From Mycobacteriales bacterium (lineage in GTDB: Bacteria; Actinomycetota; Actinomycetes; JAFAQI01): a stretch of 64,000 bases of DNA. Position 1 is the first letter of the stretch; the number at the start of each line of letters is the position of its first letter. The stretch lies in contig DASZUS010000027.1 in assembly GCA_035547515.1 (NCBI GenBank), positions 9,189 through 73,188 on the forward strand, written 5' to 3'. Positions 1 to 64,000 of this stretch are shown here, piece after piece. The translations under genes and the position numbers were made by a program. A model generated the notes under the pieces. It was not told where the DNA came from, did no database searches, and saw nothing but the letters and a program-made list of their open reading frames with translations.

Positions 1-149
1 CTCTCGCCGAGCTCGACCATCCCGTGACCCGCCTGGTCAGGGTGGCGATCGGGCCGATCCGGCTGGGCGATCTCAAGCCCGGAAAGCGGCGGCACCTGCA
101 GCCACAAGAGGTCCAGTCGTTGTATCGCGCAGTCGACATGTCGGCATAG
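1..149 (+). CDS. C-terminal end of a pseudouridine synthase (RsuA/RluB-like); 5' part outside window
   Basis: Frame 3 is open from the window edge: ...LAELDHPVTRLVRVAIGPIRLGDLKPGKRRHLQPQEVQSLYRAVDMSA, TAG at 147-149. The tail resembles RluB-type synthases that often precede cmk/der in actinobacteria. Confidence 0.45.
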   Translation, partial: LAELDHPVTRLVRVAIGPIRLGDLKPGKRRHLQPQEVQSLYRAVDMSA

Positions 150-287
150 CGCTATCCCGACAAGCCGATCACGCTCCGGGCCCGCCTGCCACGCGCGCCG
201 GCGCCGGAGCGGCAGTGCAACCGGGGCCGCGCAGCAGCGGCAGTAGAGAATGATCCCGGCCGAGGACCGGGCAGCTGAGGAGGCGGG

Positions 288-653
288 ATGGCGGTGCGCG
301 CGCTGCGAGGCGCGACCCAGGTCGATGTCGACGACCGCGAGGCGATCATCGAGGCCACGGCGGAGCTGGTGCGCGAGGTCCTCGATCGCAACTCGCTGAG
401 CGTCGACGACCTGATCAGCATCGTCTTCACGACGACGCCCGACCTGGTCGCTGAGTTCCCGGCGTACGCCGCCCGCACCATCGGCATCACCGACGTGCCG
501 TTCCTGTGCGCTTCGGAGATCGCGGTGCCGGGCTCGATGCCGCGGGTGGTGCGCCTCATGGCCCACGTCGAGGCGAGCTTCTCGCGTGCCGAGGCGCGCC
601 ACGTGTACCTGCGTGGCGCCCAGGCGCTTCGCACCGACCTGCCCCGCGACTAG
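288..653 (+). CDS. aroH: Chorismate mutase, AroH class
   Basis: 121 aa. MAVRALRGATQVDVDDREAI...IVFTTTPDLVAEFPAYAARTIGITDVPFLCASEIAVPGSMPRVVRLMAHV is the typical monofunctional AroH-type sequence. SD-like gaggagg lies just upstream. Confidence 0.8.
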   Translation: MAVRALRGATQVDVDDREAIIEATAELVREVLDRNSLSVDDLISIVFTTTPDLVAEFPAYAARTIGITDVPFLCASEIAVPGSMPRVVRLMAHVEASFSRAEARHVYLRGAQALRTDLPRD

Positions 654-662
654 GGCGGAAGG

Positions 663-1754
663 ATGACCACCGCCGCGCCCGGCCGCCTGCTGATCGTCGG
701 CACCGGCCTGATCGGCGCCTCCGTCGGGATGGCGGCGCGTCGCGCCGGCTACGACGTCGTGCTTGCAAACCGCGACCCGAGCCGCCTCGCAGTGGCGGTC
801 GACGTCGGTGCGGGGGACCCGTGGGACGGCGGCGCGCCGGTCGACCTGGCCGTGGTGTGCCTCCCGCCTGCGCTCATTGCCGCGGAGACCGGACGTCTGC
901 AGCGGGCAGGGATCGCTTCGACTATCACTCATGTTTGCAGCGTGCAGCTACAACCTCAACTCGAGGTTGAGAGAGATATCGGCCCCTGGCCCGGGTTTGT
1001 CGGCAGCCACCCGGTAGCGGGCCGCGAGCGGTCGGGCCCCCATCACGCCACCGTCGACCTCTTCGAGGACCGCCCCTGGGTGGTCTGCCCGACGGCAGCG
1101 TCGGCGCCCGAGGCGGTTGCCGCGGTCGAGGGACTCGCGGCGGCATGCGGCGCGCGCGTCAGCACGATGCCGGCAGCGGCGCACGACGCGCTGCTGGCCC
1201 GGCTTTCGCACGTGCCTCAGCTGGTCGCCTCCGCGCTGGCTGCGGCGATCGCCGACCTGGATCGCGGCGACGTCGCGATCGCCGGCTCCGGTCTGCGCGA
1301 TACGACCCGCATCGCTGACAGCGATCCCGCCCTGTGGGCCGAGATCGTCTCGGCCAACGCCGCTGGCGTCGCGGCAGCGCTGGACGCGGTGCTGGCGCCG
1401 CTCGAGGCGCTGAAGGCCGAGCTCGCCGACGGCGGCGTGGCAGGCGAGGCTGCGCGTGCCCTGGTCGAGCGCGGACGGATCGGGCGCCAGCTGCTGGCGG
1501 GCAAGCACGGCCAGGCGGCCGTGCGCTGGGCGAAGGTGTCGGTCGTCGTACCCGACCAGCCCGGCAAGCTGGCTCGGCTGCTCGCCGACGCCTCCGACTG
1601 CGGGGTCAACGTCGAGGACATCCACGTCGACCACTCGCCGGGGGCTGCGCTCGGCCTGGTCGACCTCGATGTCGCACCGGGCAGCGGAGCCACCCTCGCG
1701 GGGGCGCTCGAGGCGCGGGGCTGGCGAGCCACCGCCACCGAGCCGCTCACCTAG
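663..1754 (+). CDS. tyrA: Prephenate dehydrogenase
   Basis: 363 aa with an N-terminal Rossmann motif (LLIVGTGLIGASVG), GSHPVAGRERSG and a C-terminal ACT-like region. It lies next to aroH. Confidence 0.85.
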   Translation: MTTAAPGRLLIVGTGLIGASVGMAARRAGYDVVLANRDPSRLAVAVDVGAGDPWDGGAPVDLAVVCLPPALIAAETGRLQRAGIASTITHVCSVQLQPQLEVERDIGPWPGFVGSHPVAGRERSGPHHATVDLFEDRPWVVCPTAASAPEAVAAVEGLAAACGARVSTMPAAAHDALLARLSHVPQLVASALAAAIADLDRGDVAIAGSGLRDTTRIADSDPALWAEIVSANAAGVAAALDAVLAPLEALKAELADGGVAGEAARALVERGRIGRQLLAGKHGQAAVRWAKVSVVVPDQPGKLARLLADASDCGVNVEDIHVDHSPGAALGLVDLDVAPGSGATLAGALEARGWRATATEPLT

Positions 1755-1787
1755 ACTCGGCCGAGCGCCCCAGCGGGTGCGACGTCG

Positions 1788-2483
1788 GTGGGAGGTTCGG
1801 TGCAGCGGCGCAATCTGGTCGTCGCGATCGACGGACCGTCCGGCTCCGGGAAGTCGACCGTCGCACGCGGGGTCGCGAAGGCTCTTGGCCTCCGCTACCT
1901 CGACACCGGGGCGATGTACCGGGCGATGACCTGGCTCGCGCTGCAGCGCGGCGTCGCGCTCGACGCCACGTCAGGCCTCGCCGCCCTGGCGCTGGAGGCG
2001 CGGCTCGAGGTCGACGCCGACCCGGGCTCCCCGGCGATCTCGATCGAGGGAACTGACGTCACGACCGCCGTACGGGGCCCGGAGGTGACCGCCGCGGTGA
2101 GCGCGGTGAGCGCGGTGCCTGAGGTACGCGCGGAGATGGTCCGCCGGCAGCGTGAGCTGATCGGGGAAGGCGGGATCGTGGTCGAGGGCCGCGACATCGG
2201 CACGACCGTGGTCCCCGCGGCTGCGGTCAAGGTGTTCCTCGTCGCCGACCCAGCGGCCCGCGCCGCGCGACGAGCCCGTCAGGACGAGCACCTGGGGCAG
2301 GCCACCGCCGACCTCGCCGTCACCCAGGCCGACCTCGCCCGCCGCGACACCGCCGACAGCACCCGCGTCGCCTCCCCGCTGGCGCAGGCGCCCGACGCGG
2401 TCGTCATCGACGCGACGGAGCTCGACGCCGACGGCGTCATCCGTGAGGTGCTCGACCTCGTGGCGAAGGTCGAGGCCGGATGA
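1788..2483 (+). CDS. cmk: Cytidylate kinase
   Basis: 231 aa with P-loop VAIDGPSGSGKSTVAR, LDTGAMYRA and GRDIGTVV motifs. The start could instead be the second GTG at 1800. Confidence 0.9.
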   Translation: MGGSVQRRNLVVAIDGPSGSGKSTVARGVAKALGLRYLDTGAMYRAMTWLALQRGVALDATSGLAALALEARLEVDADPGSPAISIEGTDVTTAVRGPEVTAAVSAVSAVPEVRAEMVRRQRELIGEGGIVVEGRDIGTTVVPAAAVKVFLVADPAARAARRARQDEHLGQATADLAVTQADLARRDTADSTRVASPLAQAPDAVVIDATELDADGVIREVLDLVAKVEAG

Positions 2484-3145
2484 GCGCGCGCAGCGAGGAT
2501 CCGACGCGGGAGTCGGTGCCGCTCTTCCTCGCGCGAGCCCTTGCCCGGCTGCTCCTTCGGGCGTACTTCCGGCTGCGAATCGTGGGGATGGACCACCTGC
2601 CGCGGACCGGGCCGGTCCTCATTGCGGGCAACCACTCCGGCTTCCTCGACGGCCCGATCGTGATGATCATGCTGTCCCGGCCGTCCTCGTTCCTGGCCAA
2701 GTCCGAGCTCTACAAGGGTCCGCTGAAGGCGGTGCTGGAGTTCGCCCGCCAGATCCCGATCCATCGCGGTACGCCGGACCGCGCCGCCCTGCAGGCCGGG
2801 CTGCGAGTCCTGGGCGGCGGCGGTGTGCTCGGGGTCTTTCCCGAAGGGACCCGCGGGTCCGGCGAGCTCGCCAACATCCAGCACGGCATCGGATACCTGG
2901 CACTGCACGGCCAGTGCCCGATCGTGCCGGTGGTGTGTGCCGGCACCGCTGACGCGCTGCCGAAGGGCAAGGCCATCCCGCGGCTTCGCGCGCCGATCGA
3001 CGTGGTGTTCGGCGCGCCGTTCACCCTGGAGGTGAGCGGCGACCCGCGGACGCGTAAGGCGGTTGCCGAGGCCGCCGAGCAGGTTCGCGCCCGGCTGCTC
3101 GAGCATCTCGCTGCCGTCACGTCCCAGACCCCGGCTTCCCGGTGA
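2480..3145 (+). CDS. plsC: 1-acyl-sn-glycerol-3-phosphate acyltransferase family protein
   Basis: 221 aa with acyltransferase HX4D (NHSGFLD) and FPEGTRG motifs. Its ATGA overlaps the cmk stop. Confidence 0.8.
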
Positions 3146-4458
3146 TCGCCAGCCTTCCGGTCGTCGCGGTCATCGGCCGGCCGAACGTCGGGAAGTCGAC
3201 CTTCGTCAACCGGGTGCTCGGCCGCCGCGAGGCCGTCGTCGAGGACGTTCCGGGGGTCACCCGGGACCGGGTGACCTACGAGGCGGAGTGGTCGGGCCGC
3301 CGGTTTACGGTGATCGACACCGGCGGGTGGGAGCCGGATGCCCGTGGCATGGCGGCGCGGATCGCGGAGAACGCGGAGATCGCCGTCGAGGCGGCCGACG
3401 TCGTCGTACTCGTGGTCGACGCCACGGTCGGGGCCACCGAGACCGATCTGGCCGTGGCGCGGGTGATCCAGCGCAGCGGGCGGCCGGTCGTGCTCGCCGC
3501 GAACAAGGTGGACTCGGCGAACGTGGAGTCCGACGCGGCGGCGCTGTGGTCACTCGGTCTCGGCGAGCCGATCCCGGTGAGCGCGCTGCACGGCCGGGGA
3601 AGCGGGGACTTGCTCGACGTCTTGATCTCGAAGCTCCCCGACAGCCCGCGGCAGGTCGAGGTGGATGCGGTGCCCCGCGTAGCGCTGGCCGGCCGTCCCA
3701 ACGTCGGCAAGTCCAGCCTGCTCAACGCGCTCGCGGGCAGTGAACGAGCGCTGGTCGACTCGGTCGCCGGGACGACGCGGGACCCGGTCAACGAGCTGGT
3801 CACCCTCAATGGCGCGACCTGGCGGTTCGTCGACACGGCAGGCCTTCGCCGGCGCGTCAAGGAGGCCAGCGGCGCCGAGTACTACTCGAGCCTGCGTACG
3901 TCGTCGGCCATCGCCGCGGCCGACGTCGTCCTGCTCCTGCTGGACGTGACCGAGCCGATCAGCGACCAGGACCTTCGAGTGGCCGACGCCGTGGTCGAGG
4001 CCGGCCGCGCCATGGTGGTGCTGCTGAACAAGTGGGACATCCTCGACGAGGACCGGCGCGAGCGCCTGGACCGCGAGATCGAGCGCGAGCTTGCGAGGTT
4101 CGGGTGGGCATCCCGGCTGGCGATCTCCGCCAAAACCGGGCGCGGTCTGCAACGCGTCGAGCCGGCGATGACCGCCGCTCTGCAGAGCTGGCGCAAGCGG
4201 ATCCCGACCGGGGAGCTCAACGCCTTCTTCGCCGAGATCGTGTCGGCGACGCCACCCCCCGTGCGCGGCGGGAAGCAGCCGAAGATCCTGTTCGCGACGC
4301 AACCCAGCATCGAGCCGCCGAAGTTCGTGCTGTTCACCTCTGGCCCGCTCGAGGCGTCGTACCGGCGATTCCTCGAGCGGCGGCTCCGTGAGCAGTTCGG
4401 CTTCGAGGGCACCCCGATCGACCTGTCGGTGAAGGCACGCGAGAAGCGGAAGCGGTAG
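3142..4458 (+). CDS. der: Ribosome-associated GTPase Der/EngA
   Basis: 438 aa with two GTPase domains (GRPNVGKST ... DTGG ... NKVD; [12 protein letters not shown] ... DTAG ... NKWD) and a KH-like C-terminus. Its GTGA overlaps the plsC stop. Confidence 0.95.
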
Positions 4459-4464
4459 GGCACT

Positions 4465-5394
4465 GTGAGCAGAGCGGTTCGGCTCGAGCGCTTCGGCGGT
4501 CCCGAGGTCCTCGCGATCCACGAGGTGCCCGCGCCGGTCGCCGGCCCGGGGCAGATCCGGGTGCGGGTCACCGCGGCGGGGCTGAACCCGATGGACTGGA
4601 TCATGACCTCCGACGCCCAGACCGCAGCCCGGTTCGGGCTGAGCCTGCCCGCCGGGTTCGGAACCGACTTCGCGGGCGTGGTGGACCAGGTCGGCGAGGG
4701 CGTCTCCGGGTTCGCGGCGGGTGATCGGGTGTACGGCGGGGCGGTCTCGCGGGCGATCGCCGACTTCGTCGTCGTCGCTGCGGCCGGGACCATCACGGAG
4801 GGCGTGGCGCATCACACGCCCGCCGGGGTGGACGACCGCACCGCCGCCACGCTGACCATCGCCGGTTCGACAGCCGCCGCCGCGCTCGCTGTGGTCGATG
4901 CGGGCCCGGGCGACACTGTGCTGATCGGCGGCGCCGCCGGCGGGGTGGGGGTGTTCGCCGTCCAGCTCGCCCGTCTTGCCGGCGCCCGCGTGATCGGGAC
5001 GGGGTCGAGCGCATCAGGCGATTTCCTGCGCAGCATCGGCGCCGAGCCGGTCGCGTACGGCGAGGGGCTCGTCGACCGGGTTCGCGCCCTCGCCTCCGTC
5101 ACTGCCGCGATCGACCTGTACGGCACCGAGGTGGTGGACGCCGCGCGGGCGCTCGGGGTCGCCGACGAACGGATCACCACTATCGCCGCTCAGGTCGACG
5201 GCATCACGCCGGCCAACGGCGCGAATGCCGCGCACGGCGCGCTGGAACGCGTGGCCAATCTCGTCGAGGCGAACCAGGTCCGGGTTCCGATCGCGGCCAC
5301 CTTCCCGATCTCGCAGATCCGTGCCGCCGTCGAGCTGCAGGCCGGCCGCCACGTCCATGGAAAGGTCGTCATCGACCTGGCCGGCCGAGGCTGA
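4465..5394 (+). CDS. NADPH:quinone oxidoreductase / zinc-type alcohol dehydrogenase superfamily (MDR) protein
   Basis: 309 aa with a GroES-like N-terminus (VRVTAAGLNPMDW), the nucleotide motif GGAAGGVGVFAVQLA and a C-terminal GKVVI. Confidence 0.7.
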   Translation: MSRAVRLERFGGPEVLAIHEVPAPVAGPGQIRVRVTAAGLNPMDWIMTSDAQTAARFGLSLPAGFGTDFAGVVDQVGEGVSGFAAGDRVYGGAVSRAIADFVVVAAAGTITEGVAHHTPAGVDDRTAATLTIAGSTAAAALAVVDAGPGDTVLIGGAAGGVGVFAVQLARLAGARVIGTGSSASGDFLRSIGAEPVAYGEGLVDRVRALASVTAAIDLYGTEVVDAARALGVADERITTIAAQVDGITPANGANAAHGALERVANLVEANQVRVPIAATFPISQIRAAVELQAGRHVHGKVVIDLAGRG

Positions 5395-5415
5395 CCCGTT
5401 GGAAGACCTCCGGGC

Positions 5416-6027
5416 GTGAGCGTGGAGACGGCTGGTGCCGTCCGGGCGCGGCCAATGTTGTTGCGCCGAGGACGCCGCCTGGAGGTAGTCACCCTTGGGT
5501 GGAACGTCGCCGGGGTTGCCGTCCTCGCCACTACGGCGGTTACCGCTCGCTCGGTCGCTCTCGCCGGGTTCGGCATGGACTCGCTGGTCGAGATCGGCGC
5601 GAGCACGGTTGTGCTCTGGGAGCTCTCCGGCGCACGCCGCGAGCGCGAGCAGCAGGCGCTGCGACTGATCGGTGCTGCTTTCGTCGCTGTAGCGCTGTAC
5701 GTCGTGACCGAGTCCACGTGGGCTCTGGTAGCGAGATTTCACCCTCACCACAGCTCGGCAGGCATCCTCTGGACCGCCCTCACCGCCGCCGCCATGTTCG
5801 CCTTGGCCCGGGGCAAGGCGAACATCGGCCGGGCGCTGCATAACCCGGTACTTGTCACCGAGGGCCGGGTGACGGCCATCGACGGCCTGCTCGCGGTGGC
5901 GGTATTGATCGGGCTGGTTCTCAACGCCGCGTTCGGGTGGTGGTGGGCTGATCCGGTCGCGGCCTACGTGCTCGTCTACTACGCCGCCCGCGAGGCCAGG
6001 GCGATTTTCACGGGGACTCACTGGTAG
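5416..6027 (+). CDS. Cation-efflux (CDF-like) membrane protein, transmembrane domain only
   Basis: 203 aa with about 5-6 hydrophobic helices. GFGMDSLVEIGAS and the RVTAIDGLLAV pattern resemble the cation diffusion facilitator TMD. GTG start. Confidence 0.5.
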   Translation: MSVETAGAVRARPMLLRRGRRLEVVTLGWNVAGVAVLATTAVTARSVALAGFGMDSLVEIGASTVVLWELSGARREREQQALRLIGAAFVAVALYVVTESTWALVARFHPHHSSAGILWTALTAAAMFALARGKANIGRALHNPVLVTEGRVTAIDGLLAVAVLIGLVLNAAFGWWWADPVAAYVLVYYAAREARAIFTGTHW

Positions 6028-6104
6028 CGGCAGCTGGGCTACGCGCGAACGCCTCGACAGCGACACCTCCTGCCGTGCGGTACTTCCAGAGCCTGTTGCC
6101 GACC

Positions 6105-6485
6105 TCAGTCGGCCCGCCCTCGCGAACAGCTGCTCTCGAGGACGGTCTCTAGGACGGCAGCTTCGGCGCGCAGTTGCGCTGCGCGAACCGGCTGCTGCTG
6201 GTCGTCGTACATCGCTGCCGCGTCGAGTCGATGGTCGATCTCACGCCGCACGAGCTGATACACGTCGTCGTCGCTCAGCACCAGCCGCGGGATGTCGGTG
6301 GCGGCGGCCCCTTGTGGCGCACCCTCTATCGCGACGCCACGAAGGTCGTCGGGAGTCGGTGGCGGAGCAGCCGCGTTGTCCAGGGCCGCGATGGTCGTCC
6401 GTAGCGCCCTTACCGCGTTCACGTCGCGCGTCTTCATCGCTGTCACGAGGCTGGTGCGTAGAGCCCCCTCGACGTCACTGCTCAT
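6105..6485 (-). CDS. GatB/YqeY domain-containing protein
   Basis: Reads MSSDVEGALRTSLVTAMKTRDVNAVRALRTTIAALDNA... from the internal ATG at 6485, which is YqeY-like. The longer ORF to 6566 adds an Arg/Cys-rich non-homologous extension. Confidence 0.6.
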   Translation of the reverse strand: MSSDVEGALRTSLVTAMKTRDVNAVRALRTTIAALDNAAAPPPTPDDLRGVAIEGAPQGAAATDIPRLVLSDDDVYQLVRREIDHRLDAAAMYDDQQQPVRAAQLRAEAAVLETVLESSCSRGRAD

Positions 6486-6650
6486 GCAGCGAACGGTACG
6501 CCGGGGACATGTTTCCGTCGGTCTTCGGCGATATCCAGAGCAGGTGGGTCTCGAGCATGGTGTCATCGCCCCCCGGCCTGGTCTAGTGCGACCAGTGTCG
6601 GTCGAGGAGCTGCGCAGGGCGGTCGCCGCGCAGCAGTCCTGGCGGGGGTC

Positions 6651-7325
6651 ATGCGAGCGTTGGGCTTCACCACGTCGCGTACGGGGCGAGTCCTCAAGGA
6701 CGTGTGTGACGAGCTAGGGGTCGACTACACGCACTTTCAGCCAAGCAGGCGCCGAATCGAGCTCATCGAGGACGCTGTTCGGTGTTCAAGAACCTGGGCG
6801 GAGGTCATCGACCGGGTCGGCTTCGCCCCTGGCTCAGGGTCCGCACGAGCGACGATCCGACGCCACTGCGAGCTGAACGGAATCGACATCACCGCTCTCT
6901 CGCGACAGGAAGCCCCGTCGGGTCCGTCACCAGCACTGGTTCCGCGCCCTGACCAACAGCGTCACGCTGCGCCGTACCTGGTCGCGGCGGCGTTGACTCT
7001 CGCGGGTGTGGCCGTGAGCTTCGCGCCGGAAGGTGTCGCGTACGACCTCATTGGCGACTTCCCGCGACTTGGACGACAGCGGATTCAGGTGAAGACAGTC
7101 TCGTCCGGTGTCGACTGCAGGTTGTCCCGGAAGGAGTACTTCCGTGACGGTCATGGCGGCCATCGGCGAGCCCTCTATTCGGCCGAGGAGATCGACTACT
7201 TCGCATGCGTCACCTTCGAGCAAACGATCTATCTCATTCCCATCGCTGCGGTCGAGGGCAAGGGAAGCGTGTCGCTTCGCAAATATGACGCCTACCGCCT
7301 TCCTGATGCGAGGCCCGGTCGGTAG
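6651..7325 (+). CDS. PD-(D/E)XK endonuclease-like protein with tandem N-terminal HTH-like repeats (homing-endonuclease-like); 5' part probably frameshifted
   Basis: The C-terminus has YDLIGDF...QRIQVKT (a D...QxK nuclease core). The N-terminus has two copies of W-x2-V-x4-GF-x12-15-C-E-x-G-[VI]-D. A third copy starts upstream in another frame (see finding). G+C is about 57-63% in two counted lines. Confidence 0.5.
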   Translation: MRALGFTTSRTGRVLKDVCDELGVDYTHFQPSRRRIELIEDAVRCSRTWAEVIDRVGFAPGSGSARATIRRHCELNGIDITALSRQEAPSGPSPALVPRPDQQRHAAPYLVAAALTLAGVAVSFAPEGVAYDLIGDFPRLGRQRIQVKTVSSGVDCRLSRKEYFRDGHGGHRRALYSAEEIDYFACVTFEQTIYLIPIAAVEGKGSVSLRKYDAYRLPDARPGR

Positions 7326-7339
7326 ACTCGCGCGGGCTA

Positions 7340-7413
7340 CGGGCTGTAGCGCAGTTTGGTAGCGCATTCGGCTGGGGGCCGAAGGGTCGCAGGTTCAAAT
7401 CCTGTCAGCCCGA
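7340..7413 (+). tRNA. tRNA-Pro (anticodon GGG)
   Basis: CGGGCTGTAGCGCAGTTTGGTAGCGCATTCGGCTGGGGGCCGAAGGGTCGCAGGTTCAAATCCTGTCAGCCCGA. Acceptor CGGGCTG/CAGCCCG, anticodon stem TTCGG/CCGAA, loop CTGGGGG, T-loop GGTTCAAATCC. CCA is not encoded. Confidence 0.9.
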
Positions 7414-7463
7414 CGAAACGGTGAGGGTTCGGTGCGCGTGCGCCACCTCGTAGAGTTCGGCGC

Positions 7464-8066
7464 GTGACGGTGACGAGGCCTTCGAGCGAGAAGGTCTGGA
7501 CCGTCCCAAACGCGCTGTCCGCGCTGCGGCTGGTCGGCGTACCGGTTTTCTGCTGGCTTGCGCTCGGGCCGAAGGACGACGGCTGGGCGGTGATCCTGCT
7601 GATGGTCGCCGGGTTCACCGACTACCTCGACGGCAAGATCGCGCGCCGGTTCAACCTGACGAGCGAGCTCGGCAAGCTGCTCGACCCGGCCGCTGACCGG
7701 CTCTACATCCTTGCCACGCTGGCGGTCCTCACGGACCGCTCGATCATCCCGCTGTGGCTCACCGTCCTGCTCGCCGCCCGCGAGGTCGTGCTCGGGCTCG
7801 CGCTGCTCGTGATGCGCCGCTTCGGGATCGGCCCTCCCGACGTCACCTTCCTCGGCAAGGCAGCCGCGCTCGCCCTGATGTACGCCTTCCCGCTCCTGCT
7901 GCTCTCCGTCGGCAGCTCCACACTCGACCACGTCGTCCGCCCGCTCGCCTGGTCCTTCGCCTGCTGGGGGGCCGCCCTCTACCTCTGGACCGGGGCGCTC
8001 TACCTGGTCTACGAAAGCCGGCTGGTGGCTGCCGCCCGCGAGGAGCGTCTAGGCTCCGCGGCGTGA
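7464..8066 (+). CDS. CDP-alcohol phosphatidyltransferase (PgsA2/cardiolipin-synthase-like)
   Basis: 200 aa membrane protein with DG-x2-AR-x8-G-x3-D-x3-D (DGKIARRFNLTSELGKLLDPAADR). GTG start. Confidence 0.85.
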   Translation: MTVTRPSSEKVWTVPNALSALRLVGVPVFCWLALGPKDDGWAVILLMVAGFTDYLDGKIARRFNLTSELGKLLDPAADRLYILATLAVLTDRSIIPLWLTVLLAAREVVLGLALLVMRRFGIGPPDVTFLGKAAALALMYAFPLLLLSVGSSTLDHVVRPLAWSFACWGAALYLWTGALYLVYESRLVAAAREERLGSAA

Positions 8067-8449
8067 TTCCAGAGGACCTGAGCTACACCGCTGAGCACGA
8101 GTGGGCCAAGCACGAGGCCGACGGCACCATCCGGGTCGGGATCACCGACTTCGCCCAGGGGGCCCTCGGCGACATCGTCTACGTCTCGCTCCCCGCCGCG
8201 GGCACAACTGTTGCCGCCGGGGGAGTGCTCGGCGAGGTGGAGTCCACCAAGAGCGTCTCGGAGATCTACGCGCCGCTGGCCGGCGAGGTCGTCGCCGCGA
8301 ACGACGCGCTCGACGGCCGGCCCGAGCTGGTCAACTCCGACGCGTACGGCGAGGGCTGGCTGGTCCTGATCCGTCCGACGGAAGGCGCAGACGCCTCGAA
8401 CCTGCTGGACGCTGGCGGCTACCAGGCGCTCCTCGACGCATCCGCCTGA
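8063..8449 (+). CDS. gcvH: Glycine cleavage system H protein
   Basis: Reads VIPEDLSYTAEHEWAKHEADGTIRVGITDFAQGALGDIVYVSLP... from the GTG at 8063, with lipoyl-lysine motif EVESTKSVSEIYAP. Its GTGA overlaps the upstream stop. The longer ORF from 7754 is an out-of-context extension. Confidence 0.9.
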   Translation: MIPEDLSYTAEHEWAKHEADGTIRVGITDFAQGALGDIVYVSLPAAGTTVAAGGVLGEVESTKSVSEIYAPLAGEVVAANDALDGRPELVNSDAYGEGWLVLIRPTEGADASNLLDAGGYQALLDASA

Positions 8450-8473
8450 TCATCCACCGCGGCGTCCTGCGCG

Positions 8474-8502
8474 ATTGACCGCGCTGGGCGGGACGCTTAC
8501 CG
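8474..8502 (+). promoter_or_regulatory. Candidate SigA-type promoter for garA-like gene (TTGACC-N17-TACCGT)
   Basis: TTGACC at 8474-8479, a 17-nt spacer, and TACCGT at 8497-8502, in the 148-nt gcvH/FHA intergenic region. Confidence 0.3.
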
Positions 8503-8597
8503 TTTGATCCCTCGACCTGTGGTTGAGGTTTCGTCTGGTCGTGCCGATCGTTTCGAAGCGGTCGCCCAGTTGACGACGAGGGAAGCAGGCGCTTTCG

Positions 8598-9107
8598 ATG
8601 CCCAGCGTGTTCTGCGACAAGTGCGGACACCAGAATCCCGATGACGCGCTGTTCTGCGCGCGGTGCGGGAACCAGCTTCGCCGCGGCGGCGGCGCGGTCG
8701 CGGGGACGGCTGACCAGACCAGCACGCTCGCGCTCAGCGGAGTCGACGCGGACGGCGACGACGAGACGACAGCCGAGATCCTCGATGAGCTTCCTGCGGG
8801 CTTCGCGCTCCTCGTCGTGCAGCGCGGACCCAATGCCGGCAGCCGCTTCCTGCTCGACCAGGAGGTGACGACGGTCGGGCGCAACCCGGACAGCGACATC
8901 TTCCTCGACGACGTCACCGTCTCCCGCCGGCACGCGACCTTCACTCGCACGCCCGACGGCTACACGCTCAGCGACGCCGGCAGCCTCAACGGGACCTACC
9001 TCAACCGGGAGCGGATCGAGAGCGCCGCCCTCGGTAACGGCGACGAGGTCCAGATCGGCAAGGTCCGCCTGCTGTTCTTCTCCAGCGTGCCCGGCGGCGC
9101 GGCATGA
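8598..9107 (+). CDS. garA: FHA-domain regulator, GarA/OdhI orthologue with N-terminal zinc ribbon
   Basis: LLVVQRGPNAGSRFLLDQ...GRNPDSDIFLDDVTVSRRHA...GSLNGTYLNRE...GDEVQIGKVRLLFF is near-identical in pattern to GarA. N-terminal CDKCGHQNPDDALFCARCG, with a DETT motif retained. Confidence 0.85.
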   Translation: MPSVFCDKCGHQNPDDALFCARCGNQLRRGGGAVAGTADQTSTLALSGVDADGDDETTAEILDELPAGFALLVVQRGPNAGSRFLLDQEVTTVGRNPDSDIFLDDVTVSRRHATFTRTPDGYTLSDAGSLNGTYLNRERIESAALGNGDEVQIGKVRLLFFSSVPGGAA

Positions 9108-9883
9108 CGATGCCCGAAGGGGCGAGCCGGCCGGCAGTGGCGCCCGTGTCGAGCGTGGGCGGCAGCCACGCCTTCATGAGCATCGGCGAGGTGCTCGGGC
9201 AGCTCCGCGGCGAGTTTCCGGACGTGACCATCTCGAAGATCAGGTTCCTGGAGAGCGAGGGCCTGATCACCCCTACGCGGACCCCATCGGGCTACCGCAA
9301 GTTCTCGCGAGACGACGTCGGCCGCCTGCGCTACGTGCTCGCCGCCCAGCGCGACCAGTACCTTCCGCTGCGCGTCATCAAGGAGCAGCTCGCCGCACTC
9401 GACCGCGGTCTGCAGCCCGCCACACCGGGCCAAGGCGGCCCGCAGGTCCCAGCCGGCGCGGGCGAGGAGGCCGGCATGCCGACCGCGGCGGACTTCCTGC
9501 CCGAGGTCTCCGAGCTGCGGTTGTCCCGCAACGAGCTGCTGGACGCCGCCGGCCTCGAGCCTGAGCAGCTCGACCAGATCGAGAGCTTCGGCTTGATCGG
9601 GCCGCGCCCCGGCGGGCACTACGACGGCGACGCGCTGGTGATCGCCAAAACCGTCGCCGCAATGAGCCGGTTCGGACTCGAGCCGCGCCACCTGCGGTCG
9701 TTTCGCACCACCGCCGAGCGCGAGCTCGGCCTGGTCGAGCAGGTCGTGGCGCCGCTCGCCCGTCAGCGCAGCCCGGAAGCGCGGGGGCGGGCCGACGAGG
9801 TTGCCCGGGAGCTCGCGAGCCTGTCGGTTCGCCTGCACGCAACCCTCGTGCGGGCCGGCCTTCGTCCCCAGCTCGGCGGCTGA
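9104..9883 (+). CDS. MerR-family transcriptional regulator (Rv1828-like)
   Basis: MSIGEVLGQLRGEFPDVTISKIRFLESEGLITPTRTPSGYRKFSRDDVGRLRYVL is a MerR HTH. The position after garA matches the mycobacterial locus. Confidence 0.8.
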   Translation: MTMPEGASRPAVAPVSSVGGSHAFMSIGEVLGQLRGEFPDVTISKIRFLESEGLITPTRTPSGYRKFSRDDVGRLRYVLAAQRDQYLPLRVIKEQLAALDRGLQPATPGQGGPQVPAGAGEEAGMPTAADFLPEVSELRLSRNELLDAAGLEPEQLDQIESFGLIGPRPGGHYDGDALVIAKTVAAMSRFGLEPRHLRSFRTTAERELGLVEQVVAPLARQRSPEARGRADEVARELASLSVRLHATLVRAGLRPQLGG

Positions 9884-9973
9884 CGCGTCGGCGTGAGCGC
9901 GCCGGCGGAGGGCAGGCACCCCCGGGTGTAACGTCGCCTGCGCAGGCGATGGACGCGGCGAGCGGAGTGGCAA

Positions 9974-10450
9974 GTGAACGAGCTCACGGTCGTCGGGGTG
10001 CGGGTCGAACTGCCCTCGAACCAGCCCATCGTGCTCCTGAAGGAGACCGCGGGCGACCGTTACCTGCCGATCTGGATCGGGGCGGTCGAAGCCACGGCCA
10101 TCGCGTTCGCGCAGCAGGGAATCGTCCCGGCGCGCCCGCTGACCCACGACCTGCTCAAGGACGTCGTCGAGGCCCTCGGCGCGCGTCTGGAGTCGGTGCT
10201 CATCACCGACCTGCGCGACGGCGTCTACTACGCCGACCTGCGCTTCGGTGACGGGACGACGGTGTCGGCCCGCCCCTCGGACGCGATCGCGCTAGCGATC
10301 CGCATCGGTGCCCAGATCTACGCCGAGGAGGCCGTGCTGGACACGGCGGGGATCGCGATCGCCGACGAGCAGGAATCCGAGGTCGAGCGCTTCCGCGAGT
10401 TCCTCGACCAGATCTCTCCGGAGGACTTCGAGACGGAGGGCGAATCCTAA
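9974..10450 (+). CDS. Bifunctional nuclease family protein (DUF151, Rv1829-like)
   Basis: 158 aa. VVGVRVELPSNQPIVLLKE...RYLPIWIGAVEATAIA...RPLTHDLL is the conserved BFN pattern. Confidence 0.8.
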   Translation: MNELTVVGVRVELPSNQPIVLLKETAGDRYLPIWIGAVEATAIAFAQQGIVPARPLTHDLLKDVVEALGARLESVLITDLRDGVYYADLRFGDGTTVSARPSDAIALAIRIGAQIYAEEAVLDTAGIAIADEQESEVERFREFLDQISPEDFETEGES

Positions 10451-10505
10451 GTCTCGAGTACGGATTGAGATATAGGACTCGCGACACCCCTGGACCGCGT
10501 TGTCA

Positions 10506-10534
10506 TTGACCGCGCGCGGGCGACTGCCTAACGT
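10506..10534 (+). promoter_or_regulatory. Candidate SigA-type promoter (TTGACC-N17-TAACGT) for the second MerR gene
   Basis: TTGACC at 10506-10511, exactly 17 nt, and TAACGT at 10529-10534. This implies the real start codon lies downstream of the annotated 10500. Confidence 0.35.
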
Positions 10535-10553
10535 CATCGGCGAAGTTCCACCG

Positions 10554-11186
10554 GTGAGGTTCGCGCCGACTCGCACGCGAGCCCTTCCCGCCGCCGGACG
10601 TACGGAGGGCACGTTGACAGGCAGGAACCCAGGCTCGGACGGCCAGTACGGCGTGCAGACGGCGCTGTTCGGCAAGGAACAGGCCGGTGGCCCGCCGATC
10701 GGCTACCGCGGCCCGACGGCCTGCACGGTCGCCGGGATCACCTACCGCCAGCTCGACTACTGGGCCCGCACGGGGCTGGTCGAGCCGTCGATCCGGCCGG
10801 CCGCAGGATCCGGCAGTCAGCGGCTGTACTCATTCCGCGACATCCTGCTGCTCAAGATCGTCAAGCGGCTGCTCGACACCGGGGTCTCGCTGCAGAACAT
10901 CCGGCTCGCGGTCAACCACCTGCGCGACTCCGGCGAGGCCGACCTGACCGGGATCACGCTCATGAGCGACGGCACGACCGTCTACGCCTGCACCTCGCCC
11001 GACGAGGTGGTCGATCTGGTCCAGGGTGGTCAGGGCGTCTTCGGCATCGCCGTCGGCAGGGTGATCGGCGAGGTCGCCGGCAGCCTCGCTGAGCTGCCCT
11101 CCGAATCCGCGGAGCCCGCCGCGGGCGCTGTGCCGGTCGCTGGCGACGAGTTGGCCGCTCGCCGCATCCGTCGTACCGGCACGTAG
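10554..11186 (+). CDS. MerR-family transcriptional regulator (Rv1830-like)
   Basis: GYRGPTACTVAGITYRQLDYWARTGLVEPSIRPAAGSGSQRLYSFRDILLLKIVKRLLDTGVSLQNIR. The start is uncertain: GTG 10554, TTG 10614 after GGAGGG, or GTG 10653. Confidence 0.8.
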   Translation: MRFAPTRTRALPAAGRTEGTLTGRNPGSDGQYGVQTALFGKEQAGGPPIGYRGPTACTVAGITYRQLDYWARTGLVEPSIRPAAGSGSQRLYSFRDILLLKIVKRLLDTGVSLQNIRLAVNHLRDSGEADLTGITLMSDGTTVYACTSPDEVVDLVQGGQGVFGIAVGRVIGEVAGSLAELPSESAEPAAGAVPVAGDELAARRIRRTGT

Positions 11187-11304
11187 CCGGGAACCGCTCT
11201 ACGGCCCGTACAGCGGGCCGAAGAACCGGACATTTCGCCCGCCACGCCGACGTGCTGTTCGGCGCGATCGCGGCTTTCGGCTGCTAGCGTCGCGGTGCCT
11301 CACA

Positions 11305-11488
11305 ACCCGCGTGGGAGAGACCCCGGCAAGCCAGTCCGGGGCGCCGAAGGAGCAACCTCCCCGGAACCTCTCAGGCCGACGGACCGCGCGGGCAGGCACT
11401 CTGGAGAGCAGGCGTCCCGAACGCCTCACCGACGGGGCAAGCCGGCAGCGATGACCGGTGAAGCTTTCAGGTCGAAGGACAGAGGGGG
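11305..11488 (+). promoter_or_regulatory. Tandem glycine riboswitch (two aptamers) in the gcvP leader
   Basis: Aptamer 1 has GGGAGAG...GCGCCGAAGGAGCAA...CTCAGGCCGACGGAC. Aptamer 2 has TGGAGAG...CACCGACGGGGCAA...TTCAGGTCGAAGGACAG. Both match the conserved glycine-aptamer core and sit 45 nt upstream of the gcvP ATG. Confidence 0.85.
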
Positions 11489-11532
11489 AGCCAGGCCGCC
11501 GTCCGGCGGTGCCCAGCGCTGGGAGGCTCCGC

Positions 11533-14391
<2,859 letters not shown>

Positions 14392-14427
14392 CCCCGCTCA
14401 GGCAGCTTGCTCAGGCGTGGCTCGGGC

Positions 14428-14655
14428 TCATGCGGCGTGGTGCCGTTGCGGTGGGACCGAGCTGCCGTCGGGCAGCAGGTCGCCGCGGTCGTCGAAGCTG
14501 ACGACGCCGTTGCAGAGCAGGTTCCAGCCCTGCTCGGGGTGGCTGGCGATCACCCGCGCCGCGTCGCGGTCGGCGGCTGTCGCGGAGGGGCAGCACGGCT
14601 GGTGCTGGCAGTTGCCGGAGGTCGCGAGCTGGCTACTCGCATCCAGGTGGTTCAT
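14428..14655 (-). CDS. Small conserved actinobacterial Cys-containing protein (resembles what I recall as DUF5999)
   Basis: 75 aa. CQHQPCCPSATAADRDAARVIASHPEQGWNLLCNGVVSFDDRGDLLPDG. High third-position G+C. Family name is from memory only. Confidence 0.45.
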   Translation of the reverse strand: MNHLDASSQLATSGNCQHQPCCPSATAADRDAARVIASHPEQGWNLLCNGVVSFDDRGDLLPDGSSVPPQRHHAA

Positions 14656-14970
14656 TGCCCGTGCCCTTCGTCCTGGGTTGAGTGGCGCCGTCGGGCGGCG
14701 GCGTCACATGTTCACTATCGGCATTCGCGCGCGGATCAGTAGCCGTTTGACTCGAGTTGTGGCCGTGTCGTTACGCGACGCGCCCTGTGGCGACCGGTCG
14801 GCGCTACTAAGCGGATGAGAGGGGGATGCCGTTACTCCGGCCCGATCTCCTCGACCTGACATAATGTCCATTATCGGCACTACGTACAATGGTCGGCAAG
14901 ACCGGCGGGGCGAACCATCGGCCCCCGGCGGACGTCCTATCAGTTGGGCGGCGTACCTGGCCGCGGTAAG

Positions 14971-14997
14971 GGAATCCTCAGCCGCGACTGGCACGTT
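14971..14997 (+). promoter_or_regulatory. Candidate SigR/SigH-type ECF promoter upstream of rbpA (GGAAT-N19-GTT)
   Basis: GGGAAT at 14970-14975 and CGTTG at 14994-14998, 48 nt upstream of the rbpA ATG. The spacing is one nt longer than the GGAAT-N18-GTT consensus I recall. Confidence 0.3.
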
Positions 14998-15045
14998 GTA
15001 CCTGGCAGACGCCGCAACGCGCGTTCGACGATTCAGGAGGCCGAC

Positions 15046-15396
15046 ATGGGTGAGCGAGTCCTGCGGGGCAGCCGCCTGGGCACCACCAGCTACGAGACCG
15101 ACCGCAACACGGACCTGGCGCCGCGGCGCGAGGTGGTCTACGACTGCCCGTCCGGCCACGAGACCCGCATGCTGATGGCCAGCGATGCCGAGGTGCCGGC
15201 GACCTGGGAATGCCGCAGCTGCGGCGTAGTGGCGTCGCTGCGCGACGGTGACTCGGTCGACCCCAAGGCGGCGAAGACGGTGCGCTCGCACTGGGACATG
15301 CTGCTCGAGCGCCGGTCGATCGCGGATCTCGAGGACGTCCTCAACGAGCGTCTCGCCGAGCTGCACCCGGCTCCGCGGTCCCGGAAATCAGCCTGA
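15046..15396 (+). CDS. rbpA: RNA polymerase-binding protein RbpA
   Basis: MGERVLRGSRLGTTSYETDRNTDLAPRREVVYDCPSGHE...WECRSCG...RSHWDMLLERRSIADLEDVLNERL. AGGAGG SD 7 nt upstream of the ATG at 15046. Confidence 0.9.
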   Translation: MGERVLRGSRLGTTSYETDRNTDLAPRREVVYDCPSGHETRMLMASDAEVPATWECRSCGVVASLRDGDSVDPKAAKTVRSHWDMLLERRSIADLEDVLNERLAELHPAPRSRKSA

Positions 15397-15417
15397 CATA
15401 ACCTTTACGTCGCCGTC

Positions 15418-17067
15418 CTAGACCGCCGCGGGGACCTGCGGGTCACTGACTGTCGAGTCGACGTCGAGAGTCGGCGTCGTGTGCGCGTCTCGTCTGGTGG
15501 CTACGGCGGCGGCCAGCAACGTGAGCAGGGCGGCGGTGGACAGGATCCACTCCGGCCAGGCGCCCACTCGGTCGGCAAGGGTGAGCGGGTCCCGCAGCGG
15601 CACCCGAAGATCCAGCACGGCAGGGGTGAAGACCCCGGTGCGGGCCAGCACCTTGCCATCCGGGGCGATGACCGCGCTCACCCCGCTCGTGGCGGCCACC
15701 ACCACCGCGCGACCGCTCTCCACGGCCCGCAGCCGCGAGATGGCGAGCTGCTGAGCGGTCTCGCCGCCGCGGCCGCTGTCCCCCGGGTGCTCGTAGCTGG
15801 CGTTGTTGGTCTGCACGACCAGCAGTCGGCCGCCGCCGGTCACCGCCTGGCGGACGACCGTGTCGTCGGCGACCTCGAAGCAGATCGCGTCCGCGATCGT
15901 GACGCCCCCGATCTGCAGTACGCCGGGCTTCGACCCCGGCACGAAGTCCTTGCCGATGAGGTCGAAGCGGCTGTTGATGCGGGTGAGCAGCGAGCGAAAC
16001 GGCAGGTACTCCCCGAAGGGCACCAGGTGGCGCTTGAGGTACATCTGGCCCGGGCCGGTCACCGGCGACCAGACGATCCCGGCGTTCTGGACGTGGTCGG
16101 GTCCCGGGCCGTTGATTACGGCGCCGACCAGGATGGGTACGCCGATCGCGGCCGCCGCGGCGTCGACCATCTGGCGCGCGATCGGGTCGGTGCGGGGGTC
16201 CTGGTCCGAGGCGTTCTCCGGCCACACCACGAAGTCCGGGCGCGGCAGCTTGCCTGCGGCGACGTCGGCCGCGAGCACCTCGGTCTCCCTGAGATGGTCC
16301 TCCGTGACGGCGCGGCGCTGCTCGAACTCCTCGAGGCCCAGGCGCGGCACATTGCCCTGGACGGCGGCGACGACCGCAGAGCTCGGCGCACCGCCCTTGG
16401 AGGTGCCCGCCGTCGGCAGGCTGATGGCCAGCGGACCCGCGACAACCGCCGCAAGCCCGATCACCGCTAACAGCGCGCGACGGCGGCGGGTGAGGCACCC
16501 GTAGGCGAGCAGGCCGCCGCCGAGCGCGACCGCGAAGGTCACCAGCGGTGCCCCGCCGAGTGCGGCCAAGCGCACGAGCGGCCCGTTCGACTGCCCGAAC
16601 GCCAGCCGGGCCCAGGGAAAGCCATCGAAGGGCCAGCGGTCTCGCAGGAACTCCTGCCCCACCCACATCAGCGAGCAGGCAATAGGCCACCAGCTCAGCC
16701 GTCCGGCGAGCGTGAGCGCCGGGCCCAGCGCGAGGAACCACAGCGACTCGATGATCGCGACGGCCGCCCAGGCCTCGAGGCCGAACGGCTGCAGGAACGA
16801 CACCGTCGGGACCCACATCCCAAGCCCCGTGAGCATCCCGAGGGCTGCCGCTGCGCGCAGCCGGCGCCCTCGGACGGTGAGCGTGAAGCCGGCAACGCCC
16901 ACCAGGGCGACCGGCCACCAGCCCAGCGGCGGGAACGCCGTCCACAGCGCGACGCCCGAGGCGGTCGCCGCGACGGCTCTGGGGGCTCTGCGCCGAAGCG
17001 CGGAGCGGGTGGGAAGGATCCGCTTCACTTCCTCGGGAACGGTATTACATCCGCTCCCCGTGCCCAC
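15418..17067 (-). CDS. lnt: Apolipoprotein N-acyltransferase
   Basis: An N-terminal polytopic membrane region plus a CN-hydrolase domain (VVWPENA..., KRHLVPFGEYLP, DAICFE). Convergent with rbpA, as ppm1 is in mycobacteria. The start is GTG 17067 or GTG 17028. Confidence 0.85.
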   Translation of the reverse strand: MGTGSGCNTVPEEVKRILPTRSALRRRAPRAVAATASGVALWTAFPPLGWWPVALVGVAGFTLTVRGRRLRAAAALGMLTGLGMWVPTVSFLQPFGLEAWAAVAIIESLWFLALGPALTLAGRLSWWPIACSLMWVGQEFLRDRWPFDGFPWARLAFGQSNGPLVRLAALGGAPLVTFAVALGGGLLAYGCLTRRRRALLAVIGLAAVVAGPLAISLPTAGTSKGGAPSSAVVAAVQGNVPRLGLEEFEQRRAVTEDHLRETEVLAADVAAGKLPRPDFVVWPENASDQDPRTDPIARQMVDAAAAAIGVPILVGAVINGPGPDHVQNAGIVWSPVTGPGQMYLKRHLVPFGEYLPFRSLLTRINSRFDLIGKDFVPGSKPGVLQIGGVTIADAICFEVADDTVVRQAVTGGGRLLVVQTNNASYEHPGDSGRGGETAQQLAISRLRAVESGRAVVVAATSGVSAVIAPDGKVLARTGVFTPAVLDLRVPLRDPLTLADRVGAWPEWILSTAALLTLLAAAVATRRDAHTTPTLDVDSTVSDPQVPAAV

Positions 17068-17523
17068 CTGCGCGGATCGCTCGTGAACCGTGCGGTTCGG
17101 TCCGGATGCCCTTCGGACCGACGCCGTGACGGCCGGCCGCCGCCCAAGCGCCGTTGTCTACTGGGCACCCGGACCGCTCCCGAGTGGTCGCACCACGCCT
17201 GGCTTCGGGCCGGCGGCTCACCGGAGGCCGACTGGACCTGGCACCACTCGGCCTCGGCGGGTGCACGCCGTGACCGATAGGCCAGCCGGTATCTCGCGAT
17301 GGTCGCCTTGGTGAAGGCCATGCGTCCCTGTGGTGGACGCGACGGAAACTAGCGAGGAGCCGCCTCAACCTGTCAACTGGCCCTTGACCTGGGCAAACGC
17401 ACGAAATTGCAGGTCAGAGCGCCGGTGAACGGCAAGAAAACTTGCCCGATTGGCTCAGCCGGCGCTACTGCGGCTGCTCCCCGATCCCGGTGACCTCAGA
17501 AGCACTGAACCTGAAGTCGAGAG

Positions 17524-18411
17524 TCAGGCTGAATCTCGCCCCTCGGACTCGTCTTGCAGCCATGCCGGAGCATCAGCGCCCCACAGGCGCCGCAGCCGGG
17601 TCGAGTCGGCATGCAACGCCCGGTGCAACTGGGCCACGAGGCCAGGCGGCACGACCAGCTCGTCGGCGGCGACCTCGCGTCGTACCAAGGTGGAGTCGCC
17701 CTCGTTGAGGCGCACCATCCAGGCCGGGACTCGGTCGGTCGATCCGGTGCGGAGCGTGAGCTCACCGAGCGCCCGCCACCAGGCGCGGGGAGGTCGCTTG
17801 CCCTCGCTGGCGTTCACCACGGCCGCTGCCGTCTCGGTGGGCCGCCACGCGCTGTCGATGCCGAGGAAGTCGCAGACCCGGGCCAGTGCCGCGTCGCGGT
17901 CGGCCTCGAGCTCGTCGAGGCTGAGCAGGAGCAGGCGGTCGCGTGGGACCGCGGCCAGCCACTGCTCGGCCTGCAGCGCGTAGCTCGTGGTCAGCAGGTA
18001 GCGCGGGTCCTGGGTCAGGGCCTGGGCGATCGGACGGGTCTCACTCCCCCAGGTCAGGGCGTGCAGGTACGCCGAGCGCATCCGGGCGATCGGCTCGCGC
18101 AACAGGTAGATCACCCGCGGCTGGGACACCACGGAGGTCAGCCGCTCGACCACGCCCGAGTAGTGCGGGTACATGGAGTACGTCGTCGACGCCTCGCCGA
18201 TGGCGAGTGCATCGCCGGCGTCGGCGAACAGGGACCGGTACCACCGCTCCCCCCGCTCCCACGCCGCCGGGTCGGAGAAGTAGTGCGGCTCCTTCGGGTC
18301 GCACAGGTAAGCCTGGGGATGTCCTTGAAGAAGGCGGTGCAGGGTGCTCGTACCGGACTTCTGAGCGCCGATGATGAAGAACCCGGGCAGCGGTCCTTCC
18401 ACGGTCCGCAC
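17524..18411 (-). CDS. PAPS-dependent sulfotransferase family protein
   Basis: 295 aa with a 5'-PSB motif PGFFIIGAQKSGTSTL and a 3'-PB-like RVIYLLREPIARMRSAY. The GTG start is 1 nt after the MFS stop. Confidence 0.75.
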   Translation of the reverse strand: MRTVEGPLPGFFIIGAQKSGTSTLHRLLQGHPQAYLCDPKEPHYFSDPAAWERGERWYRSLFADAGDALAIGEASTTYSMYPHYSGVVERLTSVVSQPRVIYLLREPIARMRSAYLHALTWGSETRPIAQALTQDPRYLLTTSYALQAEQWLAAVPRDRLLLLSLDELEADRDAALARVCDFLGIDSAWRPTETAAAVVNASEGKRPPRAWWRALGELTLRTGSTDRVPAWMVRLNEGDSTLVRREVAADELVVPPGLVAQLHRALHADSTRLRRLWGADAPAWLQDESEGRDSA

Positions 18412-18412
18412 C

Positions 18413-19618
18413 CTAGTCGGCTGACGAGCCGCCCTGCCGGCTCAGCGCAGCTAGGGCGGCGAGGCTGATGGCCGCGATGACGCCGCCGAACACCTCGCCG
18501 GTGTGGACCAGGCCGTACTTGTCACTGGCCGCCCCGATGGCGACCACGGGTAGCGAGATCCCGACGTAGCAGACCGCGAAGAACGTCGACGCGACCTTGC
18601 CCCGCTCCTGGGCGGGTGCCTCGCCCGTCACCGCGCCGAGCGCCGCCCGGAAGCTCAGCCCCTGGCCGAAGCCGGCGACGACGCCGCCGACGACCAGTAG
18701 GGTCAGCGATTCGAGCCCGATGGCGACGCCGAGCAGCGCGCTGCCGACCACCAGGACCCCGGTGCCGGCCAGCAACGCGGCACGGGTAGGCGTGCGCAGG
18801 GACACCGCCTGGCCCACCGCCGAGGCGGCAAAGACGGCGAACACGACCACGCCGGTCAGGAACGGGTTGTGGTGTCCGAGCAGGGCGAGGGTGGCGGCGC
18901 ACACCGCCGTGAAGAACCCGAGCACAGCGAACCCGGCGAACCCGGCGGTTCCCGCCTGGGCGAAGGTCGCCCGCAGCGAGGCGGGGATGCCGAGCGCTTG
19001 GAACCGCAGCCGCCGCGGGCCACTGACCTGCACCGGCTCGGGCATCGTGGCGATCACGACCAGCCCGATCGCGATCAGCCCGAGATGGACCGCGTAGGGC
19101 ACGGTTATCGGGTCGGCGACCCACTTGGCGAGGATGCCCGCGAGCAGCGGTCCCAGGCCAAGGCCGAGGATGTTGGCCAGCGCCGCGCACAGGCTCGCCC
19201 GGGTCTTGTGGTCCTCGCCGGCGAGGTCACCGAGCGTGGCGGTCGCGGTACCGGTGAAGACGCCTGCCGACAGGCCCGAGAGGACCCGGCCGACGAGAAG
19301 CAGCGCGAGCCCGAGATCGTGCCCGTTGACCTGCGCCACGATCAGAAACACCACTGACGACAGCACCGCGGCGACCAGACCGGCTGCCAGCGACGGCCGG
19401 CGCCCGATCCGGTCGGAGGCGCTGCCGAAGCCGGTCAGCGCGGCGAGCACGCCCACCGCGTAGGCAGCGAAGACGATCGTCACCGCCAGCGGACCGATGC
19501 CGAATCGAGCCTCGTAGGCCGGATAGAGCGGAGTCGGAAGCGTCGTCCCCAGCATGGTGAAGGCGAAGACCGCCATGACCAGCCCGAACGCCCGAGGCTT
19601 GCTCAGAAGATCTTGCAC
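18413..19618 (-). CDS. MFS transporter
   Basis: 401 aa with about 12 predicted helices and the MFS loop motif DRIGRRP. Confidence 0.8.
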   Translation of the reverse strand: MQDLLSKPRAFGLVMAVFAFTMLGTTLPTPLYPAYEARFGIGPLAVTIVFAAYAVGVLAALTGFGSASDRIGRRPSLAAGLVAAVLSSVVFLIVAQVNGHDLGLALLLVGRVLSGLSAGVFTGTATATLGDLAGEDHKTRASLCAALANILGLGLGPLLAGILAKWVADPITVPYAVHLGLIAIGLVVIATMPEPVQVSGPRRLRFQALGIPASLRATFAQAGTAGFAGFAVLGFFTAVCAATLALLGHHNPFLTGVVVFAVFAASAVGQAVSLRTPTRAALLAGTGVLVVGSALLGVAIGLESLTLLVVGGVVAGFGQGLSFRAALGAVTGEAPAQERGKVASTFFAVCYVGISLPVVAIGAASDKYGLVHTGEVFGGVIAAISLAALAALSRQGGSSAD

Positions 19619-19709
19619 TCCGTGATGCTGCCACCAGTCAGCCGCGCGAAACGGCCGGCGACGAATCGCTGGGCGGAATGCGGCGTACCCGGACCGGCAT
19701 TGACCGAGA

Positions 19710-20732
19710 GTGACATCGCACGATCATGGCTCTCTTCCGCTCGCCGTCCTGGACTTCGTCGGCATCGAGTACGGCGAGACCGCGCATGCGTCGATCGCGG
19801 GCGCGGTCGGTATCGCGCAGGCCGTCGAGAACGCGGGCTACCGGCGCTACTGGGTCTCCGAGCACCACAACATGCGCAGCCTGGCCTGCAGCGCACCGGA
19901 GATCCTGACCGCCCACATCGGGGCGCTCACCAGCCGGATCCGGGTCGGCGCCGCCGGGATCATGCTGCCGAACCACTCGTCGCTGAAGGTCGCGGAGACC
20001 TTCCGGACCTTGCTGGCCATGTATCCGGGCCGCATCGACCTCGCCCTCGGCAGGGCGCCGGGGACCGATCCGCTCACCGCTCACGTGCTGCGCCGCGGCA
20101 TGGTCGCCGACCCGGGCGCGGAGTTCCCCGGCCAGGTAGGCCAGCTGCTCGCCTTCCTCGAGGACGCCTTCCCGGACGACCACCCGTACCGCGCACTGGT
20201 CGCCGCACCGGTCGTGGACGAGGCTCCCGAGCTGTTCATCCTCGGGTCGAGCGGCTACGGCACGAAGTTCGCCGCGGTCAACGGGATGAGTGCGGTATTC
20301 GCCCACCACATGAGCCCGGACATCGCGATCGACGCGCTCGTGGCGTACCGGCGCGAGTTCGAGCCGCGGATTCCGGGCTCAAAGCCCTACTCAGCGATGT
20401 CGGTCCTGGCATTCGCCAGCGAGGACGACGAAGCCATTGCGGAGTTCGAGGCCGGCTGGACCCTCACGATGCGCAACATCCGCTCCGGCATCCGTGAGCC
20501 GCTTCGCCCCGAGCAGGTCAGGGAGTACGCCCGGTCCGCGGAGTTCCGCGGCAACCGCAATCCCGATGGCCGGATGGTGACGGGCTCCCCTGATGCCGTC
20601 GTGGCGCGGCTGCGCGACCTGAAGACCGCGGCCGCGGTGGACGAGATCGTCATCGTCACGCCGGGCACCGACCGGGCACGGCGGACCGGCAGCTTCGTCG
20701 CCATCGCCGACGCCTGGCGTCGCTCCGAGTAG
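19710..20732 (+). CDS. LLM-class flavin-dependent oxidoreductase (luciferase family, group 1-like)
   Basis: PLAVLDFVGI..., GYRRYWVSEHHNM, RVGAAGIMLPNHSSLKVAETF, GRIDLALGRAPGTD. GTG start. Confidence 0.8.
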   Translation: MTSHDHGSLPLAVLDFVGIEYGETAHASIAGAVGIAQAVENAGYRRYWVSEHHNMRSLACSAPEILTAHIGALTSRIRVGAAGIMLPNHSSLKVAETFRTLLAMYPGRIDLALGRAPGTDPLTAHVLRRGMVADPGAEFPGQVGQLLAFLEDAFPDDHPYRALVAAPVVDEAPELFILGSSGYGTKFAAVNGMSAVFAHHMSPDIAIDALVAYRREFEPRIPGSKPYSAMSVLAFASEDDEAIAEFEAGWTLTMRNIRSGIREPLRPEQVREYARSAEFRGNRNPDGRMVTGSPDAVVARLRDLKTAAAVDEIVIVTPGTDRARRTGSFVAIADAWRRSE

Positions 20733-20754
20733 TCCGAGCAGTCGGGATCGGGAG

Positions 20755-20976
20755 TCAGGCGCCGTTGCGGACTGCGCGCCTGCGGCTGAGACGCACGATC
20801 GGCCCCAACGCCGTGCGGGCGGCCTGACGATCCTCGGCGCGGATCCGGCGCCGATCTGCGTCGCTGAGGCCCCGGGGCACTGGCTGGGCGTCCAGCTGCC
20901 CGCGACGGGCCGTGGTAGCGATCTTCGCCATGTTGTTCATCGTAGCCAGGTCGGCTGACAAGACTCGGAGGTTCAC
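20755..20976 (-). CDS. Hypothetical small basic protein (73 aa), possibly coupled to the upstream 2TM-GAF gene
   Basis: Its GTG start overlaps the TGA of 20973-21743 (GTGA). Third-position G+C is high. I recognise no homology. Confidence 0.3.
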   Translation of the reverse strand: MNLRVLSADLATMNNMAKIATTARRGQLDAQPVPRGLSDADRRRIRAEDRQAARTALGPIVRLSRRRAVRNGA

Positions 20977-21743
20977 TCGGGGAGACCCATGATGTCGATG
21001 AGAACTCGAGCGACCGCGTCCGCCAGTCGGGCGTGCTCTCGCTCGCCGTCGACCGTGGTGATGTACAAGGAGCGTTTCTCCGAGCTCGCCGTGAGGACAC
21101 CTAACGTGGTGCCCAGAGCTGACTTGATCGGCATCGCGGCGACCACCCGCAGGTGCTCATGCCGCGCTCGACGAACGTCGTCAAGCTCGTCGGGCGGTAC
21201 CGGGTACAGCGTCGCGATCTCGTGGTCAACGGCGTACTGGCTGATTCCGGTCGCATACGCGACACCGGTGACGCCCACCCCGACGGGCCACGTTGTGTTT
21301 GACGTCACCGGCGCATGGGGCGGGACGATCAGTCTCCGCGGATCATCCGGATCTGGAAGAAATAGCCGCCATTGATACCGGCCCAACGCGCCGGGCGGCG
21401 TCAGCAGTGCGCCGAGGATCAGCTCGGTGGCCTCCTCCTGCATCTCGGTCCGCTCGCGGCTACGTGGCCCGACCAGCTGCTCCACGAGCGAGCTCTGCCG
21501 TAGGCCGGAGAGGACGGCGAGGAGGGCTGCGCACAGCCAGATGATGACGACAACGATTCTGACCGCAAGTGCCCGCGAACCGATCTCCGGAGCGAAGACC
21601 GTGTAGACGGTAGGCACCAGCACGATCACAAGGCCGGCACCGAGGATGGTCCACAGGTTGAGGGTCAACGGATCGAGGCGGCGAAGAAGCCAGCTGGTCG
21701 GCCTGAGTACGGCGGTCGCGCGGGCCGTCACCGCGCGCACCAC
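20973..21743 (-). CDS. Membrane protein with two N-terminal TM helices and a C-terminal GAF-like domain
   Basis: Helices LNLWTILGAGLVIVLVPTVYTVF and IVVVIIWLCAALLAVLSGL. The C-terminus WPVGVGVTGVAYATG...VVAAMPIKSALGTTLGVLTASS resembles the GAF ligand-binding fold. G+C is about 58-68% in counted lines. Confidence 0.5.
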   Translation of the reverse strand: MVRAVTARATAVLRPTSWLLRRLDPLTLNLWTILGAGLVIVLVPTVYTVFAPEIGSRALAVRIVVVIIWLCAALLAVLSGLRQSSLVEQLVGPRSRERTEMQEEATELILGALLTPPGALGRYQWRLFLPDPDDPRRLIVPPHAPVTSNTTWPVGVGVTGVAYATGISQYAVDHEIATLYPVPPDELDDVRRARHEHLRVVAAMPIKSALGTTLGVLTASSEKRSLYITTVDGEREHARLADAVARVLIDIMGLPE

Positions 21744-21772
21744 TTCAAAGCTTCACGCCTCGACCATCCAGG

Positions 21773-22915
21773 TCATGCGAGTAGCGACCGACCGATCACG
21801 AGGCGCTGGATCTGGTTGGTGCCCTCGAAGATCTGCATGACCTTGGCCTCACGCATGTAGCGCTCGACCGGGTACTCGGTCGTGTAGCCGTAGCCGCCGA
21901 AGATCTGCACCGCGTCCGTCGTCGTCTTCATCGCGGTATCTGTGGCGAGCAGCTTCGCCATGGCGGCCTGAGCGCCGTACTTCAGCCCGGCGTCGCGCCG
22001 GCGGGCGGCGGCGAGGTACGTCGCGCGCGACGCCTCGATGCCGGTCGCCATGTCGGCGAGGATGAAGCTGACTCCCTGGTTGTCGGCGATCGGCCGGCCG
22101 AACTGCTTGCGCTCCTTGGCCCACGCGACGGCCGCATCGAGAGCGGACTGCGCGAGACCGGTAGCGACAGCCGATATCCCGAGCCGTCCGCCGTCGAGAG
22201 CGGACAGCGCGATGCGCATCCCTTCGCCTTCCGCCCCGATCAGCCGGGCGGGGGGCACGCGCACGTTGTCGAGCACGATCTGCGCGGTCGGTGACGAGCG
22301 CAGCCCCATCTTCTTCTCCGGCGGCTGGGGATGCAGGCCCTCCGCGTCGGCCGGGACCAGGACTGTCGACACTCCCCCACGCGCGTCGTCGGAGGTGCGG
22401 CAGAACACGTTGTAGTAGTCGGCCACGCCGCCGTGCGTCACCCACGCCTTGGTGCCGCTCAGCACGTAGTCGCCGCCCTCGCGCCGCGCGCGCGCCTGCA
22501 GCGAGCCGGCGTCGGAGCCCGAGGTCGCCTCGGACAGCGAGTAGGCGCCCAGCTGCTCGCCGCCGAGCATGTCGGGCAGGTAGGCCTTGCGCTGCTCGTC
22601 GTCGCCGAATGCGGCCACCGGGTAGCAGCTGAGCGTGTGCACGCTGACCGCCAGGGCCACCGCCGCCCAGCCTGCCGACAGCTCCTCGAGAACCTGCAGG
22701 TAGACCTCGTACGGCATGCCGCCGCCGCCGTACTCCTCCGGGTAGGCGAGGCCGAGCAGCCCGGAGCGCCCGAGCAGGCGGATGATCTCGCGCGGGAACT
22801 CGCTGCGCTCCTCGTACGTCGCGGCGTGCGGGGCAACCTCGTCGCGTACCAGGGTGCGGACGAGGTCCAGCAGCTCCCGCGACTCCTCCGTGGGCAGGAC
22901 GCGCTCGACGACCAC
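21773..22915 (-). CDS. Acyl-CoA dehydrogenase
   Basis: 380 aa. LSEATSGSDAGS, KAWVTHGG and QIFGGYGYTTEYPVERYMREAKVMQIFEGTNQIQR are ACAD signatures. Confidence 0.9.
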   Translation of the reverse strand: MVVERVLPTEESRELLDLVRTLVRDEVAPHAATYEERSEFPREIIRLLGRSGLLGLAYPEEYGGGGMPYEVYLQVLEELSAGWAAVALAVSVHTLSCYPVAAFGDDEQRKAYLPDMLGGEQLGAYSLSEATSGSDAGSLQARARREGGDYVLSGTKAWVTHGGVADYYNVFCRTSDDARGGVSTVLVPADAEGLHPQPPEKKMGLRSSPTAQIVLDNVRVPPARLIGAEGEGMRIALSALDGGRLGISAVATGLAQSALDAAVAWAKERKQFGRPIADNQGVSFILADMATGIEASRATYLAAARRRDAGLKYGAQAAMAKLLATDTAMKTTTDAVQIFGGYGYTTEYPVERYMREAKVMQIFEGTNQIQRLVIGRSLLA

Positions 22916-24037
22916 TCAGGCTCCTACGACGACGAGGTCGCGCTCGATCGTGTCGAGCCGCTCCACGCCGTCCTCGGTGACGACGACGATGTCCTCGATG
23001 CGCGCGCCGTGGCGACCCGGCGAGTACACGCCCGGCTCGATGGAGAAACACATGCCGGGCTCGAGCACGACGTCGTTCCCCTCGACGATCCACGGCTCCT
23101 CGTGCTCCTCGAGCCCGATGCCGTGGCCGGTGCGGTGGATGAACAGCTCGCCGTAACCGGCCGCTGCGATCACCTCGCGGGCTGCCGCGTCGACGCTGTG
23201 CGCCGTCACGCCCGGCCGGACGTGGGCGCACGAGGCCTGCTGGGCTTCGAGCAGGACCTTGTAGTAGTCGGCGAAGTCGCTCGGTGCCGGCCCGCCTGCG
23301 ACATAGGTCCTCGTGCAGTCAGAGCAGTAGCCGTCGGGCATGGTCCCGCCGATGTCGACCACCACCGGGTCGCCGGCTTCGATGATCCGGTTGCTGACGT
23401 GGTGGTGCGGGCTGGCGCCGTTCGGCCCAGAGCCGACGATGACGAAGTTCACCACCGCGTGACCTTCGGCGAGGATCGCGTCCGCGATGTCGCGCGCCAC
23501 CTCAGCCTCGGTCCGCCCCGGTCGCAGCCACTCTCCTATCCGGGAGTGCACGCGGTCGATGGCAGCGCCTGCGCGCCGCAGCGCATCGACCTCGTCAGGG
23601 AGCTTGCGCAGCCGAAGCGGTCGCAGCACCTCACCCGCGAGCCGCTGCTCGGCACCCGGCAGCACCTCGCGGAACCGCAGGACCTGCTGCGCCCACATCC
23701 GGTCTGACACGCCGACCGAGCGCGGCGTCCCGCCGAGCGCTTCGGACAGCGAGCGCGACAGCAGCTCGAAGGCGTCGTCGGTTTCGCCGTGCGTCACGGT
23801 CGCGACGTACGCCGTCGCCCCGCTCGCCTGCGCGGCCGCAAGCTCGAGCGCCGGTACGACGAGTACCGGCTCACCGCTTGCGGGGACCGCGAGGCAAGTG
23901 AGCCGCTCGAGGGGCAGTGCCTGGTAGCCGACGAGGTAGCGAAGGTCCGCACCCGGCGTGATCAGCAGGGCGTCGATGCCGGCCTCGGCGGCCGCAGCCG
24001 CGGCGCGTGCCAGCCGGTCGGAGAAGGGCGCGTCCAC
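22916..24037 (-). CDS. M24-family Xaa-Pro aminopeptidase/dipeptidase
   Basis: 373 aa. DIGGTMPDGYCSDCTRT, HRTGHGIGLEEHE and SIEPGVY are metal ligand motifs of the M24B pita-bread fold. Confidence 0.85.
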   Translation of the reverse strand: MDAPFSDRLARAAAAAAEAGIDALLITPGADLRYLVGYQALPLERLTCLAVPASGEPVLVVPALELAAAQASGATAYVATVTHGETDDAFELLSRSLSEALGGTPRSVGVSDRMWAQQVLRFREVLPGAEQRLAGEVLRPLRLRKLPDEVDALRRAGAAIDRVHSRIGEWLRPGRTEAEVARDIADAILAEGHAVVNFVIVGSGPNGASPHHHVSNRIIEAGDPVVVDIGGTMPDGYCSDCTRTYVAGGPAPSDFADYYKVLLEAQQASCAHVRPGVTAHSVDAAAREVIAAAGYGELFIHRTGHGIGLEEHEEPWIVEGNDVVLEPGMCFSIEPGVYSPGRHGARIEDIVVVTEDGVERLDTIERDLVVVGA

Positions 24038-24046
24038 CGGGTCAGG

Positions 24047-24715
24047 CTACGACGGCCGGTGCACGACAGAGAGCTTCTCGACCGCCTCGCCGTACATCGT
24101 CGACTTGATCGCGGTCATGACCGGATGCGCCTTCGCGGCAAGGGGCCGGACGAGCTCCAGCGCGGCCGGCAGCACCTGGTCCTCGGGGACCGCCCTGGTC
24201 ACGATGCCCGCCGCGGCCGCCTCCGTCCCGCCGTACCGGCGTCCGGTGACCATCGCCTCGAAGGCGGTCTCGACGGGCAGCTTCGCGCGCACCAGCGCGT
24301 CCATGCCCGGCGGGAACGGCAGCCGGATGTCGACCTCCGGAAAGCAGAAGAAGCCACGGTCCTCGCGCATGACCCGCCAGTCGTGCGCCAGCGCCAGCAG
24401 TCCGCCGGCGGCATAGCAGTGGCCCTGGATCGCCGCGACCGTCGGCATCGGAAGGATCAGCATCCGGGAGAACAAGCGCTGCACGAGATCGACATAGCGC
24501 TCAGCTTGCTCCGCATGGGACATCAGCCAGTCGAGGTCCAGCCCGTTCGACCAGAACTTGCCCTCCGCGACGGTTACCAGCGCTACCGGTGAGTCGAGAC
24601 CCTCGGCCTCGTCCAGGCAGGCGTGCATGGACTCCAGCCAGGCGATCGTGAACCGGTTCTCGTCGGCGCCAATGTTGAGTACGGCGATCTCGCCGTCGCG
24701 AGCAAGTGCGGGCAT
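24047..24715 (-). CDS. Enoyl-CoA hydratase/isomerase (crotonase) family protein
   Basis: Reads MPALARDGEIAVLNIGADENRF...GKFWSNGLDLDW...AAIQGHCYAAGGLLALAHD from the ATG at 24715, a crotonase-fold pattern. The longer ORF to 24979 is an Arg-rich extension. Confidence 0.7.
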   Translation of the reverse strand: MPALARDGEIAVLNIGADENRFTIAWLESMHACLDEAEGLDSPVALVTVAEGKFWSNGLDLDWLMSHAEQAERYVDLVQRLFSRMLILPMPTVAAIQGHCYAAGGLLALAHDWRVMREDRGFFCFPEVDIRLPFPPGMDALVRAKLPVETAFEAMVTGRRYGGTEAAAAGIVTRAVPEDQVLPAALELVRPLAAKAHPVMTAIKSTMYGEAVEKLSVVHRPS

Positions 24716-24760
24716 GTCGTTAGTGTCCCTGGTGTGCCTGCCCTCCCCGGTCAGCGACTC

Positions 24761-25660
24761 ATGCTGCTCGACAGTGCGTCGATGTACTTCCGCGCCTTCT
24801 ACGGTGTGCCTGACAGCGTCGTTGCACCGGACGGGACGGTGGTCAACGCCGCGAAGGGCTTCCTCGACGCGATCGCCTACCTGGTCTCCCAGCGCCGCCC
24901 GACCCACCTGGTCGCGGCGATGGACGCCGACTGGCGGCCGGCGTGGCGGGTGGCGGCGGTGCCGTCGTACAAGGCCCATCGGGTCGCCGCGGACGGCGGC
25001 GAGGAGGTGCCGGACGCGTTGACCCCGCAGGTGCCCATCATCGAAGCGGCGCTCGACGCGCTGGGCATCTGCCGGATCGGAATGCCCGACGCGGAGGCCG
25101 ACGACGTCATCGGCACCCTCGCCACCACAGCCACGATGCCGGTCGAGATCGTGACGGGCGACCGGGACCTCTTCCAGCTCGTCGACGACGATCGCGATGT
25201 CACCGTGCTCTACATCGCCAAGGGCTTCGGCAACGCGGAACGGATCGACGAGGCGGAGATCACCCGCCGCTACGACATCCCGGGCCGCGCCTACGCCGAC
25301 TTCGCGACGATGCGGGGTGACACCTCCGATGGTCTACCGGGCGTGCCGGGCGTCGGCGAGAAGACCGCCGCGGCGCTGCTGCGGAGCTTTGGCGACCTGG
25401 ACGGGATCCTGGCAGCCGCGGCGCGCTCCGACGACGGCTTCCCGCGCGGCTGCCACGCGAAGCTGCTCGCGGCCTTCGACGACATCCCGGCCATGCGGCG
25501 CGTCGTTGCCGTCGCGCGGGACCTTCCGATCCCAGCAATCGAGCCCGTGATCCGCGCGGAGCCGCCCGACCGCGCGGTGCTCGATGTGTTCGCCGAGCGT
25601 TGGGGCCTGCGCAACGCGGTGTCGCGGGTCCTGGAGGCGTTCGCCTCAGTCCACGCCTGA
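24761..25660 (+). CDS. 5'-3' exonuclease (FEN / Pol I N-terminal domain-like)
   Basis: MLLDSASMYFRAFYGVP..., EADDVIGTLA, VTGDRDLFQLV, DGLPGVPGVGEKTAAALL (H3TH). The start could be GTG 24734. Confidence 0.85.
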   Translation: MLLDSASMYFRAFYGVPDSVVAPDGTVVNAAKGFLDAIAYLVSQRRPTHLVAAMDADWRPAWRVAAVPSYKAHRVAADGGEEVPDALTPQVPIIEAALDALGICRIGMPDAEADDVIGTLATTATMPVEIVTGDRDLFQLVDDDRDVTVLYIAKGFGNAERIDEAEITRRYDIPGRAYADFATMRGDTSDGLPGVPGVGEKTAAALLRSFGDLDGILAAAARSDDGFPRGCHAKLLAAFDDIPAMRRVVAVARDLPIPAIEPVIRAEPPDRAVLDVFAERWGLRNAVSRVLEAFASVHA

Positions 25661-28351
25661 GTACGCGACCACGCCCCGCCGGAGCTTCGTGACCGCGGTC
25701 TTCGCAGTCGCGTGGACGGGCGATGACTCCGGTGCCGCTCGTGCGATCTGGTCGAGCAAGTCGATGAGCTGCTTCATCCACCGTACGAAGTCCCCGGCGG
25801 CCAGCGAGGCGTCGAGCAGCACCGCGTCGAGGGAGTGGCCCTTCGCCCATCGCCAGGCGAGCCAAGCGAAGCCCGGCTGCGGCTGGCGCAGGAAGGACAG
25901 GCCGGCGGAAGCCTCCTCGCCGCGCAACGCGTCCCAACGGCGCTCGAGATCGGCGAGTGCGTCGCGCACGCGGCCCGGCGGCAGCTTCGGGTGCGACTCG
26001 TCATCGCGGCGCGGCTCGTATACCAGCGCCGACGCGACGGCGGCGAGCTCAGCCGCATCGAGCTCGGCCCACGCACCGTCGCGTACTGCTTCGGCGACGA
26101 CGAGGTCGGACTCGGAGTAGATGCGGGCGAGGATCGCACCTCCCGGCGTCACCGTCTCACCGGCCAGGTAACCGAGCTTGTCGAGCACGTCGCACACCGC
26201 GTCAAAGGTCTTGGCGATCGACCCGGTCTTGCCGCGCACCTTCTTCTCCAGCGCGGCGGTGTCTTTGGCCAGGCGGTCGTAACGCTCCGCCCACCGAGCG
26301 TGATGCTCGCGGTCCGCGCAGCCGTGACAGGGGTGCTGGCGGATGGCGGCGCGCATCCGTGCGATCTCGGCGTCGTCGGCCGCCGCGCTCCGCGTGCGCT
26401 GCCCGCGATCGCCGAGGTCTTCGAGACGCAGCGCGCGCAAGCTCGAAACCAGATCGCGTCGCGCCTGCGGCGATCGCGGCTGGAACGTCTTGGGGATCCG
26501 CACGCGGCCGAGGGCCGTGGCCTCGCTGGTGAAGTCGCCAACCCCGAGGCGCTTGAGCTGCCGGCCGTCGGTGACCACGGTGAGCCGGTCCCCGAGACCG
26601 CCGCTGCTCGAGTTCTCGACCACGACGCCGAGCTCCCCACGCCGGCTGCCGGGCAGCCGGATCACATCCCCGACGCGCAGGGTCTCCAGCGAGGTCGCCG
26701 CCGCGGCGCGCCGGGCGGCGGAGCGCTTCCGGGCCAGGTCCGCCTCCCGGTCGGACAGCGCCCGCCGCAAAGCGGCGTACTCCGCGAAGTCACCGAGATG
26801 ACACGACATTGCGTCGCGATAGCCGTCGAGCGCCTCGCGGTTGGCGCGGATCTGCTTCGTCAGCCCGACCACCGAGCGGTCCGCCTGGAACTGCGCGAAG
26901 GATCGCTCGAGGAGCTCGCGGGTCGCGGATCGCCCGAGGCGGCCGACCAGGTTTACGGCCATGTTGTACGACGGGCGGAAGCTCGACCGCAGCGGGTAGG
27001 TGCGAGTCGACGCGAGCCCAGCGACGTGACGAGGGTCGAACCCCGGAGTCCAGAGGACGACGCCGTGACCTTCCACGTCGATCCCGCGCCGGCCGGCGCG
27101 TCCGGTGAGTTGGGTGTACTCCCCCGGGGTGAGGTCGACGTGCGCGTCGCCGTTCCACTTCACGAGCGACTCGAGGACGACGCTGCGCGCGGGCATGTTG
27201 ACGCCGAGGGCGAGGGTCTCGGTAGCGAAGACGGCCTGCACGTAGCCGTCGGCGAACAGCTCCTCGACGACCTCTTTGAACACCGGCAGCATCCCGGCGT
27301 GGTGGGCGGCGAAGCCCCGCTCGAGTCCTGCCGCGAGCTCGTCATACCCGAGCAGTGCGAGGTCTGCCTCGGGGATCGATGCGGTGCGGGTCTCGAGCAC
27401 ATCGCGGATGTGAGCACGGTCGGTCGGGTCGGCCAGACGAAGCCCGGAGCGCAGGCACTGCCGGACTGCGGCGTCGCAGCCGGCGCGGCTGAAGATGAAC
27501 ACGATCGCGGGCAGCAGGCCCGCTCGGTCCAGCCGGTCCAGCACATCCGGTCGGTGCGGTGGCGCGCCGCGGCGAGCGTGGCGGCGCCCACCCCGCTCGG
27601 CCCCCCGCCGGTCGCGCTCGAACTTCGCCTCCTGCGCGGCGAGGCGGGTCAGGTACGGGTTCACCTCGTTCTGGTCGTCGTCCACGAAGAGGTCGTGCAG
27701 CTCGTTGCCGACCAGGACCGACTGCCACAGCGGGACCGGACGGATCTCGTCGACGATCACGGTGGTGTCCCCGCGTACCTCTTGCAGCCAGTCGCCGAAC
27801 TCCTCGGCGTTGCTGACCGTTGCCGACAGCGACACCAGCTGCACGCTCTGGTCGAGATGGAGGATGACCTCCTCCCACACCGCACCGCGGAACCGGTCTG
27901 CGAGGTAGTGGACCTCGTCGACGACGACCGTCCGCAGCCCGTCGAGGGTGCTCGACTCGGCGTAGAGCATGTTGCGAAGGACCTCGGTCGTCATGACGAC
28001 GATGGGTGCTTCGCCGTTGACCGAGTTGTCGCCGGTGAGCAGCCCCACCCGGTCGGCGCCGTAACGGTCCGCGAGGTCGTGGAACTTCTGGTTCGACAGG
28101 GCCTTGATCGGCGTCGTGTAGAAGCACTTGCCGCCCTTGGCGATCGCGAGGTGCACCGCGAACTCGCCGACGACGGTCTTCCCGGCGCCAGTCGGAGCCG
28201 CGACGAGGACGCCGTGGCCGCCCTCGAGCGCCTCGCAGGCCCGCCGCTGGAAGGCGTCCAGGTCGAACGGGTAGCCGAGCAGGAAGTCGTGCAGCACCGG
28301 GGTGGCCGCCCGTCGCTTCGCCGCGGCGTAGCGTTCGGCCGGGCTTGCCAC
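25646..28351 (-). CDS. helY: Ski2-like DEAD/DEAH-box RNA helicase HelY
   Basis: 901 aa. AAPTGAGKT, DEVHYL, SAT, HHAGMLP and a DSHCT-like C-terminus. Lies upstream of tatC/tatA as in mycobacteria. GTG start. Confidence 0.9.
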   Translation of the reverse strand: MASPAERYAAAKRRAATPVLHDFLLGYPFDLDAFQRRACEALEGGHGVLVAAPTGAGKTVVGEFAVHLAIAKGGKCFYTTPIKALSNQKFHDLADRYGADRVGLLTGDNSVNGEAPIVVMTTEVLRNMLYAESSTLDGLRTVVVDEVHYLADRFRGAVWEEVILHLDQSVQLVSLSATVSNAEEFGDWLQEVRGDTTVIVDEIRPVPLWQSVLVGNELHDLFVDDDQNEVNPYLTRLAAQEAKFERDRRGAERGGRRHARRGAPPHRPDVLDRLDRAGLLPAIVFIFSRAGCDAAVRQCLRSGLRLADPTDRAHIRDVLETRTASIPEADLALLGYDELAAGLERGFAAHHAGMLPVFKEVVEELFADGYVQAVFATETLALGVNMPARSVVLESLVKWNGDAHVDLTPGEYTQLTGRAGRRGIDVEGHGVVLWTPGFDPRHVAGLASTRTYPLRSSFRPSYNMAVNLVGRLGRSATRELLERSFAQFQADRSVVGLTKQIRANREALDGYRDAMSCHLGDFAEYAALRRALSDREADLARKRSAARRAAAATSLETLRVGDVIRLPGSRRGELGVVVENSSSGGLGDRLTVVTDGRQLKRLGVGDFTSEATALGRVRIPKTFQPRSPQARRDLVSSLRALRLEDLGDRGQRTRSAAADDAEIARMRAAIRQHPCHGCADREHHARWAERYDRLAKDTAALEKKVRGKTGSIAKTFDAVCDVLDKLGYLAGETVTPGGAILARIYSESDLVVAEAVRDGAWAELDAAELAAVASALVYEPRRDDESHPKLPPGRVRDALADLERRWDALRGEEASAGLSFLRQPQPGFAWLAWRWAKGHSLDAVLLDASLAAGDFVRWMKQLIDLLDQIARAAPESSPVHATAKTAVTKLRRGVVAYSGVD

Positions 28352-28389
28352 GCCTCACCCTACGTCCGCCCGGGGTGCGGCCGGCGCGA

Positions 28390-29277
28390 TCAGGCGAGGA
28401 CCTGGACCGCTCCCGGAATGCACTCGCAGCGGATCGGCAGGTCGGCGAGATACTCGCCGTCGGCGTACGCCGTGACGCCGGGTGAGGAGACCTCGACCAC
28501 CCTCGCGCGGCGCATCGTGACCGCGGGGTGGTCCACGTGGGTGCCGTTGAAGACCTTCGGGAAGGTCTTGAGGAACTCGGGCTTGCTTACCGGTCCGAGC
28601 ACCATGACGTCGAGCAGGCCGTCGGTCACCTCGGCGTCCGGCGTGACGTGCATGCCCGCGCCGTAGGACTTCGCGTTGCCGACCGCGACCAGCATGGCTT
28701 CGGTGCTCAGCCGCTCGCCGTCGATCGTGATCTCGAACGGCAGCGGGGCGAAGACGCCGAGCTCGGCGAGGATCGCGACGTTGTAGCGCATCCGCCCGCG
28801 CGGCCAGGTCATGCGGTTCGCCCGGTCGTTGACCCGCGAGTCGAACCCCGCACCCAGCACGCAGCCGAACCACTTCTCGCCGACCCGGACCGCGTCCATC
28901 GGCCACGCGCCGCCGCTGAGCAGGCGATCCGCGACGACCCCCGCCGCGGCGACCGGATCCTTGGTCGGCAGGCCCAGGGTCGCGGCCAGGTCGTTCCCGG
29001 TCCCCGCCGGGATGATGCCGAGCGGGGTTCCCGTCCCGGCGACCGCGTTGAGCGCGAGATGAACCATCCCGTCACCGCCGAGCGCGACAACCGCGTCCGC
29101 GCCGTCGAACGCCGCCTTGCGAGCGATATCGACGGCGTCCTGCGCGTCGGCGCCCACCAGGATCGAGACAGTCGCGCCCGCATCGCGCAGCGTGCCCGCG
29201 ACGGCTGCAACCTGTCTGGCCGCGCGCCCCTTGCCTGCCGTCGGGTTCACGACAAGGGCGACCGACGGTCGGGTCAC
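28390..29277 (-). CDS. Diacylglycerol/lipid kinase family protein
   Basis: 295 aa from the GTG at 29277. ALVVNPTAGKG, VVALGGDGMV, GIIPAGTGNDLA. The GTG overlaps the tatC TGA (GTGA). The 474-aa ORF in the track is an artefactual extension across tatC. Confidence 0.85.
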   Translation of the reverse strand: MTRPSVALVVNPTAGKGRAARQVAAVAGTLRDAGATVSILVGADAQDAVDIARKAAFDGADAVVALGGDGMVHLALNAVAGTGTPLGIIPAGTGNDLAATLGLPTKDPVAAAGVVADRLLSGGAWPMDAVRVGEKWFGCVLGAGFDSRVNDRANRMTWPRGRMRYNVAILAELGVFAPLPFEITIDGERLSTEAMLVAVGNAKSYGAGMHVTPDAEVTDGLLDVMVLGPVSKPEFLKTFPKVFNGTHVDHPAVTMRRARVVEVSSPGVTAYADGEYLADLPIRCECIPGAVQVLA

Positions 29278-30125
29278 TGGACCGCCGGCTCGTCGTCGAT
29301 CGGAGAGAGCTCGTCGTCGGCGAGGTTGGCGTAAAGCGGGCCTCTCGCAGCGACGCGGCGGTCGTGAAGCGTCGCGACCACCACGGCGACACCGTAGAGC
29401 AGGCACATCGGGAACGCGAGGGCACTCATCGTGAACGGGTCCTGGCTCGGCGTCGCGACGGCGGCGAAGACGAAGATGCCGAAGATGACCGCCCGCCACC
29501 AGCCACGCAGCTTCGACGCCGGTACGACGCCGACCAGGTTGAGCATGATCACCAGCAGCGGCAGCTCGAAGGAGACCGCGAAGACCAGAACCATCGCGGT
29601 GACGAAAGACAGGTAGTTGGAGAACGTCAGCAACGAAGAGATGCCCCCGTGGGCAAAGCCGAGCAGGAAGTGCAGGCCCTCCGGCAACGTCAGGTAGGCG
29701 AACGCGGCGCCCATCGCGAACAGCAGGACCGATGCGCTGACGAAGGTCGTCGCGTACCTGCGCTCGTGGGCGTAGAGGCCCGGGGTGACGAAGCGCCATA
29801 GCTGGAACAGCCACACCGGTGAGGCTGCGATGACCCCGACGTAGAGCGAGAGCTTCAGGGTCAGCATGAACGGGTCGAGCACGCCGAACGCGACCAGCGT
29901 GCAGTGGCCGGAGATCGCCCGGTAGTGGTTCGGGAGCTGGCAGTACGGATGCTTGACGAAGTCGAGGATGTGGCCGTGGAAGACGTACGCCACGATCGTG
30001 GTGAGCACTACCGCAACGAGGGAGATGACGACGCGACTGCGCAACTCGGCGAGATGCTCGCCCAGCGTCATCCGGCCGTCAGGCGACCGATCTCTCCCCG
30101 CCCGCGCCGGGCGCGGCATCCTCAC
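29274..30125 (-). CDS. tatC: Sec-independent protein translocase TatC
   Basis: 283 aa. MTLGEHLAELRSR, six hydrophobic helices, and the FQLWRFVTPGLY motif. Confidence 0.9.
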   Translation of the reverse strand: MRMPRPARAGRDRSPDGRMTLGEHLAELRSRVVISLVAVVLTTIVAYVFHGHILDFVKHPYCQLPNHYRAISGHCTLVAFGVLDPFMLTLKLSLYVGVIAASPVWLFQLWRFVTPGLYAHERRYATTFVSASVLLFAMGAAFAYLTLPEGLHFLLGFAHGGISSLLTFSNYLSFVTAMVLVFAVSFELPLLVIMLNLVGVVPASKLRGWWRAVIFGIFVFAAVATPSQDPFTMSALAFPMCLLYGVAVVVATLHDRRVAARGPLYANLADDELSPIDDEPAVQ

Positions 30126-30146
30126 CGGCCTGGGTGCAGCGAAGGA

Positions 30147-30380
30147 CTAGCTGCTGGCGGTGGTCTGCTCGGTCTTGGCCGGCTCCGCGTTAGCAGGCTT
30201 GGCGGAAGCCAGCTCTGCCGGTGCCGCGGGGGCGTCGTCCTCGTGAAGACCCTTGATCTCAGTCTTCATGATGCGCATCGACCTGCCGAGTGAGCGCGCC
30301 GCGTCGGGCAGCTTCTTCGAGCCGAAGAGCACGAGTACGACAACGGCGATGATGGCGATCTCTGGCCAACCGATGTCCAT
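30147..30380 (-). CDS. tatA: Sec-independent protein translocase TatA/E
   Basis: 77 aa. [36 protein letters not shown] is the canonical TatA TM plus amphipathic helix. Confidence 0.9.
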
Positions 30381-30463
30381 GACCTGGTCCTCTCGCTGGC
30401 CCCCGGGGCGGAGCCCAGGTCGATTCTATGCCCCACGCGCCACCGCCGAGGCCGATGACGATG

Positions 30464-30649
30464 CTACGGGCGGGGCGTCCGAGCCGCGGACTCGCGCGCG
30501 AGCTGGTCGCTGAGCGCGGTGATGCGCTCCCCAGCGGCCTTCACGTCGCGGGCAAACGCGCGAACCTGACGGTAGAGCCGGAAGCCGACGGCGCCGAGCA
30601 CCGCGACTCCGAGCACGCCGATCCCGACGTAGAACACCACCCAGGCCAC
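30464..30649 (-). CDS. Hypothetical small membrane protein (61 aa)
   Basis: One TM helix (WVVFYVGIGVLGVAVLGAVGF) followed by a charged helix. High GC3. No recognisable family. Confidence 0.4.
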   Translation of the reverse strand: MAWVVFYVGIGVLGVAVLGAVGFRLYRQVRAFARDVKAAGERITALSDQLARESAARTPRP

Positions 30650-30671
30650 GGCTGCAGGCTACGTGGCCGGC

Positions 30672-31004
30672 TCAGCGGCGCGCCGCCTCCGTGGCCCGCG
30701 CCGCGAGCATGTCGTCGCGGGTGAGCTGCAGCAGGAAGTCGAGCAGGTCGTCGTAGCTCAGGGCCTCGCCCGGCTTGGGCTCGAGAGCCTCGGCGGGCAC
30801 CTCCCACACCTCGGCGGCGACGCCGCCCGACATGAGCAGCGAGACGATGTGGTCGTCGGCGGGCTTGCGGACCTCTTGGACGCAGCCCGGGCAGACGAAG
30901 GTGTAGTACGAGAGGGCACCGTGGCTGCACACCCGAAGCCGGATGTCGTCGCTGGTGAGCTCCACCTCGCCGCAGGCGGGGCAGGACGCCTTGATCGTCG
31001 TCAT
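30672..31004 (-). CDS. Conserved hypothetical zinc-ribbon protein
   Basis: MTTIKASCPACGEVELTSDDIRLRVC...FVCPGCVQEV has two CxxC pairs. Start taken at the internal ATG 31004. Confidence 0.5.
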   Translation of the reverse strand: MTTIKASCPACGEVELTSDDIRLRVCSHGALSYYTFVCPGCVQEVRKPADDHIVSLLMSGGVAAEVWEVPAEALEPKPGEALSYDDLLDFLLQLTRDDMLAARATEAARR

Positions 31005-31109
31005 GCCAGGCCCTCCTCTACTGCCGTGTCTGCGCGCCACCGGGGATGTGACGTTCTGTGACCTTCGGCAGTAGATGCCGTCGCCTTGATGCGCCGAGTG
31101 CCGCGGGAT

Positions 31110-32063
31110 CTACGCGTCGTACGCCGAGAGGGCAGCAACCGCCGCAGAGCGGACCTGTTGGGCAAGTTCGGGCGGATCGGTCAGTGCCGCCACTCCGGCA
31201 AGGCCGAGCGCCAGCCGGCGTACCCAGGCCTCGTCGCGCGCTCGCAGCGTCACGATGAGCCCCCCATCGCCACGCTCCTCGACCGTCTCGCACTGGTAGT
31301 AGTCGGCTGCCCAGCGCGCCGCCGGGTCCAGCGAGAAGGTGACGAGCGGGTCGTCTGGCGAGGGCGTGAACAGCTCGGTGTCGAAGGCACGGGCGCGCAC
31401 TTCGTCGGGAACGTCGATCGGGTCGTCGAGGAGACGGGCTTCCAGAACCCGGTCGAGGCGGAAGGTGCGCAGGTCTTCCACGGCGCGGCACCAGCCCGAC
31501 AGGTACGCGGCGCCGTCGCTGGTGAACAGGCGGATCGGGTCGACGTCGCGTTCGGTGGCCTCGTCCCGAGCCGGCACCCAGTAGCGGAGATGGACCCGGC
31601 GAGACTTGGCGACCGCGTCAGTGATCGTCGTGACGACTGTCGTGTCCGCTACGGCTGCGCTAGCCGCGACGATTTTGTCCGCGGGAGTAGTGCCTCCGGC
31701 CGCGGCCTCCAGCTTCGCCAGGGCCCGGTCGATCGCGTCGGTGGACACGATCCCCGGTACGCCGGAGAGGGCACGCAGAGCCGAGATCAGCGCGAGGGCC
31801 TCGTCCGGGGTGAGCCGCAGCGGGCGCTCGATGGTCTCGGCGTTGGACAGCGTGACGCGATCACCACTCCAGGTGACGTCGATCAGGTCCCCCGGGCCGT
31901 AGCCGGGCAAGCCGCACATCCAGAGCAGGTTCACGTCCGCGCGGATCTGCGCCTCGCTGACGCCGAACTCCTTCGCGACATCGCCGACAGAGGTGTCCGG
32001 GTGGGTCAGCAGCCACGGCACGAGGGCAAGGAGCCGCGGCAGGTGGTCGGGCGCCCCGCTCAC
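31110..32063 (-). CDS. pafC: Proteasome accessory factor PafC (HTH-WYL-WCX regulator subunit)
   Basis: 317 aa. N-terminal HTH (VGDVAKEFGVSEAQIRADVNLL) and a WYL-type middle region. Its GTGA overlaps the pafB stop, and it sits between pafB and tatA. Confidence 0.8.
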   Translation of the reverse strand: MSGAPDHLPRLLALVPWLLTHPDTSVGDVAKEFGVSEAQIRADVNLLWMCGLPGYGPGDLIDVTWSGDRVTLSNAETIERPLRLTPDEALALISALRALSGVPGIVSTDAIDRALAKLEAAAGGTTPADKIVAASAAVADTTVVTTITDAVAKSRRVHLRYWVPARDEATERDVDPIRLFTSDGAAYLSGWCRAVEDLRTFRLDRVLEARLLDDPIDVPDEVRARAFDTELFTPSPDDPLVTFSLDPAARWAADYYQCETVEERGDGGLIVTLRARDEAWVRRLALGLAGVAALTDPPELAQQVRSAAVAALSAYDA

Positions 32064-33019
32064 GCCGTGGCTCCGGCCAGCCGGCGCAGGCGGGTGACGA
32101 CCGCGTCCCGGGCTTCGGCGGGCGAGAGGATCACCGCATCGGCGCCGTACCCAAGAACCTGCTCGGCGAGACGATGGGGATCCGGGCAGGGCACGGTCAC
32201 GATGTCCCAGCCGTCGCCGTCGTCGACCACATCGATCGTCTGGCGGCGCAGCCCCATCGCCCGGTCGTGGCGCACCTTGATCCGCGCGTGGGCCTCGCTC
32301 TGCTGCCGGTCGGATGCCGACACCAGGGCGACCAGGTCGACACCATCCGGGACCTTGATCGAGCCGGGCTTGCCCTCGACGACCGGCTGCCCCGCGACTC
32401 GCGAGAGCCGGAACGCGCGGGACGCCTGGCGATCCAGGTCATGCCCGACGAGGTACCACCGTCCGCGCCAGCAGACCACGCCCCACGGTTCCACCCGACG
32501 CGGCGCCGCCGCATCGTCGTTGGCGCCGCGGTAGTCGAACTTCAGCCGCCGGCCGTCCCGCAGCGCCTCGTGGACTGCCGGCAACCCAGCGCCGCCGGCA
32601 CCGAGGCGCGGTTGCAGGCCCTCGGGCAGAGGCACGAGGTCGACCCCGGCGGTCTCGAGCTTGCGGAGTGCACGGGTGGCCTGCGCGCCCTGCGTCGCGG
32701 CGGACCACATCCGCGCGGCAAGGCCTACCGCCGCTGCCTCGTCGGCCTCGAGTCGGATCTCGGGCAGGGCGTAGTCGTGGCGCGGGATCCGGTAGCCCGG
32801 CTCGTCGTCGAAGTGGCTGTGCGATCCCACTTCGAGCGGGATTCCGAGGTCCCGGAGATCCTCCTTGTCCCGCTCGAACATGCGCTTGAAGGCTTCGTCC
32901 GAGGGCGCTTCGGCGTACCCGGGGATGATCTCGCGCAGCCGTTCCGCGGTCAGGTACGCCCGGGTGTGCAGCAGGCAGATGACGAGGTTCATCAGCCGTT
33001 CGGTGCGCTCGGCCGCCAT
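32060..33019 (-). CDS. pafB: Proteasome accessory factor PafB (HTH-WYL-WCX regulator subunit)
   Basis: Reads MAAERTERLMNLVICLLHTRAYLTAERLREIIPGY... from the ATG at 33019, close to the mycobacterial PafB N-terminus. WYL-like RWYLVGHD. Confidence 0.8.
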   Translation of the reverse strand: MAAERTERLMNLVICLLHTRAYLTAERLREIIPGYAEAPSDEAFKRMFERDKEDLRDLGIPLEVGSHSHFDDEPGYRIPRHDYALPEIRLEADEAAAVGLAARMWSAATQGAQATRALRKLETAGVDLVPLPEGLQPRLGAGGAGLPAVHEALRDGRRLKFDYRGANDDAAAPRRVEPWGVVCWRGRWYLVGHDLDRQASRAFRLSRVAGQPVVEGKPGSIKVPDGVDLVALVSASDRQQSEAHARIKVRHDRAMGLRRQTIDVVDDGDGWDIVTVPCPDPHRLAEQVLGYGADAVILSPAEARDAVVTRLRRLAGATA

Positions 33020-33026
33020 GGCCGAC

Positions 33027-33052
33027 GACGCTACCGCGTGACCGGTAGCGTC
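33027..33052. promoter_or_regulatory. Perfect 10-bp inverted repeat (GACGCTACCG-cgtgac-CGGTAGCGTC) centred in the pafB/DUF3866 divergent intergenic region
   Basis: Arms at 33027-33036 and 33043-33052. Each arm contains TAGCGT (TANNNT) exactly 8 nt upstream of the start codon it faces (ATG 33019 on minus, GTG 33060 on plus). Confidence 0.5.
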
Positions 33053-33059
33053 CGGCGTT

Positions 33060-34136
33060 GTGATCCGCTGGCGTGAGGGCAACGTCGTCGCCGTGGTGCG
33101 CGACCGCCGGGACGCCCGGGAGCTGACGGTCGCCACCAGCAGCGGCGAGCTGCCCGCGCTGGCCTACCCGCGGCTCGTCGGCACACCGGAGGTCGGTGAC
33201 CGCGTGCTGCTCAACACCACCGCGATTGCGCTGGGGCTCGGCACCGGCGGGTTCGCGCTCGTGGTCGCGATTCCGGACCGGCTGCCCGCTGACCGTGACG
33301 AGCCGGGGCACGTCGTGAAGGCCCGCTACACGCCGCTGCAGGCCACGGTGCTGGCGGTCGACGAGCAGGACTCCCCCGACTACGAGTTGCTGCGCGACGC
33401 CGACTCCATCGACAAGATGCCGGTTGTCGTCGCTGACCTGCACTCGGCGCTGACGCCGATCCTGGCGGGTCTGCGAGAGGGCGGCCGCAGTCCGAAGGCG
33501 GTCTATGTGATGACCGACGGGGGTGCCCTGCCGCTCGGGTTCTCGCGGTCGGTCGAGGAGCTCAGCGACGCCGGCTGGCTCGCCGCCACGGTCACCGTGG
33601 GACAGGCCTTCGGTGGGGACGTCGAGGCGGTGACCCTGCACACCGGCCTGCTGGCGGCGCGCCACGTCTTGGGTGCCGACCTCGCGATCGTGACCCAGGG
33701 TCCAGGCAATCTCGGCACGGGCACGCGATGGGGCTTCAGCGGTGTCGCGAGCGGCGAGGCGGTCAACGCCACCGCTGCGCTGGGCGGTCGGCCGGTCGCG
33801 GCGCTTCGCATCAGCGAGGCGGACCAGCGCGACCGCCACCGCGGCGTCTCCCACCACTCGCTCACTGCCCTCGGGCGGGTGGCGCTGGCACCTGCCGACG
33901 TCGTCGTACCTCGGTTGGAGGGCGCCATCGGAGCGGACGTCTCGCGCGCCGTGCGGCCGCTGTCGCCGCCGCATCGGCTGGTCTCCGTCGAGACCGGAGG
34001 GCTGCGAGACGCGGTTGCGGCGGCTCCCGGTCGCGTCTCGACCATGGGCCGCGGCCTCGACGAGGACCTCGCCTACTTCCTGGGCTGCGCCGCTGCGGGT
34101 CGCCACGCGGCCACGCTGCTACATGCTGGCGATTAG
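33060..34136 (+). CDS. DUF3866 family protein
   Basis: 358 aa. [12 protein letters not shown]...[37 protein letters not shown] matches my memory of DUF3866 proteins. The function is unknown. Confidence 0.65.
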
Positions 34137-35477
34137 CTTCTCGACGCGGTCGTCTACTGCGCGGAACGGGTCCTTGCAGAGCACGGTTCGCTGAGCCTGG
34201 TCGTTGAGCTTGAGGTGCACCCAGTCGACGGTGAAGTCGCGACGCTTCTCCTGGGCGCGGCGGATGAAGTCACCTCGCAGCCGCGCGCGCGTGGTCTGCG
34301 GCGGGACCGACTTCGCCTCGAAGATCTTGAGGTCGGTGGTCACCCGGTCCACCGCGTCGTGACGCTCGAGCAGGTAGTAGAGGCCGCGCCGGCGGTTGAC
34401 GTCGTGGTAGGTCAGGTCGAGCTGGGCGATGCGCGGTGAGGACAGCGGCAGACCGTGCTTCTCCCGGTAACGCTCGACCAGCTGGTACTTGATCACCCAG
34501 TCGATCTCGCGGTCGATCAGGCTCAGGTCCTGGGACTCGACGGCCTTGAGAGTCCGCTCCCACAGCTCGAGAACCCGCCGGGACGTGGCGTCCTCGCCGC
34601 GGCGCTCGACGAAGTCGCGGGCCTTGACGAAGTACTCCTGCTGGATGTCCAGCGCGCTCGCCTCACGGCCGTTGGCGAGCTTGACGGTACGGCGCCCGGT
34701 CATGTCGTGGCTGATCTCACGGATGGCGCGGATCGAGTTCTCGAGCGTCAGATCGCGCATGACGACACCGGCCTCGATCATGCGCAGCACCAGATCCGTC
34801 GTACCGATCTTGAGCAGGGTCGTCGTCTCGGACATGTTGCTGTCGCCGACGATCACGTGCAGGCGGCGGAAGCGTTCGGCGTCGGCGTGCGGCTCGTCGC
34901 GGGTGTTGATGATCGGCCGGCTTCGCGTGGTGGCCGAGGAGACGCCCTCCCAGATGTGCTCGGCGCGCTGGCTCACGCAGTAGACCGCGCCGCGCGGTGT
35001 CAGCAGCACCTTGCCGGCACCGCAGATGATCTGCCGGGTAACCAGGAACGGGATCAGTACGTCGGCAAGCCGGCTGAACTCGCCGTGCCGGCCCACGAGG
35101 TAGTTCTCGTGGCAGCCGTAGGAGTTGCCCGCCGAGTCCGTGTTGTTCTTGAACAGGAAGATGTCGCCGGCGATGCCCTCTTCGCGGAGCCGCCGTTCCG
35201 CGTCCATCAGCAGGCCCTCGAGGGTCCGCTCCCCCGCTTTGTCGTGGGTGACCAGCTCGACGACGTCGTCGCACTCGGGAGTCGCGTACTCGGGGTGGGA
35301 CCCCACGTCGAGATAGAGCCGCGCGCCGTTCTTCAGGAACACGTTGCTGCTGCGGCCCCAGGAGACCACCCGGCGGAACAGGTAGCGGGCGACCTCGTCC
35401 GGCGACAGGCGACGCTGGCCGCGGAACGTGCACGTCACGCCGTACTCGTTCTCCAGGCCGTAAATCCGCCGGTCCAC
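34119..35477 (-). CDS. pafA: Pup--protein ligase PafA
   Basis: 452 aa. [10 protein letters not shown]..., [35 protein letters not shown]. It is shorter than Dop and lacks the Dop loop. GTG start. Confidence 0.9.
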
Positions 35478-35594
35478 GCTGCGAGCGTACGGCGCGCACC
35501 GCAGGTTTCCGCTGGTGCGCCGCGCTCGCTTGACTCCCGGGACCCGCGGCAGGATCTTGCGTTCGGACGCCGAAACGTGATCTGAGTCACAAGC

Positions 35595-36392
35595 GTGGAG
35601 GTTGGAGTGAGGCCGCGGATCGCTCGCATGGTCATCGGCGCGTCGACCACCGGGCTGCTGGCGGTGACCGGCGTCACGGCGCTACCCGGTACGGCGGCGA
35701 CGCCCGCTGCGGCCGCCACGATCCATCCTGGCAGCGAGGTCAACTTCGGCGGCATCAGCTGTGAGAGCGGCGCGGTGTTGCGCCAGGGTGCGACGGTGTA
35801 CCTCGCGATCCCGGCCTCGTGCGGTGGGATCGACCTCGGCAAGACCCAGGACGGCTGCGTCGAGCCGGTCACCCCGGTCGGCATCCCGGTGTCGATCCAG
35901 GGCGCGCGCTACAACGGCCGGCTGATCTACAACTCGTTCTCGCAGATGCAGAAGACCGGCATCCGCAGCGCGAACGAGTGCTACTACAACGACCTCGCTC
36001 TGGTCCGGGTCGACCGCCGCGACCGCTCACGCGTCACGGCGGCGATCCCCGGCACAGACGGGCCGCGGCAGGCGCCGTGCTCGATGCCGTCGTCCGGCAC
36101 GGCCCTGCGGCTGGGGACGGCGAGCGGCAAGGCCGGGGCCACCCACAATGCGGGGTGGGCTACCGACGTGAGCTCGATGGCGATGCTGAAGACGGCGGAT
36201 GCCGGAGCACCCGTGACGGTCGGAGACAAGCTGTTCGGGATGCTCACGGTCCTACCGGTTGGCCCGATCCCGGACGTGCCGCTGATGGAGACCCCTGGCG
36301 CGGTCTACAACCTCGCCAAGGCCATCAAGCTGTTGAGGGCGCTACCGCGGTTCCGGCACGTGCGGCTGGTCCGGGCCGGGGACCGCGTCTAG
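35595..36392 (+). CDS. Secreted S1 (streptogrisin/alpha-lytic-like) protease homologue lacking catalytic His and Ser
   Basis: Signal-like N-terminus. [27 protein letters not shown] versus GxRCSxGF...[16 protein letters not shown] keeps the Asp. ADAGAPV replaces GDSGGP. Confidence 0.5.
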
Positions 36393-36401
36393 GCCGCGGT
36401 T

Positions 36402-37097
36402 TCAGCCGGCCAGGATCTCGGCGACCGCCGCGTCGCGGAGCCGGCGGAACTTCCGGCGTGGCCTGGTGCGGTCCAGGATCGCGATCTCGAGCGCCTCTGC
36501 GGCGATCTCGCGAGCCTCTCCGTCGCCGGCTGCCAGGGCGCGCACCGCGAGCTTCACTGCCTCGCCGAGGTCCATGTCGTCGCGACGACCGTCACGCAGG
36601 ACCGCGCCGATCTCGTCGGCAGAGGCGCCCATGACCACGATCCCCTGCTCGTCAGCGACGCTTCCGTCGTAGGTCAGGCGATAGAGCTGGTCGCCGGCCG
36701 GGTCGTCGCCGACCTCGGCGACGGTCAGCTCCACCTCGAACGGTTTCTCGCCGCCGCTGGAGAAGATCGTGCCGAGGATTTGCGCGTAGGTGTTGGCCAG
36801 GGCCCGGCCGGTCACGTCCCGGCGGTCGTAGGAGTAGCCGCGGAGGTCGGCCATCCGCACCCCGGCCACCCGCAGGTTCTCGAACTCGTTGTACTTGCCG
36901 ACCGCGGCGAACCCGATGCGGTCATAGATCTCCGAGATCTTGTGCAGAGCGCTGGACGGGTTCTCGGTGACGAAGAGGATCCCGCCGCCGTAGCTCATGA
37001 CGAGCACGGCGCGACCGCGGGCGATGCCCTTGCGGGCATAGTCCGCGCGGTCCTTCATCACCTGCTCGGGTGAGACGTAGCCGAAGGGCATCGTCAT
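36402..37097 (-). CDS. prcA: 20S proteasome alpha subunit
   Basis: 231 aa. [29 protein letters not shown]..., immediately downstream of prcB. Confidence 0.95.
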
Positions 37098-37144
37098 CGC
37101 TGGTCGTGGTCCTCTCTCGGGGCTTCGGGCGTACCGGGCAGCAG

Positions 37145-37999
37145 CTAGCGGAGCGGTGCCTGCGGCCCGCCTGGGCTGGTCATGCGCTCGGCGACGACCT
37201 GCTCGGTGATGGTCGCAACCTCCTCGTCGGAGAGGCGGCGGAACCCGTCCGCCGTCACCGTCGTGATGACCGGGTAGATGCGCCGGGTGAGGTCAGGACC
37301 GCCGGTCGCGGAGTCCTCGTCCGCCGCGTCGTACAACGCGTGGACGCTGGCGAGGATGGCGTCGGCCTCGGTGAAATCCTCGCGGTAGAGCTTCTTGAGG
37401 GCACCGCGCGCGTAGACGCTGCCGGAGCCGACTGAGTGGAAGTGGTGCTCCTCGTAGCGCCCGCCGGTCACGTCGTAGGAGAAGATCCGGCCCGCGGTCT
37501 CAGGCGACGGCGCCTCGAGGTCGTAGCCCGCGTAGAGCGGTACGACGGCGAGGCCCTGCATGGCCATTGGCAGGTTGTTGCGGATCAGCAGTGAGAGCCG
37601 GTTGGCCTTGCCCTCGAGGCTCAGGGTGGTGCCCTCGAGCTTCTCGTAGTGCTCGAGCTCGACCTGGAACAACCGCACCAGCTCGATCGCGACTCCCGCC
37701 GTGCCGGCGATCCCGACTGCGGAGAACTCGTCGGCCTCGAAGACCTTTTCCATGTCGCGCTGGGCGATGACGTTGCCCATGGTGGCGCGGCGGTCGCCGG
37801 CGAGGATGACGCCGCTCGTGTGCGTGACGGCGACGATCGTCGTGCCGTGCGGTGCCTCGATCGGGGTGGCGCCCGCCATCAGCTGGGCGCGCTTGCCGGG
37901 CAGCAGCTCGGGCGCGTGGCCGGATAGGAACTCGCTGAATGACGACGAGCCGGGCTGGAAGAACGCGGCCGGCAATGTCGTCCCGTCGGAAAGATCCAC
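37145..37999 (-). CDS. prcB: 20S proteasome beta subunit
   Basis: 284 aa. A 52-aa propeptide ends ...APHG, followed by the catalytic TTIVAV. GTG start. Confidence 0.95.
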
Positions 38000-38065
38000 G
38001 CAACCACCCTGTCATGACTCGAGGGCGAAAGCGCGGCAGGGTTCACCGAGGGCGCAGCGGCGGTG

Positions 38066-38764
38066 TCAAGGCCTCGGCCGCCGCCTGCCGGCGTACACGA
38101 CGTTGAGCGGGCGCAGGTCATGATCTTCTCGTGGCGGCCGGCCTGTTGCCGATCGTTGGGCGTCGAGATAGGCCATGAGCCCGCGCATCACGTAGACGTC
38201 GTCGCGGACGTTGCCGAGTGCCTGGTTGCAGTTGAAGCAGAGCAAGCCGCGAACCGCGCCGGTCGCATGGTCGTGGTCGACATGGCGCGGCTCGGCCTTG
38301 CGGCATGCCGCGCACACGCCCCCCTGCGCCGCCAGCATCCGGTCGAAGTCCGCCGAGTCGATCCCGTATCGGCGCCGCAGGTGGTAGTCGCGCGTGCTTC
38401 CGTGGTGCTTGATCCTGTTCTCCCGCCCGCGCTTGTTATGGCAGGGCTTGCAGTAACTCGCATATCCAATCGAGTCAGACCGGTTCCGCGGGAACTCGCT
38501 CAGCGGCTTGGCCGTCTGGCAGTCGCTGCACCAGCGCTCACCGTCGCCGACGTGCCGGGCTTCGCGGACCACTCGTCCTTCGGCCGCGCGCCGCTTTCGA
38601 TAAGACGCCCTCGAGCGGCTTCGCATGCAAACCTTGCAATAGCTGCTCCGCCCGAGGGCACCTCGCGGCGACGGCGAGAAGGCGTCGAGGGCCTTAACCT
38701 CGCAGCAGTCCAGGCAGGTCTTTGTACCGCCCTCCCCCGAATCGGACATATCGGGAGATACCAC
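38066..38764 (-). CDS. Endonuclease VII (Endo7/HNH-like) domain protein with two N-terminal zinc-ribbon repeats
   Basis: The C-terminus HVDHDHATGAVRGLLCFNCNQALG is the recombination endonuclease VII signature. Two CxxC-x20-24-YCKxC repeats lie upstream. G+C is about 60-63% in counted lines. The GTG directly follows the pup stop. Confidence 0.8.
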   Translation of the reverse strand: MVSPDMSDSGEGGTKTCLDCCEVKALDAFSPSPRGALGRSSYCKVCMRSRSRASYRKRRAAEGRVVREARHVGDGERWCSDCQTAKPLSEFPRNRSDSIGYASYCKPCHNKRGRENRIKHHGSTRDYHLRRRYGIDSADFDRMLAAQGGVCAACRKAEPRHVDHDHATGAVRGLLCFNCNQALGNVRDDVYVMRGLMAYLDAQRSATGRPPREDHDLRPLNVVYAGRRRPRP

Positions 38765-38974
38765 CTATTCCCCCCCTTTCTGTATGTAACCACGCACGAA
38801 CTCCTCTGCATTTTGTTCCAAAACACTGTCGATCTCGTCGAGGATGTCGTCGACGTCATCGGTCAGCTCGGCGTGGCGTTCCTGCACGTCGGAGGTGTCG
38901 AGCTCGTCGATCTCCTCGACCTCTTCGGTCTTGCGAGAGGCGCTCTTCTGGCCGCCGTCGTCACGAGTCGTCAT
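38765..38974 (-). CDS. pup: Prokaryotic ubiquitin-like protein Pup (C-terminal GGE)
   Basis: 69 aa. ...DDVDDILDEIDSVLEQNAEEFVRGYIQKGGE. AGGAGG SD upstream. Confidence 0.95.
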   Translation of the reverse strand: MTTRDDGGQKSASRKTEEVEEIDELDTSDVQERHAELTDDVDDILDEIDSVLEQNAEEFVRGYIQKGGE

Positions 38975-39057
38975 TGCATGCCTCCTGAGGTTTTCCTTGC
39001 GTCAAACGCTACTCGGCAAGTACGACGCAAGCGCTCGGCGAAATGCTCACGCGAGGG

Positions 39058-40590
39058 TCAGCGCGAGCCGGTGATCTCGTCCACGAGCTGGGCTGCCGTG
39101 TCGCAGCGGGCCAGCAGATCCTCGACGTGCGCCCGGGTACCGCGCAGCGGTTCGAGCATCGGCACCCGCTGCAGCGAGTCGCGGCCGACGTCGAAGATCA
39201 CCGAGTCCCAGGAGGCCGCGGCGACGTCACCGCCGTACTTCGCCAGGCAGCGCCCGCGGAAGTAGGCCCGGGTGTCTTCCGGCGGCTCCAGCACGGCGCG
39301 CTCGATCTCGGCGTCGGCCAGCAACCGCCGCATCCGGCCGCGGGCGACGAGCCGGTTGTACAACCCCTTGTCTTCGCGCACGTCGCTGTACTGAAGGTCG
39401 ACGAGCTGCAGCTTGTGCGCGCTCCAGTCGAGCCCCTCGCGATCCCGGTAGCCCTCGAGCAGCGACAGCTTCGCCACCCAGTCCAGCTCGTCGGCCAGCG
39501 ACATCGGGTCGTCGGCCAGCCGGACGAGGACCTGCTCCCACTCGGCCAGGACGTCCATCGTGTCTGAGTCGGCGTCGGACCCGTAGCGCGACGACACGAA
39601 CTTGCGGGCCTGCTCGAGGAACTCGGATTGCACGTCGAGCGCCGTCACCGTCCGGCCGTCCCGCAGCTTGACCGTGTGCTTGAGCGAGGGGTCGTGCGAG
39701 ATCGCGCGAAGCGCCGCGACGGGCGCTTCGATCCCAAGGTCCACCCCTGTCTCGGCGAACCAGCCTTCTTCAATCATCGACAGGACGATCGAGGTGGTCC
39801 CGAGCTTCAGGTACGTCGACACCTCGCTCATGTTGGCGTCACCGATGATCACGTGGAGCCGGCGGTAGCGCTCTGGATCCGCATGCGGCTCGTCGCGGGT
39901 GTTGATGATCGGACGCTTCAGCGTCGTCTCGAGTCCGACTTCGACTTCGAAGAAGTCGGCGCGCTGCGAGATCTGGAACCCGTGCGCGTGCCCGTCCTGC
40001 CCGATGCCGACGCGTCCGGCACCGCACACGACCTGGCGGGTCACGAAGAACGGCGTCAGATATCGGACGATGTCGGCAAACGCCGTCTCGCGGCGCATCA
40101 AGTAGTTCTCGTGGGCGCCGTACGACGCGCCCTTGTTGTCCGTGTTGTTCTTGTACAGCTGGATCTGGCCGGCGCCGGGGATGCGGACCGCGTGCTCGGC
40201 CGCGCGCGCCATCACCTTCTCCCCCGCCTTGTCCCACACCACCGCGTCGCGCGGGTTGGTCACCTCGGGCGAGGAGTACTCCGGGTGCGCGTGGTCGACG
40301 TAGAGCCGGGCGCCGCTGGTCAGGATCGCGTTGGCCAGACCCACCTCGTCGTCACCGAGCACGTCGGGCTCACGCGACGCCGCCCCGCCGGCATCGAAGC
40401 CGCGTGCGTCGCGCAGCGGCGACTCCTCCTCGAAGTCCCAGCGAGGGCTGCGCTCGCGTGACCCGTGGTTGGTCAAGCTCAGGTAGGCGTTGACGATCTG
40501 GCTCGACGCGAGCATGTGGTTTGCCGGGCCGTGTCCCGGCACCGCAATGCCGTACTCGGTCTCGGTGCCCATGACACGCCGCACGGCCAT
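39058..40590 (-). CDS. dop: Depupylase/deamidase Dop
   Basis: About 510 aa. [43 protein letters not shown], with a longer insert than PafA. Start taken at ATG 40590 (the track ORF begins at TTG 40596). Confidence 0.9.
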
Positions 40591-40630
40591 AGCCAAAGGC
40601 TAGTCGCCGGACGTGACGCCGCCCGGTTCT

Positions 40631-42400
40631 TTACAGGTACTGGCCGGTGTTCGCGACGGTGTCGATGCTGCGGCCGGACTCGTCGCCCTGCTTTCCGGTG
40701 ACCAGCGTGCGGATGTAGACGATCCGCTCGCCCTTCTTGCCGGAGATCCGCGCCCAGTCGTCGGGGTTGGTCGTGTTCGGAAGGTCCTCGTTCTCCTTGA
40801 ACTCGTCCACGCAGGCCGACAGCAGATGGTTGATCCGCAGGCCCTTCTGCCCGAACTCCAGGAAGTCCTTGATGGCCATCTTCTTCGCCCGCGCGACGAT
40901 GTTCTCGATCATCGCGCCGGAGTTGAAGTCCCGGAAGTAGAGCACCTCTTTGTCACCGTTGGCGTAGGTGACCTCGAGGAACCGGTTCTCCTCGCTCTCG
41001 GCGTACATCCGCTCGACGGTCCGCTGGATCATCGCCTCGAGCGTCGCCTCGCGGGAGTTGCCGTTCTCCGACAGGTCGTCCGGGTGCAGCGGGAGGTCGC
41101 TGACGAGGTACTTGGAGAAGATGTCGCGCGCCGCTTCGGCGTCGGGCCGCTCGATCTTGATCTTCACGTCGAGCCGCCCCGGCCGAAGGATGGCCGGGTC
41201 GATCATGTCCTCGCGGTTCGAGGCCCCGATGACGATGACGTTCTCGAGGCCCTCCACGCCGTCGATCTCGCTCAGCAGCTGCGGGACGATCGTGTTCTCG
41301 ACGTCCGAAGAGACCCCGGAGCCCCTAGTACGGAAGATCGAGTCCATCTCGTCGAAGAACACGATCACCGGTGTGCCCTCGCTGGCCTTCTCGCGGGCTC
41401 GCTGGAACACCAGCCGGATGTGCCGCTCGGTCTCACCGACGTACTTGTTGAGCAGCTCCGGGCCCTTGATGTTCAGGAAGTACGACCGACCCTCGCCCTT
41501 GCCAGCCGCGGCAACCTTCTTCGCCAACGAGTTGGCGACTGCCTTGGCGATCAGCGTCTTGCCGCACCCCGGAGGCCCGTAGAGCAGGATTCCCTTCGGC
41601 GGGCGCAGCTGATGCTCGACGAACAACTCCTTGTGCAGGAACGGCAGCTCGACCGCGTCGCGGATCATCTCGATCTGGTCGCCCAGGCCACCGATGTCCT
41701 CGTAGTCGATGTCGGGCACCTCTTCGAGGACCAGCTCCTCGACCTCGGACTTCGGGATCCGCTCGTAGGCATAGCCCGACCGGCCCTCGATCATCAGCGA
41801 GTCGCCGGGCCGCAACGCCACGTCGAGCAGCGAGTCGGCCAGCATCACGACCCGCTCCTCGTCGGTATGGCCGATCACCAGTGCCCGGTCGCCGCCCTCG
41901 AGCACTTCCTTCAGCATGACGATGTCGCCCTGGCGCTCGTACGAGAGCGCCTCGACCACGTTGAGCGCCTCGTTGAGCATGACCTCCTGGCCGCGCTTGA
42001 GCTGCTCGGCGTCCAGCGAGGGCGAGACTGCGACTCGCAGCTTGCGGCCGCCGGTAAAGATGTCGACGGTGCCGTCGGAGTGCAGACCCAGGAAGTAGCC
42101 GTAACCCGAAGGCGGCTGGGCGAGGCGGTCGACCTCTTCCTTCAGCGCGACGATCTGCTCGCGCGCCTCCTTCAGGGTGTTCACGAGCAGCTCGTTACGG
42201 CTCAGCGCTCCGGAGAGCTCCGCCTGCACCTGCGCCAGCCGTTCGTCGATGCCGAGCCCGCCTCGCGGCGCGACCGACATCCGGCGGCGCAGACTGGCGA
42301 TCTCCGCCTCCAGGTAGGAGACCTGGTCGGCAAGCTCCTGAGCGCGTTCTTCAGACCTCGCGGCACGTGCCTCGGCGTCCTCGCGTGCGGGCACGGGCAC
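40631..42400 (-). CDS. mpa: Proteasome-associated AAA ATPase Mpa/ARC
   Basis: 589 aa. N-terminal coiled coil, Walker A GPPGCGKT, Walker B FFDEMD, and a C-terminal GQYL proteasome-docking motif. Confidence 0.95.
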
Positions 42401-42522
42401 CTCCTTGTTCGGGTCCGTTCTCGGCCTGGGCCGAGCCTATAACTGAGGGAAACGACGGATCAGGCAAATAGTCACCCGCCGCGAGTCGCTCAAACGGCCG
42501 ATGCCGACCCGCTGCGCCACCG

Positions 42523-43380
42523 CTAGCCGTGGGCGCCCTTCGACGGCCGCCGGCGGCGGACCGGCGCCGTTACGCCCGGGGCCAGCCGCCGCGCTGTCAC
42601 GAGGAACCCGGTGTGACCGATCATCCGGTGCTCCGGGCGGACCGCCAGGCCGTCGACGTGCCACCCGCGCACCATCGACTCCCACGGCGCCGGCTCGGAG
42701 AACCCGCCGTGCGATCGCAGCGCCTCGACGGTGGCCGAGAGCTGGGTGGTCGTCGCGACGTACGCGCACAGCACCCCGCCCGGCACGAGCAACCGGGCGG
42801 CGGGTTCGACGACCTCCCAGGGCGCCAACATGTCGAGCACCACCCGGTCGGCGACTCCGTCACCAGCGGCCTCGACGACGTCACCGATCTCGAGCGTCCA
42901 TGTCGGCGGGAGCTCGCCGAAGAACCGCTCCACATTGGCGCGCGCCACGTCCGCGAACTCCTCGCGGCGTTCGTACGACGTGACCGACCCGGTCGCCCCG
43001 ACGGCTCGCAGCAGGCTGCACGTCAGCGCCCCGGAGCCGGCGCCGGCTTCGATGACGTTGGCGCCCGGGCAGATGTCGGCCATCGCAACGATCTGCGCCG
43101 CGTCCTTCGGGTAGACGATGGTGGCGCCGCGCGGCATTGACAGGACGTAGTCGCTGAGCAACGGCCGCAGTGCCAGGTAGTCGGTGCCGCCGGCTGAGGT
43201 GACGACGATCCCCTCCGGCTTGCCGATCAGCTCGTCGTGCGGGATCACTCCGCGATGGGTGTGGAACTCCTTGCCCGAGGCGAGCTGGATCGTGTGCATG
43301 CGGCCTTTGGGGTCGGTCAGCTGGACCAGGTCGCCCTCGGCGAGGGGTCCGAGGCCGCGGCGCTGCGGGCTGTGCTTCAC
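42523..43380 (-). CDS. trmI: tRNA (adenine58-N1)-methyltransferase TrmI
   Basis: 285 aa. Gcd14-like N-terminus (GDLVQLTDPKGRMHT...), SAM motif VIEAGAGSGALT, and its position next to mpa. Confidence 0.85.
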   Translation of the reverse strand: MKHSPQRRGLGPLAEGDLVQLTDPKGRMHTIQLASGKEFHTHRGVIPHDELIGKPEGIVVTSAGGTDYLALRPLLSDYVLSMPRGATIVYPKDAAQIVAMADICPGANVIEAGAGSGALTCSLLRAVGATGSVTSYERREEFADVARANVERFFGELPPTWTLEIGDVVEAAGDGVADRVVLDMLAPWEVVEPAARLLVPGGVLCAYVATTTQLSATVEALRSHGGFSEPAPWESMVRGWHVDGLAVRPEHRMIGHTGFLVTARRLAPGVTAPVRRRRPSKGAHG

Positions 43381-43410
43381 CCGAGGATGTCTACCGGAGG
43401 CGGGCAGCGG

Positions 43411-44556
43411 CTAGCGAACGCCCGATGCCCGCAGCAGCGCGATCAGGTCCACCCGTGCCAGCACTCCCTGCAGGGCCCCGTCCGCACCCGCGACGAGGTA
43501 CTCGGTCGCGGGGACGCGCTGTACGGCGGTCATGAGGTCTTCGCCGCTGAGCGAGGGAGACAGCACGAGGCCTGCTTCGACCGGGCGGGCGAGGTCGCTT
43601 ACCGACATCCACGGCTGACGTTCGGCGGGCGTGGCCTGCACGGCGGCCTCGGACACGATCCCGGACCAACGCTCCCGGCCATCGACGACGACCAGCGCGC
43701 GTGCCCCGATCTCCCGGGCCCGGCGTACCGCCTCCGCCAGCGGCAGCTGCGCCTCGACCGTGAGAGCCGGGCGAACCAGCCGGGACAGCTCCAGGCGCGG
43801 GATGACAGCCCCGACCCGCGCCTGCGCGATCGACATCGATGCGTTCCACCAGACGAAGTACGAGATGAGCAGGAGGTAGACCGCGGTCAGCGCCGCATCG
43901 CCGGAGTCGTAGCTCGGGGCGAAGATCGCGGCGGCGGCAGTCACCGCGGCGACACCGCGGCCGACCCAGCCGGCGATCAGCAGGGCGCGCATCCGGTCGC
44001 CCGTGACGTGCCAGAGCGCCGCGCGCAGCAGACGCCCGCCGTCGAGCGGCATGCCGGGCAGCAGGTTGAAGGCGGCGACGACACCGTTGATGGTGGCCGT
44101 CGAGTTGGCCAGCAGCCATCCGACGGAGTGCTCGGGGAAGCCCGCACCAACCGCGGCGAAGATGCCGGCAAGCAGCACCGAGGTCAGCGGGCCAACCGCC
44201 GCGACCAGATACTCGCGGCCCGGGGTCTGCGGCTCGTCGAGCACCTCGGAGACCGCGCCGAGCAGCTGCAGGACGACGCGGCCGACCCGCAGGCCCAGCG
44301 CCTTCGCAACCAGGACGTGGCTCGCTTCATGGGCGAGCACCGCGGCATAGACCAGAAGGATGAGCGCGAGCGCGACGAGGTAGCTGCCGGCGTCGCTGAC
44401 GTTGACGTTGGCACGGATCTCACTCGGCCCGAGCATGGTGCCGACCACCACGAGCAGAATCCAGGCCGGCGAGATCACGAGCGGCACGCCGAAGATGCGC
44501 CCCGCCGGGATGCCACCCACAGGCCGGATCGGCTGCGGCGACGACTCCTCGCTCAC
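43411..44556 (-). CDS. Site-2 (M50) metalloprotease with CBS domain pair
   Basis: HEASHVLVAKALG (HExxH), NLLPGMPLDGGR, and a C-terminal CBS-like region. Polytopic membrane protein. Confidence 0.8.
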   Translation of the reverse strand: MSEESSPQPIRPVGGIPAGRIFGVPLVISPAWILLVVVGTMLGPSEIRANVNVSDAGSYLVALALILLVYAAVLAHEASHVLVAKALGLRVGRVVLQLLGAVSEVLDEPQTPGREYLVAAVGPLTSVLLAGIFAAVGAGFPEHSVGWLLANSTATINGVVAAFNLLPGMPLDGGRLLRAALWHVTGDRMRALLIAGWVGRGVAAVTAAAAIFAPSYDSGDAALTAVYLLLISYFVWWNASMSIAQARVGAVIPRLELSRLVRPALTVEAQLPLAEAVRRAREIGARALVVVDGRERWSGIVSEAAVQATPAERQPWMSVSDLARPVEAGLVLSPSLSGEDLMTAVQRVPATEYLVAGADGALQGVLARVDLIALLRASGVR

Positions 44557-44629
44557 TAGCCAATCGTAGGCGGGTGCGGCTGAGGGATCTTCAGCGTTGG
44601 CTGCAGCCGAGCCCGCGCGTCTCGCGAGA

Positions 44630-44652
44630 TTGTCGGCGCCAGCGTCTACGGT
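44630..44652 (+). promoter_or_regulatory. RecA-NDp / PafBC-type promoter motif (TTGTCGGCG-N8-TACGGT), predicting a leaderless transcript
   Basis: TTGTCGGCG at 44630-44638, 8 nt, TACGGT at 44647-44652, then 6 nt to the ATG at 44659. The consensus recalled from the literature is tTGTCRgtg-N8-TAnnnT. Confidence 0.45.
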
Positions 44653-44658
44653 CAGCTC

Positions 44659-45693
44659 ATGTCAGAGATGCGCGAGCCGATCGCCGCCACGGCGGTCATC
44701 GATCTGACGTCGGCCCCGTCCTCGCCGCCCGCCGAGCCGACGTGGTCGCTGTCGCCCTCGCGCGCCCTTGACTTCAAGAACTGCGCCTTGCTCTACCGGT
44801 TCCGGGTGATCGACCGCCTGCCCGAGCCGCCCAGCCTCGACGCCGCGCGCGGCACGGTTATCCACGGCGTTCTGGAGCGGCTGTTCGACCGCCCTGCGGC
44901 GGAGCGCACCAGTGAGGCTGCGCGCAGCGACGTGGAGCCGGGCTGGCTGGCGGTTCTCGAGGAGGATCCGGAGCTCGCCGCCATGGTCGAGAACGAGCCC
45001 GGTGGGCTGACCGAGCTGATCGCGTCGACGCGAACCCTCCTCGACAGCTACTTCACACTCGAAGACCCCCGCCGGATCGAGCCGGCGGAGCGTGAGGTCC
45101 TCGTCGAGATGACCACGCCGACGGGCGTTCACCTCAAGGGCTTCATCGACCGGGTGGACCGCTCGCCTGCCGGAGACATCCGAGTGGTCGACTACAAGAG
45201 CGGCAAAGCGCCGAGCGAGGCCTTCGAAGGCAAGGCGCTGTTCCAGCTCCGCTTCTACGCACTCGTCCTGTGGCGCACCACCGGCGTCCTTCCGCGCCTG
45301 CTCCGCCTGTACTACCTACGCGATCGCGAGATCCTCGACTACGCACCGGACGCTGCCGACCTCGAGTCGCTCGAGCGCCAGGTCGAGGCGATCGCTGCGG
45401 CGATCCAGAAGGCGCGGAGCACCGGCGACTGGCGCCACAAGCCGAGCAAGCTGTGCAGCTGGTGCTCGTTTCAGTCGCTCTGCCCCGAGTTCGGAGGTAC
45501 GCCGCCGGCACTGCCTGATCTGCCGACGAGCAGCAACAGTGAGTCGACGGTGAGCTCGGTCAGGCTCGAGACCAGCACCCTTCCGGGAGCCGGCTCGATC
45601 GGCACCAGCCACGGGACCGCAACTACCTTGCAGCCGGCCGACTCGGCAGAGGTCACCCCGCTGATCGCGTCTTCGAGCACCACAGCCTCCTGA
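44659..45693 (+). CDS. RecB/Cas4-like PD-(D/E)XK nuclease with Fe-S cysteines (Rv2119-like)
   Basis: GFIDRVD...VVDYKSGK nuclease core. Cys ligands are FKNC near the N-terminus and C266-x2-C269-x5-C275 (LCSWCSFQSLCP). A 60-aa low-complexity tail runs antisense to the HAD gene. Confidence 0.75.
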   Translation: MSEMREPIAATAVIDLTSAPSSPPAEPTWSLSPSRALDFKNCALLYRFRVIDRLPEPPSLDAARGTVIHGVLERLFDRPAAERTSEAARSDVEPGWLAVLEEDPELAAMVENEPGGLTELIASTRTLLDSYFTLEDPRRIEPAEREVLVEMTTPTGVHLKGFIDRVDRSPAGDIRVVDYKSGKAPSEAFEGKALFQLRFYALVLWRTTGVLPRLLRLYYLRDREILDYAPDAADLESLERQVEAIAAAIQKARSTGDWRHKPSKLCSWCSFQSLCPEFGGTPPALPDLPTSSNSESTVSSVRLETSTLPGAGSIGTSHGTATTLQPADSAEVTPLIASSSTTAS

Positions 45694-46169
45694 GGGGCGA
45701 CACCGAGGCGCCGGCAGGCCGTGAGGTAGGGCTCCGGGTGTGGCTTGCCCTGCCCGACCTCGTCGCCAGCAACGCTGACATCGAACCGATCGTGACCGAT
45801 GACGTCGAGCACCGCGTCGACCAGCACGCGGTACGACGACGAGACCAGCCCGGTGGGGACCCCCGCCGCGCGTAAGCCGTCCAGCAGCTCTAGCGCCCCC
45901 GGCATCAGCGGCAGGTCGCTGCGATAGAGCTCGACCATGCGGCCAAGCAGGAAGGCCATCGCGGAGGCGACCTCGGTCGACCCGCGCGGCACGTCGTACC
46001 AATCGAGGATCGTGGCGATCGCGGTGTCCAGGCGGGTGCCGATGATCGCAGCCTTCAGCTCGTCGCTCCACGTCCCGCCGAGATGATCGGCGAGCTCGAT
46101 CTCCGCGAGGGTCCAGAGCGGTTCGCTGTCGACCAGCAAGCCGTCCATGTCGAACAGGACGGCTGGCAT
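45471..46169 (-). CDS. HAD-superfamily hydrolase (beta-phosphoglucomutase/phosphatase-like)
   Basis: 232 aa. VLFDMDGLLVDSE (DxD motif), LVSSS, and EDAISGVTSAESAG. Confidence 0.8.
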   Translation of the reverse strand: MPAVLFDMDGLLVDSEPLWTLAEIELADHLGGTWSDELKAAIIGTRLDTAIATILDWYDVPRGSTEVASAMAFLLGRMVELYRSDLPLMPGALELLDGLRAAGVPTGLVSSSYRVLVDAVLDVIGHDRFDVSVAGDEVGQGKPHPEPYLTACRRLGVAPQEAVVLEDAISGVTSAESAGCKVVAVPWLVPIEPAPGRVLVSSLTELTVDSLLLLVGRSGSAGGVPPNSGQSD

Positions 46170-46263
46170 CGCCTGCGATCCTAGGCTCCGTGACTGTTGC
46201 GGGCGCCTGGCGATACGGTGCGTGCACTGTCCGCCAGCAGCGACCGCAGCCAGGGGTGAGTAC

Positions 46264-46728
46264 GTGGCCAGCTACAACAACATCCTCGTCGGAACCGACG
46301 GATCCGCGTCGTCGTTCCGCGCGGTGGAGCGTGCGGCGGCGGTTGCATCCGACACCGGTGCGACGCTGATCATCGCCTCGGCCTACCAGCCGATCTCCGA
46401 GCGCGATCGCAGCCGGGCCACCCAGGAGCTCGGCGACGCGGCGTACAAGGTCATGGGCGCCAACCCGGCGGAGGACGCACTTGCCGACGCCAAGGGCATC
46501 GCCACCAAGGCCGGCGCCAAGAGCATCAAGACGATTGCGGAAGCCGGCGACCCGGTCGACGTGCTCGTCGAGCTGATCGAGGCGCACCAGGTCGACCTCT
46601 GCATCATCGGCAACCGCGGGCTGAACAGCCTGGCCGGGCGACTGCTCGGCTCGGTGCCCGCCAACATCAGCCACCGGGCGGCCTGCGACGTCCTCATCGT
46701 CCACACGACCGGCGGCGGAAGGTCCTAG
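46264..46728 (+). CDS. Universal stress protein
   Basis: Reads VASYNNILVGTDGSASSFRAVERAA...LCIIGNRGLNSLAGRLLGSVPANISHRAACDVLIVH from the GTG at 46264, a UspA ATP-binding pattern. Confidence 0.8.
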   Translation: MASYNNILVGTDGSASSFRAVERAAAVASDTGATLIIASAYQPISERDRSRATQELGDAAYKVMGANPAEDALADAKGIATKAGAKSIKTIAEAGDPVDVLVELIEAHQVDLCIIGNRGLNSLAGRLLGSVPANISHRAACDVLIVHTTGGGRS

Positions 46729-46771
46729 AAACGCACCCGCGACCGTCCTCGGCCGGGCATACCCTGGCCAG

Positions 46772-47608
46772 ATGAGCGACTCCCGCGGCGCTGGTCCTCG
46801 CCGCGCGATGATCGCCGCGTTCGAGGGATGGAACGACGCCGCAGACGCGGCGACGAATGCGATCGAGCACCTCGAGCGGGAGTGGCAGGCGAAGCCGTTC
46901 GCTGCGATCGACCCCGAGGACTACTACGACTACCAGGTCAACCGGCCCACGGTTCGCCTCGTCGACGGGGTCACCCGGCGGATCGACTGGCCGACCACCC
47001 GGCTCGCCCTCGCGACGGTCGGCGACCGTGAGGTCGTCCTGCTGCGCGGGCTCGAGCCGAACATGCGCTGGCGTGCGTTCTGCGACGAGCTGGTCGCCTT
47101 CGCCGACGAGCTCGACGTCGACCAGGTCGTCTGCCTCGCGGCACTGCTCGCCGACGTCCCTCACACCCGCCCGATCGACGTCAACGGGTCAGCGTCGGAC
47201 GAGGAGCTCGCCACTGCACTGGGGCTCACAAAGTCGCGGTACGAAGGGCCTACCGGCGTGGTCAGCGTGTTCCACCAGGCGCTCGCCGACACCGGCCGCA
47301 GCGTCGTGACGTACTGGGCGAGCGTGCCGCACTACTTCGCGCAGCCGCCGTGCCCGAAGGCCACCCTCACGCTGCTGCACCGGGTCGAGGACGCACTCGA
47401 CATCACGATCCCGCTCGGCGAGCTTCCTGAGGCGTCGCAGACCTGGGAGAACGACGTCGATGCCCTGGCACAGGACGACGGCGAGATCGCCGACTACATC
47501 GCCTCGCTGGAGCTCCGCGACGACCAGTCATCGCTCCCGGAGGCCTCCGGCGAGGCGATCGCTCGGGCCTTCGAGCGATACCTGCGACGGCACGACTCAG
47601 CGGACTAG
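46772..47608 (+). CDS. PAC2 (proteasome assembly chaperone 2-like) family protein
   Basis: 278 aa. MIAAFEGWNDAADAATNAIEHL... matches my memory of actinobacterial PAC2-family proteins (Rv2125-like). Confidence 0.7.
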   Translation: MSDSRGAGPRRAMIAAFEGWNDAADAATNAIEHLEREWQAKPFAAIDPEDYYDYQVNRPTVRLVDGVTRRIDWPTTRLALATVGDREVVLLRGLEPNMRWRAFCDELVAFADELDVDQVVCLAALLADVPHTRPIDVNGSASDEELATALGLTKSRYEGPTGVVSVFHQALADTGRSVVTYWASVPHYFAQPPCPKATLTLLHRVEDALDITIPLGELPEASQTWENDVDALAQDDGEIADYIASLELRDDQSSLPEASGEAIARAFERYLRRHDSAD

Positions 47609-48834
47609 CTGATCCCCAAAAGGGCGTCGACAGCTGCTCGGGCCTTGCTCGGCGCGCCGGCGTCGCTCCCTTCGCTCAGGCTCCAGGTGTCGACGATCTC
47701 GAGCGCACGTGGGGTGTCCAGGCCGGTGCGCAGGGCTTGGCGGAGGTCGGCGATCATGGGCTCGGCTGGAGACGCTTTCGGCCGGGTGAGCGCGCTGCGC
47801 CAGCTCGTGAGGCGGGTCGTTGCGGTGGCGAGCTCTTCGTCGTGGAACTCCCACGCCTCGGTGTGGTGGTGGGCCAGCAGGGCCAGCCGGATCGCCATCG
47901 GGTCGACGCCGCCGGCGCGCAGCTTCGACACGAAGACCAGGTTGCCGAGTGACTTGGACATCTTTACGCCCTTGTAGGACAGCAGCGCCTGGTGGACGTA
48001 GACCCCGGCGAAGCCGGGTGCGCCGTTGATCGTGGCGGCTTCCGCGGCACTGAGCTCGTGGTGCGGGAAGACCAGGTCCTCGCCGCCGCCCTGGATGTCG
48101 ATGGTCGCACCGAGGTAGCGCATCGCGATCGCGGCGCACTCGATGTGCCAGCCGGGTCGGCCTCGGCCGAGCGCGGACTCCCACGAAGGATCGCCCGGCC
48201 GTTCGTGCTGCCACAGCAGGCAGTCGAGCGGGTCCTTCTTGCCCGCCCGCTGCGGGTCACCGCCTCGCTCGGCGGACAGCCGCAGCATCTCTTCGCGGCC
48301 GAAGTGGCTGACCTCACCGAAGCCGGGTGCCGCGGACACCGCGAAGTAGGTGTCTCCGTCGAGCTCGTAGGCCGCACCGCTGTCGCGCAGGCGGACGATC
48401 GCGTCGACCACCGTGGGGATCGACTCGACTGCGCCGACGTAGTCGGCGGGCGCGAGCATCCGCAGCGCGGTCATGTCCTCGCGGAACAGCGCGATCTCGC
48501 GCTCGGCGAGCGCTCGCCAGTCCTCGCCCGTCGCCGCTGCCCGTTCCAGCAGCGGGTCATCGACATCGGTCACGTTCTGGACGTAGCGGACCGGCGTACC
48601 GGCATCGCGGCACACCCGCTGGAGCTCGTCGAAGAGCAGGTAGGTCGCGGCGTGGCCGAGGTGTGTCGCGTCGTACGGCGTGATGCCGCAGACGTACAGC
48701 GTCAGCTCGTCCTTCGACAGGTCGAGGGCGACGAGCCCGCCCCGGGCGGTGTCGCGGACCTGCACCGCGGCGTCGAGCGGTACGACGCCGTGGTCGGCGA
48801 GCGACGGCACCGAGGGTGAGTCCCAGGAACGCAC
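47605..48834 (-). CDS. mshC: L-cysteine:1D-myo-inositol 2-amino-2-deoxy-alpha-D-glucopyranoside ligase
   Basis: 409 aa. Class I synthetase-like CGITPYDATHLGHA (HIGH), KMSKSLGN (KMSKS) and GWHIECAAIA. Confidence 0.9.
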   Translation of the reverse strand: MRSWDSPSVPSLADHGVVPLDAAVQVRDTARGGLVALDLSKDELTLYVCGITPYDATHLGHAATYLLFDELQRVCRDAGTPVRYVQNVTDVDDPLLERAAATGEDWRALAEREIALFREDMTALRMLAPADYVGAVESIPTVVDAIVRLRDSGAAYELDGDTYFAVSAAPGFGEVSHFGREEMLRLSAERGGDPQRAGKKDPLDCLLWQHERPGDPSWESALGRGRPGWHIECAAIAMRYLGATIDIQGGGEDLVFPHHELSAAEAATINGAPGFAGVYVHQALLSYKGVKMSKSLGNLVFVSKLRAGGVDPMAIRLALLAHHHTEAWEFHDEELATATTRLTSWRSALTRPKASPAEPMIADLRQALRTGLDTPRALEIVDTWSLSEGSDAGAPSKARAAVDALLGIS

Positions 48835-48865
48835 GATCGGAGCCTACGGGTGGAGCATGCGGTGG

Positions 48866-49597
48866 CTAGAACGGCGGCCAGGGCATCGGCGGCCAGTCCC
48901 CGCTGGGCTGCGGGTGGCGGCCGGTCTCGAGCAGCCGGTTCACCCGGCGCCGCGTCGCCTCGACCTCCCGCCTCGTCAGCAGCTCCTCCAGCGTGCCACC
49001 CAGCCCGCCCGCGAGGTCGACCTTCAAGCCGCTGAGGACGTCGAGCGCCTCGTCGGTGAGCGGCTGGCCACGCCAGCCCCACAACACCGTGCGCAGCTTG
49101 TCGTCGACGGAGAAGCACACGCCGTGGTCGATGCCGTAGACGTGCCCGTCCGGCATCGGCAGCAGGTGACCGCCCTTGCGATCTGCGTTGTTGATCACCG
49201 CGTCGAAGACCGCCATCCGCCGGAGCGGCTCGATCGGGCTTCGCACCAGCTGCTCGAGGCTGACCGACTCGTCGGCGTTGATCCACAGCTGGCACATTCC
49301 CGGCCCGTAGGGCCCGTCGCGCATGACCGTGGGCGGGACGATGTCCCAGCCGCTTGCCGCCGAGACGGCGTACGCCGCGACCTCCCGGGCGGCGAGCGTC
49401 CCGTCGGGAAAGTCCCAGAGCGGCCGCTCCCCCGCGACCGGCTTGTAGACGCAGGCGGTCACCACGCCGGCGAGCGCGATCTCGCAGTAGAGCGTCGCGT
49501 TCGAGGCATCGATCATCTGGCCTTGCACGGAGAGCTCGCCCTCACGCAGCAGGCGCAGCACGTCGTCCGTGCCCAGCTCGCGCGCGGGTGCCGTCAT
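48866..49597 (-). CDS. SCO1664-family protein (PI3/PI4-kinase-like fold)
   Basis: 243 aa. VINNADRKGGHLL ... VYGIDHGVCF resembles the kinase catalytic DRHxxN and DFG-type loops. Confidence 0.65.
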   Translation of the reverse strand: MTAPARELGTDDVLRLLREGELSVQGQMIDASNATLYCEIALAGVVTACVYKPVAGERPLWDFPDGTLAAREVAAYAVSAASGWDIVPPTVMRDGPYGPGMCQLWINADESVSLEQLVRSPIEPLRRMAVFDAVINNADRKGGHLLPMPDGHVYGIDHGVCFSVDDKLRTVLWGWRGQPLTDEALDVLSGLKVDLAGGLGGTLEELLTRREVEATRRRVNRLLETGRHPQPSGDWPPMPWPPF

Positions 49598-49630
49598 GCT
49601 CTCAGTGTCACGGTGCCGGCACTGTGCCGG

Positions 49631-50212
49631 TCACCCGGCGTGCAGATGGCCGTTCTGCCGCGGACAGATGTGGCCTTCGGGATCCAGCGGGTTGCCGCAC
49701 AGCGGGCACGGCGGCCGGCCCGCGGCAACCACGCGCAGCGCCCGCTTGGCGAACGCCCGGGCGACCGCGGGCGCGATCCGAACTCGCAGCATGTCGGCGT
49801 CGGTGTCGACATCGGACGGCGCGCCCTGCTCGGTGTCGGCGACCACCGACTGCGCCTCGATCACGACCAGCCCGTCGTCTTCGTCCCAGGCCAGGGCAAG
49901 CGTCCCGACCCGGAACTCGTCCTCGATCGGCGAGTCGAGCGGGGCGACATCCTCGAGCTGCGACGGCGCGACCGCAGGCACCAGCGACTCGTCGCCCTGT
50001 CGGCGGCGCACCTCGTCGAGCAGGTCGTCGAGCCGCTCGGCGAGCGCGGCGACCTGCATCTTCTCCAGGACGACAGACACCGTCCGCCCGTGACCACTGG
50101 CCTGCAGGTAGAAGGTTCGCTGGCCCGGCTGGCCCACGGTGCCCGCGACGAACCGCTCCGGCGGGTCGAACGCGAACTCCCGACCAGGCACGTCCTCTAC
50201 CTTGCCCTTCAC
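49631..50212 (-). CDS. DUF3090 family protein
   Basis: 193 aa. FDPPERFVAGTVGQPGQRTFYLQA... and a C-terminal CPLCGNPLDPEGHICPRQNGH zinc ribbon. Confidence 0.65.
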   Translation of the reverse strand: MKGKVEDVPGREFAFDPPERFVAGTVGQPGQRTFYLQASGHGRTVSVVLEKMQVAALAERLDDLLDEVRRRQGDESLVPAVAPSQLEDVAPLDSPIEDEFRVGTLALAWDEDDGLVVIEAQSVVADTEQGAPSDVDTDADMLRVRIAPAVARAFAKRALRVVAAGRPPCPLCGNPLDPEGHICPRQNGHLHAG

Positions 50213-50281
50213 CCGAATGCGGCCCGGCTCCGCCGGTTGCGCCCACCATAGATGGCGGGTGGTCCGGCGCCCTCCGGCGTA

Positions 50282-50971
50282 CTAGCCGGCGCCGCCGGCG
50301 CCCCCGCCGACCGCAGCGTCGGAGGATCGTTTGCGGCGCTTGCGAGGGCGCGGGATCAGCCCCGCGAGGTCACCGCCGATGTCGTTTGTCCGGACCACGA
50401 AGGGCCGCAGGTCGGTGTAGGTGACGATCGAGACCGACGCCGGATCCACCACGATCCGCTGGAAGGCGTCCAGGTGCAGGCCAAGCGCGTCGGCGAGGAT
50501 CGCCTTGATCACGTCGCCGTGGCTGACGGCGACCCACGTGGCGTCCGGTCCCAGCCGCGCGTTGTGGTGGCGTACGGCGTCGACGGCACGGGCCTGGGTG
50601 TCGCGCAACGCCTCGCCACCGGGGAAGGTCACGGCGCTGGGGTGCGCCTGGACCACCTTCCACAGCGGGTCCTTGGCGAGGGTCTTGAGCGGCTGGCCCT
50701 GCCAGTCGCCGTAGCGGCACTCCCCGAGCCGGTCGTCGGTCTCTATCGTCAGCCCCTCGCGATCGCCGAGCAGCGCCTGGGCCGTCTCCTGACACCGCTC
50801 CAGCGGGCTGCTGACGATCGCGGTCAACGGGATCTTGGCCAGCCGCGCCGACAGCGCGGCCACCTGGTCGCGCCCCTTGTCGGCGAGGTGCACGCCGGGC
50901 GTCCAACCGGCGAGCGTTCCGCCGGTGTTGGCGTCGGTCAGCCCGTGCCGCACGAGCAGAACGGTGGTCAC
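50282..50971 (-). CDS. Histidine phosphatase family protein (MSMEG_4193-type putative phosphomutase/phosphatase)
   Basis: 229 aa. LLVRHGLTDAN (RHG catalytic motif), SSPLERCQET and VSHGDVIK. Confidence 0.8.
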   Translation of the reverse strand: MTTVLLVRHGLTDANTGGTLAGWTPGVHLADKGRDQVAALSARLAKIPLTAIVSSPLERCQETAQALLGDREGLTIETDDRLGECRYGDWQGQPLKTLAKDPLWKVVQAHPSAVTFPGGEALRDTQARAVDAVRHHNARLGPDATWVAVSHGDVIKAILADALGLHLDAFQRIVVDPASVSIVTYTDLRPFVVRTNDIGGDLAGLIPRPRKRRKRSSDAAVGGGAGGAG

Positions 50972-50983
50972 CGAACCGGCCGG

Positions 50984-52033
50984 CTAGTCACCGACGCCGG
51001 ACTTGTCGAGTGCCTCGGCGAGGGATCGCAGGGTCGCGAGCCGTTCGTCGAGAGACCCGCCGTAGCTGCTCACGTTGACGGTGGTGACCCCGGATGCGGC
51101 CAGCGCCTGCATCCGCTCCGCGATCCGGTCGACCGGACCGATCAGTGAGGTGCGGTCGATGAACTCCAGCGGGACCGCCGCCGCTGCCTCGTCGTACTTC
51201 TTGTCGAGGTAGAGGTCCTGGATCTCGCCGGCTTCCTTCTCGAAGCCCATGCGGCAGGCAAGCCGGTTGTAGAAGTTCTGCTCGCGTGACCCCATGCCGC
51301 CGATGTAGAGCGCCGCGTAGCCGCGGATCGGGTCCGCGCAGGCTTCGACCGAGTCTCCGATGATCACCGGAGTAGTCGGCATGACGTCGAACGGGGCGTC
51401 GGCTCGTCCGGCCTTGTCCTTGCCGGCCTGCACGGACTTGAGCAGCTCGGGCGCGAACTCGGGGTCGTAGAAGATCGCGAGCCAGCCGTCGCATTTCTCC
51501 CCGGCCAGCTCGAGGTTCTTCGGTCCGATCGCCGCGAGGTAGATCGGTACGTGCTCCCGGATCGGGTGGATGATCATCTTGAGCGCCTTGCCGGGTCCGT
51601 CGGGCAGCGGCAGGACGTAGTGCTCGCCGTCGTACTGGACACGCTCGCGCGCGAGTGCCAGCCGCACGATGTCGATGTACTCGCGGGTACGCGCGACCGG
51701 CTTGTCGAACCGGACGCCGTGCCAACCCTCTGACACCTGCGGTCCCGAGACTCCGAGCCCGAGCCGGAAGCGGCCGCCGGACAAGGTGTCGATCGTCGCG
51801 GCCGTCATCGCCGCCATCGCGGGCGAGCGACCGGGGATCTGGAAGATGCCGCTGCCGAGCTCGATCTTCGTCGTCTTCGCGGCCAGCCACGCAAGGACGG
51901 TGGCCGCGTCGTTGCCGTACGCCTCAGCGGTCCAGACGCTGGTGTATCCCAGGCGCTCCGCCTCGAGGATGATGGCGACGTTGTCGCCGTCGCTGGTCAG
52001 GCCCCAGTAGCCGAGATTCAGTGCGAGTCGCAT
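50984..52033 (-). CDS. LLM-class F420-dependent oxidoreductase
   Basis: 349 aa. A luciferase-like TIM barrel pattern (GYTSVWTAEAYGNDA, GRFRLGLGVSGPQVSEGWHG). Confidence 0.75.
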   Translation of the reverse strand: MRLALNLGYWGLTSDGDNVAIILEAERLGYTSVWTAEAYGNDAATVLAWLAAKTTKIELGSGIFQIPGRSPAMAAMTAATIDTLSGGRFRLGLGVSGPQVSEGWHGVRFDKPVARTREYIDIVRLALARERVQYDGEHYVLPLPDGPGKALKMIIHPIREHVPIYLAAIGPKNLELAGEKCDGWLAIFYDPEFAPELLKSVQAGKDKAGRADAPFDVMPTTPVIIGDSVEACADPIRGYAALYIGGMGSREQNFYNRLACRMGFEKEAGEIQDLYLDKKYDEAAAAVPLEFIDRTSLIGPVDRIAERMQALAASGVTTVNVSSYGGSLDERLATLRSLAEALDKSGVGD

Positions 52034-52164
52034 TGGCGCAGCGTAGTGGGCAGGTCGGATCAGGCCGTTCGGTGCGTCGTGCCGGCAGCCTGCGTAGCCG
52101 CGGATAGCGTGGCGGACGTGGGTGCCGGCGCGGGCGGCTCCGCTGGTGCGCGGTTGGCGGGGAG

Positions 52165-53154
52165 GTGGATGTGAGGCAGCGCAGGCTCGGTACGACGGGT
52201 CTCTACGTGTCGCAGCTCGCCCTCGGCACCATGGGTTGGGGGCGTGACACCGACACCGAGGACGCCGCGAACCAGCTTCGTGCCTTTCTCGACGCGGGGG
52301 GCAACCTGGTCGACACCGCGAACGTCTACGTCAACGGCGAGAGCGAGCGGATCCTCGGGAAGCTGCTGGGCACGGTCGTCAAGCGCGACGACGTGGTGCT
52401 GGCGACCAAGGCGGGCCTGCGCCGCGGCGAGGAGCGCGACCGTGACGCGTCGCGCCGCCACCTGCTCGACGCGCTCGATCAGTCACTGCAACGTCTCGAC
52501 ACCGATCACGTAGACCTGTGGCAGCTGCACCAGTGGGATCCGCGAACCCCACTCGAGGAGACCCTCGCCGCGCTCGACACTGCCGTCGAGACCGGACGCA
52601 CGCGCTACGTCGGGATCAGCAACTACTCCGGATGGCAGACCGCCAAGGCCGCGACCTGGCAGAAGGCGTGGCCGGGACGGGCACCGATCTGCTCGACCCA
52701 GGTGGAGTACTCGTTGCTGCAACGCGGCGTCGAGCGCGAGGTCGTACCGGCGACGCTGAGCCTTGGCATGGGCATCCTTGCCTGGTCCCCGCTCGGCCGC
52801 GGCGTGCTCACCGGGAAGTACCAGGCCGGCACGCCCGCGGACTCGCGCGGCGCTTCGCGTGACTACGGCAACTTCATCCGGCCCTATCTCGACGAGCGAG
52901 CGTCGCGCATCGTCGGCGCGGTCCTGACCGCGGCAGACGGGCTCGGGGTGTCACCGCTGGCCGTCGCCCTCGCATGGGTCCGCGACCAGGTCGGGGTCAC
53001 CGCCCCGGTGATCGGCGCGCGCACCACGGCCCAGCTGCGTGCCTCGCTGAGCGCCGACTCGACGACATTGCCGGACGAGATCCGCAGCGCACTCGACGAG
53101 ATCTCTGCTCCGGAGATCGGCTATCCCGAGGCGCCGTCGCCGCGCGACCGCTGA
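52165..53154 (+). CDS. Aldo/keto reductase
   Basis: 329 aa. LGTMGWG, VDTANVY, DLWQLHQWD and GISNYSGWQ. Confidence 0.85.
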   Translation: MDVRQRRLGTTGLYVSQLALGTMGWGRDTDTEDAANQLRAFLDAGGNLVDTANVYVNGESERILGKLLGTVVKRDDVVLATKAGLRRGEERDRDASRRHLLDALDQSLQRLDTDHVDLWQLHQWDPRTPLEETLAALDTAVETGRTRYVGISNYSGWQTAKAATWQKAWPGRAPICSTQVEYSLLQRGVEREVVPATLSLGMGILAWSPLGRGVLTGKYQAGTPADSRGASRDYGNFIRPYLDERASRIVGAVLTAADGLGVSPLAVALAWVRDQVGVTAPVIGARTTAQLRASLSADSTTLPDEIRSALDEISAPEIGYPEAPSPRDR

Positions 53155-53158
53155 CCGC

Positions 53159-55036
53159 GTGGACTCTGCGTTCGAGGCATTCTGCGAGGCCGGGCTGTGG
53201 CCTGGGCTCGGCGCGCTTGCTGCTTCGCTCCCGGCCGCGCACATCAACTCACCCGACGACGTGACGCCCGGCGCCCTCGCTGCGATCGACGGGGTCTCGA
53301 AGCTGCGCGCCGAGCAGCTCGCAAAAGCCTTCTACGGCGCCGTTCCCCGGTTGGCCGTCGCCGAGCTGCTGTTTGCGGCGAGCCTGCCGGTACGTCCGGC
53401 GTTCGGCGCGGTGGAGCTGTTCGGTGCCGAGGCCCCGCACCTGCTGCGTGAGGACCCGTGGCGCCTGCTCGAAGTCGCAGGCGTCGACGTGCGCACTGCC
53501 GACCGGTTCGCTCTTGCCACGCTTGACGATCGGCCCGAGAAGACCGACCCACGGCGCGGCTGCGCCCAGGTCGTCTACGCGCTGACCCGTGCCGCGCGGG
53601 ACGGCCACACCGTCTTGCCCGCGGCGACCCTCAGCGCGGCGCTGTCCGGCCTGGACGCGCCGGACCCGGAGGCTGCCCTCTACGCGGCCGTGGCGGACGG
53701 GAGGGTCCTGCGCTTCGAGGAAGCCGACGGAGCCGTCGTCTATGGGTTGGAGCGCTACGCGATCGCCGAGGACGCGATCGCCGAAGGCATCGCCCGGCTG
53801 GTCGCATCCGCGTCGGCCCTCTGCGAGCCCGAGGACGCCATCCGCAGCGAGGACGAGCTCGACGAGACCCAGCGCCGCGCCGTCGCTGCGCTTGCTGCGC
53901 ACGGGGTGTCGGTCCTGCACGGCGGGCCCGGGACCGGCAAGAGCCGGACCGTCGCTGCGGTCGTCGAGCTTGCCGAGCGACTGGGCAAGCGGGTGGCGCT
54001 TGCCGCGCCGACGGGCCGTGCCGCTAAGCGGCTCGCGACCCTCACCAACCGCGAGGCGTCGACGCTTCACCGGCTGCTCGGCGCGCAAGGTCGCTCTGGA
54101 GAGTTCGCACGCGGCGAGGGCTGGCCGATCGATGCCGACGTGGTCGTCGTGGACGAGACGTCGATGCTCGACGTCGAGCTTGCCGCGGCGCTGATCGAGG
54201 CGTGCGCCGATCACACCCATCTGATGCTCGTCGGCGATCCCGCCCAGCTGCCTTCCATCGGCGCCGGCCGCGTGCTCGGCGATGTGCTCGACTCCGCCGC
54301 CGTACCGGCCACCGAGCTCACCACGCTCTACCGGCAAGCGGAGGGCGGCTCGATCGCCCGGCTGGCGACCGCGGTGCACCACGGCGAGCTGCCGGTGGTC
54401 GAGGACCCGACCCGAGAGGTGGTGGTGATCGCAGCCGACGGGCCTGCCGACGCTGCCAAGCGGGTCGCGCAGCTCGTCACCGACTCGATCCCCCGCGCCC
54501 TGGGCATCGACCCGTCGGAGATACAGGTCATCACTCCGGTGCACCGGGGCGCCGCCGGGACACAGGCGCTCAACGCCGTGCTCAAGGCCGCGCTCAACCC
54601 CGGAACCGGGTCGGTTCGCGGGTTCGGTGTGGGCGACCGGGTCGTCGCGACTGCGAACCACCTCGACGACGGGTTCGCCAACGGCGAAGTCGGCGTGGTC
54701 ACCGACGACGGCCAGGGCCAGCTCGTCGTCGACTTCGGTGCCGGCCCAGTCTCGGTGCCGGGCAAGGCGTTGCACGACATCGTCCATGGCTGGGCGATCA
54801 CGGTGCACCGCGCGCAAGGGTCGGAGTGGCCGGCGGTCGTCGTCGTACTCCCGCCAGAGGCCAGCGGGATGTTGTCCCGACCGCTGGTCTACACGGCCTT
54901 CACCCGGGCGCAACGCCACCTGTCGATCGTCCACGCGGCGGGTCCGGCGCTGGCCCGCGGCGTACGCGAGGTCGGGGCGCGCCCGCGGCGTACCAGGCTG
55001 GCGGGCCTGCTGCAGGAGCAGCGGCTGACGCGCTAG
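53159..55036 (+). CDS. RecD2-like SF1 ATP-dependent DNA helicase
   Basis: 625 aa. Walker A GGPGTGKSRT, VVVDETSMLD, GDPAQLPSIG, and a C-terminal AITVHRAQGSEW...YTAFTRA. Confidence 0.8.
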   Translation: MDSAFEAFCEAGLWPGLGALAASLPAAHINSPDDVTPGALAAIDGVSKLRAEQLAKAFYGAVPRLAVAELLFAASLPVRPAFGAVELFGAEAPHLLREDPWRLLEVAGVDVRTADRFALATLDDRPEKTDPRRGCAQVVYALTRAARDGHTVLPAATLSAALSGLDAPDPEAALYAAVADGRVLRFEEADGAVVYGLERYAIAEDAIAEGIARLVASASALCEPEDAIRSEDELDETQRRAVAALAAHGVSVLHGGPGTGKSRTVAAVVELAERLGKRVALAAPTGRAAKRLATLTNREASTLHRLLGAQGRSGEFARGEGWPIDADVVVVDETSMLDVELAAALIEACADHTHLMLVGDPAQLPSIGAGRVLGDVLDSAAVPATELTTLYRQAEGGSIARLATAVHHGELPVVEDPTREVVVIAADGPADAAKRVAQLVTDSIPRALGIDPSEIQVITPVHRGAAGTQALNAVLKAALNPGTGSVRGFGVGDRVVATANHLDDGFANGEVGVVTDDGQGQLVVDFGAGPVSVPGKALHDIVHGWAITVHRAQGSEWPAVVVVLPPEASGMLSRPLVYTAFTRAQRHLSIVHAAGPALARGVREVGARPRRTRLAGLLQEQRLTR

Positions 55037-56337
55037 GCGTTCGCGAGGAAGCGGCTCAGCACCCGGGTGCCGAACTGCAGTCCGTCCACCGGCACCCGCT
55101 CGTCGACGCCGTGGAACATGCCGATGAAGTCCAGGTCAGGCGGAAGGCGCAGCGGCGAGAATCCGAAGCAACGCATCCCGAGCTCGGAGAACGACTTGGC
55201 GTCGGTCCCGCCGGAGAGCGCGTACGGGATCACCCGCGCATCGGGGTCCTCGTCGACGATCGCCGCCGTCATCGCTGCGACGAGGTCACCGTCGAAGGTG
55301 GTCTCATAGGCGATCTGGGTCTGGACCACCTCGATCGCGACGTCCGGCCCGACCACCTCGGCGAGCTGTCGCCGGAACTCCTCCTCACCTCCCGGCAGGA
55401 AGCGGCAGTCGAGGTAGGCGTAGGCGTCACCAGGGATCACGTTCTGCTTGTAGCCGGCCTCGAGCATCGTCGGGTTCGCGGTGTGGCGAACCGTCGCACC
55501 GACCATCCGCGCGAGCGGGCCGAGCTTGCCGAGTACTCCCTCGACGTCGTTCGGGTCGAACGCCAGGCCGAGCGCGTCGCACACTTCACGCAGGAACGTC
55601 TCGACCGTCGGGTTCAGCTCGATCGGGAAGGTGTGCCGGCCGACCCGCGCGACTGCCTCTGCGAGCGCCGTGACCGCGTTGTCGTCGTTGAGCATCGAGC
55701 CGTGCCCGGCTTTGCCCTTCGCGACCAGCCGCAGCCAGGCGATTCCCTTCTCTGCGGTCTCGACGGCGTACAGGCGGCGGCCGCCGACCGTGAACGAGAA
55801 CCCGCCAACCTCACTGACCGCCTCGGTGCACCCTTCGAACAGATCCGGATGGTTGTCGACCAGATGGTGCGCGCCGTACACGCCGCCGGCCTCCTCGTCG
55901 GCGACGAACGCAAGCACCACGTCGCGCGGCGGTCGCTTGCCCTCGCGGGTCCAGTCGGCGAGGAGGGCCAGGACCATCGCGTCCATGTCCTTCATGTCGA
56001 CCGCGCCGCGGCCCCACACGCAGCCGTCGCGCACCTCACCGGAGAACGGGTCGACCTGCCAGTCCGCGGCGTTCGCGGGGACCACATCGAGGTGGCCGTG
56101 GATCAGCAGCGCGTCGCGGTCCGAGCTCTCGCCCGACCATCGAGCAACGACGCTGGCGCGTCCGGGTTGCGACTCGTAGATCTCGGGAGTCAGCCCGCAG
56201 TCGGTCAGCCGGGCGGCCACCCACTCGGCGGCGGCGCGCTCGTTGCTGGTCGGGTTGGTGGAGTCGATCCGGATGAGGTCCCGGCAGATCTCGACGACCT
56301 CGTCGCCGGCGCGGTCGGTTACTCCCGGCTCGGTCAT
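55033..56337 (-). CDS. M20/M25/M40 family metallopeptidase (dipeptidase-like)
   Basis: Reads MTEPGVTDRAGDEVVEICRDLIRIDSTNP..., HGHLDVVP, GRGAVDMKD and DEEAGG from the ATG at 56337. Confidence 0.85.
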   Translation of the reverse strand: MTEPGVTDRAGDEVVEICRDLIRIDSTNPTSNERAAAEWVAARLTDCGLTPEIYESQPGRASVVARWSGESSDRDALLIHGHLDVVPANAADWQVDPFSGEVRDGCVWGRGAVDMKDMDAMVLALLADWTREGKRPPRDVVLAFVADEEAGGVYGAHHLVDNHPDLFEGCTEAVSEVGGFSFTVGGRRLYAVETAEKGIAWLRLVAKGKAGHGSMLNDDNAVTALAEAVARVGRHTFPIELNPTVETFLREVCDALGLAFDPNDVEGVLGKLGPLARMVGATVRHTANPTMLEAGYKQNVIPGDAYAYLDCRFLPGGEEEFRRQLAEVVGPDVAIEVVQTQIAYETTFDGDLVAAMTAAIVDEDPDARVIPYALSGGTDAKSFSELGMRCFGFSPLRLPPDLDFIGMFHGVDERVPVDGLQFGTRVLSRFLANA

Positions 56338-56368
56338 GGCGTGTTCCTCTCCAGGTCGTGCGGCGACG

Positions 56369-57394
56369 CTACGCAGCGCCGCCGAATGCGCCGAGCAGGC
56401 TTGCCAGCGTCGACGCATCCGCGGCGGTCGCTCCCGCAGGCGCCGCGATCTTGCCACCTGTCGGGGTCAGGCTCAGGTCGAGGGGCAGCGTCACGTCCGC
56501 GGTGGTGACGATCTGGCCGAGATCGAACCTCAGCGTGCTCAGGGAGCCGTGCGTGATGGTGGCGTCGAGGGTGACGGCCTTGTCCGGCAGGTGCGACACG
56601 TCGAGTGAGGCTGCGCCAGGGACCAGGGTTGCGAAGGTGGACGCGACGTCGCCAGCCAGCGAGCGGAGGTTTGCGGTCAGCGCCAGACGGTCGGTGATGC
56701 CCGAGCCGGTGCGCACGACGGTGACGTCCTTGGTGAGGAGGCCCTCGATCGCCGCGAGGAAGGCGTGCGAGGCGCCGGGAGCCGCCGATGCGGTCGAGCT
56801 GCCGTGTGAGAGCTGCTTCACCTCGGCGATGGGCAGCGACACCCACTCCCCCTTGACCAGCGCGGCGAGAAAGCTCGGAAGCTGGCTGGACGACGCGCTC
56901 AGAGTGCGGAAGGTCGAGGCCCGACCGAGGTCGTTCAGCACGTCCTTCAGGTCGGCTTGCAGATACAGCGTCCCCTTGACGGCGCGGATCGTCACAAGCT
57001 TCTTAGACCCGTCCGCCACCGCGATGTTGGCCGACCCGCCGTCGGAGATTCCGGTCAGCTGCGAGAGCTTCTCGCCGTTGGGTGCCGCGACCTCGAAGGA
57101 TGCCGTGAGGCGCGAGATCACTGCGGCCTCGGTGGCGGTCAGATGGACGCTGGGATCGCGGGCTTTCAGGAAGGCCAGCACGTCGTGTCCACTGCCCTCG
57201 AGGTGCATCGTCCCGGTGAGGGTCGAGGCGGCGGTCAGTGCCTGCACCGAGTTGACCAGCTCGGCTTGCCCGCTCTGTGACGAGCTGTCTGCGGTGTTCG
57301 TCGAGCCGCCGGCCGAGCTTCCCCCGCCGCAGCCGGCGAGCAGGCCTGCCGCGGCGGTCAGAGCGACAGCGGCAAGCGCGGTACGGCGCGGCAT
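56369..57394 (-). CDS. Putative lipoprotein
   Basis: Reads MPRRTALAAVALTAAAGLLAGCGGGS from the ATG at 57394 (lipobox LAGC). The rest is Ser/Thr/Ala-rich and beta-rich. The family is unknown. Confidence 0.6.
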   Translation of the reverse strand: MPRRTALAAVALTAAAGLLAGCGGGSSAGGSTNTADSSSQSGQAELVNSVQALTAASTLTGTMHLEGSGHDVLAFLKARDPSVHLTATEAAVISRLTASFEVAAPNGEKLSQLTGISDGGSANIAVADGSKKLVTIRAVKGTLYLQADLKDVLNDLGRASTFRTLSASSSQLPSFLAALVKGEWVSLPIAEVKQLSHGSSTASAAPGASHAFLAAIEGLLTKDVTVVRTGSGITDRLALTANLRSLAGDVASTFATLVPGAASLDVSHLPDKAVTLDATITHGSLSTLRFDLGQIVTTADVTLPLDLSLTPTGGKIAAPAGATAADASTLASLLGAFGGAA

Positions 57395-57485
57395 GTACTT
57401 CCCCACGACTATCGGGTTGGGCGACGCCTGAACGTTACTCCGCAGTGGGCTACAGCCCGGCGGCATAACCGCCGAATCCCCCTCC

Positions 57486-58580
57486 GTGGGGGTTCTCACA
57501 GCGCTGCGTCGTGCCCGCACGGGGGTTCCCGTGCTGGCCGCGCTCGCGCTTGCCGTCGCGGGCGGCATAGTGCCCTTCGCGACCTCGTCGGCTGATGCCG
57601 CGACGAGCGGTGATGTCGCACAGCTGCTGGCGAAGGTGGACCGCCTCCAAGCCCAGGTGGACCGCGCCGAGCACCGCTACGCGCGATCGTTCACGAGCGT
57701 CACGCAGAGCGTCAGCCGCGCGATCAGCGCCGACCAGGCGAGCAACGCGGCGGAGGTGCAGGCTGCCAACGCCCAGACCCAGCTCCTCGACCGGGTCCGC
57801 GGTCTCTACGAGTCCGGCGGCCCGCTCGAGGCCTACGCGCAGCTGCTCGAGACCGGTGACATCACCAGCTCGCTGGATCGCACCATGCTGGCCAGCCACG
57901 TCGTGTCGGCACAGGTCGCCGACGTGCACGCGGTGCAGCAGCGTGCCGCCGTGGCACAGCACGCCGCGCGCCGGGCCGAGCACAACGAGCACGTCAGGAT
58001 CGTGACCGTGGCGGTCATCGAACGGGCCGCGAGCCATGTCGCCGCGCTGCTCGCCCATCAGCGGAAGCTGCTCGCCAGCGCCAACCAGGCTCTTGCCGCC
58101 GTCCAGCAGGCGAACGCGACGCTGACCGAGCAGACGGCGCACTTCAGCTCGATCGGCACCGCCGCAGCCGCGAACACGTCGGGCCTGAAGATCCTGCCGC
58201 CGTCCCAGGAGTACCTGTCGCTGTACCAGAGCGCGGCGTCGTACTGCTCGGGCCTGTCCTGGACGATCCTTGCGGCGATCGGGCAGGTCGAGAGTGGCCA
58301 TGGCCGCAACGACGGCCCGTCGTACGCCGGGGCGATGGGCCCGATGCAGTTCGAGCCGTCGACCTTCGAGGCATACGCGATCGACGGCGACCGGGACGGC
58401 GTGAAGAACATCGACGACCCGGCCGACGCGATCTACACCGCCGCGAACTACCTGTGCGCCAACGGCGCGGGCCGCGGCGGCAGCGCGCTGTACAACGCGA
58501 TCTGGCACTACAACCACGCCGACTGGTACGTCAGCATGGTCGAGAACCTCGCGAGCCTCTATGCCACTGCGTACGCCTGA
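57486..58580 (+). CDS. Secreted lytic transglycosylase domain protein with N-terminal coiled coil
   Basis: Signal peptide, then a C-terminal ILAAIGQVESGHGRN...GAMGPMQFEPSTFEAY...ADAIYTAANYLC (SLT-like catalytic Glu region). Confidence 0.75.
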   Translation: MGVLTALRRARTGVPVLAALALAVAGGIVPFATSSADAATSGDVAQLLAKVDRLQAQVDRAEHRYARSFTSVTQSVSRAISADQASNAAEVQAANAQTQLLDRVRGLYESGGPLEAYAQLLETGDITSSLDRTMLASHVVSAQVADVHAVQQRAAVAQHAARRAEHNEHVRIVTVAVIERAASHVAALLAHQRKLLASANQALAAVQQANATLTEQTAHFSSIGTAAAANTSGLKILPPSQEYLSLYQSAASYCSGLSWTILAAIGQVESGHGRNDGPSYAGAMGPMQFEPSTFEAYAIDGDRDGVKNIDDPADAIYTAANYLCANGAGRGGSALYNAIWHYNHADWYVSMVENLASLYATAYA

Positions 58581-58644
58581 GCCGTCGCTTCGCCTCTTGT
58601 AGACTCGCCGAGCCGATTGCACGCGTGCATCGCGGTCGGCCCAC

Positions 58645-58732
58645 GTCGGAGTGGCGGAATGGCAGACGCGCTAGCTTGAGGTGCTAGTGCCCTTTAACGG
58701 GCGTGGGGGTTCAAGTCCCCCCTCCGACACCA
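58645..58732 (+). tRNA. tRNA-Leu (anticodon GAG), CCA encoded
   Basis: GTCGGAGTGGCGGAATGGCAGACGCGCTAGCTTGAGGTGCTAGTGCCCTTTAACGGGCGTGGGGGTTCAAGTCCCCCCTCCGACACCA. Acceptor GTCGGAG/CTCCGAC, anticodon loop TTGAGGT, a long variable arm and a GGTTCAAGTCC T-loop. Confidence 0.9.
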
Positions 58733-58857
58733 TCTGCAAGCCCCCGACCTGCGGTTTTACCCGCGATTCCGGCTCGCTCTGGCGCTCGGGGGGTTTGCGG
58801 GGGGTCTATCACTACTTGAGGGTTGCGGCGTGCGCATCCTCTTCATGATCGCTCGTG

Positions 58858-59364
58858 TCAGTCGACGTCAACGTCGGGCAGCGTGCGTGCCAGCTCATCG
58901 TCAACGTCCAGGCCATAACTTGCTGCGACGATCGCGACCTGCATGCCAACGCCCGCCCTTAATTCGCCGAGTGCTTCTCCGAACCAGTAATCGTGCATAG
59001 CCCACCGACCATCTCGGTAGAGGTGGCGAGCTCTCGCCTCATCGCTATGTCGGGGCTCGCTTGCGCCAACACGCTCAAGGAACTGAAGGCAGTACCGGCG
59101 ACCAATTCGTAGAGCGCGTTCGAGTTCCTTCGCGATGCCGCCCTCGCCGAGCAACTCGGTGATGAAGTCTCGAATTTGTAGCACTGACGTGACGCATTGC
59201 TCTGGCACTTCGTCGGAGTAGGTCGAGAACAAAACTCTGCGAGCTTCGACGAAGGTGATGAACTTGCGAGCGACCGCGACGTCGACTGTCGGCGGCGTCC
59301 ACGAAACCCCGAAGATGGGCGTGCTCAACCCGTTCACGCGCGCCGCGATCTCTGCGAACTTCAT
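58858..59364 (-). CDS. Hypothetical 168-aa protein, translationally coupled partner of the SIR2-like gene
   Basis: Its ATG overlaps the SIR2 TGA (ATGA at 59361-59364). [25 protein letters not shown]... with an acidic DVDVD C-terminus. No TM or NTPase motifs. No family I can name with confidence. Confidence 0.6.
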
Positions 59365-60344
59365 TGCAGTTCGCCACTACTGGCGGGCTGCCCGTGCTGG
59401 GTCTCGAGTCGTAGCAGCGAGAGAAACATTGGAAGGTCGTTCCACCCGTCGAGCCAGATGGTGTTGACGTCGAGCGAGCGCAGGTACCGGTCCTTCACCG
59501 GACTACGCCGGCCCTGCACTGTGTAGGAAGCCGGCATGTTTGGACCGTAGAGCTGTCGAACGTCGTCATGAATCAGGTTGAAGTTCGGGTCGCTCAGGCT
59601 GAAACCTACGAATAGGAAGGCCGCGTCGCTCATCTCACTCCGTAGTAGGGACAGCATCTCCTGGCGCTCGCGCCTTGCCCTTGCGTAGTCGGACCGTGTG
59701 AGAACGATGGTGTCGGGCTGATCGATTGACCCATGAAGTTTGACCAGGTGGGACATGGAGCGCTCGGCCCGATGGGCTCGGAATTCATCTTCTGTGATGC
59801 TGACGCGCAAGGGCTGCGCGGCGTCCCTGTACGCGGCCTCAATGAGCTCGTCGAAGTTGGTCGTGAAGATGAGTGGAAGCTTCAGGCGGACGAGCTCGAC
59901 GTGGCTCGGTGTCGTCTGGATGAATGGTTGTCGCGTCGAATCAAACTGCATTGCAAGGAATTCGCGGTAGTTGGCTTCGCCCACTGTCTGTCGGAACAGC
60001 TGCGCGCAGTCCAGGGGGCCTTCTTCGATAAAGAAGGCTCGCAGTGAGTCCTGCTCAGCGTCAGGGGTCTGGATGGCGATCTCCCGGTACATGCGGTTCA
60101 CGAGCCATGGCCAGGAGGGCAGCGGCAGACCGTCGTCCTCTGGCGTGATTCCGCGGTGCGGAAAGTCTTGGGGCCACCACCTGTCGTACCGGTCGTAGTC
60201 GAAACGGGCGCGACCTTGCTGCCTCGCTGCGCCGAACGATAAGCCGGCACCGAGGAAGATCAGGAGGCGACCGCCGTCGCTGAGCGCGCTGCGCAGGCGG
60301 TGTAGAAGACCTAGATTCGCGTCGTCCTCGTGCCAGACAGTCAT
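59361..60344 (-). CDS. SIR2-like (SIR2_2-type) NAD-binding/NADase domain protein
   Basis: From the ATG at 60344 (GGGAGA SD): [45 protein letters not shown]. These appear in the order typical of defence-associated SIR2 domains. Confidence 0.8.
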
Positions 60345-60414
60345 GGGTCGAGTCTCCCAAGCCACGGCGATTCTTACGCTTCGTCTCACTCGACTGGCCG
60401 GTCGAGGCGCCGCC

Positions 60415-61686
60415 TCAGTCGCGGCCGTTGCCTTCGCGGCTGCCAACGACGAGTTCCGTCATCAAGGCGGCAGCGCGCGCGGACCGCTCCTTCAAAACGT
60501 GGGAGTAGACGGTCCTGGTGACCATGACGCTGTTGTGGCCCAGCAGTTGGGCGACGATCTGGTCGTCGACGCCGGCGAAGATCATCGCGGTCGCCGTGGT
60601 GTGTCGAGTGTCGTGAAGCCGCAGCATCGGCAGCGGCTCGTCGGGGTGCTTCTTGTTGTACTGGGTGATCATTCGCTTGAAGGTCCGCGACAGCCGATCA
60701 GGGTGCAGCGGCGTACCGACTCGCTTGTCGGGCTGGTTGCGGCCGTCGCTGACGAAGACGTAGTCGCTCTCGACCCACTGGCCGGCTTCGCGCCCGGCGG
60801 CTCGTTCGGCGTCCTGCTTCGCTTTGTGCTTCTTTATGACCTCGATGAGGACGGCGTCGAGCGGGACGAACCGGCCCTTGCCTTGGCCCTTGGTGGTGTC
60901 GCGTTCGATGACCTTGCCGGAGTAGGTGGTGGTCCGATTGCGGGTGAGCGCGAGGGTGCCGTGTTCAAGGTCGACGCCGTCCCAGCGCAGGCCGAGCAGC
61001 TCGCCGCGTCGGGCGCCGCGGGTGAAGTACAGCCAGAACAGCGCGACCAGGCGGTGGTCGGCGTAGTGGGTCAGGAACGCGAGGATCTGTTCGGGCTGCC
61101 ATATGTCGTAGCTGCCTTGGTCGGACTTCGGCGGGGTGCGCGGGATGTCGTCCTTGCCGATCTGTGTGCACGGGTTGGTACGCCGCAGCGGCGGGTCGGC
61201 CGTGATCGCGTCACGGAAGCACGCCCGCAGGATGTTGTGCACGTAGGCAACGGTCCGCTGCGACAGCGGCCCGCGACCGCCGGGACTGCCGTGGAGCATG
61301 AGCCGGTCGTAGAGCTTGATCAGGTCGCGCGGCGCGACGTCTCGGACCGGCAGGTGGCCGAGGTCGGGCGCGATGTGCAGTCGGATGTACTTGCGGTAGG
61401 ACTCGTAGGTGGTCTCGCTGAACCGGCCGAGCCGGACCCGGCGCGCGAGGATCGTGTCCCACTCCGTGAACCACTCGCCCATCGTGAGCGCGGTCGTCGC
61501 GAGCGCGACGCCGTCGTGCCTGCTGTCGCTGTCGGTCTGCCCACGGATCCACCGGGTGCCGGCGGCGCGGGACGGCAGACCTTTCTTGCGCAAACGTCGG
61601 CCTCGGACCGTGACCTCGGCGGTGAAGGTGCCGGTGGCAGGGTTGGGGTAGACGGTGCCCTCGCCCCTGCTGCGCCGTCCCGCCAT
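60415..61686 (-). CDS. int: Tyrosine-type site-specific integrase
   Basis: 423 aa. Catalytic pattern GARRGELLGL (Arg), LHDTRHTTAT (His-x-x-Arg), LGHNS and TVYSHV (Tyr). N-terminal SAM-like/AP2-like arm domain. Confidence 0.9.
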   Translation of the reverse strand: MAGRRSRGEGTVYPNPATGTFTAEVTVRGRRLRKKGLPSRAAGTRWIRGQTDSDSRHDGVALATTALTMGEWFTEWDTILARRVRLGRFSETTYESYRKYIRLHIAPDLGHLPVRDVAPRDLIKLYDRLMLHGSPGGRGPLSQRTVAYVHNILRACFRDAITADPPLRRTNPCTQIGKDDIPRTPPKSDQGSYDIWQPEQILAFLTHYADHRLVALFWLYFTRGARRGELLGLRWDGVDLEHGTLALTRNRTTTYSGKVIERDTTKGQGKGRFVPLDAVLIEVIKKHKAKQDAERAAGREAGQWVESDYVFVSDGRNQPDKRVGTPLHPDRLSRTFKRMITQYNKKHPDEPLPMLRLHDTRHTTATAMIFAGVDDQIVAQLLGHNSVMVTRTVYSHVLKERSARAAALMTELVVGSREGNGRD

Positions 61687-61705
61687 CAGTGTTGTCTCCC
61701 TCTAC

Positions 61706-61912
61706 TTACAGTCGCCCCGCGGTGCGGGCCATCCAGGCACGCAGGTCGCCGGCTTCGAACCGCAGCTCGCGGCCGAGCTTGAGGGCCTTGAGTTCGCGGC
61801 GGTGCCGGTAGACCCAGTCCTTGCTCATCCGCAGTACTGCGGCGACTTCATCGACTGTCAGCAACGGCTCGACCGCAAGGGGTCTAGTGGCGTCTGTGGA
61901 CAACGTGGTCAT
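61706..61912 (-). CDS. xis: Excisionase / MerR-like HTH DNA-binding protein
   Basis: LLTVDEVAAVLRMSKDWVYRHRRELKALKLGRELRFEAGDLRAWM is the excisionase-family HTH_17 pattern. Start taken at ATG 61912, 8 nt after GAGGAGG. Confidence 0.7.
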   Translation of the reverse strand: MTTLSTDATRPLAVEPLLTVDEVAAVLRMSKDWVYRHRRELKALKLGRELRFEAGDLRAWMARTAGRL

Positions 61913-61925
61913 GCTGATCACCTCC

Positions 61926-64000
61926 TCACCGTGAGCGGCCGAAGCCGCGGTCCTGGTCTCGCGAGTAGCGCTGCAGGGTGCGCCACGGGTCGTCGGATCG
62001 TTGCCTGCGGGCGAGTTCCTGGCGGCGGCTGTCGCGGAGGCGCTCGATCAGCTCGCTGGTCAGGGTGCGAGTTCTGCGGTCCGAGCTCGCGCGGGGCGGT
62101 CCGCAGTCGATCGGGCTGTCGAGGTCTTCGGCGAGGTAGAGGTGGTTCGCGACTCGGCCGCGGGACAGTGCGACGTACCCGTGTTCCTTGGTGATCGGTC
62201 CGAGGCCGTAGACCAGGGTCGTGTCGACCGTGAGGCCTTGCGCCTTGTGGACAGTGGCGGCGTACCCGTAGGTCAGTTCGCCGTTGGTCAGCATCGTCCG
62301 GTCGAGCCTGACGGTGGCTCCGCTGTCGAGAGCGAGTTCGAGTCGGCCTGACCGTGGATGGACGACGGCGACGGTGCCGCGGGCACCGTTGACCAGACCG
62401 GCCCGTCGGTCGTTGACGGTGACGAGGATCCGGTCGCCGGCCCGGAACGCCGTCATCCCGTCGGGACTGGCGACGACGAGCTCCCGGGCGCCGAGTCGGC
62501 CGGTCGTAACCAGCTCACTGCGGATTGCGGTGTTGAGTGCGGCGACGTCGCGACGGCGCGCGGCGAGGACCAGTACGTCCTCGTCGCCGTCGGTGTGCTT
62601 GACGTAGTCGCGGGCGACGGTGGCGAGCAGATCCGCTCGGGTCGGCGCGGTGTGCACTCGGCCGTGCGCGCTGTAGGCGTCGAGCGCGGTGACCGGGTCG
62701 CCGTCCCGCAGCCTTCGTAGCGCGTCGCGTTCCCAGGGCTCGTGTTGGCGTTGGTTGCCGGACAGCCGGATCGCCTCAGGCCGTTCAGCGAGCGCGGCGA
62801 ACAGTCCACCGGCGCCGATCTCGGGGAGCTGGTGCGGATCGCCGATGAGGGTGAGCTTCCCGTCGACGGCGATCACATGTTGTTGGAGGCGGTGATAGGT
62901 GCGGGTGTTGACCAGACTTGCTTCGTCGAGCACGACGATCGCTCCGGGTGGGAGGCCGTGCCGGTCGGCGTCGTGGACCAGTTTGGTGAGGCTGACGGTC
63001 GGGATGCCGGTGGCGGCTTCGAGCTGTTCGGCGGCGAGCCACGAGACGCATGCGCCGAGGACCGGATGTCCGGAGACGGTCCAGATGTTGTGGGCTTCAG
63101 CGAGCGCGGCGGTCTTGCCGGACCCGGCGGGGCCGGCGACGACGTCGACCCGGCGGCCGGAGCTGGTCAGCTCGGTGACCATCGCGACCTGCTCGTCGGA
63201 CAGGTCCGCGAAGGCGAGTCGCCCGTCGCGGACCATCGACGAGGCGACACCGACCGGCCGCGCGGGTTCGGCGGTCGCGGCGGCGAGGGCGGCGTGTTCG
63301 ACCAGGAGCAGTTCGCGTGTGGTGTAGCGGCGTTCGCAGCCCTCGCGGGTCGCGACCGGGATTACCTCGTCCGTGCCGATCAGTGTCAGGACGAGCCGGT
63401 CAACGTCGGCGAGTTTGAGCGGCGTTCCGGCAGGCACGGTGTCGCAGATCGCCCGCGTCAGTTCCTGTCGGGTGAACGTGGTCCGGTCGGCGGTCACACC
63501 GTCCGGGCCGAACAGCTCGGCAGCGAGCCGGTCGACATCGACCGCGCCGGTGAGACGAGCCTGGCCCACGAGACTGCGAACTCTTGTCGCCGGGAAGCCG
63601 ATGGTTTTTGCGATGTCCGCCCATCGCTCGCGAAGCGCGACCTGACTCGTCCGGGGTTTGGCGGGACGGGTGTCCAGGCACGCAGCCTGGGCCGCTTTCG
63701 GTCCGCTGGTCCCGTGTCCGGTCATCGCGGCGACGATCTGTCGGCGACGTTGGGAGAACCCGTCGATGACCGGACGCGGGATCCCGACGATCTCCGCGAT
63801 GCCCTTGGTCACCGGGGTCCAGCCGACCCCGAGCGTGCGGGTCAGCTCCCCGCGCAGCACCGCCTGGTAGAGGCTGCTCGCGGTCCGGGAGTACCGGTAG
63901 ATCGCGGCGGTGTCCATCGCCGACCAGCGCCCGTCGATGCCTTGGACAAGGTTCGGGATGACGAGGTGCGTGTGCAGCTGCGGGTCGCCCGCCCGGCTGG
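61926..64000 (-). CDS. MobF-family (TrwC/TraA-like) relaxase-helicase; N-terminus outside window
   Basis: The frame stays open to the window edge and reads ...GDPQLHTHLVIPNLV (relaxase His-triad motif). Then VVAGPAGSGKTAAL (AAA_30 P-loop), VLDEASLV and YGYAATVHKAQGLTVD (UvrD_C-like). Confidence 0.85.
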   Translation of the reverse strand, partial: SRAGDPQLHTHLVIPNLVQGIDGRWSAMDTAAIYRYSRTASSLYQAVLRGELTRTLGVGWTPVTKGIAEIVGIPRPVIDGFSQRRRQIVAAMTGHGTSGPKAAQAACLDTRPAKPRTSQVALRERWADIAKTIGFPATRVRSLVGQARLTGAVDVDRLAAELFGPDGVTADRTTFTRQELTRAICDTVPAGTPLKLADVDRLVLTLIGTDEVIPVATREGCERRYTTRELLLVEHAALAAATAEPARPVGVASSMVRDGRLAFADLSDEQVAMVTELTSSGRRVDVVAGPAGSGKTAALAEAHNIWTVSGHPVLGACVSWLAAEQLEAATGIPTVSLTKLVHDADRHGLPPGAIVVLDEASLVNTRTYHRLQQHVIAVDGKLTLIGDPHQLPEIGAGGLFAALAERPEAIRLSGNQRQHEPWERDALRRLRDGDPVTALDAYSAHGRVHTAPTRADLLATVARDYVKHTDGDEDVLVLAARRRDVAALNTAIRSELVTTGRLGARELVVASPDGMTAFRAGDRILVTVNDRRAGLVNGARGTVAVVHPRSGRLELALDSGATVRLDRTMLTNGELTYGYAATVHKAQGLTVDTTLVYGLGPITKEHGYVALSRGRVANHLYLAEDLDSPIDCGPPRASSDRRTRTLTSELIERLRDSRRQELARRQRSDDPWRTLQRYSRDQDRGFGRSR

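Follow-up and report, generated by a model that had tools for sequence, protein, structure and literature searches.

We focused on two overlapping genes in a 64,000-nucleotide stretch of DNA, hereafter the window. A tRNA-Leu(GAG) at 58645-58732(+), identified using ARAGORN, is the presumed integration target and marks the att side. The genes that follow are all on the minus strand. One, at 58858-59364(-), encodes a protein of 168 amino acids (aa). The other, at 59361-60344(-) with its ATG at 60344, encodes 327 aa. A spacer of 70 nt (60345-60414(-)) separates the start of this gene from the stop codon of int, which encodes a tyrosine integrase of 423 aa (60415-61686(-); Pfam Phage_integrase, E 1e-20, and Phage_int_SAM_3). 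Beyond int are an excisionase-like gene (61706-61921(-), 71 aa; Pfam HTH_17, E 8e-12) and a relaxase-helicase-like gene of the TrwC/AAA_30 type (61926-63917(-); Pfam AAA_30, E 2e-49). Residues 2-104 of the latter product match TrwC profile positions 178-284, and the first ~177 positions of that profile are absent from the open reading frame as listed. Hence, a tyrosine integrase and an excisionase-like gene sit beside tRNA-Leu, with a TrwC/AAA_30 transfer gene, as is the case in an integrative element. A search for 13-mer repeats found no second copy of the 3' part of the tRNA in the window, so the far end of the element should lie outside it. The layout of int then a SIR2 gene is also found in an M. 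chelonae element (L024) bearing FtsK and RepSA genes.

The 59-60 kb bin is the G+C minimum of the window (0.597 versus 0.65-0.755 in every other bin). Similarly, GC3 is 0.69 and 0.75 for the two cargo genes versus 0.89 for int. A previous sequence-only reading had placed the genes in the cargo slot between tRNA-Leu and int, and had described them as the lowest-G+C stretch. The ARAGORN, Pfam and base composition data agree with this, and the coordinates and sequence bear out the reported sizes and overlapping stop and start codons of the two open reading frames. A Shine-Dalgarno-like motif (GGGAG, 60354-60358) is positioned 9 nt 5' of the SIR2 ATG. The consensus scan of the cassette for promoters and terminators gave nothing useful; upstream of SIR2 it identified no sigma-70-like promoter, actinobacterial promoters being outside its coverage. 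Hence, the cassette may be transcribed by read-through from int, or from an actinobacterial promoter of a kind beyond the scan.

The 327 aa product is a defence-type SIR2 protein with correctly placed catalytic Asn and His residues. Pfam SIR2_2 (PF13289) matches residues 158-294 (E 3e-29, 102.4 bits against a curated cut-off of 24.5). The start codon is supported by homologues that begin with the same MTxWHED. The SIR2 motifs proposed earlier are GAGLS (residues 32-36), TTNFDELIE (161-169), KLHGS (202-206) and a fourth at 245-255. These motifs, including Asn163 and His204, are unchanged in 25 homologues. In a profile alignment to 6lhx, N163 and H204 align with BcThsA N112 and H152 (in TTNYD and KxHG), placing both in the active-site position originally assigned to them. 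From the ThsA literature, we take N112 and H152 to be the residues needed for ThsA NADase activity. For KomC of the Kongming system, H146 is necessary for defence (bioRxiv 10.1101/2024.12.20.629578). The window protein consists of a SIR2 domain alone, interrupted by a disordered insert (~residues 46-67), and has neither a SLOG nor another sensor domain. In PADLOC, its top match (E 1e-30) is to ThsA, confined to the SIR2 part at profile positions 90-225 of 478. A profile search of the PDB identified ThsA (7uxt and 6lhx) at E ~1e-24. The AF2 model is a single domain (pLDDT 83.6) and the top Foldseek matches were KomC, ThsA and DSR2. KomC ranked first (TM 0.78 over KomC) and the ThsA SIR2 domains superpose with a TM of about 0.65 over the query. 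The window protein is most closely related to the NADase domains of ThsA, KomC and DSR2.

The 168 aa partner had been called unrecognisable. This was wrong; it is a full-length match to Pfam DUF6650 (PF20355, E 3.7e-11), scoring 43.6 bits against a curated cut-off of 27, with residues 8-157 aligned to profile positions 3-145 of 150. PHROG 29952 is also matched along the full length (E 3e-21) and NCBI labels the protein 'DUF6650 family protein'. In a December 2025 preprint, the DUF6650 family was identified as ThsG, the effector of type VI Thoeris (TIR + DUF6650; bioRxiv 10.64898/2025.12.03.692087). The same work showed that ThsG growth arrest is triggered specifically by 2'cADPR, and AF3 models of ThsG formed a homo-hexameric tube with positively charged inter-protomer pockets (bioRxiv 10.64898/2025.12.03.692087). 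The partner had no match in the 2023 PADLOC library or NCBIfam. Both predate or omit ThsG, so the missing match is uninformative about novelty. Judged by its profile match, the partner belongs to a known family, and the module recombines two known defence parts rather than SIR2 and an orphan.

We aligned 26 DUF6650 family members, 32-67% identical to the window protein. Arg43, Arg89 and Arg136 are invariant and the window protein keeps all three. This is consistent with the published hexamer models, which have positively charged pockets between protomers. The AF2 monomer model is all-alpha, with 5-6 helices (pLDDT 73.7) and an N-terminal stretch of 21 low-confidence residues. For this model, Foldseek found no neighbour in the PDB, returning generic helical bundles only (TM < 0.5), as did a PDB search with the sequence profile (E > 0.05). 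The DUF6650 protein is soluble and no TM segment was detected in either protein, as had been stated for the partner.

The SIR2 stop codon and DUF6650 start codon share 4 nt (ATGA at 59361-59364(-); ctgcaATGAagttc) and this overlap is predicted to couple translation of the two co-transcribed genes. The pair recurs in two further unrelated contexts, beside AbiTii (L111) and after DUF4365 (L107). Hence, homologues of the partner do neighbour SIR2 genes elsewhere, a point that the sequence-only reading had left for checking. Three independent pairs are known, two of them from a look-up of closest homologues. An (A/G)TGA overlap is kept in L111 and L107 despite dS > 1.3 and unrelated flanks. In both gene trees the three pairs form one clade with identical topology. 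For both genes of the pair dN/dS is 0.07-0.14, at dS > 1.3, indicative of strong purifying selection. The same overlap in two other contexts, and the co-divergence of the genes, argue that the pair is a real and stably co-inherited unit. Around the three pairs no conserved third gene was found, the flanks having nothing in common. The context was defence-like or mobile at every locus examined.

No TIR, SLOG, HerA, HAM1, pAgo or STAND gene accompanies the cassette, the immediate neighbours of which are tRNA-Leu and int. The lack of an adjacent TIR, HerA, pAgo or STAND companion had been noted before. In a six-frame search of the window with 20 ThsB TIR domains, phmmer gave no match; the search is a weak one, as it also missed the Pfam-confirmed TIRs of locus L114. 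No named system model in PADLOC 2023 or NCBIfam covers both genes. Literature searches on SIR2 together with DUF6650 or ThsG, on type VI Thoeris and on SIR2 in orphan or standalone form gave no description of the pair. Both parts, the SIR2_2 NADase and DUF6650/ThsG, are known; their TIR-less pairing appears to be new.

Each family is usually found without the other. SIR2 was beside none of 17 DUF6650 loci in an unbiased genome scan. An unbiased metagenome scan gave 24 SIR2 loci with 550 bp or more of downstream sequence, and none had DUF6650. Overall, where the sequence downstream of SIR2 extends for 550 bp or more, DUF6650 is absent from 24/26 loci; where that upstream of DUF6650 extends for 1 kb or more, SIR2 is absent from 18/20. 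The 24 SIR2 loci without DUF6650 encode homologues that are 43-75% identical. Homologues at ~75% identity (L001, L115 and L116) are still solo. Most members of the SIR2 family have no co-directional downstream gene of any kind. SIR2 is the single cargo gene, directly after int, in M. chelonae L024. Likewise, DUF6650 is the single cargo gene of an M. marinum prophage and a Streptomyces integrase island. Since both occur solo, with homologues solo even at ~75% identity, each protein must be functional by itself or together with different partners.

Two alternative partners are recurrent. Briefly, a TM-anchored protein of ~218 aa is encoded beside solo-type SIR2 (L025, L033, L035), and a soluble protein of 220-260 aa beside DUF6650 (L007, L010, L012, L112). 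Neither family has a Pfam or PHROG match. Comparison using hhalign found them unrelated to DUF6650, to SIR2 or to one another, and ruled out the ~218 aa protein as a divergent 'TM + DUF6650' ThsG. Pfam identified no TIR among 10 upstream neighbours of actinobacterial DUF6650 genes, taken from eight solo loci. There were no SIR2-DUF6650 fusions among the best 120 SIR2 matches or the best 150 DUF6650 representatives. Scans of IMG/VR with both family alignments found no DUF6650 and only remote SIR2 sequences (22-31% identity). In INPHARED phages, tblastn similarly detected no DUF6650 and only remote SIR2.

We tentatively favour the reading that the cassette is a Thoeris-like module without TIR, rare and stable, with DUF6650 as the receptor of a nucleotide signal and coupled to a SIR2 NADase, analogous to KomB-KomC. 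It would be an anti-phage unit of two genes that a tRNA-Leu integrative element carries as cargo. The first gene would encode a bare SIR2 NADase of the ThsA, KomC and DSR2 type, and the second, translationally coupled, DUF6650. As the ligand-sensing subunit, DUF6650 would oligomerise and use its conserved arginines to bind a nucleotide signal, derived from ADP-ribose or otherwise. It would then control the NADase of SIR2, and infection would end in loss of NAD+ and abortive infection. We infer each of these steps: that SIR2 and DUF6650 interact, physically or functionally, which of them acts on the other, what the ligand is and that NAD+ is depleted as a result. The logic is that of ThsA, with SLOG and SIR2 in one chain, and of KomB-KomC, where a separate receptor meets a SIR2-only effector. 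The signal would have to originate outside the operon; it could be made by a TIR encoded at another place in the genome, arise in a phage-dependent reaction or be the ADPR product of SIR2 itself.

Several observations support this reading. First, there is a precedent for a split receptor and SIR2-only NADase: the dITP receptor KomB activates the NADase KomC (bioRxiv 10.1101/2024.12.20.629578), and KomC is the top structural neighbour of the window SIR2. Second, DUF6650 is ThsG, an effector that responds specifically to 2'cADPR. Third, distant DUF6650 genes adjoin other NAD+-cleaving domains; TIR in type VI Thoeris, and a CAP12-type TIR with SEFIR on Sinorhizobium pSymA. Fourth, the pair recurs with the same overlap, congruent gene trees and low dN/dS. 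Weighing against it are the 0/17 and 0/24 loci, by which neither family needs the other, an operon without a signal-producing enzyme and the lack of fusions among the best matches. In addition, DUF6650 of type VI Thoeris is described as an effector, not an adaptor. The sequence-only reading had proposed that the small protein senses infection or restrains the NADase. Sensing fits a family of signal receptors. Restraint is disfavoured by the 24 SIR2 loci that lack DUF6650.

The main rival, which we consider less likely, is that two independent single-gene defence modules were joined once in one transcription unit. Since then, they would have moved as one small defence island, without affecting one another biochemically. 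Both families being overwhelmingly solo, the occurrence of each as a single cargo gene and the lack of fusion proteins among the best matches are all as expected for independent modules. Defence genes also cluster without direct interaction. However, the 4 nt overlap persists although synonymous divergence is saturating and the genomic context has changed three times, and the gene trees are congruent. Furthermore, the one characterised role of DUF6650 is to receive an NAD+-derived signal. Its pairing here with an NAD+-cleaving enzyme is unlikely to be an accident.

A different division of labour, which we regard as improbable, would have SIR2 replace the TIR protein ThsB. On sensing phage, SIR2 would convert NAD+ to an ADPR-derived messenger, with DUF6650 as the downstream effector. 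The gene order, an NAD+-using enzyme then DUF6650, is the TIR-then-ThsG order of most tested type VI operons. No external signal source is required, and in the one system characterised so far DUF6650 acts as effector. Conversely, every close solved relative of the window SIR2 is an NAD+-depleting effector, and solo SIR2 relatives would be signal-makers without a receiver. To our knowledge, cyclic ADPR messengers are not made by any SIR2-fold enzyme, and the literature searched gave no example. Even for type VI Thoeris, the preprint describes the mechanism of toxicity of ThsG without a TM segment as unclear (bioRxiv 10.64898/2025.12.03.692087).

The remaining explanations are both very improbable. 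In a toxin-antitoxin or addiction module, SIR2 would be constitutively toxic and DUF6650 the antitoxin, stabilising the integrative element. A two-gene overlapping operon on a mobile element, with a small second protein, has the right form. However, with 24 SIR2 homologues (43-75% identity) lacking DUF6650, and most of the family lacking a co-directional downstream gene, SIR2 is not an obligately neutralised toxin. DUF6650 is, in turn, mostly found without SIR2, and in type VI Thoeris it promotes growth arrest rather than preventing it. Alternatively, DUF6650 could be an anti-defence sponge that soaks up cADPR-type signals for the mobile element, functionally unconnected to SIR2; the family binds or responds to 2'cADPR, has members in prophages and a PHROG family, and the known anti-Thoeris sponges Tad1 and Tad2 are small oligomeric proteins, but characterised DUF6650 members defend rather than counter-defend, a DUF6650-like fusion protein was validated as defensive by DefensePredictor, and stable coupling to a defence NADase is left unexplained.

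With DUF6650 as a receptor, the stable pairing of a TM-less ThsG-family protein and a SIR2 NADase suggests that DUF6650 may act as a switch by which a signal controls NAD+-cleaving enzymes, and not as the killer itself. If SIR2 were instead the synthase, the cassette would encode signalling based on a sirtuin fold, in which for the first time a SIR2 protein makes an immune signal instead of depleting NAD+. The cassette shows that the ThsG module is in use outside TIR operons, and TIR-anchored searches miss such cases by design. There are at least 752 DUF6650 clusters at 50% identity (E ≤ 1e-10) versus 255 reported type VI Thoeris operons (bioRxiv 10.64898/2025.12.03.692087), so most of the family may act in other contexts. 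PF20355 as a whole comprises over 1300 clusters at 50% identity. The 1.5-kb cassette is also a compact candidate defence system from actinobacterial mobile elements, a group with few tested systems.

Of the known systems, DSR1, DSR2 and other single-protein SIR2 systems resemble the window SIR2 in having a defence-type SIR2_2 domain that is expected to deplete NAD+. Single genes, as in these systems, also make up most of its relatives. However, DSR proteins of about 1000-1200 aa have large C-terminal phage-sensing regions, whereas the window SIR2 has 327 aa and a disordered insert of ~25 residues only. It scores 25.6 bits for NCBIfam Dsr2 (cut-off 1400), in agreement with the earlier remark that it is far too small for DSR1 or DSR2, and 31.5 bits for NCBIfam Avs5 (cut-off 1000). 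Unlike SIR2-HerA, SPARSA (SIR2-pAgo) and Avs5, the cassette contains no HerA, short pAgo or STAND NTPase gene or fusion. For DUF6650, a further comparison is DefensePredictor DS-27 'SMEK' (WP_087896215.1), an E. coli protein shown by experiment to be protective (Science 2026, PMC13092281). By HHpred, the C-terminal half of DS-27 is DUF6650-like (residues 169-292, probability 0.88), a remote similarity. DS-27 thus shows that DUF6650 can function with no TIR beside it. It differs in being a single fusion of this domain to a SMEK N-terminal domain, and not the partner of a SIR2 protein.

ThsA, the effector of type I Thoeris, is the best sequence match of the window SIR2, with catalytic Asn and His aligned. 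Unlike ThsA, the window protein has no C-terminal SLOG, ending at the boundary of the ThsA SIR2 domain, and there is no ThsB. If the window SIR2 responds to a signal, another protein would have to bind it in trans. Such an arrangement is found in Kongming, where a SIR2-only protein, of about 270-330 aa as here, is encoded beside a small separate protein. However, the window partner is DUF6650 and not HAM1-like (no PF01725 or PF00962 match), and there is no KomA deaminase or other third gene. KomB-KomC is also a tight, family-wide association with fusions, whereas SIR2-DUF6650 is rare and clade-limited, with no fusions seen among the best matches. Type VI Thoeris differs in its upstream enzyme, which in the window cassette is SIR2, with no TIR gene. 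In other respects the two are alike. The window partner belongs to the Pfam family of ThsG (PF20355, above the curated cut-off), has the same size and, as for Bacillus ThsG proteins, lacks a TM segment. In both, DUF6650 is encoded directly downstream of an NAD+-cleaving enzyme, predicted here, in a defence or mobile-element context.

The cassette consists of a SIR2 gene (60344→59361, minus strand; 327 aa) and a DUF6650 gene (59364→58858, minus strand; 168 aa). The two ORFs overlap by 4 bases, ctgcaATGAagttc (window minus strand). For SIR2, 60344 is the correct ATG: the same MTxWHED opens 25 homologues. It has a GGGAG motif 9 nt upstream. One flank is tRNA-Leu(GAG) (58645-58732, plus strand) and the other a tyrosine integrase gene, int (60415-61686, minus strand). 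Past the integrase are an HTH_17 excisionase-like gene and then a TrwC/AAA_30 relaxase-helicase-like gene. The TrwC/AAA_30 ORF (61926-63917, minus strand) begins at position 178 of 286 in the TrwC relaxase profile, and a stop codon lies just upstream, in the final ~80 bases before the window ends at 64000. Hence, the relaxase of the element may be truncated, may carry a frameshift or may be divided by the window edge. The 59-60 kb bin is the G+C minimum of the window (0.597 versus 0.65-0.755 in all other bins). GC3 is 0.69 and 0.75 in the two cargo genes and 0.89 in int. The sequence-only reading had described the overlapping ORFs, the tRNA-Leu and integrase flanks and the G+C dip correctly.

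The product of 59361-60344(-) is a defence-type SIR2. It matches Pfam SIR2_2 (E 3e-29), and its top PADLOC match is ThsA (E 1e-30), restricted to the SIR2 portion at positions 90-225 of the 478-position profile. Further PADLOC matches were to PDC-S25, LmuA, Avs5 and Dsr1/2; all, including ThsA, span the same ~110 residues. Scores with the NCBIfam Avs5 and Dsr2 models were far under the cut-offs. Against solved structures, a profile of 25 homologues identified ThsA at E about 1e-24 (7uxt, 6lhx and 8bto); KomC, DSR2 and FAM118B were matched too. The invariant TTN(Y/F)D and K(L/M)HG motifs bring Asn163 and His204 into register with N112 and H152 of BcThsA. AF2 predicts one Rossmann-type domain (pLDDT 83.6), in which residues 46-67 form a disordered insert. 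In Foldseek the model is closest to KomC (TM-score 0.78 over KomC), with ThsA and the DSR2 SIR2 domain as the other leading neighbours. The protein contains no SLOG or other sensor domain.

The 168-aa partner had been called unrecognisable. This was wrong: nearly the full Pfam PF20355 (DUF6650) domain is matched, at 43.6 bits against a cut-off of 27; PHROG 29952 is matched end to end, and the name "DUF6650 family protein" is already in use for it in sequence databases. A profile search against 1.84 billion representatives placed the family at 1367 clusters at 50% identity (E ≤ 1e-3), or 752 at E ≤ 1e-10, nearly all of them single-domain proteins of 150-200 aa. The window protein has no TM segment. 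Its AF2 model comprises 5-6 helices (pLDDT 73.7), with no meaningful PDB neighbour by sequence or by fold. R43, R89 and R136 do not vary among 26 members, 32-67% identical to the window protein, and R42 and R65 hardly do; all five are present in the window protein. Judged from conservation, these arginines would fit a conserved phosphate-binding pocket and are obvious candidates for a nucleotide-binding pocket.

Operons of TIR and DUF6650 genes were described in a December 2025 preprint as a new Thoeris type, VI (bioRxiv 10.64898/2025.12.03.692087). Briefly, infection causes the TIR protein to make 2'cADPR, which arrests growth of type VI Thoeris cells; 3'cADPR and cADPR do not. In models of the effector, ThsG (DUF6650), a homo-hexamer forms a tube whose inter-protomer pockets carry positive charge. 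According to the authors, the toxicity route of ThsG without TM helices is unclear. Their survey took TIR genes as its starting point and would therefore have missed a SIR2-DUF6650 pair. DefensePredictor independently validated E. coli DS-27, the C-terminal half of which is DUF6650-like (PMC13092281).

The pair is not an accident of the window genome. At one other locus (L111, with AbiTii nearby), SIR2 is 84% identical to that of the window in the pair alignment (87% by BLASTP) and DUF6650 83%. At another (L107-L110), the values are 74% and 77%, and the pair is preceded by a DUF4365 gene and a gene for a 476-aa protein. All three pairs share the (A/G)TGA overlap and have completely unrelated flanks. 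Neighbour-joining gave a single clade of the paired loci, with the same topology for both proteins, ((window, L111), L107), and with solo relatives all around it. Comparisons between pairs gave saturated dS (1.3-1.9) and dN/dS of 0.07-0.14 for the SIR2 and DUF6650 genes. Hence, given this recurrence, the congruent trees and the low dN/dS, we conclude that a single joining event linked two modules that normally occur independently, and that selection kept the junction intact while the unit changed genomic contexts. At L107 (34-5134, Logan SRR34502224 contig) the DUF4365 protein gene (446 aa), the 476-aa protein gene and the pair form a tight co-directional string, which may be a larger island or operon. 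A gene for a 268-aa protein starts 44 nt after this pair; the unnamed genes here have no Pfam match.

The pair is rare. An unbiased scan of a genome collection with the DUF6650 alignment found SIR2 at 0/17 loci. A similar metagenome scan with the SIR2 alignment found DUF6650 at none of about 45 loci (SIR2 43-74% identical), most of which have no co-directional downstream ORF. Overall, pairing was seen at 2/26 informative SIR2 loci (at least 550 bp downstream) and 2/20 informative DUF6650 loci (at least 1 kb upstream), both pairs coming from look-up of the closest homologues rather than from the unbiased scans.

Solo genes occupy varied settings. A 73%-identical SIR2 lies immediately downstream of int in Mycobacteroides chelonae (585-5981, JAYXBR010000015.1), in an element with FtsK/SpoIIIE, RepSA and HTH_17 genes and in the same slot as in the window. 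This suggests that integrative elements of actinomycetes regularly carry SIR2-family genes as cargo. A 75%-identical solo SIR2 adjoins an OLD-like ATPase. DUF6650 homologues of 66-75% identity are solo in a Streptomyces integrase island, a Tn7-like element and a Mycobacterium marinum prophage (66%; 4371-6941, PEDF01000080.1). The prophage gene has WhiB, HNH, terminase and portal genes nearby and a HicA toxin gene just downstream; it overlaps an upstream 124-aa gene and comes after a 420-aa gene, neither of which matches a Pfam family.

Other neighbours recur. In Nocardioides pocheonensis (5001-6622, RJSF01000047.1) the stop of SIR2 overlaps by 4 nt a different gene, for a 218-aa protein, beside a CBASS operon (SMODS and E2), a SLATT-like gene and a PIN gene. 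This ~218-aa family has an N-terminal TM helix and lies upstream of SIR2 at L033 (3155-3859) and L035 (3228-3878); SIR2 is 64-70% identical at the three loci. The family has no Pfam or PHROG match and no relation to DUF6650 by hhalign. A soluble 220-260-aa family adjoins otherwise solo actinobacterial DUF6650 genes at L007 (6491-7153), L012 (6513-7232), L010 (5157-5939, minus strand) and L112 (5497-6153, Nocardioides sp. JS614 plasmid pNOCA01), overlapping the DUF6650 stop at L007 and L112. A Y-L pair and H-C..GGHP.P are among the residues that do not vary in this family, which is unrelated to SIR2, matches nothing in Pfam or PHROG and may be another DUF6650 partner. On Sinorhizobium medicae pSymA (L114; 3078-5141, CP140906.1), a 33%-identical DUF6650 gene, matched as two tblastn pieces over a shorter annotated ORF, lies between genes for two different TIR-type proteins, one of CAP12/Pycsar-effector type (PF10137, E 5e-40) and one SEFIR/TIR_2, in a three-gene arrangement.

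The close solved relatives of the window SIR2 are all infection-activated NAD+ depleters. In ThsA, a receptor controls the SIR2 in cis, via the protein's own SLOG domain. The same control acts between proteins in KomC, which is SIR2-only; the receptor that activates it is a small subunit of its own, KomB, which binds the messenger dITP (bioRxiv 10.1101/2024.12.20.629578). DUF6650 has been characterised in one role only, the reception of an NAD+-derived nucleotide signal. Hence, the most economical interpretation is a split receptor-effector, in which DUF6650 senses and the SIR2 NADase executes; by analogy, we favour it tentatively, at somewhat less than even chances. Oligomeric DUF6650 would bind a nucleotide cue and control the SIR2 NADase, the output of which would be abortive infection.

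This interpretation has three weak points. First, the operon has no signal source. No TIR, SLOG, HerA, pAgo, STAND, HAM1 or deaminase gene lies within or adjoining the cassette. Pfam scans found no TIR in ten upstream neighbours at eight solo actinobacterial DUF6650 loci, or in neighbours of the other two pairs, and gave defence-island genes instead (ResIII helicase, Hypoth_Ymh and AAA_21/PHP among them). A phmmer search of the six-frame window with 20 ThsB TIR domains, from Table S1 of the type VI Thoeris preprint, found nothing, a weak test that also missed the pSymA TIRs. Second, fusions of SIR2 and DUF6650 are absent from the best 120 SIR2 matches and the best 150 DUF6650 representatives. 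Third, each protein is clearly able to live alone. The main rival, which we consider rather unlikely, is that two autonomous defence genes form a co-transcribed mini-island. Less probable still, SIR2 could take the place of TIR as signal maker, with DUF6650 as effector; the gene order agrees with most type VI operons, but to our knowledge no SIR2 makes such a cyclic-ADPR-type messenger. The toxin-antitoxin-like pair raised by the sequence-only reading is very improbable, being at odds with the many solo SIR2 homologues, and a sponge or anti-defence role for DUF6650 is equally so given the defensive phenotypes reported for the family.

By sequence, the cassette belongs to the SIR2_2 and DUF6650 families. 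We found no description of a SIR2-DUF6650 system in the literature searched, and conclude that two known defence modules are combined here in a new way that is rare yet evolutionarily stable. The pair shows ThsG in use outside TIR operons and gives a way into the question of how ThsG acts when it lacks TM helices. Unlike type I Thoeris, the cassette has neither TIR nor SLOG; unlike type VI, it has no TIR; and it is a member of none of Kongming, DSR, SIR2-HerA, SPARSA and Avs5. In its working, it would be most like the effector stage of Thoeris or Kongming.
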